A DNA stretch of 59,331 nucleotides, filler included, from Basidioascus undulatus (taxonomy: Eukaryota): the NCBI GenBank assembly GCA_000826855.1. It is 6 parts of 6 records of this genome, joined end to end, with 100 filler letters (N's around TTAATTAATTAA, not from the genome) between each part and the next. Parts side by side here need not be neighbours in the genome. Positions count along the whole stretch, not along the records: positions 19,912 to 29,741 come from JTLS01001207.1; 5 more parts are not named here. One strand, written 5' to 3'. The notes under the pieces were generated by a model. It saw nothing but the letters and a program-made list of their open reading frames with translations, had not been told where the DNA came from and did no database searches. Shown here piece after piece: positions 1-59,331 of the stretch (position 1 is the stretch's first letter; each line of letters opens with the position of its first letter). A program made the position numbers and the translations under genes.

Positions 1-1464
1 AGGAGGGAGAGCGGGGAGGGCGGGAGGGAGTTGGGGAGAGGTGGTGAGGCGGAGGGAGAGGTAAAGGGGGACGGCTGGGGGGCGAGGGAGTCGAGTGGCC
101 CGAGCAAGGGGAGGAGGGCGAGGGCTTGGGCGGAGAGGGCGGAGGCGGAGGTGGAATTGGTCGGTTCTTCGGCTTTGACCTGGGCTTCGGCTTGAGCAGG
201 CGCGTCTCTCTTTGAGCCGACACGATTATTTGAATTTGCTTGTTCTTCTGCTTTGATGTGCGGTGTGGAACTGGAAGCTTGAGGAGGAGAGGTGAGTGAG
301 GTAGAGGTAGTTGCCCGCTTGACCGCCGACGCCGCCGCAGCCGACGCCGACGCCGACTTGCCCGTGTTGACGTCCATCTTGTCCGGTGCAGACTCGACCT
401 TAATCGGGGCACTCGAACTTGAGCTCGGAACAGACTGCTTGCTTGAAGATGCGGTTGCGGTTGCTGCTGCGGTCGGAGTTGCAACGGCGTTGCTGATACG
501 GACGCGGACGGTCCGGCCGAGGACATGCTGCCCGTCGAAGCGGAGCGCATGGTCACGGTCGCTTCGGTTGAAGAAAACGATCTGTGCCCAAGCGTCTCCG
601 CAGTCGTTGGACATGCACAGGCTGACGTCCTGGCTGTCCCACCCCGCCCAATCGCACGCATCAGCGGGCGCCGAACCCTCCCCACCCGTCCTTGCCGCGC
701 CAAGAAAGAAAGAGATGGAAGGAGACACGCACGTCCTAGTCCCCATGTACCCCTCAAACCACTCTCTCAAGTCCGTCCTGCTCGTCCGCCTGCTCAGCCC
801 CTCCACGCGGACCTCCCACGGGCCGGCCCGCTCCTCCTGCTCGCGCTGGCGCTGGCGCTCTCTCATCTCCGCCTCGTTCCTCTCCCACTCCCCGACACGG
901 GGAACATAAGCGCCGTAGGCCATCTCGCAGTGCTTAATGTACCCGCGCGCGCGGCTCGACGTGACCGAGAACGGCCGGCCCTCGAACCCGGGGATGTTGA
1001 ACGAGGTGTGCAGGTGCGCCGCCGCCGCCGAGGCATCGGCGGGGCGCGCGAAGCGTACGTAGGCGTAGTAGGAGTTTGTGCGGGACTTTATCGGAGGGGT
1101 GAGGACATGCAGTCTGTTGAGGGGAGGAAAGTAAGCGCTGAGGTCGGAATTGAGGAGAAGGACAGACGCACAGCTCGCCGAAAGGGCTGAAGAGCGTCCG
1201 GATGAAGTCGACGCCTGTGTGAATGTTCAATATCGCGTCCAGCGCCACGAAAAATGTTCCACCCGGGCTTACGACTGGAAAATTGGCGCGGGAGCGGGTC
1301 AGGCACCTTGGGCACAAACAGCAGCTGCGCCTCGAGGTCCCGGTTCGGGAGCGAGAGCGGGTGCGGCTTATCGGACTGCAGGTGCTGCTCGTCGTCAAGA
1401 GGTCAGTTCAGCCGCGGCAAGTACTCTGGGAAATACTCACGTAGACCACCCTGTCGGACGTCAT
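1..1464 (-). CDS. RRM-domain RNA-binding protein (2 RRMs, spliced, 3' end runs off contig)
   Basis: Manual splicing gives FIRTLFSPFGEL..YAYVRFARPADASAA (RRM1), then VRVEGLSRRTSRTDLREWF..AWAQIVF..DRDHALRFDGQHVLGRTVRV (RRM2) and a low-complexity S/A/P tail. GT-AG introns. Start codon tentative. Confidence 0.7.
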
Positions 1465-1849
1465 CCTGCACTGAAAATGGGGGAGACGGAGGAGATGGTG
1501 AAGGCGAACGAGGAACAAGATCAAGAGACGAGCGTTCCGCCGTCTTCGCTGTCGGCCCGGTTTAGCCTGCGTTTGCATCCGAGCAAGGCGAGACACAGTC
1601 TATTGCGATTGCCAGACAAAACGCAGTGCTGTGCAATCTTTTCACAGACCTTACTGGCTGTGAAGCGTTGTATACGAATATTTTGGGCCATCAAGAAAAG
1701 CGCGCAGCGGTGATGGCGAGAACAGTAGATGCACGCGGCTGGAAGTCGAGGAAGCACGCGCCGGCACCTGTTCAACACTCGTCCAGCCTAACATAAGTAA
1801 CCGTAAGATCTTTGAGGAGGATCGGAGAGAGACAGTATCGGACAGGGGA

Positions 1850-2359
1850 ATCATCAGCCCTCCAGCCCTCCCACGGCCTTAGCACTAGCTTCCTCCCGCT
1901 CACGCCCTCCCTGCTCCTCCTCAGCGCCTTTCCCACTAACTCTCCAACTTTTGAAAGATAAGAAACCCTACTTTGTCAATGGACTCAGCCGACGTGAGCG
2001 CGTACTGCTGATACGCAGTCTGATCCGGATCCACGGTCGATGCTTGGAAGATGCTGCACCGTCCCATAAGCCTTGCACGCGCCATTCCAAAGAACTTAAG
2101 CACTCACACTCTATCCCCCTTCTCAAAGCTCTCCACCCCCTACCCAACGCGCTCCACCCTCCCCCACCTTTGACGAGCCCCGATCCTAGGTCACCATGAA
2201 ATACAGAGATAATTATTAACTCACCTTCCAGTCGATGGGGTTGACTCCAGTTGCGAGGACTTCGACGAGCACCTGCCCCGGTCCGACGCTCGGCGTGGGC
2301 CGGCGGTCGACGGTGAGCGTGCCGCGGTGGGAGGTGAGGATGGAGGCGATGTGGGACAT
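1850..2359 (-). pseudogene. MDR-superfamily enoyl-reductase / zinc-binding oxidoreductase pseudogene
   Basis: Reads MSHIASIL..GPGQVLVEVLATGVNPIDWK, then GRVERVG*GVESFEKGDRV (in-frame TAG at 2140-2142) and TAYQQYAL. It then jumps to the C-terminal motif REGVSGRKLVL; the central Rossmann domain is missing. Confidence 0.75.
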
Positions 2360-4132
2360 CAGTGTGAGGCGTTCTGAGGTAAGATATGGAGAGCAAGCAA
2401 TGGAGCTGGATGGTGGGTTTATATAGAGACGCGAGGAAAGCACGCCATGCGGCCAATGCGGAGGACAGTCCCCAGTTCGCACACAGGCTTGCATCTCAGA
2501 GAAGGCAGATGTGATTGTGGTTCCCTGTCAGTATTCAATCCTGTGCATCTGGGAATCACTCAGAAGCCCCCAGAAGCAAGTCGCTGTTCAGCTTGGGGAG
2601 AATTGGGTTGGCGATGCGTAGCGCAGAGACAATCTCCTCCAATCAGAAAACACTGGGCAGACTTCTCCGCATTTTTATTGAAGAATTGGAATCCTCATTT
2701 CTCAGGTTCATGAAAAATGGAATTCTCATCTTCCTGTCAGAATTCAATCCTGTGTATTTGGAAATGAATTTGAAGTCCCAAGGAGCAAGTCACTGTGTCA
2801 GAACTTGCCTACTTGCCAGGAAAGGAAAGAAAGTGGGCAGCGGTGGGCTGGCTGGTGGGTGGGTGAGAGTAGTTAGCTGACCCAAGCAAACTTGCCAAAC
2901 CTTTCTTGCGCTATCCGGAGCCGATCCCAACAGAGGCGAAATCCCAGCACCGCAAAATTGCTCCCAGAGATTTGAGGATGGCGGCTTTGCTCAGCCTTTC
3001 TAATCCAAAATGAACCCCTTCCTAGACTCTTTTCAGGATCTATCAAACTTCAGCACAGATTCTGGAAAGGAACCACAATACTGTCTTTCAAGCACCAGCC
3101 TAAGCTCGCAAATAGGCCCGATTCAGGCAGTGTTTGTTTGTTCAGTTTCATGTTGTCATTTACAGCTTACTTTTTGTTTGAGTTATGCGGCCCATTGAAG
3201 TGAATATTCCAAGTACAACGTGAAAGGGCTGGGATGGAAGAATGAACCAGTCGTTGCGTCCTTGTGTGCACTGCCAACTTGATGGCGATTGGTGCTCATA
3301 GTGGACGCGCATGATAATGTCGTCTTTTGGGCCTAACGGATGGACTCGTGCGCCTACATGGAGTTTGAAGCCCTTATTTGCAAAGCATCTGTGAATAGCA
3401 CCAAAAGAGAGTATACTTGGAACTTTATCGGTCGGATTCCGTTAGCATCAGCTGATGAAGCCGCACCTGATATGCTTCAAAAATAGCTGGTCGATGAAAA
3501 GTGGAATGTGCTCAATATATGAGCCCGTATCGTGGAGGGTCGTCGTAGTACCGACCTGAACAGCACTGCAAGCCTTCAAGCTTACTGGACCCTGCCTGTG
3601 GACATTGATCTCGTACCCCACTCCGGATAGGCCAAAACATTGGATTTTCCATACCGTCCCGAACTGCCTCCCTTATCTCACTGCCGAAGAGGGGATCAGC
3701 TCGCGTACACACGAGTTGCTGCACGCCAGGCTGCAGCATCATTGTGGACGGCGCATGAGCTCAGAGGTGTGAAGCTGCTGCGCCACAAACAACGTGGCGG
3801 GAAAATCAAAGAAAGGGAGAAATGGTAAGTCACTAGCGAGCTGATTGAAAGGATGTTGATGCAGACAGTTCGCGTCTGTCGACGAAGCAGTGCCATGACT
3901 AGCGGTCAGCTCCGCCTGGCCAGAAACTTCTGATGTGCTCCGCATTGAAGCCAAAATATGGACAATACATAATGTAAAGTGGGCATAGGTGCATAATTAC
4001 ATGAGGGGTTGGCATGATCGGACATAAACGACGACGTGAGAAAGCTGCGCAGACAAGGTGAAATGTGGTACAGGGAAGGGTGTCGTGACAAAGTTAAAAA
4101 AAAAACCCCCAAAGAAATCAAAGGACACTCGG

Positions 4133-5161
4133 TCAAATTTCCAAAATGCAGCCAAACCTCTCATCCCCAGCATCCCCTCCACGTCCACAGTTCGCGCAGT
4201 CCCAACCCTCCTGAGCCCGCCGACAACAACCTCCCACTCCCCAGCGGCCTCCCCATCCCTGACGACCCACACACTCCGCCGTCCCCCGCTCACCCCATCC
4301 AATCATGCTCGCCTTCCTACTCCGCACAGTCACGCCCCTCCCCCTCTCCGAGCGCCCGCGCACCCTGCGCGCACGCACACTATGCACGCGCAGCGGCCTC
4401 CCTGCGCCGGGGACGGCGGGTGGAGGCGTGGGTATCTGCCGCGCGAGGACGTGCAGGTCTTCCGAGCTGGTGAGGACGACGCTTCTTCGTTTGCGGCTGG
4501 AGGTGGACAAGCGGGTGGAAGGCGTGCGCGGGGCGGAGCGCAGCGTATGGGGCTGCGCGAGCGCGTCGGGGGGGAAGGACCCGCCTGCGCGGGGGAGGAG
4601 GGGGAGGAGGCGGTCGTGCGCTCTTAGGGCCAGGAGAGGGAGCTCGCTCAACCATGCGGGTGAGAAGACCGTCAATGATGCAGGGAGGGCGAGCGAGGGT
4701 GCGAGGACGTCGAGCAGGCTGGGGAGCGGCAAGATTCCGTCCGCCTGCCAGGGCAGCTCGTCCAGCACGAGCACCGCGCTTTCCCACCCATCCAGCCCCT
4801 GCCCCTGCACCCGCTCCAGCGCCCCCCGCAGCTCCCTCCGCGCCCCCAGCCCAAGCGGAACAGTGACGATCCGCACCCCCGAAGCGCGGCGCAGGCGCAC
4901 AGCCTCGCGCGCGGCGCGGCGCTCGGCGGGCGTGGGCGGCGCGTGCGGCGGGAGAGCCAGAACGAGGATGGTGAGCTGTGTGTTTGGGCGGCGGAGGACG
5001 AAGGGAAGAATGGAGGAGAGGGTCAAGTGCGGTGTTATGAGGAGGGTGCGGCGTGCGGGTTCTGGGGAGGCGGAGGAAGAGAAGCGGGGGACAAAGGAGG
5101 ATCGCCGGATGTGTGGGCGACGCTTGAGGGGGGAGCCGGAGGGCGAGGGCGAGGGGACCAT
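4133..5161 (-). CDS. hypothetical protein (342 aa ORF)
   Basis: Long uninterrupted GC-rich ORF with coding-like composition. No family recognised. Confidence 0.45.
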   Translation of the reverse strand: MVPSPSPSGSPLKRRPHIRRSSFVPRFSSSASPEPARRTLLITPHLTLSSILPFVLRRPNTQLTILVLALPPHAPPTPAERRAAREAVRLRRASGVRIVTVPLGLGARRELRGALERVQGQGLDGWESAVLVLDELPWQADGILPLPSLLDVLAPSLALPASLTVFSPAWLSELPLLALRAHDRLLPLLPRAGGSFPPDALAQPHTLRSAPRTPSTRLSTSSRKRRSVVLTSSEDLHVLARQIPTPPPAVPGAGRPLRVHSVRARRVRGRSERGRGVTVRSRKASMIGWGERGTAECVGRQGWGGRWGVGGCCRRAQEGWDCANCGRGGDAGDERFGCILEI

Positions 5162-8100
5162 TACTGTTTGACAGGGTATGCGAATATTGCTGGGATTGTT
5201 GGAGGGATTTAAGAAGGGGAATAGGGAGGGCTGGGGGAGATGGGCTTTTGAAGGCGCGAGGCAGTGGACGAAGGCAACGCTGCCACCGCGGCCACCACGG
5301 AGTGGCGGTGCTCGAGGAATGCGGATACCTGTGATCGCTCGGAATGAATTTCAGAATTCTGGACTGTGGAATCTTTGCCTAACATATCCACATGAAGTCA
5401 GCAGTCAGCAGGAACCTACCAGATTCACGGGTTTCCTGCGCACATCGACACTGCGGGGCGGCGTTTCGGCTGTGGAAGCTGTCGTGGAACACTGCTGTAA
5501 AGGCGGTGTACTTTTCACAAATTATACGCGCGGTAATTCTGATCATGGATTCCTTACAACGCTTTATTCAAACACTAGAGGACATTGAGGGAGAAGCGAT
5601 GAAAGGGGCCGGGCAGCGGGGGCGGTTCTCCCTCTGGGTCCACTGCATGCGCCGCAGGTCGACGGGCCTCCGTGGGTATTTGCTTGAACTGCGATGAATT
5701 TTGGAAGAAAGTCATTTTGCTTGCAGAAGCACCGGGGACACTCAGCTCCCTGGCGGCAGATTCTGCAGCAGTTGAACCAGGCCCAGGCGGACCATCTCTG
5801 CCTCAACTGCGGTCCATCACCTCGCATCGGTTGGAAAATCGGACTTTACATTATATTTCGCACCGTCTTCTTGCGCGCTACCGTTCCGGATGTGGTATGC
5901 GTAGCGACAGCGAGCTGGTAGGGCTATCGTATCGGCCGCGGCGCATTTCCCATGGTGCGGCGTCGCCCAAGCTGAAGTTCGCAGTGTCATGGCAGGCTGA
6001 ACAACCATGCTCATAATAAATGGTACTTCTCCCAATATTTTAAGATATACGAAGTATTTGTTCAGACCTTGGGTAGTGCTGGGTAAGCTTTGCGTAAGAG
6101 GACCGAGGCACGGAAACGGTCCTGCCTCACAGGTTGTCCGGCTTTCAAACTTGTCCCCAGGCATTCGCATCTGAAATTAGGCCACACATAATCTTGTTGA
6201 TATTTTTCTGACCTCAGGGTAGAAAGAGGGAGGTGCAGAGCAGTCAGAATTCGACAGCACTGTCAAAGCGAAGCGCGGCAGTGCGCGTTTGTTTGTTTCG
6301 ACGATAGGAAGCAATTCCCACGGGCACTTCCTTCCGCCTCCGCTCTGGGCTTGAGCAGTTGCTGTTTCTCCTCGACTGTGTTGGTCGGGCTGCTTGGGCT
6401 GACAATGAACTGCCTATCTCCACACCCGCACCCGATAGCCCTCGCTAGGCCATTTAAACCGGCCCCGAGCCGACGCCGCCTGTTGCTCTCACCCATTTCC
6501 CGTCTCCTCTTGGTCTCCTTGCGCTTGCCGTCTAGTCCTTTCCCTCCCAACGACTGATGGGCTTTTGCTGATGGGTCGGCGGCACGGCTCAACAGTCGAA
6601 GAAGGGCAAGGTTTGGGAGGGCGACTAGGGCGCCTAGCTGGTCAGCCGGTGCGGACGCCCATCCACCATCCAAGCGTGGGTCTTCTCGATCTCCTGCTTC
6701 TTGCTGCGATGTCGATGCTCACGCGGTGATAGTTTGATGCCCAGAACCGCTCATGAGTAGCGGGTTTCATTGGACCGGTATTGTCCCGACGCAATGCTGA
6801 CTGGAGCGATCCTTCCCCTCCGCCAGTAACCTCCGTCTTCTGCCCGCCCTGCCCGACGCCCACGTGCACTTCGGTCCGCTTGGTGAGTCGCCCCCTGCTC
6901 TTCCTTCGGCCTCGAGGCGGGGCGGGACGCACTCGTCCTGGACCCCTTCACTGGACGGGGATCCGGCACCTCGAAGCGGGCGATGTTGACGACGTGAGCG
7001 TCGGCGGGGCACTTGAGGGTGAGGATCGGCTGGGTAAAAGGGCGCATCCTGTGCGTTCTGGGAGGAGACCGGGGGTAGTGGTGTTGGGCGCTGTGGACGC
7101 ACCTGGGAAAGATGAGGTGGTGTGTCTACAGCACCCTCCTTGTGTGTTGCCGTGAGCTTCCGCTGTGTTTGTAAGGCCCCCTTCAAGCGCTCGAGAACAG
7201 CATTCCAACGCAAGATTTCTGTTTTTTAGCATCGCTACTGGCCATGAAGAGACTGTCCGAATAGGCCGTCTTTCAAATAGGAGTCCGGTTCACCCAACTG
7301 TTGCCCACTGTTTATGACTTGCCGCCCACCCAACAAGTCGGTGGCATCGCAAAACTTGGCGGTGCACGCCGCCTGGGTGAAGGCGGGCTGGGCGAAGAGC
7401 AGACGGACTAGACGCACTGATTGTGTCGAAATGCGGATCCCCGGCGCACAACTGAACAACTGGGAAAGAAAGATTGGGGAGTTGAGGGGCTACCTACGCC
7501 CCAATTTACATGAGCGACTTGTAGGTACGTGCGAAAGACGTATGATTATAACCCTCTTCACAATTTTGCTCTTCGGGTGTCTTTCTAGCGTTTTATTCTA
7601 CCGATAGTATGACAAAGGGGAGTCGAGCGAGAGCGGATGTCCTGACAGCCGCACGAGCCGTCGAGGCGACTCGCTGCGTCGCGGTGCCTTCTCCTTTCAG
7701 TCTCATCATCACCTATCCTGACCTGTTCACTCACTTCTCGCTCATTTAACAAACCATCTCGACATTCTTTCTTCCCTCTGTTATATCATTTTCGACCGAG
7801 CGAGCCTCGCACCGCTCCGCGCTTCGTTCCCTGCTGCACCTTGATCATACTTCTCATCATCCGAGTCGCGGTCGGCCACGACCAACGCATCTTCGACACA
7901 CAGCGACGAACAGCATGCATCAGCGGAACAGGATGGGAAACGATCCGTCAAGTCTGCTGTAAGTGATATCTAATATTCTGCTGCTCCAGGCTGCCGTGCT
8001 CGTATAGCCTCAAGCAGCGGGCGCATGAGTGATAGCGCACAATGAGCGAGGTGTGAACATTCCTGTCTCCCTTTGTGGCATCCAGTGAATGGCTGCTCTT

Positions 8101-9875
8101 ACTCACGTCAAACTCCGTGGCCCATGCTAGGAGACCAAGTGACTCCCGGCAGCCGCACATCCGCAACGCTCCGCGGGCTAGCCCTCGACTCGCCGGAGAA
8201 CAAGCAATTCATTTCTCAGCAAGACGAGCTCGTCGCCCGTGGAATACTTTCCTTGAAAGACGGCGAAAAATTCAGGACAACTCCAGAGATCAAGGCCATG
8301 CTCAGGCGGTATTGTCTCCCTGAGTTGATGCGCTTGAATACAGGGACTCACCACATCAGTATGTGTTCTTTCTTTCCACGTGTCTCATTCCCCTTCTGTG
8401 TCAACTCAGAAGACAAAGACTTGTAGCGGTATCCAGAGCTGACGTGGTTCTGGAGGGTAGAAAGCAGGCACGCCCCGTACACGGTTGCCGTTCGCGTTCA
8501 GCAAGGTGCGCAAAAGCGTGCCGTGTTTGCTTTGGCACCTATGCTGCTCAACATTGGTTTTCTGATATGGCTTGTGCGCATGAGCTGACAGGACCCTGAA
8601 GCATATCTTTCTAAGTATCGACTTGAGATCGTCGGGGTGGAAGCCGGAGTGGAGCGCTGAGTTTTGGCGAGTGCTGGAAGCCCTGGAGAGAAGACCAGTT
8701 TCTGGGTTGCCTTGCGGTGCTGGTGGATCTTGCGAACGCATTGCTGCACAAGAAGATGCAGAACGTTAGTCCGCCGGAGGAAGAACCACAGATTGCCCGC
8801 ATGGACCCAAGGTGTTTCCGCACTGCGAGCGTGTGTACAATTGTTAGTAGACCCATACTTCGTGACCAAAAGTGCACTTTTTAAGGGCTGTAGTGCAGCA
8901 TTGGTATGCGAATCTCTGCCAAAGAAGGGCCACAGCCTATCATCTGATCTCGTAGAAATTTCATCGTTCCTGCAACGCAGCACGTGCCGCTCCCTTACCT
9001 AGTGTCGTACACCGACTCTCAAGGTAATTAACGCCTCAAAGTAGGGCTGCGGACGTGCGCAATATATATCACTTCTGTGCACTGGTATAATACGTTGAAG
9101 CAAGAGGTCGCGAAAACCACCGACTACTGGCCAGGATTCGCCAACAGTCGGCAGCGCTCCCTTGCCAAACACACACAACGTCGCCGATGGCGCAATGCTA
9201 GAGCACCCAGCAGCGGGCTCACAGTGCCGACTCCATAGCATGCTGAACAATTCAGGGGCAGTCGTCCATAGCCGTCTTCGCAGCCCCGCGTCGATCGTCG
9301 AGACTTTTTTTTGCAGAATTGACAGCCAGGCGTTCCCGCCTTTTGGGTTCCCGTACTGCATCTTAACATTTCCAGTTACGCACAAGCTGCAGTACTAAGC
9401 GGTATAGAATCGAGCGACTAGCAACGAACGGCCAGGGAGCGAGTCACGATCCAAGAAAGATCCAAATCCAGGCGACGGGACATTGCGAGCAGGCGACAGC
9501 GAGGGGTAGCTGCAAGAGATCGGGTCATACAACATAGGGCGGTAGTGCGATACGACAGTATTGTGCATTGTGTGTGTGCGGGGGGTATGCGCTGGGTGCT
9601 GCGTGTTGGAAAAGATGGTGTGGATGTGTGTGGGATATCTACTATCGGAAGGCGTGCGGCTGGGACGGTGTGGAAGAGGGGAATCCAGGTGCGGCGAGAC
9701 ATCATCAACCAATGTATAAGAGTGTGGAAAAAGAAAGAGGTCCAAATTCAGAATGCGCAAGACGAGAGGGAGGAGAGGGAGAGAGAGAAGAAGAAGAAGA
9801 ATCAGTTGGCCAGCGCTGCGAGGTTCGAGTGCGGTGCGCGGGGTGGGGAGGAGCGCTGGGAGGGGGAGGGGGGGG

Positions 9876-9975
9876 NNNNNNNNNNNNNNNNNNNNNNNNN
9901 NNNNNNNNNNNNNNNNNNNTTAATTAATTAANNNNNNNNNNNNNNNNNNNNNNNNNNNNNNNNNNNNNNNNNNNN
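9876..9975. other. artificial contig linker (N44-TTAATTAATTAA-N44)
   Basis: Identical 100-bp spacer with stops in all six frames. Confidence 0.99.
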
Positions 9976-10870
<895 letters not shown>

Positions 10871-10899
10871 TCGGCAGGGGAAAGGGGAGTAGAAGCTGC

Positions 10900-12006
10900 G
10901 AGGCGAGCTTGTGGTGGTGGAGCGGGCTTCGGGGGAGGGGAGGGTGGAGTGTCGGGAGCTGCTTCCCCCGATGTCGCCAACTCCTTGTCGGCCTCTAGCG
11001 CTTCCTGGGCGCCCTCGCCAGCATAGGCCATCGCCTCCGCGAGGGCCACAACGACCTCGTCCGCGTGCACAGGGACAGTCTCGAGCGATGGGCCGAGCGC
11101 GAATGCCGGAAGGACGGGGATGAAGTTGCGCGCGACTGCCTTGCGGACAGGCTCGAGGTCGGCCTCCTCCAGGTGGGCCGTCTCGGGCCCTACGTCCCGA
11201 CCTCTCGCTCGGGGCTGTGCCGTCGCCTGCGCCCAAGGCGGAAGGCTTCGCGGCACGGCGTCAAGCCGAGCAATAGGGTGCAGGATTGGACGCGCGTCCG
11301 CACCCGAGTCGAGGAGGAGCTCCGTGACGCGCAGGGTCTCTTCGCGCATGGCATCCATGAGCTCGTGCACGCGGCCCTCCGCGCGGATCTTGCGGATCTT
11401 CGGGGGCGTCCAGTCCTCCGAGTCGACGACGATCACGCTGACGAGGCCGAGCTGGCGGAGGTGGGCCATGCCATGGCAGATGGAGGCGAGCTGGCGGTCC
11501 GTGAACGGGCCCTGGAGCTTCACGATGCCCGCGCGCGGGTGGACGGGGTTGAGGAGGGTGTCGATGAGGGAAAGGGATGATGCAGGGGACGCGGCAGGGT
11601 TGCTGGGGTCCGCGGGGAGGGGGATCTCGGAGCGCGAGGTAAAGGGCAGGGGAGGATTCGAGGGCGAGGCGAAGGAGGCGAGGTAGGACTTGGAGTCGCG
11701 CGTGGATGGTCGAGCGGAGAGAACTTGGAGAATCAAATCCTACGCGGGGAGGATGTTCGGTAAAATGGTCCCGCATGAGGAGATTGTGGAAAGAGAAGAC
11801 GCACACGCTGGCTCTGCTCCGCTTCCTGCCTCGGCGTCCCCTTCGGATGACGGTCCCTCCTCGTCTAGTCCTCCCTACCATCTCAGCTTCCAGCGCACAA
11901 GACCCGCAGACCTGGGACTTACCGCTGCCGACGAGACCCCCCTGCATCCCCTCCCCGCCCCGACGGCCACCGTGCCCGTCGTCCTCCTGAGGGCGAGGGA
12001 AGCCAT
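10900..12006 (-). CDS. ARG2: mitochondrial N-acetylglutamate synthase, N-terminal part only (C-terminal acetyltransferase domain absent)
   Basis: DLILQVLSARPSTRDSKSYLASF and IVKLQGPFTDRQLASICHGMAHLRQLGLVSVIVVD..IPVLPAFAL match the fungal Arg2 N-terminal region. The N-terminus MASLALRRTT is presequence-like. Confidence 0.75.
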
Positions 12007-12558
12007 CCCCGCGTTAAAGATTTAAAGATAACCTGACTCGCTTGCTTTTTATGAGAGTCGCCCAAGAGTCTAGTGTGCAAATTTGTCTATATGCTGGATC
12101 GTAAAGGGCCGTGATAGAAGGCGGAAAAGGAGGGAGATGAGGAAGCGGACGCATGTACGGGGACAAAGTCTAAGTCATCCTGGCTGGGAGCGAAGGAAGC
12201 GGCGGCTCGCTCCGGCTGGACGCAGCCCGATCAAGCCGAGGACGGTCCCTCGCTTGAAGCTTCAGCCTTTGCTACACGACTGGCTCGCTGCACCGCAAGT
12301 ATTCCCTAAAATACCCGAAGTACCGCAAAGGTCTTTTCGCAAGTATCGATGGTACTTAGGCCATACAGCGGGCGACTTCACCGAGAGCAATTTTGGCTTG
12401 TTGAAGCGCCGACGATGCAGGTCTGTACTTACGTGTTTCCCGACGGTCTGCGCGTCACAGATCGCAGCAGAGCCAGATAATGTAGTCATCTCAATGTTCA
12501 TAGTCGACTATTCATCCTCATGTCCTTGCCCACTTCCCCTTTTCCCATGGAACCCAGA

Positions 12559-13534
12559 TCATTGAAACCACTCCTCGAGCAGCTTCCCGACCTTCTCCGG
12601 CGCCTCCACGCCCCCCCAGTGGCCGACGTCCTTCAGAATCTCCACCCTCGACTCCTTGATCTCCTCGCCCCACTTCTTGATGACCTCCGGGCCAGCAAGA
12701 TAGTCCTCCTCGCCGCCCACTAGGAGCGCGGGCGCCTGGATCTTGGTGAGGTCCGGGTCCTTCGAGTCGCCCAGCGCACGGCACGCGGCCGCGTAGCCCT
12801 CCGGCAGCGTGTTGAGCACCAGGTGGCGCACGTACTCGATTGCGAGCGGGTTGGACGTGCGCACGGACGCAGAGAGTGCGGAGGATGCGACGGTCGAGGC
12901 GATTTGGGCGGGGCCGGAGGGGGTCAGGACGGTCGAGGCGCGGGCGTGCATGCCTTCGCGCCCTTGGGCCGAGAGGGAGCGAACGGGGTGGAGGAGGACT
13001 GGACGAATACAAGAAGTTCAGCATGGCGCGGAACAGTGATTCAGTGCAGTAGGATGTCGTTGGGATGCACAGATCTTCTCGACCTTCTCTGGGTAGTGCT
13101 CAGCGAAGGTGGAGACGACAAGCTGTCGTTATGGATCAGCATTTGGGAAGACCGCAGGAAGTTAAAAAAAAAAAGAATTAACGCACACCAGACATCGAAT
13201 GGCCCGCCAGCCCGACCTTCTCAAACTTCAGCGCCTCCACGACGCCCCGCAGATCCTCTACGAGAGTGTCCACGCTGAGGCCGTCCTTCGCGCTTAGCGG
13301 GCTGCGCCCATGCCCGTCAAAGTCGTACGCGATCGCGGCGCCCTTCTCGGCGATCCCGCTCGCGGTGATGGACGGCGCCCAGTACGCGGAGGAGCCGCCG
13401 AGGCCGTGGAGGAAGATGATGGGCAGGCGGGAGGCGGTCGAGGTGGGCGAGAAGGTCGAGACGTGGAGGGACTTTCCCGAGGCCAGGCGGAGGAGCTGGG
13501 TCGTGAACTGCACGGTGGGCTGAGGGGCGGACAT
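12559..13534 (-). CDS. alpha/beta-fold hydrolase (3-oxoadipate enol-lactonase-like)
   Basis: IIFLHGLGGS, AYDFDGHGRS, nucleophile GHSMSG, LLVGGEED and ILKDVGHW. Confidence 0.85.
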
Positions 13535-14926
13535 TGCTACGGGGTATGCAGGGCTAAGAGGTATGGAGATGATTGTCAGGGATGAGAGTGGAGGAAGGGA
13601 AGGAAAGAAAGAAGGCGCGAGCGCTGCGAAGTTTGCCGGCTGTGATCGGCCCAGTTGGGAGTTGCTCAGCGAGAACGTCATGAAGCTGAGATAACGAGAG
13701 AATCTGAAGCCTGCAACCAATACTATCGAGCACCAAGGACTTCATGAGGATGTTGTTCTTTTCTTTCACTGGTTAAACTGAAGATATATATGGAGCAAGA
13801 GAGAGAGACTCAGCAGGTCCAAGTCTGCGACCAATGCGAGAAGCTGACTGAGGAAAGGCTCACTTTTCACTGTGACTTTCGGTCACACTGACAAGCAGCA
13901 TGAAGGTCTCATATACGTATAACTCTCAGTAAAAATTCCCATGAAGTCGGATCCCAGCAAAAGATGGCGCCGAAGATGGTGTCCATAGGAAGAGCGTGCG
14001 CTCCATGACAGTCCGTTGCCTCGCTCGTCCGAACCCGTCTTCTGTTCTTCGGGATACCGTCCCCAACTGCCCCCAATAGCTGGTCCCCTCATACAACTCA
14101 CCCACTCGTTTGGTCTGGAGGATGGGATCTGTGAAGCTAAGTTGACCGACATGGTAGGTTGCACCCAGGTGCGCCGTGCTAAGGAGCACAACGCCAGCAT
14201 CCGGCTGCGATCTGTATATCGTGGAGCCAGAGTCCTGAGCTGTACCAAGACCCTCGAAAAAGCGGCCGGTGTACTGGGCTGCTCAGAAGTCGAATGCCAG
14301 CGGGGTGGAAGCACCAAGCGGTCGTCTAGCCTGCGTGCACGAGGCCCCTGTCCAGCTTCAAGCTGATCGCTGAAATTCTTGACGATGCAAAGTACGGGCA
14401 TCGTGCAAGTTATTTTCTTCAAGTGACAACTTTCCACTTCTTCTGACCGACAACCTCGATGGAGAGGACAGTCTTATAATTCCGTCGGCGCCACTGCATG
14501 AGCCTGCGCAACGGCTCGATGCCTCATGGCGCGATTAAGACTGGCTGCACTCACTGATAACACGGACCTTCCAAAAGTCTCTCCAAACGCCCTCGGCACT
14601 AACGTAGTCGCTTTCATTGCCGCGCCCCGACTTCCCGGGTAGTAATCTGGCTTTCATGCGGGCTGCTCCGGCGCTCGACCGTCCATCTCGACGCTCTGCC
14701 ATTAGCGAAGATCGTGAAACCGTCGCGGCTCTCAACGTTCTCTCCGACCCCTGCAGGATAGCTCGAATCTGTGAATCCGTAGGGCTTAAAGGACGTTCTC
14801 TGGGATACAGCGCGCTCCCTTTCCCTATTTCACACTATCACTCCGCTCACGACTGACGACCCGCGACAATTCCATCAACGACTTCTAACGACTTTCTCGA
14901 TACCTAAAGACCTATTTATCCTCACT

Positions 14927-17583
14927 ATGCACGTTCCAACCCTCCTCATCGCTACGCTATTCACCGACCTGCAGCATTTGCCGCTCCCGTTCCACCTGCT
15001 CCGCCACTCCGAACAAGGGCGCAACTGCAGAGCCAACGCATCACGGAGTTTCCCCCTCCCGAATACAACCTTCCTGCCCGCCCATCCGGATCGGGAAATG
15101 GACCGCCGGTTCCCCCTCCTCGGGTCTTGTCAAGGTCTCGAGCTACTACCCGTATGTGTGCCGACGGTTGCCCCTTTTCTCCAGCGGATACTGACAAAAA
15201 TGACTTGATATTTCGTAGGGACTGGATGGCTGACACTCAACCTCCGGAAACATTGCCTTGGTGGGGACTGGACGGTAAGCCCCAAAAATTTTGGGCAGTA
15301 CACTTATCATCTTGTGCTTATCCGCCCCTGTTTTCATCCAGCTGTGAGGCTGGCTTTCGCCATCCCCGACCAAAGCGGCCATTTGAACTTCAACTCCGAT
15401 GTCCTTCGAAGTGCGTGTCACGTTCTTCCCGTGTCAAGCTCGTACCAGAATTGAGCTGCATTACTTTGTAGGACTGGTTAATGCTGCTCCCGCTGAAAAG
15501 GAAGTATGGCTCAGCGTCGGGGGATGGGGAGGCTCAACGTGCCCATTTTTTCTTACCGATACAGTTTAGGAAGGTCTCTGAAGTGTTCTTGTGTCAACTT
15601 GCAGATATTTCTCCGACATATGTTCAACCAACGAAGGAAGGCAGGCCATCACGAGCGAGCTTGCCCAGATTCACCGCGACTACGGCGTTGCGGGCTTTGA
15701 CCTGTACGCCGCCACCACCCCATCCTTACATTTCGTTCAACAGAAGCTGACTGCATATCGTTTGAATCAGTGACTGGGAATGTCAGTTTTTCTGATACTC
15801 CCAGAATGGCAAGATGTCCCTGACCACTGGTTGTCGCAGACCCCGGGCTCCCCGGTGCCGGTAACGCGTACCGTCCAGAAGACACAGCCAACTTCCTGTT
15901 GCTGCTGCAGATGATCAAGGCGCAAATTCCCAACGTTAAGCTTTCTTCCGCTACACAACTCTGGCCATGTGAGTTCCTCTTCTCTCGAAGCACCATTCTC
16001 TCGCACCTACTCAACCGACCGGCACAGGGGTCGACGCCACCAGCGTTCCGCTAGCCAGTGTCTCCGACTTCGCACAAGTTCTCGACCATGTCTTTATCAT
16101 GGCGTGAGTCCCTTCGGTAAGACATCATTGTCGTCGGACACAGCTGAGAGCGGACAAACAGATACGACGTCAACGGCGTCTCCGACAACCCCGGCCCGAA
16201 CGCTCCCCTCAGCAACGGCTGCGGTCAGGCTGGCAACCCAACTGCAAACGGTGAAAGCTCCATCGAGACCTTGGCCAATGAAGGCATGCCAAGGTCGAAG
16301 ATTTATCTTGGAGTTCCCTTCTATGGGTACGTCCGTACACCTCACACTGAGCACTGCAAAAGTATCTGATGCACTCCACCGATGTGCGTGACACAGTGGT
16401 AAGCACGTAAATCTTGCGTTTAGAAGGAAAGGCTTTTTTTCTGACAGCAACCCCGCAAAAGTTCTGTCCTGGACTGGTGCTACGACGTTGAATTCTCGGC
16501 AAGACGCAGTAACCATTCCTGGGGGCTCCGGCCAGATTGTAAGTGTTCACGCAGGTCGAATGGTGCATTGCTGACGAGATTTTACTTCAGGATTTCCGCG
16601 TTGTTGTGGAGTCTGGTGCACTTGTGAAAGGCTCGGATGGGCGATACGGTCCCGGTCCGGGCTGGACGCGCAACTGGGATTCCTGCAGCTCCACGGTGAG
16701 CTGTGCTCTGTCAATTGAAAGACGACATCTAAACTCACAAAAATTCTTCCAGCCATACATGTACACCAGATCCAGCTTCTTTGCCTACGACGACACCGAC
16801 AGCATCTGTGAGTCTGCAATGCAATGCTCGGATTTCAACTGGCTTGCCGCTGAAACTACCACTGCCCGCTTGCAGACGCTAAGGCGCAGCTCGCTCTCGT
16901 CCACGGTATTGGAGGAATCGGGAGCTGGACGGTCACGGGCGACACCGCCGACTGGGACCTTCTCGCCGCGATGCGGGCTGGCCTCAGGCTCGACTCGCAG
17001 GCTCCATCGAGAAGCAGCACTCCCGCACCCTTGTCGACCTCGTCGTCCTGCACTGCCTCGGTTCTATCTCTTACGAGCTCGACCTCTCCGGCTCTCTCGA
17101 GCCCGAATGTCCCTATTATCGCGTCGACCACACGTCCTGCGACCTCGACTACCGCCGCCATCCCTACCCCTGCCCCGACCGCGTCCGCATCCCCGTCTCC
17201 GACTTCCTCAAGTTCCTCTCCTACGACCTCGACATCCGTGCCGACCTCGCCCTCAACCACCTCTACCTCTTCATCGGTCCCATCTTCCAGCACATCGACC
17301 TCCGTCCCGTCTTCGACCTCCGCCCCTTCCTCCACCCCATCTCAACCACCTCCAAACGACTGCCTGTCAGCCTGGAAGGGTGCGTGCCCCCTCACTCAGC
17401 ATCCCGTCTTACCAGTACTAATACTGGCACTGCTTCGCGCACACAGCCTGCAACAACGCAGCGTTGAGTAGATATGCACCCTACACCTGTGGATCGGACT
17501 ACCTCTCATGCCTCTTGGGCTCGCCACGAACTCGGCGCCACCCTCAGCGCGCTGTCCGTGGACTCGCCAGCCCCTCTACTTGA
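14927..17583 (+). CDS. GH18 chitinase with Ser/Thr-rich linker and small Cys-containing C-terminus; first exon out of frame
   Basis: Spliced motifs SYYPDW, LAFAIP, WLSVGGWGGS, GFDL|DWE|YPG (DxDxE), YDV..PGPNAPL, KIYLGVPFYG, WDSCSSTPY, AYDD and GIGSW, followed by an S/T/P linker. Confidence 0.85.
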
Positions 17584-18010
17584 GCTTCTCCGTTTCTGCT
17601 TCCCTTTGTACCATTTCTTTGTTTTTAGAGTTTTCCATTTGTATTGTTGGTCTCCGCATAATTTCTTTGCCCATGCTGCGTGTACACGTGCGTTACGACG
17701 AAAGCCGGTCCCTGCACCTGCGCTCAACATGCGCTCAACATCTGAAGGTTCAGATACGCAAAACCTGAGCATGGGCGATAAGGCGAAGGAGTTTACGAGA
17801 AGCGTACCCGTCGTGACTGCCTGCCTAACTTTGCTGTTGCCCTTTCTGCCCTCAGAGGCTTTCAAAAAGCAAGCAGAACAGCCCAGCATCCAGAACGGCA
17901 CTATCTGCACAACAAATGGATGCAGATCATGTCCGAATACATACATGCTCCAGCCTGCCAAAAGGTGCGCCGACCACCTGCATCGACGGCACTCGACGTG
18001 CGCGCGCCAA

Positions 18011-19766
18011 TTACATCGGCCGGTCCTTGTGAAGCTGTAGAACCGCGAACGACCGTCAGCCGCACTCCTCAACCCACCGTGCCCAAGCCAGACGCACCTG
18101 CTCGACAATGAGCTTCTTGTCTGTTGGTGCCCATCGCGATGGTCAGCAACCCTCAACTGTGAAGATAAAAGAACCGAGGGGGGGGGACGCACAGGCTCCG
18201 ACGTCGCCGTAGAATTTGTTGACCGCTGGCGGGAAGACATCGGTTGTCAGTACACGATGAAGCGGGAAGAGCAGTGGGATGAGAAAACGAAGGGACATAC
18301 TGCCGCTGCAGAAAGGGAGACGGGAGGACAGGGCTGTCAGCGACGAAGGGGAAATGAGGACTCGGCCAGGAAGGACGAACTTGGCGCAGACCCAGAGCTG
18401 CGGGGTGGTAGCAACGTTATGTCAGCGCCATGTTCCCAAAGACGTGAAACCCCAACAGCAACCCACCTCGTTCGCGACGTTCGTGATGAACCTGTCAACC
18501 CGCACAACAAACAATCAGCCTCGGCATCCGGAACTGCCACTTCGGGGGGAGGGAACGTACCGCTCGTCGTGGGAGATGATGATGCAACCGCCGTTCCAGA
18601 CCTTGAGCGCCTCCATGAGCGCGTCGAGACCCTCCATGTCCAAGTGGTTGGTCGGCTACCCAGTCCCCACAACTCCCAATTAGCGCTTGTCCTGTCTTCT
18701 CCTCCGGGTGCCATCCTCGAAACCGACATACCTCGCTGTAGTGGTGCGAGAGACGCGAGGATGTCAGAATAGTTCGACGGTGAGACGGGGAGAGAAGGGA
18801 TGCACTCCAAAAGCAGGATGTGAGGCTTCTGCAGCGACAGCATCGCGAAAGCGAGACGCGACTTCTGACCACCGGAAAGCGTGCCGATCGTCTGCAAGCT
18901 ATTGACCTCCTCACTCCTCAGCCACTGCTCTCTCTCCCCATATCCACCTGCTGCGCATCAGACGAACCCAGTCTTGCCCGTAAGCCTGCACGCCCGGAAA
19001 GTCAGCCACACGCAAGAGGATGGGATAGGAGGGCGACGACGCACCCGAAGTTGCCGAGGAACGCGCGGTACTGCTCCGCCGTCCAGCCGGGGTGCTTGGA
19101 CTGCATGAACGCGATGCAGTTCATGGTGACTGCACCCCCGCATCCCCGCACTCTCATCCATCAGCATCCTCTCGGTCATCGCGCCGCTGGAGCAAGAGCA
19201 ACGCACCATCGAGCTGGTCGACGTCTGGAAATCGTTTGAGGGAGGGTCAGTCGAAGCAGAGGCGGATGAGGGGACGGGGGGACGCACGGTGCTGCGTGAA
19301 GTACGCGATGCGCAGCCGCCCGTTCCGGTTCTGCTGGCCCTTCAGCGGGGGCACTTGGCCCGTGAGGAGCTTGAGGCTATTATCGGCGCTTTCGTCAGTT
19401 CCAGTCTTCCCCGGCACAGCATTCTCCCTGAACCAGCACTCACAGCGTCGATTTACCCGCCTACCCCTCCCCTGATCAGCCTTCCCTCTGCAAAAGAGAA
19501 CCCCAAAGAAAGCACCCACCCCGTTCGGCCCGATAATCGCAATCCTCGAGTCATTGCTAACATCGATATTCACGCCCTTGAGCAGTATCTTATCCGGCGA
19601 GTACCCAAACTCGACGTTGTCGAGCTGCAAGAGCGGGGGCGAGATCTTCTCGGCCTCGGGGAACTTGAACGATTCGACGTCCTCCGACTCGGGCGGGGTG
19701 AGCTCCGGCAGCTTCTCAAGGATCTTGAGCTTAGATTGGGCTTGCGCGGCGCGGTTCGCGTTGTAC
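18011..19766 (-). CDS. GCN20: ABC-F family ATPase Gcn20/ABCF3, C-terminal half (5' partial)
   Basis: YNANRAAQAQSKLKILEKLP, IAIIGPNG (start of Walker A), LSGGQKSRLAFA, PTNHLDMEGLDAL and IISHDE. Ends YKKLIVEQLHKDRPM*. Confidence 0.88.
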
Positions 19767-19811
19767 CTTCAGGGGAGGGGGTTAGGGAAGGGGGTGTGAG
19801 GGGAAGGGAGG

Positions 19812-19911
19812 NNNNNNNNNNNNNNNNNNNNNNNNNNNNNNNNNNNNNNNNNNNNTTAATTAATTAANNNNNNNNNNNNNNNNNNNNNNNNNNNNNNNNN
19901 NNNNNNNNNNN
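19812..19911. other. artificial contig linker
   Basis: N44-TTAATTAATTAA-N44. Confidence 0.99.
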
Positions 19912-21115
19912 GGGTGTTAGTGTTACTCATGGGACGAGCGGAAGGGGCGCGAGCGTCAGCCATTCGGGCGCGAGGACTTTCGGGGGAGATGGGCAGGGGC
20001 GCGCGGTGCAGGATGAGCAGGGCGACGTGGGGATGGACGAGTCGTGATGAGGGGAGGGGAGGGGGAAGGTGTGTTGTGCTTGTTGTAGCTTGATATTGAC
20101 GAAACTACCCATTATTCTTGATGCTTGATGGGGTGGCGGCGGTGTGCATCGCACCGCATGTCAAGTTCGAAGCGCTCGACAACAGGGCGCGTCCTCTGAA
20201 GTGGTGTTAGTCGCGCTCTTTTTCTTTCTGCGCCGAAAGGGGAGCTGTTATGTTCTTTAGCAATCACGGCGACCGAAGAAAACGCGAAGGGTAGTGGCGA
20301 CGGTGAAGGCCGCGCCAAGGCTCCTTCCCCTCAACCTCACCTCGTCCACTTTTCGCCCGTTTCATTGAGCTCCTTCTACAGTAGTGCGTCTATGCATGGA
20401 TCGTTAGCTGAACTCATGGTTGGCCTTCAAGTGTTTACACGAGAGGACTGATCGAATTTGTGCGACGTTATCTTTCCGACAATCGCTGCTCATGTGCGAG
20501 CAGATGAATAGAGACGAGGCGCACAGTGATTCACAGTCGTGTCGACAGTGTGCATCACGGCGGATGAATCGGTCTTGGCTTTTCTACAGCCGTTGCTGAT
20601 ATAGCATTCTCTGAATTTTGGGGCAGTTCAAGGTATATTCAATAGCCAAAGCGTCTACCATGGACAACAAGTCGATATGACGGGCGAGGAGGAAGTAGAC
20701 GCGGGTTTCATGGACGCGCTTGCGGCCACATCGACTCTTGACCATTGCAGGGGGCCGCACCTTGTCTCCTGCCATCATCATTCGTTGCCTCCTCAAGGCC
20801 AACGTTTTACTCGAAATGACTGACGACTGCGCCTGCATCGGAGGCCGCATCGTGTCACGTCCTGCTATTTGTCTTGCTCAGGGCCAAGCCTCAGGGGTTC
20901 GCGTTTTTAGTGCGTCTTCCACGAGTTCCTCCTCGTCCGCCGCGGCCCTGGCAGCTGCCCCGTGACCTTCTCTGGTCGTCTCTCCTCTCGGCGATTCTTC
21001 GGGGTGCAGATGCGACGAGTAAAATTCAGCGTTTGGGACGCAGTATATAACGCTCGATCGAAGAGGCTTCTCACATCACGAAAGTCTTTCACCGTCTCTC
21101 GATCGCTTCGCCCTC

Positions 21116-24100
21116 ATGGCGCCCCTCACTTCGCTTGCTCTCGGAGCAACGATCGCTCTTGCGGTCACCGCGACCCCGATCTATCAAACTTGGAACGACC
21201 TGTCGCCCCGCGCCGAGGCGGGTCAGGCTGCGACGGCTTTCCAGGTCTACCACGGCGGCTACGACAACTTTTTCCATAGGGACAATGTCACTGCTGCGCA
21301 GGTGCTCTTTACCAGGTATGCTCTTTGAATGTAAGAGTCAAGAGCGGGTGCGTAGGACGTTGACATCTTTTACAGCCCGAACGACACCTCGAAGCTTCAA
21401 CGCTTCCTGGCGGCGTTTCCGGCTGGTAACAGCGGCGCGCTCATGTACTTCCTTCCTCAAGAGAAGAGCGTCGCAGCCGGTGCCGCCCCCCTCTCGGTCC
21501 AGCTTGTCGACGGCAAGCTAGAGCCTACCACAGCTCCTAACAACAACACCGGCGTCTCCGGCAATATGGTGCGTCACGCCTGCTGGTTTCTCGCACTCGA
21601 CTTGTACGCTGACATGACTCACAGTCCTTCAACGCCAACGCAACCGTCGGCGTTACGGTCCTAGGCTCCATTCGCACAGTCCGCGACTATGTTGAAGGCA
21701 AAGGAACCATGCACGAGAGTACGTCGATCACATTCTGCGGTCTACCATCGCAAGACTGACTTTGCTCCTGCGCAGTCTTCAACTATACCGTTACGACGCT
21801 GAACTCCTCCCACATCGAGCTGCACCGCACGTGGATCAACGGTACCCACTCCATGGATCTGACGCTCACCGCCTCTTCCGACCTCTCCTTCTCCGTCACG
21901 CCGTCCAACAACGGCTCTTTCACTCCGCCGAAGATCGACGTGGTCGTCCCCGAGGGGAAGACTGGCACGGCTCGCTGGACGGTGGTCTGCAACGAGACAA
22001 CGACCGAGGGTCTTGAGCCCCACCAGCTCTTCCTGACCGAGCCGCGGTCTGACAACCAGCCCGCGCTCGCGACCGCGCTGCAGGGCTTGGCGGATAGCAG
22101 GAACCCCAGGGCCAAGGAGGTCTCCTTCCTGGCGACGACCGAAACCTTCTTTGCTGGAGGCTGGCGATTCCTCACTTTAGGTCTCTTTTCCAGTTCGCTG
22201 CGATCGGATCCACTTACGCCTTCCCGTCCCGTTTTAACAGTACTTCGTGTGTTAACCAGCGAGATCTTCACCTGCTTTCGATACGCAATTCGCTGATGCT
22301 GTCCTTTCTGTTTATCTGCAGGGCCGTGATCAACTGATCACTCTGCGCCTTCTGATGCCGCTCCTCACGTCCGAGGCCATCGAGGCTTCCATCGGCTCTG
22401 TTATCCAACGTACCAACACCACCGGCGTAATCTTCTTGTCCTCTTGCAGCGATGGCAGTTGAAAGTGTGGCTGATTTGCCTTCCTATTTCCTCAGGCGCT
22501 CGCTCACGAGGAGACCATCGGCGAATACGCGTCTTTCGTCAACATTAACGAAGGTCACCCGGAGCTCGGCGCTACCCCCAATTTCGACTACAAGATGGGT
22601 ACGCCTCAAATCCCTTCCACCAGTGCATCCGCAGCTGACGCCATTCGCCTTTCACAGTTGACACCGATTTCTTGCTTCTCCCGGTTCTCTCTCACTAGTA
22701 GGACTCCTGTCACACTGCGTTGGACGAAGTCTCGCTAATGCTGCGTTACAGCTTCCTCCAGCTCCCGCAAGGCCAGGACCGTGCATCCGACTTCTTTGCT
22801 CGCAACTCCACCCTGCACAACGGGACTTTCGCCGAGCTCGTTCAGCTGAACATCCAGCGCGTGCTTGACCTCAGCGAACCTTTCGTAAGGAGCCGATGTC
22901 GCGTACTGTTTGATCCGCGCCCTAACATCTCTCTGCCTCTAGTCGAAAGAGCCTGTTTACCAGAACTTCATCCGCATTCGTCCCGACGTTCCCGTGGGCA
23001 ACTGGCGCGACAGTAACGACGGTCTTGGGTGCGTAGCTCCAGGACTTTGCTTCATAGCTCGCTTTCTGCTCCACGCTAACGCTCAAATGTTATGTTTCCA
23101 GGTGGGGAGTGTACCCCTACGACGTTCAGGTGCGCCTTGGAGAGCCGCAGGTAACCATGCTGACCCGAAGTTACTGACTCAAGCGAAACTTTCTCAGGCT
23201 TCACTCGTCCCGTCCTCGCTCCGCGCCATAGAGTCTCTCTCCAAGGCCGGAATCGTCAACAAGAAGTACGCCAAGCAGGCTAGCGCGCAGGCCGCGGCGT
23301 GGGAGACGCACGCTGCTCGTCTCTTTGAGGTCACCGTTCCGATCCAAGAAATCGAGTCCCGCGTCCAGGCGTACACGCAGCACCTAAACCTGTCGCAGTC
23401 GCTCCTCTACGGCGAGGGCAGCCTGAACGACACCGCGGTCGAGCCGCTGGGGCCCAAGACGTTCGACACCAAGACGTTCTATGCTCTGGCTTTGCGGGAG
23501 GACGGCTCAACGATCGAGGTGCGTTTCTCCGCTTGTATGTCCTCAAAACTAAACTAATCGTCCTCGCTCTGTAGATCCTTCACTCTGACGTTGGTTTCAA
23601 CCTACTCTACAACGACAACATCAGCGAGGACATGCTCTGGCGCATCATCGAGGCCCTTGCCCCTTACCCTCGCGGTCTTCTGACGTTCGTTCGCTGTGTG
23701 TTCCAATTTTTCCCCAAGCGCTGATCTGGATGTCGTGCTACTTTCAGGAATGTCGGCATGGTCGTCGCAAACCCTGCGATGGACACGAACACGACCAACT
23801 ACGATGTCCGTCCCGCGTTCCATCACACTCCGAGCATTCCTCCAGTTAACTCAAGAGACGCTTTCTACAGACGCTCAACCGCGGCGCATATCACGGCGTA
23901 CGAGCAGCACCTCGCCCCCTCGACCGACTACAGCTGACGTTCTGACCATCTCCCGCTTACAGTCAGTCACCTGGTCGTGGACGCAAGCTCTCATGGCCGC
24001 CGGTCTGGCGCGTCAGATCGGCTTCTGCGATCCGACTGCGCCGCAGGTCGACGTGAACGTGGCAAAGTCGAATCCGGCCTGGTGCAAGGATGATGAGCTC

Positions 24101-24462
24101 GTTTCGGCGCTCAAGCGTGCTCAGACGTTGCTGTGGTCCGCCATCAACGGCGCGAAGGAGGGTGCGTCGCTCCCCAGTTTATTTTGAACCTCCGTCCCGT
24201 TTTTGACAGTCCTTTCCCTTGCCTCGCGCCTCTTGCAGAGCGGTTCGTCGAGGTCTTCTCGTGGGACTTTGACGCCAACGCTGGCCGTTTCTCGCCCACC
24301 GATCTCGCACGCTTCTCGCCGGACGGAACTGAGTCTGACGCCATCCAGCTTGTGAATCTTGTCGCATCCCGGTTGTGGCTGTGATACCTTCGCTGACGAT
24401 GATCTTGCACTGCACAGTGGAGTTACGGCTTCCTTGCTCTCGCCGATCCGACCGCTGCATAG
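21116..24462 (+). CDS. secreted six-hairpin glycosidase-like protein (often annotated glycogen-debranching-enzyme-like)
   Basis: Signal peptide MAPLTSLALGATIALAVTA. Motifs AAFPAGNSG, FAGGWRFLT|YF|GRD, HEETIGEYA, DYKMVDTDFLLLP, VGNWRDSNDGLG, WSWTQALMAAGL and ESDAIQL|WS. Confidence 0.75.
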
Positions 24463-24747
24463 TGAACATACAGACAGACTCTTAGAGGACATGGATGAAT
24501 GATTCTGCTTGTGTTGTCATTGTTAATTCTATTTGGCTGCGGCAACGAAAGTTCGAAATACAGGGAAGGCCAAGAAGTAAAGCAAGTGGCGGGGGGTATC
24601 CTTTCCGCGATCCGCCAAGCCGAACCGAAAAAGATGAACAGAACACGGAGGTAGAAAGTTCGTTGCGGCGCTGAAAGGGAAGGAGAAAAATAAAAGATCC
24701 GCTCGAGCAACGAGATAACATGCATGGACCAAGGGCGTGTAGGAAGA

Positions 24748-26688
24748 TTATGCCAGCGGGACCTGCTTGTACGAGCGGCGGAACATGCCGTCGATGTGCT
24801 CGAGGTAGTAGGCGCCCGGCCAGACGTTCTTGGGCTCGCCCTTCGGAGAGTAGTCCTTCGAGTTGTGGTTCTCCTCGCGCAGCTGAACGCCGGGTTGAGA
24901 GCTTGTCAGGAAAGAGGTGCGATAAGGAGAATGGAAGGGAACGCAAGCCGTACCTTCAGAGCGGTGACGTAGTGGTCGACCGGGACGACGTCCATCGACG
25001 CCAGGCGCTCCTTCAGGTTGAGGTTCTTTGCGAGGCCGTCGACCGGGCCAACAACGCGGAGGCTGAAGAAGGAGGCGGCGAAGCCTGAGCCGTAGGAGAA
25101 GCAGCCGAGCTTCTTGCCTTGCTGTTGGCCGAAAGCGTCACACGCTGGTCAGCAGCGACCTCCAGTCAGCTTTGTCGGTGATGACGCACCAAGTCCGCAG
25201 AGGAAACGTTGGAGAGGAGGGAAGCGAGACCGCCGTAGAGGGACGCGGTGTACATGTTACCGATGCGCTTGACGACGTCGGCGGTGGGCTCGACCTGGCG
25301 CATGTAGCCCTCCTTCGCGAGCGCGACGAAGGTCTTCTCGATCGCCTTGTCGGTGTAGGTCTTGGTGCGGGGGAGGGAGGCGATGGACTGGTCGACGGAC
25401 GCGAAGCGCTCGGCGGAGGGGTTGGAGAGGAAGTCGTTGTAGAGCTATCGGGAGAGAACACGCCGACCTGACGTCAGTTTCATTTTGACCTGAAACGCGA
25501 GGGGTGGGAGAAGATCTAGATGACGCACGAGACGAGCGTGGCCCTTCTGGACGAGCTTGCCGTAGGGAGAGTGGAAGAGGATGTAGTCGAAAGAGTCGGA
25601 GGTCGTCGCCGCCTTCGGGTCAGCGTGGTGGCCGTTCGAAGTGCCGTTCACCGCGCGCTTCGCGACCTTCTCGCGGTAGCGGTCGTACACCGCGTCAACC
25701 GCGCCGAGGTAGCACTTGATCGTCAGAGGGCCGTCGACCTCGGGACTGCAAAAGGACCGCGTTCAATTCGTGCACCGCAAGGAGCCTGAACAGGAAGACG
25801 TACTACTCGGAAGACAGGTCAGGCTTGAAGAAGTCGTAAGCGTTCTCCATGTGAGTGCCACGGATCGCTGTGCAATGCAATTGTGACAAATGTCAGTCTA
25901 CTGCACCTTTGGAAAGGCTGCAATACGCCCTGCCATGGCGAAGCAACCCAGACCACCTGTTTTCCCAAGAAGATCAAGCGACTCACGGTCAATGACAATC
26001 GGCGCGTCAGGGCCGATCCACAGAGCAATAGCACCAGCACCACCGACGGGGCGCGCACCACCCTCAGCGTAGATGGCGATGTCGGCGGCGACGACGATCG
26101 CGTCCCGGCCGTCCCAGGAGGAAGACTCGATCCAGTTCACGGCGTTGAAAAGCGCGGCAGTGCCACCGTAGCAGGCGTTCTTGGAGTCGATGCCCTCGAT
26201 GTCGTGGTTGCCCGAGGCCGCAAAGAGGTCCATCAGCGTCGTCTTGACGGACTTGGACTTGTCGATGATCGTCTCGGTTCCGACGTCAAGACGGCCGATC
26301 GACTTGGGGTCGATGTTGTACTTCTCGAGCAGGGAGGAGGTCACTGTGATGGCAAACGATAATGGGAGCGCGTAAGCTACCCGGGGGCTTTTCCTTCAAC
26401 AGCCAAGCAAAAGACGCACCAGAGAGAGCGAAGGAGTTGATGTCTTCCCGGTCGTCGGTGAAGGCCATGAACTTCTGGCCGAAGCCGATGGTGTACTTGC
26501 CAGTGGGCGCGCCATCAAAGACCTCGAGGTCCTCTTGGGAGATGCACTGTGGTCACCGCCAAAATCTCCCATCTCAGCACACCTCGCCATCTCGCGGTCT
26601 CGAGAAAGGAAGACGGTCGTACGCGCTTGGGGACGTGAATCTGGATACCCTTGATACCGACGTTCTGGGGGCGGGAGGAGGAGGCCAT
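24748..26688 (-). CDS. ERG13: hydroxymethylglutaryl-CoA synthase
   Basis: [38 protein letters not shown], catalytic [34 protein letters not shown] and GNMYTASLY. Confidence 0.97.
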
Positions 26689-27854
26689 GGCGGATAGCGC
26701 GGAGGGTGGATTAAACGGAAAACAAGGGGAGAAGATGGAAGGGGATAGTGGTGGTATGAGGGCGAGGAAGGATCGAAAAGCGAAGGGAGAGATTGCGGTT
26801 GGGCGGCCCAGGATGAGGCGACTTCTCGCTTCCCCGCCTCGAAGGCACGCGCCGCCGCAGGGGCGCGTGCGTGGCCGTGCCATTTGCCGCGCCCCAGCAG
26901 GATCAGCTCATTTCTCCCAATTGTTGCCTTTCTTCTCTCTTGGGTTTCTTGCTCGTTTACTGCTGGGCATCGCCTCAGTGGACATCTTCGTCTGCTCTAT
27001 CACACCCTCCATACAGGCTGGCTGCGCCTCACCTGCAGACTGCAGGACAAAGTTAAAGAACTGAGACACTTGACGGCCTGTCAAAAGATCTACGACTTCA
27101 GTGAGTTTTCAGTGACAGCACCATGGGACGAATCGAGGAGGAATGTAGGAATGGAATGAGATGAGGGGTGCTTGTAAGCGTGTTCATATGCATCATGCCG
27201 TCCACGGCAACCTAGCAATCTTCGAAGTTTCCGCTGCATACAGGCGGTCCAAACGGGAGACCGAGACGGGTTGGAATCGCTCGAGAGGACTAGGAATTCA
27301 GGAGCGAGATACGGATGCGAATTGCATGTCCAGAATACTACGTCAGTACGCTCTGTCGTTCCTGGAGGAAGTGCCGAGCATACTCCCGGGACGAGCTCTC
27401 CTGACAGGTCCAGCGCATGCCGGGGGTGTGTGGAAGCCTGGCAAGCTAAGGAAGTGTATGATTGGAAAGTCGGACACAATAGTAACTTCTGGTGAGATTG
27501 AGATCCAGGGTTTGGGCTCAACTGCTCAGTTAGATATATGCGGTATTAGGGTCAAGCAGAAGATACTGTGCACCGGGCGAGCGACGTCGACGGTTTGAGA
27601 TTGGTGGTGTCACCCGAGATTGCGGGTTCCAGCAGTGTTCCAGCACCTTGCCAACACTGTCGGAGATCCAAGGAGAAAGGCTGTGGGAGTGCTGTGGCTG
27701 CTGTGAGCCTGTAAAGCGGCAACACGCGACGCCTCACCGCTTGCCTCATGGGCAAGATGAACCGCGTGGCGACAATAAAAGGAGTGCAGTCTCACCATTC
27801 ACTTTTTTTTTTCCCTCCACAACGAGTTCATCCAAAGCACCATCTATCTACACC

Positions 27855-28775
27855 ATGTCGGCCTCCCCACCGGACCCACCAGCCAAGCTCAACATGGCCC
27901 CGATCTACGCATTCAGCGTCGGTGTCTACCCCGTGCTGGTATGGACGCGCCTGGTCGTCTTCCACCAGCCCCAGTCCCGCGTCCTGCGGTCGGTCCTGGG
28001 GCCAGCGCTGGACGAGATATTTTGAAGCCCTGCTTACGAGGTACACCATACCCATACTTTTTGAATCTCGACGCTGTTCTGAAGTGTGCTTTCTTTTTCG
28101 CAGCCGTCCCCGCGTTTCTAGGAGCATGGGGCGTGCACTCCCTCACGGCTGAGGCTGTTTCGGCGGTGTTTCGCAAGTGGCTGCCCGAGGGTGGCCCGGA
28201 AAAGCACTGGGCGTCCTCCGCGTAGACCCTGGCGGGTTGGCACTCAGCTTCGGGCTAACGCTCGCGCTGCATGTTGCGCTCCAGCCGTTGGAAGTGCTTG
28301 CTGAACGGTAGGCTCACTAACCTATTTTGTTGAATAATGATAACTTCAAACTTATATGCATTGCACATGCGTCACCAGTCTCACCATCCTCTCCGGCTCC
28401 GCCCCACTTTCCGCTCTTCTCACGCCAGCAGAGCGAGCGCGGCACACCCTTCTCTACAAGCACGTGCTCCCCGCGCTCCTCCAGTCCATACTGCAGCTGC
28501 TCTCCTCCCTCGTACCCACGTGCAAGTCGTCGTCCGTCGCCCTCAAGGCCGTACGGGCGTTTCTCGCCGTCACCACTACCCGACTATACGCAGCCGATCG
28601 CTGCGCACGCAAGCGTGCCTATGCAGACCGACCGGAAGGTGTAGGGGGGGCGTGGCAGATCGCACGCGTTTTGATGGAGTCCGGAGAGGGATGGTGGATT
28701 GCGGGCTGGGTGACCTTGGTTTCGATCGCGGCGTCGGCGCTGCAGTGGCACTTCGATCTCAAAAGTGTGAAATGA
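27855..28775 (+). pseudogene. disrupted membrane-protein gene (weakly mitochondrial-carrier-like)
   Basis: Hydrophobic coding-like segments in three frames, interrupted by stops at about 28025 and 28225. Confidence 0.3.
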
Positions 28776-29057
28776 AACACTTGCTCCTCTCCATCTTGCA
28801 CCTCCTCTCACCCATACGCGTTATGTTGTAAAGACCTACGGGCGTGAGGTAGTGAACGTTTGGTGTGTGTGTTCCACAGTTTGAGAGAGATTTGTCGGTT
28901 GGAAGACTTGACTTCAAAGGAACAAATGATCACAAATTACGGGTTTCTGCATTTTCAGTCTCCGTTGTAGTGAGTAGATTCAATATTGCTTGCGAGATTA
29001 ACTCAAGCCGTGGCGAAACTTGGAATATGTTTGAAAACTAGCAGTCATCACTTTCAG

Positions 29058-29070
29058 TATTGCAGTGGTA
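29058..29070 (+). promoter_or_regulatory. putative external Pol III A-box in the leader of the permuted tRNA
   Basis: TATTGCAGTGGTA resembles the A-box TRGYnnARTGG and lies about 35 nt upstream of the B-box GGTTCGATCC (29092-29101). Confidence 0.5.
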
Positions 29071-29077
29071 CTTCGTA

Positions 29078-29150
29078 ATCAGGGGGTTGCAGGTTCGATC
29101 CCTGCGTCGGTCACGGCCGGCTGGCTCAATGGTAGAGTATCTGACTACGA
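29078..29150 (+). tRNA. circularly permuted tRNA-Arg(ACG): 3' half 29078-29113, 1-nt linker, 5' half 29115-29150
   Basis: The reassembled halves form a full 72-nt cloverleaf: acceptor GGCCGGC/GTCGGTC plus A73, D-arm GCTC-AATGGTA-GAGT, anticodon stem TCTGA/TCAGG with loop CT-ACG-A|A, variable GGGTT, T-arm GCAGG-TTCGATC-CCTGC. Confidence 0.9.
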
Positions 29151-29155
29151 TTTTT
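29151..29155 (+). terminator. RNA polymerase III oligo-T terminator
   Basis: TTTTT immediately follows position 37 of the downstream-located 5' half. Confidence 0.7.
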
Positions 29156-29370
29156 GTATCTTTGTTCATCTTTCTTGCGCATGGGACAACCAGCCACGAT
29201 TTGGTACCTATTGAGCGGCTCACACCAGCAGCGCCTGCGCTTTTACACATTCCCAAGAGATCGGCAATTGTTCGGCTCATGAATCGAACTGCATCTCAAC
29301 ACAGAGACCGAACATATTGCATTCATGCAAGGGACAGTCAAGAGGACCTGCGCAGCTGACGTATACATGC

Positions 29371-29741
29371 TCAACCTAGGTGTCGCTCACACCACCCCAA
29401 TCCCCTTGTCGTCCTCAGCGGTCCTCTCGTGCCAGTCCGAGTCCCTCTTGACGTCTTGGTATATGCGGGACCAGAGCGCCCCTTGAAGTCGCTCCTCCTC
29501 CAGCTAACAAGGACCAGCGCCACAAAAATGACTGGCCAAGACGCCACCAGAGTTCCAATAGTGACGGCCACAATCGCCAGGTGGTTGTTGCGAAGACGAA
29601 GGGGCCCAAGGCATGTCCAAGCGCCGGAGAGGGCAATGACAGTCCCAAAGACGACGAGGACAGCGGTGGGAAGATAGACGGGTCGCTGTCGGCGGTCGTG
29701 CTGGAGGGAAAGCGAGTGGTCGACGCGATGGGCAAGGCAGG
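29371..29741 (-). CDS. partial Ser/Thr-rich single-pass membrane protein (3' end)
   Basis: An S/T/P-rich segment is followed, in another frame, by hydrophobic VAVTIGTLVASWPVIFVALVLV and a basic tail. Confidence 0.3.
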
Positions 29742-29841
29742 NNNNNNNNNNNNNNNNNNNNNNNNNNNNNNNNNNNNNNNNNNNNTTAATTAATTAANNN
29801 NNNNNNNNNNNNNNNNNNNNNNNNNNNNNNNNNNNNNNNNN
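29742..29841. other. artificial contig linker
   Basis: N44-TTAATTAATTAA-N44. Confidence 0.99.
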
Positions 29842-30821
29842 TGGGCGCCGCGGACCCGGGGCGGAGGGGGGGCTCAGAGCCGTCCCCCCACGAGGAGCGG
29901 CGAGGGTGGGTGCGAGGTCCACGGGCATGGGCGGGGGGGCATCGACGGGAAATGAGGAGGATGGGGGATCTGGGGTTCTGTGTGGGGAAAGCGTTCGAGG
30001 AACGGCACAGTTGGAGATGTGTCGCTGTGGCTGCCTCTTCGCCGTGTCAATCAGCGCGCTCAATCAGTGCGGAGAATACAGAGCGCAGCGCACCTTGTGT
30101 GTCTCAGAGCTCAAAGCAATATCGTGGTAGTTGAAGAAAACAACTAGTCGCTGCGCTGGCACGTCCGTCTTCTCATCAGCCCACCGCTCACCTCGGCTCA
30201 CCGCCGACACCAGCAACCGACGAGTCCTTCGAGTCCTTCAGACGACACGGGTCGATATCGCGTGTCCTGACGTCACCTTTTCCGTTTCCCCCTCAGACTC
30301 ACCGTTCACATCCGCACGCTCGTCGTCGGCGCTGGTATGTTGGTGCAGGCCGTTAGAGAGGAGGAGGAGCAGGGGATGCGGGCCGCTTGAAGGCGGGCCG
30401 GCAAGACGTGTCCACCATCGCAAGCTCACGCGGGGCGGTCAGCTGAGCTTGCGATGCGATGATGGGTTTGAATCGACTGCGTCCGCCTGGCGGCGGTATT
30501 TCGTTCTTTGAGCATTCAGAGAAAGAATAATTTCTCCTGTGACCCGGATGTATTGATGAATGTCCATGGATCGAGTGTGTTGAGGAGTCACTTGGAAGTC
30601 AGCGGCGGAGCACTGAAGGGGAGGAACTTCGCCGGGACCGCCTCCTGCGGTTGCAGTCAGGGATGGAAGACGTCTTTCGGCGCCAAAGCAGCATGAGGAG
30701 CTCCACGTCTGAAGGAGATACGATGGACAGTCAACTTTCTTTATCCTGCCCTGCAGGAACGGCACGCATTCTGTTTTGTCGGGTGCGCTCCAGGGCCCAG
30801 TGTCGATACGAGCTTCAGAGC

Positions 30822-31397
30822 TAAGGCTCGAACTCATACTCATACTCATGCAATTTTGGTGTATGTTAAGGGTATTAGTATGAACTCATATTGATACTAT
30901 TATAATACTATGAGGTTTGTATGAGGTTTGGGCTTCAGTGTCAGTTTTGATCAATGTAGCATAGCAGCACCACCCCCCTGCAGGTCAGGTAGGACATCAG
31001 TGGAAATTTGTGTATGCCTGTAGGGAATCGACAGCGAAAACAGGCAGTCATTTTCAATGTACGCTTGTGCTTCTGATCAAGGTGGAACACAGCAGAATTC
31101 TGAAGAAGCCTGAGAAGTTGGTCCTGCTATGGGCTACAAACATGACTGGCAGAGAAGTACAGTACCACTCTACTGAAAACTTCTGCTGAAACCGGGTTTG
31201 AAAGTGAGAAATGCCCGAGGGGCTTCAAGAATCGATGCGCAGGTCCATCTGACAAATGAAACTCACACTCCAGCGCATACTATGAGCTTCAACCTCATTG
31301 TATGAGGCACTCCTCCCAGGTGTATGTATGAATATGAGAACCTATGAGGAGGTATGAGCATACTATGAGGTATGAATGAGATGAGGTTTGAGCCTTA
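30822..31397. mobile_element. non-autonomous hAT-like DNA transposon (MITE), 576 bp
   Basis: TIRs TAAGGCTCGAACTCAT and ATGAGGTTTGAGCCTTA. 8-bp target duplication TTCAGAGC (30814-30821) / CTCAGAGC (31398-31405). Many subterminal TATGAG/CTCATA repeats and no transposase ORF. Confidence 0.75.
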
Positions 31398-31511
31398 CTC
31401 AGAGCTATGATGGCTGATATAGACGACCGCTGCCTGATGCCGAATACCACACCAACCCAGTCCGCCTTCTCCGAGCAGCTGTTTATCCACAAAAATATCG
31501 ACCGCTTCCCC

Positions 31512-33000
31512 TCACTGAACATGCAAAACGACCTTCTTCGCGCTGACCCCCTTCTTCTGCAAGTCCAGCGCCTCCTGGAACTTCTCCAGCCCGCCCTCCA
31601 CAACGAGCGGGTCGGGCTTGGCCTTAAGCTGTTTCGCAGAGAGTGAGTGCGCTTTAAGTTGGTAGTCCGACGGGTGAGGGCGTCTACACGAACCTTTCCG
31701 TCGATGAGAGCGGGGCCGAGGAACTTTTGGAAGATCGCGTCGCCCAGGGAGCGCTCGTTGCGCGCGAGCTCGCCCGCGAAGACGCCGAAGGTCTTCACGT
31801 TGGAGGGGAGACCCTCAGGCGGGGGGAGACTGAGGATCGACAGGGAAGGAGCTAAGCACGCAGCACACATGGTGCATTCTGTAAGGAGTGTCTACCCACA
31901 CGAGCGCGATGGTACCTCCGCCCTTAGCAGAGACGACCTTAGCCGTGATCTCGACGGAGCCGTGCTCCGAGATAGCGTCGAATGCACCAACGAGCTCGCT
32001 GTCAGTAGGATGTGAGTGACCAAGCTCTTAAGATATCAAAGAACAGAGACGAGACGACCCACCTCCCCTTAACAGCGTTGATCAGCTTGTCCGCGACCTC
32101 CGGGTCCTTGTAGTCAAACAACGCCGCCGCACCGAGATCCTTCAACAGCGCGTGGTTCTGCGGGCTCGCAGTGGTGATAACGCGCAGGCCGAGCGTCTTG
32201 GCGACTGTCCAGTCCAGCTCGTCAAAGCGCTGAGTATACAGACAGGAGGGAAGAGACTCACGCTGAATCGTAGTCAGCCCGACCGACGACGCACCGCCCC
32301 AGACGAGGAGAGTCCGGTTCTTCTCGGCCTTGGAGGCAAGCGGGAGCGGCAGACCCAGACCGGAGAAGAGGCCGTGTGCGGCAGTCGCGAGCGCGAGGGG
32401 GAGGACAGACGCTTCAGCGAGGGAGAGGCTGTCCGGCAGGCGGACAACGTAAGGCGCTTCCTGAAAGGTAGTGCCCGGCCGAGGTCAGGAAGTGTGCTGC
32501 GACTGGAGTGGCGGTGGGAGTACGCACGACAAGGCTGTAAAGCTGGAAGGCGGCAGAGTCATTGTTGTCCGAAACACTGTCGGCGCCATAGCTGTCGAAA
32601 CACGCAGCGTGCTTTCAGCTCAGCACAGCAGAGAAGCAGAAGTGATTCAAGCGGACGTACGCAAGGACCCGGTCGCCCGCCTTGACGTGCTTCACGCCCT
32701 CACCGACTTCCACAACCTCGCCCGCGATGTCCGAGCCGATGATCGTGGGGTACTTGCTGATGAAGATGGGATACAGCTGCTGCTTCCAGCTGCGCACGGG
32801 CACCGGGCAATCGCACCCCGTCAGCCACGCCCCACGGTAGACTGAGCAGAACAGACGCACTCGACGGGGTTGATACCGACGTATTGAACACGGATGACGA
32901 CCTTGCCCGGCTCGGCCTTCCGCGCGGGCGCGTCGCCCACCTCGAGCGACTTGTTCAGGCCCGGGAGCCACGCTGCCTTGTTAGCGGTCGGGGAGGACAT
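31512..33000 (-). CDS. MDR enoyl-reductase-like zinc-binding oxidoreductase (ToxD/CipB-like)
   Basis: NKAAWL..GINPVD|WK, IGSDIAGEVVEVGEGV..GDRV, AFQLY, LVWGGASSVG, LGAAALFDYKD and C-terminal QKKGVSAKKVVLHVQ*. Confidence 0.9.
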
Positions 33001-35979
33001 TGTGGGTGTATCGAGGGCGTTGCAGGAGTGAGGGAGGATGTGCGTCTGGGTCGGGTAGGTGGGTGTTCAAGATCAACTGTGTTGCGAGAACTTATGGTGA
33101 GTGGGAACTTGGGGAGGAGGTCAAAGGAGGTCTGGCTTCTTCGCTGCTTTCGTCATCCAAGGCTCAGCGAGGCGACTCAGCCAGCCCGGTGGAGGCAGCC
33201 TCGCAGTCCGCGCACCTCGATTTCAGACTGTGCAGCCTGGTGCAGCGCCTGGTGCAGCGCTGAAATAACACTGAAGAGTCACTATTAGGTTTTTTTTGCC
33301 TCAGAAGTTTGTCGATGCCAATCGACTCAGGGTATAGACGTGGGATCTTTTATTGTTCGTGACCCTCAGCGACCAATTTGAGAATGCTGCGAGACAGTCC
33401 TATATGCTTGGGCTGCGGACATTCATAATATACTCTGTTCAAAATAATGTATCCGAATTGGGGGAAGAACACGGTGATCCCCGATGTTGGCTAGAAAGAC
33501 GAGAACATGATGATTGCTTTTCAATGCAGCACAACCTCATACAGCTGTCTTTTCTTGTCTCGTTGTCCGAATATAGATGTTACACATTTTGCGTATCCTT
33601 GAATCCTTGAGAGCCAAAGTTTCTCGGGATGTCGTTTTACAAGCCATGTAGCAGTGTCTGCTGAAACCCGATGCAGTCACCACCACCCAATGCGAGACAT
33701 TGTCCGATCGTACAGCTTCTCTACCACTTTGTAGCTTTGAGAGTACAGGAAATCGGTATGCGTTCTTTACAACTTCCCTCTTGTGCTCCGCGTCGGCCTG
33801 ACGGTGGAAATGTCGAACACACTGGTGATCCTGGGTTCCGGCCAAGCTGAAATCAATGTAGTGCAGAAAGCATCCTGAAGCACCATCAGGTTAAAATGCT
33901 CTGTCTAACGCACTTTCGTCCACTGTTCACCTTCGGTTCACCTTGGCTGCAATGCCAAGCTTCGCTGTAGTCTAAACCCGCTTCCTTGAACTTGGGCTGC
34001 CTAGCTGTCAACCTCCTGGGAGTACTATATCTTGATTAGTGACAAATTTGGAGTAATTATCACCAAATGTACTCCGCCAAGCTATTCAAGCTGTAGTATG
34101 CTTGAGCGTGGGGCCCGGCTTGAAACATCCACGCGACTTTGATAGCACTGCGAACTTGACTATCCGCTTCCCTCAGAAGGGTACAAAGTGTACAGAAAGG
34201 GGAAAGCTCAATACAGTATCAATTTTCAGAGTGTGTGATCGCAGCGTACCGCGACAGCAGGTTGTAATCGTTGCGTTGAGCTATGTCATGTTGGCACGAT
34301 TGGCAGCTGACATTCTGCAGGACGTGCAATGCTTCCCAGGTAGTCTTCCGCAGCGCTTTATGCTCATGGCTTGCTCGAAACTGGTCTACTATAAACATTG
34401 TGCCGTTCCAACTTCACCCAACCCATTGTTCTTAGCGACTTGTCGCTCACGGAGCTCCTGCACGGTATACACTTCGCCGCCGCATGACTGCACTCGACTG
34501 GATGCTCGGCTTGGGCGCTCATTCCAGTCCATGTTGGTTCAGTTTTGACCCCGAAATTCTACGATACGATTGCCCTTGACCCCTGGATGTGGACAACCCT
34601 CTCTGAGAGCACGGGCTGCAGCTCGGAGGGTTCAAGCTAAACGGCCGCCCCTGGCGCCCAAACCTTATCTCATTATCTGGGCGTGGGTGCCATGCATGTC
34701 TCTTTCTCGACACAGGCTGTAAAGTCGATAGAAAATTCTTTGTGTACATTGCTATACAGTACATGCGCTACGTTATGATCAGGTGAGCGTGCGTGCGATC
34801 GAGTGTTCTGTGTGAGCATTCCGGTGCGCAGGTGCTATGTAGATTGCAGCTTTTCGAATCGCTGCGGCGTTGTGATGTATGCTCCCTTCCTACAGTGCAG
34901 CTTTTCACAGGGCATTGATTCTAAATGGTATCGTCGTGTCGCTTGGGTTCTATAGGACAAAGCCGCTGTTGCGCCTTTCAAATCCAAGCCCCCAACCTCA
35001 CAAAGAAGCGTCGATAGAACGGTGGTCTTTCGAGGGCCTTTCAGGGCGGTCACGTCTGATCGAGAATGCACGGGCACTCAACCCAAGTTATGACCTTCGA
35101 GGCGCTCTTGCAAAAAACGCGCCCCAAGCGCTGCAAAGCTCGCATGCATCAGAGTTGCCCGCTAACACACCCTTTCTCGGGAAACCTGTTCTGCCCGCTC
35201 CTTGCCGTGCGCAACCCGGTGCAACGAGCTCCTCGTTTGGCTTACTCGCGAACTACTACTCGGACGTCTACTTGCTCTCCTTCGCTCTTACCCTCTCCGA
35301 CTCCTCACCAGGATCCCAGCTGTCGCCGGTCGCGGCGTCGCACGCTCTCATTGATCCTCTTTCTCCTCCGCGCCGTCCCTTGAGCTGCCCCTTCTGTCAA
35401 AGCGTTCATTATGCCTAGTCGGTCCTCACACTACGACGATAGTTCCCTCCAATGGATTGAAGACCATCGGGAGGGCTACCTCGGCCCTTACATGCTCTCG
35501 ATGACCTTTCACATTCTTCTGATGGTGCGTCCGAGGCTCAGCATGTTGTATCTGTGCGGAGAGTGATGTATTTGCGGAGAGTGAATAGGGCACGCTGGGA
35601 GCACAATGCTGGGACTACTAGTGAGTTGCATGCTCGGCAACGGGGCCCTAGCGGACCGAAATTGGCCTGGAGGTTAACCTGCGCTGTGGACGATCAGTCG
35701 CTTCTTCCCGAACGATAGGTACGCATTCAGCTACTTTCGAAATAGCATACACCTGTCCTGATCCCAGTGTTGATGTCTAGATGGCAATACAAAACGCTAG
35801 TCACGTTTCTGCTAATCTCAGGCATCTGGCAGGTTAGTTCAATGCCCATCACTAGGCGGCACAGACACTGATTGACTGAGGAACGAGTCCTCTACAGTCC
35901 CTTTGTTCTTTGTAGGAAATTACTATGACCAACTCTGTTTGTAACGGGCACTTACTCTTCGGTACAGCGAACTGCTCTA

Positions 35980-37700
35980 TTACCCATTCGTTTCGCATTA
36001 CGGTGACTTGAACGGCTGGTGCGCCATTTGCCGATGCAGTGACCTTTTTGCCAGAGTGCTCAACATCTTATACAGGAATATCACCCGCTGGAGTTGGTGG
36101 CAAGAGCCGCCCAGTACCAGCCTGATCGCCGCCGTCTGCCAGGCACGCTACCGACTTTGTCCTGTTCAGGCCCATCCTGCGGTGGTAATTGACTGCGAGA
36201 TGATCTCCAGAGCTTCTTCCTTCACCGTTGCTGGTCGGTTACCAAGAACTGGTACATGCTTATCGTCAGCATTCTCATGATTGCAACGGCAAGTACGGGT
36301 GTCCTGGAGTCACAAGCAAAACATGCTGCTGACGTCTTTGGATGCGCAGTCATTTGCGTCTGGTATTGCTGTGGGTGTCGGTGTCGTGCAGGTCAAGACC
36401 TTCGCGGGGCACGCTCTGCCTCCCGTCCATGTACGTTGAGTTTTCGGGTCGAATCTCCAATCACTCAGACCTGACCATGTCTCCGTCCAGACACCTGTAT
36501 ACCCCTGGCTCGCCGCTGCGACCGTTGTCGACGTCATCATTGCCGTCGTGTTGGTATGTCTTTGGATCCGGCACATCTGGTTGAAAGAAACAGCAGATTG
36601 ACTATGTCTCACAGGTCATGCATCTCCGCAAAAGCTCGACCGGTTTTCATTCCACCGATGCTGTGAGCACGCCCTGGCTGTCGCCCCTCCCTCCGTGGCT
36701 CCACATTAAGCCCGACGGGAATTGTAGATTCTTCAACAACTCCTGAAGCTTACCATGGAGACGAGTGGCGGTGCGTACATCATGCATCGAGGCGCGATGT
36801 CGCTCGCTCATTTGACGAACTTCTACAGTCAGTGCCCTGATCGTGACTGTTAAGTGAGAGCAGACGCGCATCTTTTCCATAAACTAATAGCATACTGAAC
36901 CGAGGGTCTCCCCAGCTTGATCATCTTCGCTCTCAACTCCGATAAGGACACCGCATACATGCCGTTCCAGGTCATTGTCGGCAAGGTCAGGCTCATCTGT
37001 CTGCTGCAACTATTCGCCCTGCATGCAGCTGACCGTGGGACTTCATAGGTCTACTCTAACACTGTGCTGGTACGGAATCCTAGTTATTTACGGGAGATCT
37101 CACCAGGCCTCACTGCTGTCTACAGTACACCCTGCTGTCCCGCATCGACCTTCGGCAAATCGTCGCAAGGGCCAACGCTCAGGTCGGTTTGATTGACCCT
37201 TACCAGAACATTCAAAGTTTCAAAGCTCACGGCGACTTTGTTTACACAGACCACCTCGGGCCTCGACACCAGGCGAGGCGACCGGGTGCGTACGGTCCAT
37301 CTTCGACAGCATGTTCCTGTAAGCTGACAGGTTGACATCCAACTAGTGGGGAGGAGGCGACACCAACATGTCCGTGTTTACGCGTGGCGGTATCCAAATC
37401 CACACCACGACCGTCGTCGAACAGAAGGAAGAGGGTGTCGCGGGGGAGAACGACAAGGCGGCTGTGGCGCCTTTCGAATTCGTGCGTCGCATCGCCGCTC
37501 CTCTCCCCAACCCTTACCATCTGACGGACCTCTGTTGACGGACCTCTGTGCATAGAACCAAGTCGGAGCGGTCGTCACCGCCGAGCCCCGTCGTATGTCC
37601 TGGGACGACGACGCAAGCACTGCGGCCCTGCGCCGGCGGGACGTGCTCGTCGAACAAGTTTGATTTCCTTCTCCTTCTCTTTCCTGCATACCCTTTCTGT
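35980..37700 (+). CDS. basidiomycete multi-pass membrane protein (DUF6534-like); boundaries approximate
   Basis: Spliced PWLAAATVVDVIIAVVL..HLRKSSTGFHSTD..ILQQLLKLTMET..MPFQVIVGK|VYSNTVL. Confidence 0.6.
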
Positions 37701-38224
37701 TTCCTCTCGGGTTCCCTACGTCCGGTACCACACTCTCCTTTGTGCTTCTACTGAATTGAATATCGACGACGCACCCGCAAAGAATGCAAGCCGTGTGAGA
37801 TTAATCAGCAAGCGCACGCAGTACCCTCCTCGATCCTCCTCGCGACCTCGGCAGGAGCGGCCAGCTCGTGTTTGCTTGTCAGAGGCCGGGGGGGAAGAGC
37901 AGAATATTCAGACACCAGAGCGGATACCGAAATCCAAGCATCTGCCTTCTCAGACTTCGTCGCGCTCTTGAAGCTGACAGTCACACAAAATGGATCCAGA
38001 AACGATCGATAGCGCGAAGAGAAGGCGACAAAGAGGTACGGTGATGTCCGGGCGTGCCTGTTACGATGATGGAAAGAGTATGGTATAATGCGTGCCAAGA
38101 AAGAAAGAAGAACGGGAATGGGAGGGGTGGAGAATTTGGATGAGGAACAGGGAATGAGCGACGACGGGAGTTTCCATGCTGAAGCGATGCAAATGAGAAA
38201 GAAAGAGAAACTATGGAGATAATC

Positions 38225-39606
38225 TCAATCCTGCACTTCCTCCTCCTCTTCCTCCTCCTCGATAACCGCCGCAGGTCTCGCCGCTGCCCTCGCCTGCGCA
38301 GGCACCGACCGCCTCGAGACGCCGACGCCGACCGCAACAGCGCCGCTGCCAGGCGGCGAGTGCTGTTGCTGCTGCTGCTGAGGTAGTGGCACAGTCCTGC
38401 CCGCGGGGGAGCCCTGTGCCAGGTGGCCCTGGCCCTCCTCTGCAGCGCTCGAAGAAGCCGGTGCAGAAGCAGCTGCGGCGGCGGCCCGGAGCGAGCCGGA
38501 CTTTGTCTTCTGGTGCTTCGGGCGGGGCGGAGGGTCGTGGAGGACTGAGGACGAATGTCGGGCGCTGAAACCGCCGCCCGGCTGACCCATCCCTCCCGCA
38601 AAGTCTCCCGCCCCACCCTCCTCCTCATCCACCCAGTCCGGGTCGTCCGCGCCCTGGGGCGACGACCCAAACACGTCGCGGGCCATGCGTGCGCGCGGGC
38701 GGCCATCAAGCCCGAGAAGCGGGTGCGGGAATCCCTTTGTCGGGCTGGAGCTCCGAAAGTCCGTGCCGGTTGCGAGCGGCGCGGGCGTGGAGCTGGAAGC
38801 GGCAGTGGAGGGTTGCCATGCCCTCCGCCAGCCTGCGCGGCCGCCCGAACCGAACGTCGGCGTGGGCGGGGCGAAGGGTGAGCGGTTCTTATGGGCTACG
38901 AGGACGGTAGGCGGGGCTTGGAGGAGGGGCGGCGGTCGGGGGCGGTCGAAGGACGCCGAGCGGATGGACGAGCTCGCGGTGGAGGGGTACTGGCTGAGCG
39001 CGGGCGCCTCGCTCAGCTTCTCCTCCTGCTCCTCCTCCTGCGCCTGCTTCCCCTCCCCCTCGTCCTCCCGCGCGCCCTCGTCCGTCTCTGCGATCCCCTC
39101 AGACGCAGGCCCCCCCGAAGCAGGGAAGAGTATGTTGACGGGGCTCTCGTACACGCTCGACGCGCGTGAGCTGCTCACGCTCGATGCGCCCGACGCCGTA
39201 CGCCGATGTCGATGGTGGTGGTGCGAGTGCGCAGGATGGATCTGGCGCATCACGCGCGTCGTGGTCGACGACGACGCCGAGCCCGCACGCGCATGGTACG
39301 CCTGTAACGGCGACGCCGTCCCCGCTCGGCCGTGGCCGTGGGTCATCCTGCTCGCGGAACTCGCGGAACTCGCGGACGGACTCTTAGAGTGCGTCTTGCG
39401 GAGGTTCAGGCTCCCCACGGACGCAGGCCTCGACGTGCCTGCGCCTGCGCCTGCGCTCCGCCGCCGCTGCGTCGCGGTTGTAGACGAGTCGTGCGGCTGC
39501 TGCTGCTGGAGTTGGTGGACGCTAGCGACGGAGGACCTGCGGGAGTGGACAGAGCTGGAGCGGCGCGAGTTGGGCGGGCGCTCGAGGACGGGCGCGGGAG
39601 CGGCGG
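38225..39606 (-). CDS. C-terminal low-complexity part of a large protein (5' partial)
   Basis: Open frame from the contig edge, S/R/H-rich, with DWVDEEE..FAGGMGQ and an acidic end VIEEEEEEEEVQD*. Family not assignable from this fragment. Confidence 0.6.
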
Positions 39607-39706
39607 NNNNNNNNNNNNNNNNNNNNNNNNNNNNNNNNNNNNNNNNNNNNTTAATTAATTAANNNNNNNNNNNNNNNNNNNNNNNNNNNNNNNNNNNNNN
39701 NNNNNN
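39607..39706. other. artificial contig linker
   Basis: N44-TTAATTAATTAA-N44. Confidence 0.99.
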
Positions 39707-42414
39707 TGCGTCCCCTGTCCTCACCGCCTCCTCCGTCCTCACTCTCCTCCCCCCCACGCCCCTCACACTCTGCACCTCCCTCCTCACCACACGGCAGTTC
39801 CCCGCTGCCCTCTCCCTCCTTTCCTCCCTCCCCCCCAGTGACCCCGCCACCCCCTACCTCAACCTCCTCGCAGCGCTGCACATCCTCCCGCACACGCTCT
39901 TCGCGGACGCGGGCGCGCTTTTCTCTCGCGCGCACGCAGACGTGCGGATACTCATTCGCCTTTTCCCCGAGATCGCGGAGGGGCTCCTCCACCCTGAGGA
40001 GAGCATCACTCTCCCGTGTGGGGCGGTGGACGCCGCGCATGCCTTGTCAAAGACGAACATCGACGAGCTCGGTGCGTCTCTCGCGTCTCCCGACGCCTCT
40101 CATTCTACCAACTCACATAATGTCCGCCCCGGTAGTCCTCTCCAACCTCTCCAAAAACTACGCCCCGCACATCGAGCCCTCCGTCGAAGACGCACAAGTG
40201 ACCGCCGACCTGCGCGCCTCGCTCGTCCGCACCGCGCGCGAGATGCTGCGCGACGTGCTCCAGCGCGAGCGGCGGCGGCGGCGACGACGGCGGGTGGAGA
40301 CTGACCTGGACGTGGGACTGGACATGGTCTGTTCCTCCCCTCTTTCCGCTCTCCCTTCGACCTCCGCATTCTGACATGATGAACTTGCTGGGGGGGCAGG
40401 TGATCGACACGGCGCTCACGATCCTCCTCGCGGAGTCGGGCGACCCCTCAGCGCTCACGGACCTCCTTTCCGGCTCAGGCGCAGCGCAGAACTCGGTCCT
40501 CCTCCCCTCCGCCGACCCTCACCTCCTCCGCTACGGGCGGTACGCGGCGCTCGCGCGCCTGTACGCGAGCCACGGGGCCGAAGAGCGCGCGCTGGAGCTG
40601 TGGACGAGGTGCGGTCTGGGAGAAGGGCAGACTGAGAGTGGGAGACTGAGCGTGGTGTGGGTGGGGGGACAGGCTCGCGGATGGAGAGTGGTTCGACCTC
40701 GACGCGCCTGACCCGATGGGAGAGGTCCTCTGCACGCTGGAGCGCTCGAGGGACGCGCATGTGGTCTTGCGCTTTGGGATCTGGCTTGTGGCGAGGGATC
40801 GGGAGGCGGCGATGAGGGTCCGGCTGTTTCTTGGCTCTTCCAGGCGTTCCGGTTGCGGTCAAGTGTAGCTGACATGGTTCGCTTGGTTGGGTGTTGGTCG
40901 GAACAGCTCTTCCTGGAGCAGGACCCCAAGACCAGGATCCACTTTGACGAGGCGGAGGTCCTCGCGCGCTTGGGCGAGGCGGACAAGCAGGCGGAGGAGA
41001 CGTATCTGGAGCACTTGGTCCTACAGAAGCGAAGAAACGTGCGTCGCACGAGGTCCCGAAAATCCTCCCAATCCGCAGAGAGAGGAGCTGACTTCAGGGA
41101 CGGGGTAACACAGGACCCCGCACTGCATACGAAGCTCGTGCTCCGGCTGTTGGACCATCTGCTGCTGCTGCTCGAGTCCGAGGAGGTACAATCTTCCTTC
41201 CGAGAAACTGGTACGTTCTTTCCCAGCTCAGCTGCTTTCATTACCACGCTAATCTGATTCACCCCCAACCTCCGCCACCGTCCAGCGCTCGAGTACTCCG
41301 AGCACCGCGCAACAACGCCCTTCCCCGTCTTCCTGGCTTCCCATGCCCCCAGCGCACCGCACATCTCCCTACGCAACAAACTCATCCTCTTCCTCCAATC
41401 TTCAACCTCGTACGACTTCGACGCCGTCCGCGCGCGCATCGACAGCGCCGAGCTGCTAGCGTTCGAGAAGGCCATCCTGAACGGGAAGGTGCATCCCGCT
41501 CTTATTCTCTCGCAGCCCGCTCGCTCCATTCCGACGTTCTGACGTGTGTTCCCCACCCACCAGCTCTCCTCCCACCGCGCCGCGCTGCACCTCTTAGTGC
41601 ACGACGTGCACGACCCCGTCTCCGCGCAGGGATACTGCGCAACAGGCGAGGTCGTCCCCCTGCGCGTCGCACAGTCTGTCGCGGCGCAGGCGGCCCTTCC
41701 GGCAGTGTGGACGACTGCCGGGCGCAAGGCGCGCCGGGGCGGGGGAGGCGGCGCGGGGGCGGGGCTCGCGGATGGGACGAGGAAGGCGCTGCTCAAGCTG
41801 CTGCTGGAGCTTTATATGGAGCGAGGGTGGGTTTTCTTTTTCGCGAGATGAAGGGGAGACTGGTGCAAGCGGAGGGATGGAATGCTGATGGGCGGTGGCG
41901 CGATGTAGGGACGAGTTCCGGGAGGAGACGGCAGCGCTCTTGGATGCACAGGCGGTACATATCGACATGATCGAGGTGGGTTCATGTTTCCCGCCTGCTC
42001 TTCCCTCGTCGCTTCTCCTACCAGAGCACCGCACTAAGCGCGTCAATGCCCACGCAGACGCTCGATCGCCTCCCCTCCTCCTTCCCCCTCGCGCCCCTAA
42101 CGCCCTTCATCGGGCGCTCGCTCCGCCGCGCGCTGCATGTCCGGCACGACCGCACGATCCTGAAGCACCTCGCGGCGTCCGAGAACCTCATGCGCACCGA
42201 GGAGGCGTGGCTCGCTGCGCGCGACGCGGGCGCCGTCATCGAGGAGCGCGCGGACGGCGCGGAGGGCGAGAGGGTTGAGTACTTTGATGAAGGCGTTGAT
42301 GGAGGCGTGGTGGAGGAGAAGGAGAAAAATGGGCTGGGAGGGTGGGATGAGGGAGAGGGAGGGGGAGAGGACGTGGGCGCGGATGGGGACGACGAGGAAG
42401 ACGGGCTCAGGTGA
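39707..42414 (+). CDS. Vps39/Vps3/TGFBRAP1-family tethering-complex subunit (5' partial)
   Basis: RILIRLFP, VIDTALTILL, RYAALARLY..ALELW, YLEHLV..LHTKL, RNKLILFLQSSTSYD, EKAILNGKL..HRAALHLLVHDVHD and LDRLPSSFPL (clathrin-repeat-like region). Confidence 0.8.
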
Positions 42415-42855
42415 TGTGATGACTTGCTTTGCCCTTCTCAGTGCACAATCACAGAACTGGGAGGCGGGCGCACCCTTCGTCTCGGCCGATGGCCACCGGA
42501 CAGTTTGGATTTGTCCTGCAATCAGGCGCGAGCAGTGCAGGGGATGCGTCGATCAAGTTACCTGCCCAAACTGTGCTATAAACCCTGTAAAAAGACTGAA
42601 CACTGACAGATCAGCTCCGAGTCAGTGTTGACTGGCTTGCGCCTCTGCGTGGCGGGCTGAAACTGCAAACAAACCGCTGTGTCAGTCCGACTGCGCTGGC
42701 CCAAGAGCGTATACGTCGCAGACTATGCTCAATTTCGGCATTTACAGACAGCTACAATTTTTGGCGCTTCAGAAGCGTCACGATACAGTGCACCTATATT
42801 ATATGGGCAACGGGTGCCGTACGTGTTGAACCCCTGTTTGCTAGCCACCACCACC

Positions 42856-43980
42856 ATGAGCACCACTCGGACGACTCGCTCGTCTGCTCGTCGCGGTGCG
42901 GCACCCGTATGGCACAGCGCAGCATCCCATTCCGCTGATGCTGTCGCATCCTCGACCTCTCCGCTCGACCGCCTCCCGCCCGAGATCTGGCGATCCATCC
43001 TCGGCTCCCCATCTTCCCATTCCCTTCTCACCTATTCGGACCCCGCCGATGCGGCGGTCATCACTTCTGTTCTCGCATTATCGCGCACCTGTCGGACTCT
43101 TCGCTCCATCTGCCTCCCATACGCCTACGCGCGTGTGCACGCTCCGCACGAGCGACACCCGGAGGGCCCCAAGAAGGAGCGCGAGTCGGTCGAGGTACTC
43201 GGCGGGAGGGTGGAGGTCCTCCTCGGAGAGACGAAAGTGAAGGGGAAGAAGGGCCAGGGGGGGAAGGGTGGTGCCGGAGAAAAGGTGGAGGGGCAGAGGT
43301 CGTTCGTATTGTGAGCCGCCTGCACCTTTCCGTCTCACCGAAGCGCCCGCTTGACATTCTTTCGCAGTGCCGCCGATTTTCTATCCCTCGAGGCTCCGTA
43401 TTCCCTACCGCACTCTTCTCCGTTCCATCAGGACGCTCCTGCCTCCCCTTCCCAACCTGCACACGCTGCAAATGGTGCTCGAATTGTCGAAGCATCCATC
43501 GCTCGTTCCTGCCGATCTCAGTCTTCCGAGCGTCCGCCATCTCTCGCTCGGGGTGCTCGACAGTACGCGCCACGGTGCCCGGGCGTGTGCGGCAACTTGG
43601 CCTCTTGTTATTAGCACATGTACGGGTCTGGACATGCTGGAGACGGTCTCCATGGTAGATGGTTCCACGACAGATGGGAGCGAGCAAAACGGAAGCATGA
43701 CTGGTATGTGCACCTTACTAAGACTCGCATCCGCACTTCGTAGGGGGTAAAGTAGATGCACCCTCAGTAAAATAGTACCAAGGAGGGACACGGTTTGTTG
43801 GGAACGATGGCGTTGGAGGAATTGTATTGTACCTATGTGACGTCTGGGCGTACTCAACGCAGCGCGAGAAACCTGCAGTGGTTTCGCTTGCACTGCCCGG
43901 ACGTTGTGAACTTCAAATTGAAGTCCCACGTTAGATATTGTAATATTAGAGACTTGAGGGTATGACTAACAACAAGAGCT
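42856..43980 (+). CDS. F-box protein with LRR-like tail (3' end approximate)
   Basis: LDRLPPEIWRSIL..LALSRTCRTLRSICLPYAY and LPNLHTL / LPSVRHLSL repeats. Confidence 0.65.
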
Positions 43981-44875
43981 GCAGCGCAAGCAGATTCCAG
44001 CGTCACCGCACCAACAGGTGAAAGGGTCATACACCCATGCTCGATACAATACGCATTGGTTTCTATATGTAAAAAGAGCTTCTATTGTAAACGAAAAATT
44101 TCCCGGGATTCTCATGTCGTCTACTTCACACAGTAATAGCATCCTCTCTGCTTCGTTTAACAGCGCACAGCATCAACGTTGATGACGATGCTCTTTACCA
44201 CCTCTTCCGCTCGCCAGGAGCATGATAGTCTGACCCTGAGCATTACTAATATCATTGTTTCCCATTGAGAGCTTTGAAATGCAGCTTTGTGTACGCTTTC
44301 AAGCACTTCAGGCGTGGTGTGAGTAGCATCAAACAAGGCCCACCCGCCGGGTCCCGCCAACTACCGCTCATAAGTAACGCTTGCAGCCCGGTCAGGGGAA
44401 AGTATTTAGGTATAGGCTCTCAAGGGAGTGCAGCAATGGTTCTGCTTCTCCCACTCCGCACTTTCCATGACCGCTCCCCCTTCTCCCAAAACATGAGTCA
44501 GCTATCCACTCCCATACGGGACGAGTAAGCGGCGGTGATGTACATCATCGGGAGTGGTGCAGTCGTGCGCCATGTGTACTCACTGATGGTTCAAACACAA
44601 TTTAAAAGTAGACAGTGAGCCAAATTGGCCAAACTTATCGACTCGAAGCAGCAAGCGCCTCCTGCCGGACTGGTCAGACGAACGGCCCTCTGCACTCAAC
44701 ACAGTGCACAACTGTGCGCTACCTTGATGGGGTCCCCATCTTGCGTAAGCTTGGTGTGTCCCGGTTCCTCGGGGCCTGCACTTGGGACAGGATAAAAACC
44801 CAGCAGCCACGTGGGCGGCTGTCTGTCCTCAGCATCGCTCCCTCAACTGCCCACACTACGTCTTTTCACCTCAAA

Positions 44876-45680
44876 ATGATCGGCCGCGTCCCTGCTGCTG
44901 CTACTCTTGCTCTCCCCTCGCCGGGGCTGCCGTTGCGGCACCCTAGGACTGACGTACCGACTACTACAAGGCGAGCAAGACCTGCGCCTCGCACGTTGAC
45001 TACGACAACACCGACGGCGGCAACACTCTCATTTGCTCGGGCATCAACCAGCTCGTTTGGATCACCCAGTAGGCCGCTGGAAAGTGAGTGTATCCGCTTC
45101 TGACTTCCTAATTCTATCCCAGAAGGAAGTGATACTCATTCGTCTCTGCCCATTCTTTTAATGCAGGGCTGATGCCGACGAACGGCATTCCTTCCTTCCT
45201 CTTCGACAAGTTCAACGGCGAGCTCGGGTCACTCAGCGCGCCGCTCGAGACGTCCTACAATGCCCTCACCGACCTCCCCTACCACGCCCTGAAGCCGTAC
45301 ATCAACCGCGACCAGGACGAGGTCCTGCGGAGCGCCATCGAGTACCAGACGGGTGAGCTTCTTGAGAGTCTTTCGTTGTGTTCTGTACTGAATTAGCTTT
45401 CGTTGCTTTTGCCACTGCCCTGCTACTGCGACCTCACCTACTGCTTCAACCTTCCGGGGTCCGTCGCTAAAGACGGTAAGTCTTCTTTCGATTTCGATTC
45501 TCTTGCTCAACCGCCGCTCCTTCTTGTCACGGCTGACTGACCGCACAATATTCAATGTGAATATTTCTCGGCCACCGCTTTTCAACGCCAGTTGCAGGGC
45601 GGTCTGCACCGCCTGCGCAGAGTTCTTCTGTGTCAAGACTGTCTAAGAGCTCGTCCCTGCCTGCAGTGAGTACCTCTGAC
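44876..45680 (+). pseudogene. possible degraded small Cys-containing protein gene
   Basis: A coding-like exon at 45167-45351 with GT/AG borders, flanked by segments with in-frame stops. Confidence 0.25.
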
Positions 45681-46779
45681 ATCATCCTTCCTATTGTTGC
45701 GTGATATTAACTACCTTATTGTTTCCAAACATCAGAGGGCAAGTTCTAAGCAATAATCGGGAATGGTGAAATGTCATCAGAACTCACAAATGCAGATAAC
45801 CATGCTACCTGCGATTGATGTGTATGGAAGGGAGGGAATGCATCTGGTTTGCATACTTAAACGCTTGGTTTTGAGTGGTAGTAAGAGCCACGATTAAATT
45901 AAATCACCTTTCATTGTGCCATGGGAAGCAATGGTCGAGAGAAGCATTGATACCGAGATGGCGTAACAATCCGAAAGCCTTTGCACAGAAGAGCTTGTTT
46001 CAAAAGACAATCTCAAAGGGAAGGGGCTCTTTCCCAATCCAAAGACATAGTAAGACCAATGCACTCACGGACCCAGTTTCCTGTGCGCAACTGTGCCGCA
46101 GTGGCACAGCCGTCTCATGATCAGCACAAATAGCAGAGCCGATCACCCCTATGATATCCCTTCCAGATTCCCCCTGGTATTATCGAATAATGTAATTCTA
46201 TAACTCAAGTTATACTGCTGAATCATGAGTTGATCGCCAGTTAGTGGCGTTCGTCTCCCCTCGGCCTCTCGCAGTTGAGGACAGGTCGACACCGTTCAGG
46301 AGAGACAGGGCTTTAGATGTGCCGCAGCGTAGGTATTATATGGTTCAACTGAGCAGACACACCTGACACGGGCATGAGGGGGTAAATCGTGAACTGGGCG
46401 AGCGTATGAACTCCCTTGGCAACCGCTAAACGACCCCGGGCACCAACTTGTCAAGGGCGAAGGAGCACCACACTGATCACCCTATGATCCCTCAGGAAAA
46501 GGAATCCTTGAAGGAGATCCTGCATTATGTGGACTGATGCAGTAAGCATCGTAGCCTCCATCCTCGTGTAGTGCTTCCGCCCAACGAGCTTCCGACGAGC
46601 ACAGACGCTTGCAGAAACAGGATGAGTAGAGTCGGAGGCAATAGAGCGGTGGCCTTGCCAATCAACGGAGAAAAAGAGTTTCTGATGGCAACCTAGCCTG
46701 AGCCCACTCATCCTCACGTTATACAGCGGGGCATGGGACCATCCGTAAATTTGGCAAAAAAGGCCTGATTTGGCAAAAA

Positions 46780-46875
46780 GGGCCTGACCGGGAATTGAAC
46801 CCGGGACCTCTCCCATGCAAGTGCTCAGCACCGGTGTGACCCGAAGGGAAAATCATACGACTAGACCATCAGGCC
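46780..46875 (-). tRNA. tRNA-Pro(CGG) with 24-nt intron (46816-46839)
   Basis: Acceptor GGCCTGA/TCAGGCC, anticodon stem TTCCC/GGGAG with loop TT-CGG-G|T, T-arm CCGGG-TTCAATT-CCCGG, followed by TTTTT. The D-loop has C in place of G18. Confidence 0.9.
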
Positions 46876-47559
46876 GTTGCTAAGCTCGCGCAAAATATAT
46901 TACGATTGAAATCGAGCCCTTTTGAAATTATTTTGAAGCAGACGGAAATCTCACTGTCGTGCGTGATAGGTTGAGTGAATGACGGAGCTGACTTGTGAGC
47001 GTTTGGATGCAACTAGCTGTGGTAATTGGAGATGTGCTTACTAATTCGTTGCAAGCTCTCAATGTCAGGCCCTCGTGCTGCATTCGTGAATCAGTTCGAT
47101 AAGCTGTGCTATCAACACATATGACTGCAACTTTCCCATCTAGCCATGACCGCTGAGGCGGACTCGGAGCACAGTCTTGATTTGGCTAAGGTCTTTCCGA
47201 TTTGCTGCATGGACACCGTTTCACTCAGCCAAACAGCCACGAGATGCTCTAAACTGGAAAATAAATACCTTTCACAGAACAACTGCGTCTTATTGAAACC
47301 TCTCATCCTGTGCATGAAATTGCATAATAGCGAGCGTGACATAACCACCACCAGACCTGTGAACAACCAGCTACAGGACACAAGGTCTCCCCCGACGCTC
47401 CCACATAGTGCCGTCTATAGCGCAGTTCAGCATCTGCATCTCAATCCCTGGGTAACTGGGAGAGAGATGATGCCTCCTGTACGGCTAGGCGTCCCACCAG
47501 CCCGGTGCGAGCCCGAGCCACCTCAAATGTCACATCCATATCCTCATAATCAGGGTGGC

Positions 47560-48278
47560 GCAAGAAGATGCACTTAGTGAGAAGCGGACAGTTCTAGATA
47601 AGTCGCCCGATAGATTTCAAGGCATTGGAGTTGTAAGCAAGATTGAGCATTGGATGAATGTCGGTCGCCACAAGTGCGGACAGCATTGGCAGAGAAGCTT
47701 CGCGTGGCAAGCAACAAGCACGAAAGCTGGGATGGATTTGGATCGCCTTGGAACTCCATGGGACAGAAGCTTGCTATATGCTGCAGACTATCAAGTACGC
47801 CGCCGTTGACTGCATTGTGCAGGGTGCCGGGGCAGACGAACACCTTGAGGAGCTTCGTGCTTCGAATTGCGCGAATAACAGGCGAAATTGGACCATTGCC
47901 AGGCGGATTCCCCTCGCCTTCACAATAAATGACAAGACGTAGGGGGTTTGGTTGACGAGCATAAGAATGTCGCTCAGTCGGGCCAAATCCACATTGTGGT
48001 GGCCGTCGAGGAACTGGGTGAAGGCGAGGAAGCCAACGTGCATTGCGAGCGCAGCATTTCCGGAGAGTGCATTACATAAATTTTCGAGCCTCAGCTCGGT
48101 CGATAGCACCACGGATCGATACAGCTCTTTGCGAGCGATCGGAAGGAGCGAGCGAGAGACGAGGCAGAGTGAGGCGAGAGTTGCCCAATCGCGGGTTGTA
48201 AGCGAGGGGATGCGGGGGCTCAGCCGCCAGCTCAATGATATTGTGCAGGATCTCGAGAGGAAGCGTGGGGACGGTCAT
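47560..48278 (-). pseudogene. F-box/LRR protein, frameshifted
   Basis: MTVPTLPLEILHNIIE and ATLASLCLVSRSLLPIARKELYRSVVL are in different frames with no evident intron between them. Confidence 0.6.
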
Positions 48279-49469
48279 CCTTGAGTATGCGGTGTGGGAT
48301 TGATTGGATGTGTGAGGGCGAGGGGCTGGAAGCTGTTAAGAATCATGCGGTATGAAGGCAAGGTTGGGAGGCTCCAAACTTGCGGCTCCACCTGCCACCA
48401 TGGCGGGAGCGGACATCTAACCTTGGTTACGGTAGGATCCAGGGTTTCCGTACACCTGCACAAATGAGTTCCCACGTAACGGACGCTCATTGCATTGCAA
48501 TGTGTTTTGAAAGTAGGCGTACTTGCGGTCCCAATGCTGGCAAACCCGCACCTGTCAACTTCCAGTTTACAATTATAATCCCGCACCAGGGTGACTGGAA
48601 TTTATTCCGACGTTGAAGCTTGAATCACTCAGGTCTGTATTTTATGCGCCCCATGAGCGAACGCTGCTCGAAGCTCGAAGCACGAAAGCGGCGGGATTCA
48701 CCGGTTCATCTGACGGCAGCGCGATTCAGCGATACTCACCAAGGCGCATGCTCCGCACTGTGAATGTCTGTGCAGATGGGCTTGATGCGGGGGGAACCAG
48801 AGGACAGGCGTGGTCCCAATGAGTAGCGCCGTAGCCTGTAAACGCTTGGCGCTGGCCGGCGACGAGCTTCCCGTTGATGCTTCATCCGATTGCCTTCATC
48901 CCCTCCCCAACTCCCTCTCACTCACTCCTCCACACGCAATCGAAATCCTCCGAGATCCCGCTTCACCCCGCGCATGCCCCTTCTGCCTTCATGCCCAACT
49001 GCCCCGTTGGCCCGCAGTGCAGCGCACACCCCACCCTCACCCACAAGCACAGCGACTCCTCTCATAGCCATCAACCTTCTCTCTCCCTCTTCAGACAGAT
49101 CAAAGGTCAAGCAAGTACAACTTTTGGATTTGATTGTGCGAGAATAGAAAGTATCAAGACAAAGAAACAGAAAAAAATAACAGCAGCAGCAGCAGTGTGT
49201 GTGTGTGTGGAGTCGAGAAAGAGAGAAGAGATGACTGGATGCAAGCACAGCCTGAGACCGACCAGACGACGACGACCTCCCGCCTTCCCTTCGTGCCCTC
49301 CCCTTTGTCCTGCCGAACCCTCACAACCCACTTCACCCGACCCAACGCGGAGACGCTTAGGCCGTCGCGCCCTTGGTCGCGGCGGAGGCGGAGAACTCTG
49401 CGTTGCGCACGTGCGAGTTGGTCAGTAAGGAAGGGAGAGAAAGAATGGGAAGAAAGAGACGGGCGCACG

Positions 49470-49569
49470 NNNNNNNNNNNNNNNNNNNNNNNNNNNNNNN
49501 NNNNNNNNNNNNNTTAATTAATTAANNNNNNNNNNNNNNNNNNNNNNNNNNNNNNNNNNNNNNNNNNNN
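49470..49569. other. artificial contig linker
   Basis: N44-TTAATTAATTAA-N44. Confidence 0.99.
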
Positions 49570-52500
49570 CACCGCTCACCGCATCCCCCTCAGTACGAGA
49601 TCGCGCACATCTTCCCTCCGCCTCCGCCTCCTCCTCCCGCCCGACGAACCCGCACATTTTCCCCACGCCCCCCCCCTCCCCGCACACGACCCCGACGCGC
49701 ACGCCCGCCGCGTACCCCTTCCCCTCCTCCGCGCCCTCCTCTTCCTCGCTCGCGACGACCATCTCCGACGCGGGCGCGTCCGATCGCACGCGCAAGCCGT
49801 CTGCTACGGCGCAGGAGTCGCTTTCGCTGCCCAACATCGAGCGGGCGGGCGGCGCAGGCAGCGAGAGCAACAATGGCTCGCGGCGGTCGTCGTCCATGGA
49901 CGGGCTGGGACTCGGTCTGGAGATCTCACCAACCACTCTCGCCCAGCGGCGGCGCTCGGGCTTGCCGCCGTCACTTGCAATCGCAGGGACGGGCGGCGTA
50001 GGCTCCGCGTTCTCCTCCCCGTCCTCCGCATCCACGCCCTCCGACGCGCGCCCACAGGCCTCACCCCGGCGTACCAACTTTCCCCTCTCCTCGTCTACCG
50101 ACGGTCTCGGCGCACCCACCTCTGACCTGCCCGTCGTCCGCCCGCTCAGCCCGCGGCGCGCCAAAAGCCCGCTCCCGCCCGAACGTTCGCCCTCGCCCTC
50201 CCCCTCCCCCGTGCGCCCGACGAGCCCCCTCCGCTTCGAGACCTCCTCCTCCGTACCGAAGAACACGAGCCTCGCGCTCCCCAACCCCCTCTCCCCACCG
50301 CTCTCTCCCTCGCGCGCCGCCCCCACCGCTCCCCCAGCGGAAGAGACACCCCGTTTCAGCTTGTACGACCCGGACTTTCTCGCTCTCCTCGACACTGGCC
50401 TGGGCGGGGACTTTTCCGTTTTCGGCGAGGCGGAGGTGGAAGAGGCGCGCAATAAAACAGCGCCCCAGTCCGAGCGCAAAGGCCTCTCTCGCAGCCCGCT
50501 CATGGACCTCGCCGCCGCCGCCGCTTCGGAGGACGACACGACGACCCCCTCGCCCTCGTGCCCGTCGACGCCGACCAAGCGCGTCCGCCCGCGCGGGGGG
50601 TCCGCAGCGTCCACGACCGCCGAGGAAGGCGCAGCCGCTGCGCTCGCGGCGCTCGTGCGCGAGGCGAAGGGCCCCGGCCCAGTGAGCGTCGAGCAGGGGA
50701 CCCTCGAGCTCATCCTCCGGGAGCTGGGGGAGGGGCGGGAGCGGATCCGGGAGCTGGGGAGCAAGTACACGGAGATGAAGGTGCGGTTTCCGTCTTCCTT
50801 TTTCTCCCCTCCTTGGCGGGAAAGCTGATGAGGGATGGGTGAGGGAAAAGACCACCTCGATCCACGTCTTCCAGGGCCTGACGGGTGTTAAGGAGGAGTA
50901 CGACTCCGAGGCGTCACGGCGGCGCGATGCTGAGGCGGAGATTGCACGCCTGCGAGTCCAGCTGTCTGAGCATGCGGGCAGGCTCGCGCGGATGCAGCAC
51001 GAGCGCAAAGGCCGCGAGAGCAAGGACCGACTGAGCCAGGACGTCAAGTCTGGACTGGTGGGGATGCAGAATGAGCTGGCGAGGCTGAGGGCGGAGAGGG
51101 ACGTCGTGCTTGCGGAGCTGGAGGAGCTGGGAAAGGCGGCGAAGAGGTGCGTTTTGCTTTTTGGCGTGAGGGATGAGGAGGAAGGTGGTTCTGATTTCGT
51201 TTGAGGAGGATGGACAGGCCGGACACGTTGGGGGAGAACACACTGCGCCGGAACCGGGAGGTGCCTCCCGCTGCTGCGTCGTCAGGGACAGGGACGGGCG
51301 GGCTGGACCGCGCGCTGTCCGTGCGGCTCGAGGGCCTCAAGTCGCGGTACAAAGACGAGCTCCCGCCGCTGACGCGCGAGCGCGACGCGCTCAAGCAGGA
51401 GATCGCCGAGCTCAAGGAGATGCGCGACGTCTTCCTCGAGGAGACGGCCGCGCTCAACGTCCGCAACGAGGAGCTCGCGGAGCTCAACAACCAGGTGCAG
51501 CGCCAGCTCGAGGCCGCGCAACAGGAACTCGCCGCCCTCAAGCTCCAGCAGCGCGCGCTTGTTGACCGCGCGCCCGCGCCCGCGCCGAAACAGAAACACC
51601 ACCACCACCAGCACGCGAGCCCGAGCTTGTCGAGCATTGCGACGAGCGAGAACGGGACTCCCCACCAGCAGCACGCGCAGCAGCAGCAACAGCAGCAGCA
51701 GCAGTCGGCGGACGAGGCGCGCGTGGTGAAGGTGGGCGCGAAGCTGGAGCAGGCGCAGCCGGTGCGTAAGTTCCGGTGGCTCGGCGCGGGCAAGGGCGCT
51801 GCGCCTGCGCCTGCGCACGCGAACGGGACGGGCACGGGCGGTGCCCCTGCGCCGGTGGAGAAGCCCCTGCCTGTGCCTGGAGGAGGCGGGTCGGACTGCC
51901 TTGCGCCGCCCGCGCCGCCTGCGCCGGTGGAGAAGGGCGGGCGACCAAGCAGGGACGTTAGCGTCCGCGAACACCTCTTCCAGCCTATGAGCCTGCTGCG
52001 CATCGTGCGATGCGACCACTGTGGGGATAAGATGTGGGGCAGGCAGGAGATGCGGTGCGCTAGTGCGTCTATCCTTCCGTTCCCCTCTCCCGCCGCTTCC
52101 CTGTCGTACTCGGGTGGTGGGTGCGAAACTGATGAGTGGGCGGATGGGATAGTCTGCGGCATGTACTGCCACGCCAAGTGCTGCACGCACGTCCGCACCG
52201 TCTGCTCGGCGTCGACGTCCCGGGCTGAGGAAGAGCCTGCTGGATCGCCCCGTGCGTCTGATGCTGCTCCAGACTGATGAGGGGCGCGGTGCTGACGTTG
52301 GTTTGTTGTTCTTCGATATACAGGCCCTTCCATGTTTGGCCGCGACCTGACCGAGCACCTCCGCGAGGACGGGCGCGCGATCCCGATCGTCGTGGAGAAG
52401 TGCGTGGCGGCCGTTGAGGACCACGGTGCGTCCCGTGTCTCCCTTGCCCCACGCGTTCGCATGTCGCTGAAAGGACGCCGGGGTGGGATGGCTGTCGGAA

Positions 52501-53247
52501 CAGGGATGGACTACGAGGGCGTGTACCGCAAGTCGGGCGGCGCGGCGATGTGCAAGGAGATCACGGCGCAGTTTGAGCGCCGCCGGTACGACGCCTTCGA
52601 CCTCTGCGACCAGGACCGCTTCAACGACATCAGCGCCATCACGTCCGTGCTCAAGAACTACTTCCGCGGACTGCCGAACCCCCTTCTCACCCACGCGCTC
52701 CACGAGTCGTTCGTCGCTGCCGCTCGTGCGTCTCTGCGTCTCATTGCTTCTTGCCCGGTGATTACGTGGGGGTTGCGGTGTGGGCTGTGGTGCTGACCCG
52801 TGGAAGGGATGGGCATGGGTCGGGTCGACAGAATTCCAAGACCCTGAGGCGAAGCAGACGACGCTCGCGCGCCTCGTGCACGAGCTCCCGCGCCCGCACT
52901 TCGACACCCTCGCGTTCCTCATGCTCCATCTGCATCGGTCAGTCGCATGACATCGATGGTGGATCTCGCTCGCGTTCGACATTTGCTGATCTTGTTCCCG
53001 GTACGCCTACACAGCGTTACCCGACAAGCCTCCGTGAACCTCATGACCGCGCGGAACATGGGCGTTGTCTTCGGGCGTGCGTTCACAGTTTCGCTGCGAG
53101 AGCACGGACACGCTTGCTGACAGTGCTTCCCCCACAGCCACGCTCATGCGCTCTAAGGACCCCGCGCGCGAGTTCGCCGACGTCGCCGGCAAGGCGCTCA
53201 CCGTCGAGTGGCTCGTCGACAACGCGGCCAAGGTCTTCGCCAACTAG
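49570..53247 (+). CDS. Rho GTPase-activating protein (Rga-like): coiled coil, C1 domain, RhoGAP (5' partial)
   Basis: C1: HLFQPMSLLRIVRCDHCGDKMWG..C..CGMYCHAKC. RhoGAP: MFGRDL..IPIVVEKC..GMDYEGVYRKSG (arginine finger), SVLKNYFRGLPNPL and NLMTARNMGVVFG. Ends AAKVFAN*. Confidence 0.9.
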
Positions 53248-55136
53248 GCTGCAGCGCAAGCCCAAGCCCACGCCGCTGGTCGGCCGCTGGCTTGCTTCGC
53301 TTTTTCCTCTCCCCTGCTTCTGCTCCTCTTTCCGCCCTGCATCTTTCTGTGCTTCCAATCGTGCTCTCTCTGTTCTCCCTCTCTCCCTCGCTGCATCTAT
53401 CTGGACTCGAACTCGCTCGCTCGCATCACTCCCCTCGTCCCCGCTCGCTCCGCTCCGTCTTCGTTTTTATGTTGTTTCCATCTCTCGCTTCACATTCAGC
53501 GCGCTCATATCCCACCTTCGATCCCCATCTGCCCGCCGCTGCTGCCAAGCATGCCGTAACAGACGGAATCTGTACTTCGCTTCCCACGCGAACCGCTTGG
53601 CGCCTGGCTGCGCACATATACGCCCCTCTCCCCCCCGGGTCCCGCACTTGCTTCTCGTCTTGTTCTGTGGCATGTTGCACGCATTGGTTCTGGACGCGTG
53701 TTATCTGCTTGAGGCTGAGTGAGCGTGTCGGCTGGCTCGGTATTACGGACTTGGTAGCGGCAGGCTGGGGCGCAGTGGAGGTGTCGTCGAAGGCCAAGGT
53801 CAAGAAAAATATTCGCTGCGTTGACGTTCAGGTATGGAATACTGTAATCAAAAATAGTGCAGTGAGCCTTCGTTGAGTTGCGTTGACAGCTTCGAATTTC
53901 ACAAACGCATTTAACAGGCTTTACAGAGCAAAGGGAGTCATTGAGACAACAGCTTGGCACTGCCGGCGTTGCCTCACGTACAAGCACAAAGAACCCTTTC
54001 AAATGCAAACCAAGGAAGTTCGGATGAGGAAAGTAACATCGACTCTAATGGAAAAGCATCGTGAGAGGCTTCCCAATGTCGCTGTAGGCCCAACGGTCCT
54101 GTGCCTCCGAACCCCATAAACTTGCCGAGTTGTCGTGACATCACGCCTAAGATTAAGCTTTGCAGAACAGAAACGTATCTTTCATTCACTCAAAGCAATT
54201 GTTTCACAGGTAATATGCCCCCGCCTTGCACCTCCTCTTCCCCGTCCATGATTTTGGCAGCTTTGCGCATATGCAGCGTCTCGCAGCTTGCCGCTGTTCG
54301 CAGTTCCAGACTCCCAGTGTTGACCTTCTGCAAAGCAGGCTATGAGACTGTCGCCTGAAGATGCAGATATGCAATAAAAACTTCTGGCCTGCTATTGCGA
54401 TGCTGTCTTTGATAGGTTGAAAGGAAGGACACGAAGGACACTGATACCGAGTGACACGTGCACGGTGCAACTGCGTGACAGGGTGCAGCGCCATATCGTT
54501 TGACAGCTTGAATTGACATGGGGACAGGTGTTCCTTAAAATTGGGGCTTGGAAAAGCTGGGAAGGCTGGAAAGTGGCAGGAAACAACCGATCGATCATCG
54601 AACCCACGTATCTCGTCAGTACTACAACATGTATCATGCAAGCACACACAAGCACACACAAGCCTTCTCCAAGGCCCCCGCAGCCGGAGCAAGGCCGGAG
54701 GAGGGCCTGCGCGTTGTGGAGGGGGCGCTTTCTGCACAAGCAGCCAACGGCCAACAGCCAACAGCAGCCGTTCGGTGCGTTGGGAATAGCGATCTCTTTC
54801 GGCAACCACGATCGTGGAGTATGGCTCCTATTATCCGCAATCCCCGCAGCCCAGGGCGTTAAACCACCGGTAACTGGGTCACCGTTTAGCATTGCACGGT
54901 TTCCATGCGCCCCCTCAGGATGAGCTCAGAACTACCAGATCAGTCAGACGCATCGCGTGTCGCAAGAAAGAATATGACAAGAGAACTATCTACAGATGAG
55001 AATACGAAACATGCTATTGAATGAGCAACATGCGGAGAATGAATGCGATGCACGATATCTAAAGACGGGAGAGCAGGTCAGCCGGCGGAGGTTGGTCAAG
55101 TGACATGAGGTAAAGCGGACGGACATTGCCAGGTCA

Positions 55137-58100
55137 TTACGCGAAGCCAAAGCCCGTTCCACCCTCGTTGATGGCAATGAGAAGCTGCCGCCGGAGCATC
55201 TCGTAGCTGGAGTATTGCCCGAGGTCAAGCTGCCGATGACCCCAAAGTCAGGCGAGCCCCTAGACAAAACAATTTTGGTGGACGTACCTGATTGAAGCAA
55301 GTGTGAGCTTGCGGCAGCTTGTCCTCGTCGTACGAGCGATGGATGTTGAAGCGCTGGACGCCTTGAGATCCCTGCAGAGCGCCGAAGCCCTCCAGCGGTA
55401 CGCTGTCGAGAGAACAGTCAGTGAGAAGCCCCAAGCAGGAACGAGCGAGGATTACGTACCGACTCGAGCCCGTGACGAACTGGAGGAAGGACGCCCGCTC
55501 GGTCTGGTCGAACGACCGCAAAGCACGCCTGCAGGAAAAGGAAATGAGCTTTCGGATCACCGGCGAACAGTCGATTGCACATACCAGAACCATTGGATGA
55601 CAGCGTCCGACGAGTTGAAGCCAACGTAGTCGGTGTGCCTGAGAAGGACAATGCACATGAGCCCCGTGCCAAAGAGCCTGCGAGGACCATACCAACTTAC
55701 GCCCGCCAAGAGTCAACGTCGATCGTAGGCAAGCCGGAGATGAGCAGCTCCAATCTGTTTCCCGATACACGTCAGCAATGAACGGTTCACTTAATGAGAG
55801 ACAAATGAGGCGTACTCATTCTCGCTGAAGATCTTGACGAGCTCCGCCGGGATGATGTCGTGGAAGCCCTCGAGAAAACTCGTGGTCTGCTGCTCGATCG
55901 CCTTCGTGAGACGGTGCTCGGTGACGAGCCTGACATATTCGCGCTTGTTCGACTCGGTGACCGGGGTCTGGCTACCGTCCGTCTTGAGGTCGATGACCTT
56001 GGTCTCGCCGAACTCGTCCGATTCGACGCTGAACGTGAGGTCGAGTACGTCCGTGATGTCGTTCTCGAGCATCCAGACCTGTAGCGGGACCGGTAGAGCG
56101 ATATCAGTAACGGCTCAAAAGATCGAGAGAGAATTATGTGACGCACCAGGCTCTTGTAGTATTCGAGATCGACCGACTCGAGGTCTCGGTAATCGACGCT
56201 GCGGCCGAGGATGTGCTTGTAGAACGAGCGCGTGAAGTGAGCGTCGAGCAAGCGGCCGTCGTAGATTGCCTTGCCGATGATGCGACCGACAAACTTGAAG
56301 AAGCTGAGATGCTCGGGGTTGACGTATGATGCGCGGTTGGGCTGGTACGTGAGCTTGTCGGCGTCGATCGGCTGCAGCGGGGCAAACGGTGAGCATCTAC
56401 CGGACAAGACGAGCGGAGAAGAATGTACCTGGAAGAGAGCGTAGTTCGGGTTAAACATCCGCTGGGCGAGGACCTGGTACCATTCGCGAGCAACACCGCC
56501 GGCGTCGACGCCCTCCTCGTCATAGAACCGCACACTGAGCTTGCCGAACTTGACCTCGTCGCCTGATCGCCGTTGGAAGTAGCGGAACGAGTCTTCGAAT
56601 ACGTACTGCCGGCGGACGTTGACGTGGAGCGTGCCGTAGTGCTCGCGGGGCGACTTGCGCTGGCGCAGGCGCTGCGTGAAGAAGCTACGCTTGTTGTCGA
56701 ACTCGAGCATGCGCGGGTTCTGGACGAGCAGCGAGAACGACCCGCTCATGAGCGACGGGTTGTTGCGAACCATGACGTTCAAGATCTTGCGGTGGCGCTC
56801 GGTGAAGTCAATGAAGACGTCCCCGATCGCGTCCGACGCCGACGTCGGCGACCGCGGCGACCCAACAGAGCGAAGAGCGCGAGCAGCAGCGGTCTGCGGG
56901 CTGACGTACTTGCAGACGACCATGAGCGACTCGATAAGCGGGAGGAGCACGGTGGCGACGTGGATCATGTCGCCCTTGTCCTCGATCACCGCCAAAGCGT
57001 CGCCGAGACGGCGCCACAGGGGGGCGAACTGCGCAATTGCATCGCTAGTCAGCATCAGCGCTCGAAAGCTTAAATAATCAGCGCTCGAAAGCGTAAATAT
57101 GGGCGGACAAACCTGGAAGCTCTCGTAGATGGCGTTCACCTTCGCCTCGTCCGTCACGCTCTCCTGCACGCCTACAGCGAGCGCTTGCGCGGGCGCATCC
57201 GGCCCGACGGCCGGCGCAGGAGCGAGGGCAGCCGCGGCCTGAGCGAGCGTGTTCGGCGCACCGGGCGCATCAGCACCACCTGGCGCTGCCGCCCCCTCGG
57301 CACCCGACGTGCTCGCCTCGGCAGCGGGAGTCGACTTCGGCTTGCTGTACATGTAGTCGATCGTCTTGAGGACGCGTAGCAAGCGAGCCTGCAGCGACGA
57401 CGCAGGGAGTAACTTGGCGAGCGTGGAGCCACGAACATCGCTGCCGCTCGACGCCGCTTCGAGCGCGGTCGTCAGCTCCTCGACCTCGACGAGAAGCGCC
57501 GAGCCGAACTCTTGTGCGCGTTGGCGCAGCTCGCCAGCGATGGCGTCGCGCGCGTCCGGGATGTACGACAGGTGCTGGATGAGGCTGAGGGTCTGCTGGA
57601 ACGTTTTGCTCGAGCACTCGCCGACGGTGAGGATGTTGACAACGAGCTTGAGGATCGGGTGCGGCACTTGCGGCGGGACGGTAAGGGCGGACGGGTCCTC
57701 CTGCGGGGCCTCGCCTCCGGGACCAGGTGCGGGAGACGGAGCGCCCGCCTCGGGCTCAGTGGGAGCCAACTGAGTCTCAGCGCTCGCGTCGGGCGCCTCG
57801 GGATGCGCAGCAGTGCCCGCGGATGGGGCGTCGGACTTGGGAGCCTCGGCCTTCTTCAGCGTCCCGAGCGGACGCGTGATGTTCGCAAGTAGCGTTGTAA
57901 ACGAGTCCATCATCGCCTGCGTCTTGAAGAGCGTCGGGCGGTCGAGGAGGCTGAGCAGGATGACGATCGGGAACCGGACGGGCGCCGGCTGTTTCTCCTT
58001 GCCCTTGCCCTTCTTGGACGGCCGCGGCTTGACGCTCGCTGACAAGTCGTGCTCGGTCAAGAAGAACAGAGAGGCTTGCTCGTTCGCGGCGACGAGGGCG

Positions 58101-59331
58101 GCGAGCGCTTCGAAGCAGCTTTGCGCGATAATGTTCGGCAGCGTCTCCGGAGGAAGCTGGGCCAGAACGGGGCCGGCGGGGCTGTCGAACGTCGCCTTGC
58201 GCTTCGGTGTCGCCTTTGGCGTGGCAAACGCCGTCGGCGCCGGTATAGGCTTCGGGGCACCCGGTCGCAGCGACATCTGCGAGAAGCTTCGGTCGACCGC
58301 GGGAAGATCGCCAGTACCCTCCTGGAGGATGTTGAGCAGCAAGCTTAGGAGCTCTACGCGGGTCTTCGAGTTCTCCGCGAGCTGCGAATATCGTTCAGGT
58401 GAGGATGGATGGTTTGCCGCAACGAGAGCGAAGCGAAAGTGACGTACGTTGATGAGGATCTTGTTGATGTGACTCTTGCGGAAGAGTTGAGGGTGGAAGA
58501 GAAGCCGAACCAGAGTCGAGAGGCCGCCTTTGTCGAGGAGCTGCATGGCGTCCCGGTGAACAGCTTTTCTCGGCTGCGGCTGCCCGCCCGGGTGCCCGCC
58601 CGTCCTGCGCGCCAGCCGCGCTTCCATCGGTGCGTAGCGACGGTGACGATCGCGCAGCGCATCCACCTCGGCGATGACGGCGGGCGGAAGAGTTTGGAGC
58701 ATCTCTTCAGGCTGGTCGAGCAAGACGATTTGGCGAAGGCTCGGGTCGAGCGAAGCGAGGAAGCTCGCAGGGTCCATGTCGTCCGCTTGCGCTCCGGCCT
58801 GTCCTCCCTCCGGCTGCCGCGCGGCGGCTTCGGCCCGCTCCCGCCGCATCTGCTCAATAGCCTCCTGCTGCAGGACTTCGGCGCGGAGCTCGGCCGGAAG
58901 GGCGTCGAGGAACTCGACCGAGATGCCGGTAGGCTGCTCGGCGCTCGCTGGAGTAGGCTGGGTCGATGTCGAGACCCGAGCGCTGGCCGCGGCGGCGGAG
59001 CTAGCGGCGCGGCGCGTTTCGCGGAAGTGTTGGTTGATGACTTCTTCGCGCATGTCGTCGGGAAGCGCCTCGAGGAACCTAGACAACACGGCTCAGTTAG
59101 CGCATGCTAAGGCATAAAGCGTTACGGCGAAAGCCCTACGTTGGGTCGATGCCGGTGTCCGTGATGTCGACTTGCTCGCCGTGGACGGTGACCGTCACCC
59201 GCTCAGGTGCCGGATCCGAGCCGCTCGCCTCAGCGGGCACGCCCCCTCCGGGAGAGGTCGCCGCCGATTCGGGGGCAGCGGGCTCGCCGGCGGCTGACTC
59301 GGCTGGGGGAGCAGGAGGGAGAGCTCCAGAC
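55137..59331 (-). CDS. TOM1: HECT E3 ubiquitin ligase Tom1/HUWE1, C-terminal part
   Basis: UBM repeats ([37 protein letters not shown]) and [19 protein letters not shown] motifs [19 protein letters not shown] and catalytic [10 protein letters not shown]. Ends GTGFGFA*. Confidence 0.97.

Follow-up and report, generated by a model that had tools for sequence, protein, structure and literature searches.

By 2014, 34 permuted tRNA genes were known, from C. merolae, four prasinophytes, the nucleomorph of Bigelowiella natans and the archaeon T. pendens, as collected in PMC3978253. In the set as given there, the linkers have lengths of 1-74 bp, breaks at position 37/38 (type II) are commonest, and neither an Arg(ACG) gene nor a fungal gene is listed. 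A 2026 review of photosynthetic lineages (PMC13578239) names, in the text available, algae only. The preliminary description of the locus analyzed here had known of no fungal report, and this still holds for the open-access literature, which was covered mostly by titles and abstracts, with subscription journals outside this scope: no fungal permuted tRNA gene was found. Such genes have so far been regarded as a peculiarity of a small number of unicellular algae, of one nucleomorph and of one archaeon.

Closest in layout are the type II genes of Ostreococcus, Micromonas and the Bigelowiella natans nucleomorph (Maruyama et al. 2010, PMC3978253). As presented in the accessible parts of that source, they have the same order of halves on one strand and the same 37/38 break as the fungal locus, and, like it, a short linker between A73 and G1 and a T-stretch after the 5’ half. 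The eukaryotic nuclear setting is shared as well, so that a ruler-type endonuclease would cut. The linker comprises 1 nt in the fungal locus and 5-64 nt in the type II algal genes, and copies are many in the fungus compared to one or two in these algae. The algal junctions are described as forming an hBH motif, whereas two of four pairs in the central helix of the fungal locus are Watson-Crick pairs. Finally, the host is a fungus (opisthokont) in one case and an alga in the other, and Arg(ACG) is not among the isoacceptors of the 34 genes listed (PMC3978253).

The genes of C. merolae follow the same principle, and a TATA-like element upstream and a T-stretch downstream have been proposed as their signals (PMC3978253, PMC3728597). 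For C. merolae, the circular intermediate was shown by RT-PCR. According to PMC3978253, its junctions occur at four positions and have a BHB, while the fungus is expected to have a strict 37/38 endonuclease; further, C. merolae is without recognisable box-binding subunits of TFIIIC, and the fungus is expected to have TFIIIC. The tRNA-Tyr(GTA) gene of T. pendens (Chan, Cozen and Lowe 2011, PMC3978253) is the only listed case with a linker of 1 nt, like that of the fungal locus, and the opening of this linker is described there as unresolved. Unlike the fungal locus, the gene is archaeal, is broken at 59/60 and also bears an intron. Its CCA is encoded, which gives its acceptor stem a longer closing loop than in the fungal locus.

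The conventional tRNA genes of basidiomycetes provide a second comparison. Introns are present in 132 of 143 tRNA genes (92%) of C. neoformans, as stated in the accessible text of PMC4090602. Basidiomycete intron-containing tRNAs resemble the fungal locus in the splice site at 37/38, the purine at -3 opposite pyrimidine 32, an intron (at the locus, a leader) complementary to the anticodon region, the T5 run and the AT-rich sequence upstream. The locus differs from them in that the exon order is reversed and the ‘intron’ is open-ended, being made up of leader and trailer.

The window, i.e., the whole stretch of DNA analyzed, comprises 59,331 bases of Basidioascus undulatus in six pieces of about 9.8 kb each with N spacers in between. 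The origin of the sequence was determined from protein matches of two coding stretches (Table 1). The HMG-CoA synthase exon is 85-90% identical to basidiomycete proteins in the named hits with proteins of full-length size; a few long fused plant or insect proteins are higher by bit score, with an identity of 62-73%. For the HECT ligase stretch, the named best hits are Agaricomycotina only, which cover about 89% of the query at an identity of about 45-50%. A protein atlas look-up resolved eukaryote only, with Basidiomycota being commonest. Judged by these matches, the host is a basidiomycete fungus, as had been supposed, with no close relative among the named protein hits. An algal contaminant was rejected, since the exons in the window match Basidiomycota best.

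Table 1. Features of the permuted locus and further features of the window used for the analysis (window coordinates).
Feature	Coordinates	Strand	Basis or remark
HMG-CoA synthase exon	25898-26344	-	same piece as permuted locus
Candidate upstream Pol III promoter element	29024-29037	+	AT-rich, TATA-like; inferred, weak
Leader	29062-29077	+	two other copies match the window from 29062 / 29063, others from 29073
3’ half of tRNA-Arg(ACG), positions 38-73	29078-29113	+	sequence, rotated ARAGORN call, YrlA T-arm alignment
Linker, single C between A73 and G1	29114	+	sequence
5’ half of tRNA-Arg(ACG), positions 1-37	29115-29150	+	sequence, rotated ARAGORN call
TTTTT directly 3’ of position 37, candidate Pol III terminator	29151-29155	+	sequence
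Conventional tRNA gene, sole one in the window	46780-46875	-	43.0 bits with RF00005, region scanned alone
TOM1/HUWE1-type HECT ligase stretch, 1101 residues	55790-59092	-	

Between the permuted locus and the end of its piece, about 590 bp remain; the distance of 600 bp from the contig end given before is correct for the piece, because the piece is 19912-29741. The locus has an open reading frame on either side; the two frames are convergent, with ends at 28775 (+) and 29371 (-). Direct reading of the sequence gives positions 38-73, one C and positions 1-37, so that the halves stand back to front and the break is exactly at the 37/38 site, both as described at the outset. The leading part contains the 3’ strand of the anticodon stem, the variable loop, the T arm with the B box, the 3’ strand of the acceptor stem and the discriminator A73. 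The part behind the linker contains the 5’ strand of the acceptor stem, the D arm with the A box, the 5’ strand of the anticodon stem and the anticodon loop (ACG) up to A37. With up to three mismatches allowed, the 59,331-base window contains a single copy of each half (0 of 100 shuffles). Within the window and at this stringency, the statement that no extra 5’ half lies upstream and no extra 3’ half downstream was correct, and a tandem array of ordinary tRNA genes at the locus was rejected because each half occurs only once. The leader ends with the five bases TCGTA, the complement of tRNA positions 33-37, and its G(-3) can pair with C32. Further upstream, 12-nt windows within the candidate promoter element contain 9-10 A/T, compared to a G+C content of about 57% in the window. 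This stretch lies about 25-38 nt 5’ of position 29062, where other copies begin matching the window.

The 72 nt rotated from the window sequence were called as tRNA-Arg(acg) by ARAGORN. The rotated cloverleaf has an acceptor stem of 7 bp (two of them G-U), a D stem of 4 bp, an anticodon stem of 5 bp and a T stem of 5 bp, and the conserved tRNA bases U8, G18 G19, U33, A37, T54 T55 C56 and A58 are present. Its energy is -23.9 kcal/mol, compared to an MFE of -25.9 kcal/mol. As controls, constructs of shuffled halves gave a tRNA call in 0 of 300 cases and random 73-mers of the window, rotated likewise, in 1 of 3000 cases (ARAGORN). The claim that the swapped halves form a complete 72-nt cloverleaf with four stems was confirmed. 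In native order, the locus yielded no ARAGORN call, with or without introns allowed, and no Rfam match at gathering scores, the Rfam tRNA model being without a match; standard tRNA scans miss the locus, as had been anticipated. Two features which define a permuted tRNA gene are present, namely a 3’ part placed before the 5’ part with a short linker and a canonical cloverleaf after rotation. In addition, a terminator run is found behind the 5’ part and none in the linker, while the AT-rich element upstream is suggestive. The layout of the locus is a circular permutation of a tRNA-Arg(ACG) gene broken at 37/38.

For comparison with further sequences, contigs built from the DNA reads of the runs X1, X3, X4 and X5 were used, which show the presence of a sequence and its joins. 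X1 is a sequencing run of this organism, possibly the source of the assembly, and its contigs amount to 34.6 Mb in 24,453 records. The X1 depth at the flanks of the locus is 19.0-19.1, which is the single-copy depth (19), and 32 X1 contigs cover the tRNA core. Summed over these contigs, the depth in four bins across 29073-29156 is 1591, 1895, 3376 and 2841; copies cannot be counted from these sums, in which short contigs enter twice where they overlap. X1 record 5 (53 nt, 29084-29136, no difference) has a depth of 298, about 16 times the single-copy depth, and X1 record 4 (56 nt, 29084-29139, one difference) a depth of 175, about 9 times. Both carry the junction words and are too short to qualify as bridging, for which 31 letters on each side of the junction were required. 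The junction words were found at high depth in X1 and also in X3, X4 and X5. X1 records 1, 5 and 8, contigs built independently from reads, match the window without difference, and the junction is therefore not a product of misassembly. X1 record 2 (4220 nt) bridges the junction over 29078-29155 with five differences and therefore represents another locus; degenerate copies having five differences in 78 nt are seen in X1 records 2 and 3.

The nine partly matching X1 contigs listed have their left loose ends before 29062, 29063, 29073 (twice) and 29083, and their right loose ends behind 29152 and 29155 (three times). The tRNA core joins several different flanks in the X1 contigs exactly at the outer borders of the tRNA unit. 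This genome contains a dispersed family of multiple copies, to which the locus belongs. Among these nine contigs, no loose end was found at 29113-29115, where the flank of a conventional gene would start, and the X1 joints listed contain no joint from 29150 to 29078, as expected of an intron-less conventional gene. Likewise, neither conventional order nor conventional flanks were found among the X1 contigs listed (32 on the core) which are at least 80% alike. Within this evidence, every 3’ half in the X1 genome is followed by C and a 5’ half, and every 5’ half by a T-run and not by an intron; the reading refers to the contigs listed (24 pieces are outside), after some records had been filtered, and to sequences at least 80% alike. 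Below this 80% limit, a conventional gene for tRNA-Arg(ACG) may be present elsewhere in the genome.

Two of the runs are soil metagenomes. The junction is bridged in X4 by record 13, which covers 29078-29155 and has one difference. X5 record 15 covers 29075-29152; its halves are letter-identical to the window, and seven extra bases are inserted behind 29114, which results in an 8-nt linker. This variant has no contig in X1 and therefore comes from another genome. Identical halves with a free linker would be the pattern expected from selection on the tRNA. The X4 and X5 sequences could stem from strains or close relatives and not from anything more distant. In X3, record 9 reads 29106-29135, five other bases and then 29078-29135, and looks like a truncated tandem form.

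Several signals flanking the halves are shared between copies. The G at -3, three bases before the 3’ half, is present in eight of eight readable copies. The leader ends with TCGTA in the window, in four X1 contigs and in X5 record 14, with TTGTA in X5 record 15 and with TCGAG in X4. Four or more consecutive T lie within about 8 nt of A37 on its 3’ side, both in the window and in each of the other five right-flank readings. Two X1 copies match the window from 29062 or 29063 onwards; this comparison points to a shared unit whose left border coincides, at least roughly, with the transcription start. The conventional tRNA gene (Table 1) was missed by the default ARAGORN and Rfam scans of the whole window. 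We read it as a putative tRNA-Pro(CGG) gene with a 24-nt intron at 37/38; ARAGORN, applied to the region 46780-46875 (-), placed an intron at 34/35 and called Ala. A TATA-like run is located about 23-34 nt upstream of this gene, G is found at intron position -3, and T5 follows directly after the discriminator. By this one comparison, the permuted unit shares the punctuation of an ordinary tRNA gene.

We favor the reading that the copies are a dispersed family of type II (37/38) permuted tRNA-Arg(ACG) genes which probably supplies working tRNA-Arg(ICG). More tentatively, it is possible that all tRNA-Arg(ICG) in this basidiomycete lineage derives from such multi-copy back-to-front genes. For a working gene, the following maturation is proposed. 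Pol III would start near 29062, perhaps guided by the AT-rich element upstream, and would stop at the T-run after position 37. The transcript would form a cloverleaf in which the acceptor stem is closed by the linker and the anticodon arm is open, with the end of the leader placed against the anticodon loop. The tRNA splicing endonuclease would measure from the tRNA body, use C32:G(-3) and remove leader and trailer at 37/38, whereupon A37 would be joined to A38 by a fungal Trl1-type ligase to give a circle of 73 nt. RNase P would open this circle 5’ of G1, the linker C would be left as C74, and the CCA-adding enzyme would finish the end. In an alternative order, RNase P would cut first, followed by splicing of the two base-paired halves. 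A34 would be deaminated to inosine.

The fold of the putative transcript (29062-29155) was calculated with the cloverleaf enforced. The leader TCGTA pairs with positions 33-37 (5 bp) and C32 faces A38; this helix between leader and anticodon loop lowers the energy from -21.3 to -27.9 kcal/mol. A canonical BHB is not formed at the junction of leader and trailer, where two of four central pairs are Watson-Crick pairs (C32:G(-3) and A34:U(-5)). Neither the BHB nor the hBH of permuted tRNA genes is present, and the trailer is hardly more than a U-run; hence, the membership of the locus rests on layout, cloverleaf and terminator. The predicted fold places the 3’ cut beside a 1x1 mismatch, and C32:G(-3) as a lone pair is disfavored (-18.9 kcal/mol). 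In yeast and Xenopus, the pair of pyrimidine 32 with a purine at -3 marks the 3’ splice site. A ruler-type cut using the available and conserved C32:G(-3) is conceivable. As there is no canonical BHB, the pathway, if it exists, would rest on the eukaryotic ruler-type endonuclease. In the accessible text of PMC4090602, eukaryotic tRNA endonucleases measure from the tRNA body (ruler mechanism), and a figure legend names the A-I pair. RtcB is reported missing in most Basidiomycota (PMC3400036, in the part available), so that ligation would presumably fall to a Trl1-type ligase.

Two features of the locus are difficult for the proposed pathway. The B box is located 5’ of the A box, which is the reverse of the order bound by TFIIIC. 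Use of TFIIIC is expected in fungi, in contrast to C. merolae, and the reversed boxes count against expression. Furthermore, the 1-nt linker leaves an acceptor closure of 2 nt; thus, G1:C72 must open.

Both features also bear on the main alternative, since they disfavor easy expression and processing. According to this alternative, the copies are non-functional repeats: one rearranged or retro-copied tRNA-Arg(ACG) was amplified and is now decaying, while conventional genes make the real tRNA. We regard this as unlikely, yet several observations agree with it. The family is multi-copy and has sharp borders with unrelated flanks, as in short retroposed elements; three copies agree from 29062/29063 to a T-run of variable length, like copies of a Pol III transcript; and degenerate copies as well as the truncated, tandem-like X3 record 9 exist. 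However, the most abundant junction words (X1 records 4 and 5) differ from the window at 0-1 positions only, none of the readable copies has lost G(-3) or the T-run, and X5 record 15, which is from another genome, has identical halves beside a linker seven bases longer. The X1 contigs listed (32 on the core) show neither conventional order nor a normal flank beside G1 or A73. A search for a target-site duplication or terminal repeats around the unit (29062-29155) gave short repeats at chance level only. Compared with tRNA-derived SINEs or retroposed pseudogenes, the unit is without a flanking direct repeat, has no body beyond about 95 nt and is permuted in order. Moreover, even a family of retro-copies requires a permuted master gene which is transcribed.

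An improbable alternative is that the locus encodes a tRNA-like non-coding RNA which is used as transcribed, either as a mimic similar to YrlA, in which the closed acceptor stem, the T arm and the D arm would sit on a stem of leader and trailer, or as a source of RNAs resembling 5’ tRNA halves. YrlA is a bacterial Y RNA with a tRNA-like domain and is bound by Ro60. YrlA (RF02553) was the sole Rfam match at a permissive threshold (29059-29163). The match scores 33.5 bits, with an E value of 1.2e-5 for 401 bases and of 0.0017 for the whole window, and the YrlA model aligns the T arm, the closed acceptor stem and the D arm at the locus in permuted order. The predicted fold, in which the helix of leader and loop lengthens the anticodon stem, would also fit a non-coding RNA, and a short 5’-half transcript is conceivable from an A box with a terminator behind it. 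Against this, the score is far below the gathering value of 69 of the family, the outer stems of the model are flagged at the locus as non-standard pairs, and YrlA is bacterial. In YrlA, the T arm, the closed acceptor-like stem and the D arm have the same permuted order as in the fungal locus, but an anticodon loop is missing and the RNA is not rotated into a tRNA. The locus has kept the whole anticodon stem-loop (U33, ACG, A37) with the break at 37/38, none of which is needed by a mimic. Since YrlA itself is tRNA-like with the same order of arms, the match is an independent read-out of the permuted architecture and no proof of YrlA membership.

An assembly artefact or a contaminating algal contig is very improbable: the locus is close to the end of its piece and the repeat breaks the read-built contigs, so that no single X1 contig spans 28800-29400, but the junction words occur at high depth in X1 and are present in X3, X4 and X5, three X1 records are identical to the window, the flanks have single-copy depth, and the HMG-CoA synthase exon on the same piece is basidiomycete by identity.

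By layout, the locus is a permuted tRNA gene in a kingdom without a described case, which differs from the known genes by the multi-copy state, the one-base linker and the missing BHB. If all tRNA-Arg(ICG) in this lineage comes from such genes, fungi, and opisthokonts as a whole, would have their first permuted tRNA system, and it would be the first case in which the permuted form is a high-copy workhorse gene. The two confirmed coding stretches contain 101 Arg codons, and CGT, CGC and CGA make up 63 of these; the tRNA reading about 60% of the Arg codons counted would then come from permuted genes. It would follow that circular tRNA intermediates are routine products of a Sen endonuclease and a Trl1 ligase of the yeast type, that Pol III can transcribe a gene with the B box ahead of the A box, and that a one-base linker is recycled as C74. 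The fungal family would show that this layout can arise and persist beside the standard eukaryotic tRNA machinery. It would also offer a culturable and probably tractable system for reversed A and B boxes under Pol III, for the cutting of an open-ended ‘intron’ and for the opening of a circle with a 1-nt linker by RNase P. Since genes of this kind escape the standard tRNA finders, a major arginine tRNA could be reported as missing from fungal genomes.

Sequence patterns of the junction were also searched in other collections. Prokaryote genome contigs and viral contigs gave 0 matches each, and so did a specific junction pattern in JGI metagenome contigs. A looser pattern matched at least 117 loci in the JGI contigs, none of them with the fungal core, the best blastn match being 25 nt. 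Of the 117 loci listed, 101 were ordinary tandem tRNA pairs according to ARAGORN and were rejected; four of the other 16 were inspected, and none of these four is related to the fungal gene. Within the window, 2324 self-duplicated segments were scanned with ARAGORN, a procedure in which the artificial intron was misplaced and the anticodon misnamed. The sole finds were the permuted locus and one conventional tRNA.

Contigs assembled from the reads of the sequencing runs were placed on the window. One contig from the soil metagenome run X5, placed on 29077-29113, carries a tRNA-Arg(ACG) of another organism in conventional order: a different 5' half, with the anticodon at its end, is followed by a 3' half that differs at 4 positions from that of the permuted tRNA in the window. 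As the conventional order was visible in this contig, placing contigs on the window can reveal that order where it is present. From run X3, a 93-nt contig at about 4x single-copy depth was placed on 29078-29135. It runs from 29106 to 29135, continues with five other bases and then covers 29078-29135, so that the 5' half ends at position 21 and the next 3' half follows directly. This contig may represent a truncated tandem form of the permuted unit, or may be an artefact of the assembly graph.

The window is composed of six pieces, each about 9.8 kb long, with blocks of N around the spacer TTAATTAATTAA between them, and adjacent pieces are not necessarily neighbours in the genome. It also contains a conventional tRNA gene with an intron, which was detected neither by ARAGORN without introns nor by two Rfam scans of the whole window. 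When introns were allowed, ARAGORN called it Ala(cgc) with an intron at 34/35. Read directly, its sequence fits Pro(CGG) with the canonical 37/38 intron. The D loop has a C in place of the expected G18.

Features in the window and in two metagenome contigs
Feature	Position	Strand	Remark
Weak snR67 match	28944-29055	(-)	13.2 bits (gathering value 55)
Conventional tRNA gene	46780-46875	(-)	24-nt intron; RF00005, 43.0 bits (scan of that region alone)
N-block joints	9876-9975, 19812-19911, 29742-29841, 39607-39706, 49470-49569		between window pieces
Permuted-arm contig L092	301-352 and 16-227	both (-)	HEARO RNA in same contig
Permuted-arm contig L087	301-348	(-)

Two metagenome contigs, L092 and L087, show a permuted order of T arm, closed acceptor-like stem (self-complementary) and D arm. 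In these stretches, no tRNA was found by ARAGORN and no Rfam family reached its gathering score; in L092, a HEARO RNA (144.4 bits) lies immediately 3' of the stretch. Both contigs are unrelated to the fungal permuted gene.

The strand opposite the permuted tRNA carries, directly upstream of it, a stretch resembling the box C/D snoRNA family snR67. The match has an E-value of 3.2 on 401 bases and is probably due to chance. Its alignment includes UGAUGA close to the 5' end and CUGA close to the 3' end.

What the first reader, a model, noticed from the sequence alone, without database searches (positions are those of the whole stretch)
29056..29155. Re-wired Pol III unit: substitute A-box in the leader and T5 terminator after the 5' half
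Permutation puts the native A-box (TGGCTCAATGG, 29122-29132) downstream of the B-box (GGTTCGATCC, 29092-29101), which breaks the normal type-2 promoter order. The leader contains TATTGCAGTGGTA (29058-29070), an A-box-like motif about 35 nt before the B-box, inside a small possible hairpin (AGTAT/GTACT). TTTTT follows A37 immediately. Inference: the promoter and terminator fit the permuted order, which argues for function over random rearrangement and predicts a precursor of about 110-115 nt starting near 29040.
Basis: partly seen in the sequence, partly recalled or inferred. Interest (0 to 1): 0.75.

Follow-up and report, generated by a model that had tools for sequence, protein, structure and literature searches.

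The report
Back-to-front fungal tRNA, replacement promoter
A basidiomycete fungus writes the genes of its main arginine tRNA with the two halves swapped, a layout so far described in algae and one archaeon, and seems to repair the scrambled internal promoter by carrying a spare promoter box in a throw-away leader.

Summary
Confirmed and extended. 29078-29150 is a tRNA-Arg(ACG) gene permuted at 37/38 (3' half, 1-nt linker, 5' half, T5) in a basidiomycete. The junction has 42 contig matches, about 30 loci; four searches found no normal-order ACG gene. tRNA-Thr(CGT) (13 of 13) and three Arg(TCG) genes are permuted too.

An A-box core (T-N7-Y-GG) lies 17-27 nt before position 38 in 42 of 47 permuted leaders, against 16 of 141 control windows. 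An AT-block model trained on 45 normal tRNA genes independently places the virtual A-box at -19 (Arg) and -18 (Thr), where the motif sits. Tau95 is encoded.

Against: G10 is mostly missing, A-B spacing is 22-23 bp (yeast 31-93), the GG also sits in a covarying hairpin, and no RNA data exist. Corrections: the conserved hairpin is 29047-52/29064-69; the start is more likely 29047 than 29040.

Seven literature searches showed no fungal permuted tRNA or leader A-box. This scan's notes hold permuted tRNAs only from archaeal, viral and algal DNA.

The parts
29022..29032 (+). AT-rich block, inferred TFIIIB/TBP site (no consensus TATA)
   Evidence: Sits -36..-26 from the substitute T8; normal genes of this genome have their AT peak at -36..-27 from T8; population-level match. 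Role inferred.
29047..29047 (+). Preferred transcription start (A of a CA step); alternative A29040
   Evidence: CA at -12/-11 from the substitute T8, as in 29 of 45 normal genes (-12/-11 or -13/-12); first base of the conserved hairpin. Inference, no RNA data.
29047..29069 (+). Leader hairpin, 29047-29052 paired with 29064-29069
   Evidence: MFE and centroid. Across 31 Arg leaders 82% of cells pair and 17 cells change on both sides, 0 of 500 shuffles as high. RNAalifold gave no consensus on the same gappy alignment.
29058..29068 (+). Substitute A-box (matches T8 R9 Y11 A14 R15 Y16 G18 G19; G10 missing)
   Evidence: Score 12 of 14; core in 42 of 47 permuted leaders; position predicted independently by the AT block.
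29073..29077 (+). Intron-like end of the leader; G29075 is the -3 base that can pair with C32 (A-I pair); these five bases can also pair with 33-37
   Evidence: G at -3 in 31 of 31 and T at -5 in 31 of 31 Arg(ACG) leaders; fold.
29078..29113 (+). 3' half of tRNA-Arg(ACG), positions 38-73
   Evidence: near-invariant in the copies listed.
29092..29101 (+). B-box (T-loop)
29114..29114 (+). One-base linker between A73 and G1
   Evidence: Always 1 nt in 42 of 42 matches: C 20, A 11, T 11, G 0 (counted), so it is free to vary while both neighbours are fixed.
29115..29150 (+). 5' half of tRNA-Arg(ACG), positions 1-37; anticodon ACG at 29147-29149, C32 at 29145
29122..29132 (+). Native A-box (D-arm), now downstream of the B-box
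   Evidence: The AT block lies far upstream, not inside the gene, so this box does not appear to set the start.
29151..29155 (+). T5 Pol III terminator and trailer
   Evidence: T4+ within 0-4 nt of A37 in 28 of 28 copies counted.

Best explanation
This is one copy of a functional, multicopy type II (37/38) circularly permuted tRNA-Arg(ACG) gene family in a basidiomycete, and the only source found of this anticodon. Mechanism, most likely: TFIIIC tauB binds the B-box in the 3' half; tauA uses the substitute A-box in the leader (22-23 bp upstream, about one helical turn closer than usual) and places TFIIIB on the AT block; Pol III starts near 29047 and stops in the T5 run, giving about 108 nt. 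The leader folds a 5' hairpin over the A-box, and its last bases mimic an intron end (G-3 pairs with C32). The tRNA splicing endonuclease cuts before 38 and after 37, the ligase joins 37 to 38, RNase P and 3' trimming open the 1-nt linker, and CCA is added. Shown here: gene anatomy, copy family, no normal-order copy found, motif conservation, AT-block geometry, hairpin covariation, Tau95 gene. Inferred: factor binding, start site, transcription, all processing steps and their order (a circle as in algae, or acceptor end first).
For: Re-ordered halves make a tRNA. 42 junction matches, 29 distinct left flanks; far flanks unrelated (mean identity 0.26) while leaders -32..-1 are 0.52 alike. No normal-order ACG gene (33 of 37 places are permuted copies; the other 4 hold no tRNA; 0 of 26 loci) or 70 (39 of 40 places permuted; the last is Arg(TCT)). 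Thr(CGT) 13 of 13 permuted, with five acceptor-stem variants, 11 of 13 fully paired. A-box core in 27 of 31 Arg(ACG), 13 of 13 Thr(CGT), 2 of 3 Arg(TCG) against 16 of 141 controls. AT-block model from 45 normal genes gives virtual T8 at -19 (Arg; 178 of 200 bootstraps at -18..-20), -18 (Thr; 134 of 200), and -18..-20 in 197 of 200 for all 47; AT-profile r 0.95 at -19 against 0.24 at -30, the offset that normal B-box spacing would give. The model recovers the true T8 within 2 nt in 3 of 3 held-out normal families. tauA is described as a ruler that sets TFIIIB at a fixed distance from the A-box (PMC11724288, passages). Tau95 is encoded. TATA consensus in only 3 of 47 permuted leaders. Other eukaryotes' permuted Arg(ACG) genes score 7-9 for an A-box in 9 of 9 distinct leaders, and 7 of 9 have a TATA-like word. 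Thr leaders pair better with their own trailers than with others' (P<1e-4). Two soil metagenome contigs hold the permuted gene with other leaders that keep a T..YGG motif in a stem.
Against: G10, part of the yeast query TNGNNNANNNG, is present in only 8 of 31 Arg, 7 of 13 Thr and 0 of 3 Arg(TCG) best boxes, and not in this copy. Spacing of 22-23 bp is below the 31-93 bp quoted for natural genes. The GG pairs in a covarying hairpin, so RNA structure alone could hold part of the motif. In the 5 copies whose motif lies at -21 or further, the AT block did not follow the motif (score own 0.57, fixed -18 0.98, fixed -19 -0.65): inconclusive. The start-motif model alone did not pick -19 (best -9). 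5 of 47 leaders lack the core. Copies within a family share ancestry, so the P values overstate independence; Arg(TCG) alone is not significant (P 0.10-0.13). A strict bulge-helix-bulge helix is not formed (U33 faces C or U at -4). Arg trailers show no own-copy pairing advantage (P 0.22). The assembly has 2992 contigs, so absence of a normal gene is not proven.
Confidence: 0.68

Rival explanations
1. The gene is a functional permuted tRNA, but the leader motif is kept as RNA structure (5' hairpin, intron mimic). Transcription rests on the B-box plus the AT-rich block, or on the AT block alone, as proposed for C. merolae.
For: The hairpin covaries; leaders fold better than upstream DNA (-6.8 against -1.6 kcal/mol); G10 is weak and the spacing short; the AT block did not track displaced motifs in 5 copies; in yeast the B-box alone holds TFIIIC.
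Against: T8 and R9 lie mostly in the loop, yet the best boxes have T8 in 30 of 31 and A14 in 28 of 31 Arg leaders. Two different leader families keep the same T-N7-Y-GG spacing. The AT block sits at the normal distance from that motif and about 11 bp closer to the B-box than in normal genes. There is no TATA consensus (3 of 47) and Tau95 is present, whereas the review reports no TFC1 homologue in C. merolae. In yeast, A-box mutants lose TFIIIB recruitment.
Confidence: 0.22
2. The copies are a tRNA-derived repeat or pseudogene family (for example a reverse-transcribed circular pre-tRNA that spread), and the working ACG gene is missing from the assembly.
For: High copy number, dispersal, many copies at contig ends; a few decayed copies (L031, L047, L048, L099); fragmented assembly.
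Against: tRNA parts are near-invariant while flanks are unrelated; the linker varies freely; G-3 is kept in 31 of 31; Thr acceptor stems change in pairs; no target-site duplication (own flanks share 4.7 nt against 5.2 between copies) and no A-run in 15 of 15 copies with both flanks; three isoacceptor families show the layout while Thr(AGT), Lys, Asn, Cys and Gln genes are normal.
Confidence: 0.06
3. The order of the halves is an assembly artefact of a collapsed repeat.
For: No listed contig of run X2 spans the whole locus; copies often break contigs.
Against: The junction recurs with three different linker bases. Contigs from two other studies (X4, X5) hold the same order with other leaders, one with an 8-nt linker. 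Three tRNA families are affected.
Confidence: 0.01

Closest known systems
Type II (37/38) circularly permuted tRNA genes of Cyanidioschyzon merolae, prasinophytes, the Bigelowiella nucleomorph and Auxenochlorella (PMC3978253 sections 4, 6, 10 and passages; PMC12633428 passages)
   Same: 3' half before 5' half, break at 37/38, linker at the acceptor stem, T-run after the 5' half, no encoded CCA, intron-like pairing at the termini.
   Different: Host is a fungus. About 30 dispersed copies of a major isoacceptor, against mostly single entries in the review's Table 1. Linker 1 nt (0 nt in one Arg(TCG) gene) against 5-74 nt in algae. The review holds the intragenic promoter unsuitable or dispensable and points to an upstream TATA; here a leader A-box and Tau95 are present and a TATA consensus is rare.
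Permuted tRNA-Tyr(GTA) of Thermofilum pendens (through PMC3978253)
   Same: 1-nt linker; how it is removed is called an open question there.
   Different: Archaeal, type IV break (59/60), CCA encoded, upstream archaeal promoter.
Yeast RNase P RNA gene (RPR1), whose internal promoter elements lie in a 5' part that is cut off (PMC5095917 passage); SNR52 is similar (recalled)
   Same: A promoter box carried in a transcribed, disposable leader.
   Different: Here only the A-box is in the leader; the B-box is the tRNA's own T-loop; the leader is predicted to be removed by the splicing endonuclease.
Standard Pol III type 2 promoter (PMC11724288 passages)
   Same: A-box upstream of B-box; AT-rich TFIIIB site at the same distance from the A-box as in this genome's normal tRNA genes.
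   Different: A-B spacing 22-23 bp against 31-93 bp (32 commonest); G10 usually absent; a second, native A-box lies downstream of the B-box.

Membership tests
Type II circularly permuted tRNA gene | 3' half upstream of 5' half, junction at 37/38 | tested here: met
Type II circularly permuted tRNA gene | Halves in normal order form a cloverleaf with eukaryotic consensus bases, no encoded CCA | tested here: met
   ARAGORN tRNA-Arg(ACG).
Type II circularly permuted tRNA gene | Intervening sequence closing the acceptor stem (1-74 nt in the review) | tested here: met
   1 nt in 42 of 42 matches.
Type II circularly permuted tRNA gene | T-stretch downstream of the 5' half | tested here: met
   28 of 28 copies counted.
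Type II circularly permuted tRNA gene | Bulge-helix-bulge or relaxed splice motif formed by leader and trailer | tested here: inconclusive
   A-I pair possible in 31 of 31 Arg(ACG), 11 of 13 Thr, 3 of 3 Arg(TCG), the feature human TSEN needs for the 3' cut (PMC8479045 passages). The strict 4-bp central helix is not formed (3 of 4 pairs in the consensus, 2 of 4 here). Leader-trailer covariation in Thr only.
Type II circularly permuted tRNA gene | Expressed and matured through a circular intermediate | not testable with these tools
   No RNA holder listed.
C. merolae-type promoter arrangement of permuted genes | Upstream TATA-like box with TFC1/TFC3 not found | tested here: not met
   TATA[AT][AT] in 3 of 47 permuted and 3 of 45 normal genes; Tau95 (PF09734) found over cut-off. 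TFC3 not searched.
Pol III type 2 promoter (leader A-box plus T-loop B-box) | A-box consensus upstream of the B-box | tested here: inconclusive
   T8, R9, A14, R15, Y16, GG kept; G10 in only 15 of 47 best boxes; core in 42 of 47.
Pol III type 2 promoter (leader A-box plus T-loop B-box) | A-B spacing within the natural range quoted for yeast (31-93 bp) | tested here: not met
   23 bp here, 22 bp in the commonest Arg layout; range from PMC11724288. It works like a type 2 promoter but is not a standard one.
Pol III type 2 promoter (leader A-box plus T-loop B-box) | [quoted passage not shown] | tested here: met
   Virtual T8 at -18..-20 in 197 of 200 bootstraps for 47 genes; method calibrated. The per-copy test on 5 displaced motifs was inconclusive.
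Pol III type 2 promoter (leader A-box plus T-loop B-box) | TFIIIC binds and is required | not testable with these tools
   Needs footprinting or mutants.
tRNA-derived SINE or retropseudogene | Target-site duplications, A-rich tail, free decay of the tRNA body | tested here: not met
   No duplication signal and no A-run in 15 copies with both flanks; body near-invariant.

The most novel reading that the evidence does not exclude
A fungal lineage makes its main arginine tRNA and two further tRNAs from circularly permuted genes and has solved the promoter inversion in a way not found in print here. A disposable leader serves as a DNA A-box one helical turn closer to the B-box than normal, as a protective 5' RNA hairpin, and as an intron mimic for the splicing endonuclease, while the acceptor stem is opened from a loop with a 1-nt or 0-nt linker. 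Together with a diatom-like case in the metagenome hits, this would make permuted tRNA genes a recurring, overlooked eukaryotic layout rather than a feature of red and green algae.
Probability: 0.6. Interest if true: 0.88.

Novelty: new variant of a known kind. Interest (0 to 1): 0.8.

Why it matters
The 2014 review states that most eukaryotes lack permuted tRNAs and ties their persistence to upstream-promoter transcription, because reversed A and B boxes should not suit TFIIIC (PMC3978253). A fungus with Tau95, about 30 permuted copies of a major tRNA and a rebuilt A-box shows a second route. It gives a natural test set of 47 promoters for minimal A-B spacing and A-box readout, and a test of whether fungal splicing endonuclease, ligase and RNase P handle a permuted precursor with a 0-1 nt linker, which can be tried in yeast. 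It also means that standard scans miss whole anticodon families in some fungal genomes.

Tried and rejected
ARAGORN and Rfam on the window found no gene at the locus: they do not model permutation. RNAalifold returned no consensus pairs on the leader alignment, which has a large gap block from one aberrant copy; the named-structure count was used, with the caveat that I derived the structure from these same sequences. A model of the start motif alone did not locate the A-box. The displaced-motif test on 5 copies was inconclusive. A score threshold of 10 was too lax (20 of 45 normal upstream windows passed); 10.5 (25 of 31, 12 of 13, 1 of 3, against 11 of 93, 6 of 39, 0 of 9; normal upstream 12 of 45) and the plain core pattern are the figures to use. 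No RNA holder listed; run X10 laid nothing; summed contig depth gives no copy number. The JGI metagenome scan gave no fungal-type copy among 21 matches, and near records may be left out there. Generic permuted-pattern searches showed only three families, but one search left 22 of 122 matches unlisted and the patterns see only 37/38-type genes with linkers up to about 30 nt. An ARAGORN call of a normal Thr(CGT) in L186 was rejected: the G3:U70 pair and loop make it an intron-containing Ala(CGC). The lineage could not be narrowed below Basidiomycota from the two protein searches. Pfam named only 1 of 18 long frames of the window. The atlas gave no useful taxon for the metagenome loci. The splicing endonuclease, ligase and TFC3 genes were not searched.

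Full report
What is there. The window is six contigs joined by N-linkers; the finding lies on G000:C232, about 590 nt from its end. The host is a basidiomycete: an HMG-CoA synthase exon at 25985-26356 (-) is 79-88% identical to its full-length fungal hits, with every named one a basidiomycete, and part of a Tom1-type HECT protein is 51-56% identical over most of the query to Agaricomycetes and Glomeromycota alike, so no close named relative is in the lists. 29078-29113 is the 3' half of a tRNA (38-73), 29114 a single C, 29115-29150 the 5' half (1-37), and 29151-29155 a T5 run. In normal order the halves give tRNA-Arg(ACG). ARAGORN and Rfam do not see it in place.

It is a family, and the only ACG gene found. 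The permuted junction has 42 exact matches in the genome, always with a 1-nt linker (C 20, A 11, T 11, G 0). Many lie at contig ends: 29 have at least 80 nt of left flank and 13 have only the right flank, so some loci are probably counted twice; about 30 loci is the safer number, plus decayed copies (L047, L048, L099). Far flanks are unrelated (mean identity 0.26; one similar pair, L016/L039). Four searches for a normal-order gene were negative: halves in normal order with a 0-60 nt gap, 0 matches; 5'-half probe with up to 3 mismatches, 33 of 37 places permuted copies and no tRNA at the other 4; 3'-half probe, 39 of 40 permuted and one Arg(TCT) gene; a generic ACG pattern, 0 of 26 loci. The assembly has 2992 contigs, so this is strong but not final. 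Eukaryotes read CGU and CGC with the ACG (ICG) tRNA (own knowledge), which makes function likely. Generic B-box-before-A-box searches revealed two more permuted families: Thr(CGT), 13 of 13 places permuted, linkers 8-13 nt, five acceptor-stem variants of which 11 of 13 copies pair fully; and three Arg(TCG) genes with linkers of 4, 20 and 0 nt. Thr(AGT), Lys(CTT), Asn, Cys and Gln genes are in normal order. There is no sign of a SINE: no target-site duplication and no A-run in the 15 copies with both flanks. Contigs from two other studies hold the permuted gene with leaders not among those I fetched from this genome, one with an 8-nt linker (X4, X5), which argues against an assembly artefact; X2 may be the source of the window and is not independent.

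The substitute A-box. In a single copy the motif is not beyond chance: 16% of shuffled Arg leaders reach a score of 10.5. Across copies it is. The core T-N7-Y-(N)-GG, with its T 17-27 nt before position 38, is in 27 of 31 Arg(ACG), 13 of 13 Thr(CGT) and 2 of 3 Arg(TCG) leaders, against 16 of 141 upstream windows of the same loci and 9 of 45 windows upstream of normal genes; the modes are -19 for Arg and -18 for Thr. An independent test uses only DNA further upstream. Normal genes of this genome have an AT-rich block 36-27 nt before T8 and a CA step at -12/-11 (45 genes of four families with enough flank). A model of positions -50 to -22 from those genes, slid along the permuted loci, places the virtual T8 at -19 for Arg (178 of 200 bootstraps at -18 to -20), -18 for Thr (134 of 200), and -18 to -20 in 197 of 200 for all 47; the smoothed AT profile correlates at 0.95 at -19 and 0.24 at -30, the offset expected if the B-box kept its normal distance. 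The same model recovers the true T8 within 2 nt in 3 of 3 held-out normal families. This is what the tauA ruler model predicts (PMC11724288, passages). Tau95 is encoded, and a TATA consensus is rare in permuted (3 of 47) and normal (3 of 45) genes. As a natural control, 12 of 21 metagenome matches are permuted Arg(ACG) genes of other eukaryotes; their 9 distinct leaders score only 7-9 for an A-box and 7 of 9 have a TATA-like word.

What speaks against it. G10 is in only 8 of 31, 7 of 13 and 0 of 3 best boxes and not in this copy. The gap to the B-box is 23 bp here and 22 bp in the commonest layout, below the 31-93 bp quoted for natural genes and about ten short of the usual 32. The GG also pairs in a leader hairpin: 82% of cells pair and 17 change on both sides, with 0 of 500 shuffles as high, though I drew the structure from these sequences and RNAalifold gave no consensus. 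In five copies with the motif at -21 or beyond, the AT block did not clearly follow it. Copies of a family share ancestry, so the real replication is two families and a weak third (Arg(TCG) P 0.10-0.13). Five leaders lack the core (L004, L016, L019, L020, L097). I put the A-box role at roughly three in four given a functional gene; the hairpin and the box are most likely both under selection, since T8 and R9 lie mostly in the loop.

Start, end and processing (inferred). The conserved hairpin in this copy is 29047-29052 with 29064-29069, not AGTAT/GTACT. It begins at an A in a CA step 11 nt before the substitute T8, where normal genes have their CA step. I therefore prefer a start at 29047 and a precursor of 107-109 nt to 29040 and 110-115 nt; a model of the start motif alone did not confirm this. 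A T4+ run lies 0-4 nt after A37 in 28 of 28 copies with a readable trailer; only this copy has it at 0. The base three before position 38 is G in 31 of 31 Arg(ACG), 11 of 13 Thr and 3 of 3 Arg(TCG) leaders, so it can pair with C32, the pair that human TSEN needs for the 3' cut (PMC8479045, passages). A strict bulge-helix-bulge helix is not formed. Thr leaders pair better with their own trailers than with those of other copies (P<1e-4); Arg leaders do not (P 0.22). The likely route is the algal one (PMC3978253 section 6): cut before 38 and after 37, ligate, open the linker, add CCA. With a 1-nt linker one RNase P cut and one trimmed base suffice, and in the 0-nt Arg(TCG) gene a single cut would give both ends; the acceptor end could also be opened first, without a circle. 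No RNA run was available.

Comparison with what is known. It meets the testable features of type II permuted tRNA genes, with the splice motif only partly met. The 2014 review lists 34 such genes in algae and one archaeon, calls the reversed boxes unsuitable for TFIIIC and points to an upstream TATA (PMC3978253: passages, section 4 part 1, section 6, section 10 part 1). A 2026 review still names archaea and algae (PMC13578239, passages); Auxenochlorella has been added (PMC12633428, passages); PlantRNA 2.0 names C. merolae (passages); the tRNAscan-SE 2.0 paper mentions permutation only for archaea (PMC8450103, passages); a long tRNA review has no 'permuted' in the part held (PMC10275265). A promoter in a removed leader has precedent in yeast RNase P RNA (PMC5095917, passage). 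Soma 2007, Maruyama 2010 and Chan 2011 were not read and are cited through these reviews. Seven searches (listings, 40 of 74 shown; one search was swamped by general fungal papers) showed no fungal permuted tRNA and no leader A-box. The library lacks most subscription papers, and no supplements were read, so a mention in a genome paper cannot be excluded. The scan's own notes hold nothing on this genome or sequence; the eight nearest notes are archaeal, viral, phage or algal and did not change my reading.

Verdict. It is a new variant of a known kind: permuted tRNA genes in a fungus, in many copies, with minimal linkers and a rebuilt internal promoter. Confidence in the full mechanism 0.68; interest 0.8.

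Noticed in passing
L151-L163 (G000, 13 places): tRNA-Thr(CGT) is permuted at 37/38 in 13 of 13 places, with 8-13 nt linkers, leader A-boxes in hairpins, and leader-trailer covariation.
   Followed up: yes
L096, L097, L098 (G000:C688, C735, C2924): Three permuted tRNA-Arg(TCG) genes with linkers of 4, 20 and 0 nt; in L098 position 73 directly abuts position 1. Whether normal-order TCG genes exist was not checked.
   Followed up: partly
L093:637-705 (+), metagenome contig: A permuted tRNA-Arg(ACG) lies about 460 nt from a phosphoribulokinase gene 93% identical to Skeletonema and Thalassiosira proteins, so probably a centric diatom. The listing showed no paper on diatom permuted tRNAs. Eleven more such matches (L075, 78, 80, 81, 84, 85, 87, 89, 91, 94, 95) were not placed taxonomically.
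   Followed up: partly
window 46780-46875 (-); also L187: Intron-containing tRNA-Pro(CGG) with a hairpin in the intron; ARAGORN calls the window copy Ala(CGC). The intron hairpins resemble the leader hairpins in position.
   Followed up: partly
L209 (G000:C453:7150-7550): A normal, intron-containing tRNA-Arg(TCT) whose 3' half differs from the permuted Arg(ACG) probe at only 2 of 21 bases: a possible relative of the ancestral gene. Its intron has no G at -3.
   Followed up: no
L004, L099, L031, L047, L048: Aberrant Arg(ACG) copies: L004 has a different leader end without the A-box core; L099 has lost the start of the 3' half and reads ACA; L031, L047 and L048 carry stem or loop changes.
   Followed up: partly
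Upstream of 45 normal tRNA genes (L107-L179): This fungus's tRNA genes have an AT-rich block 36-27 nt before T8 and a CA step 4-5 nt before position 1, suggesting very short 5' leaders.
   Followed up: partly
L101 (G000:C1206:1100-1800): Six intronless tRNA genes packed in 530 nt, one with anticodon TCA: probably mitochondrial DNA or a nuclear copy of it.
   Followed up: no
window 9876-9975, 19812-19911, 29742-29841, 39607-39706, 49470-49569: N-linkers: the window is six joined contigs, so genes across them are not true neighbours.
   Followed up: yes
window about 24800-26700 (-) and 55790-59092 (-): HMG-CoA synthase gene, and a Tom1/HUWE1-type HECT ubiquitin ligase; used only for placing the organism.
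   Followed up: partly
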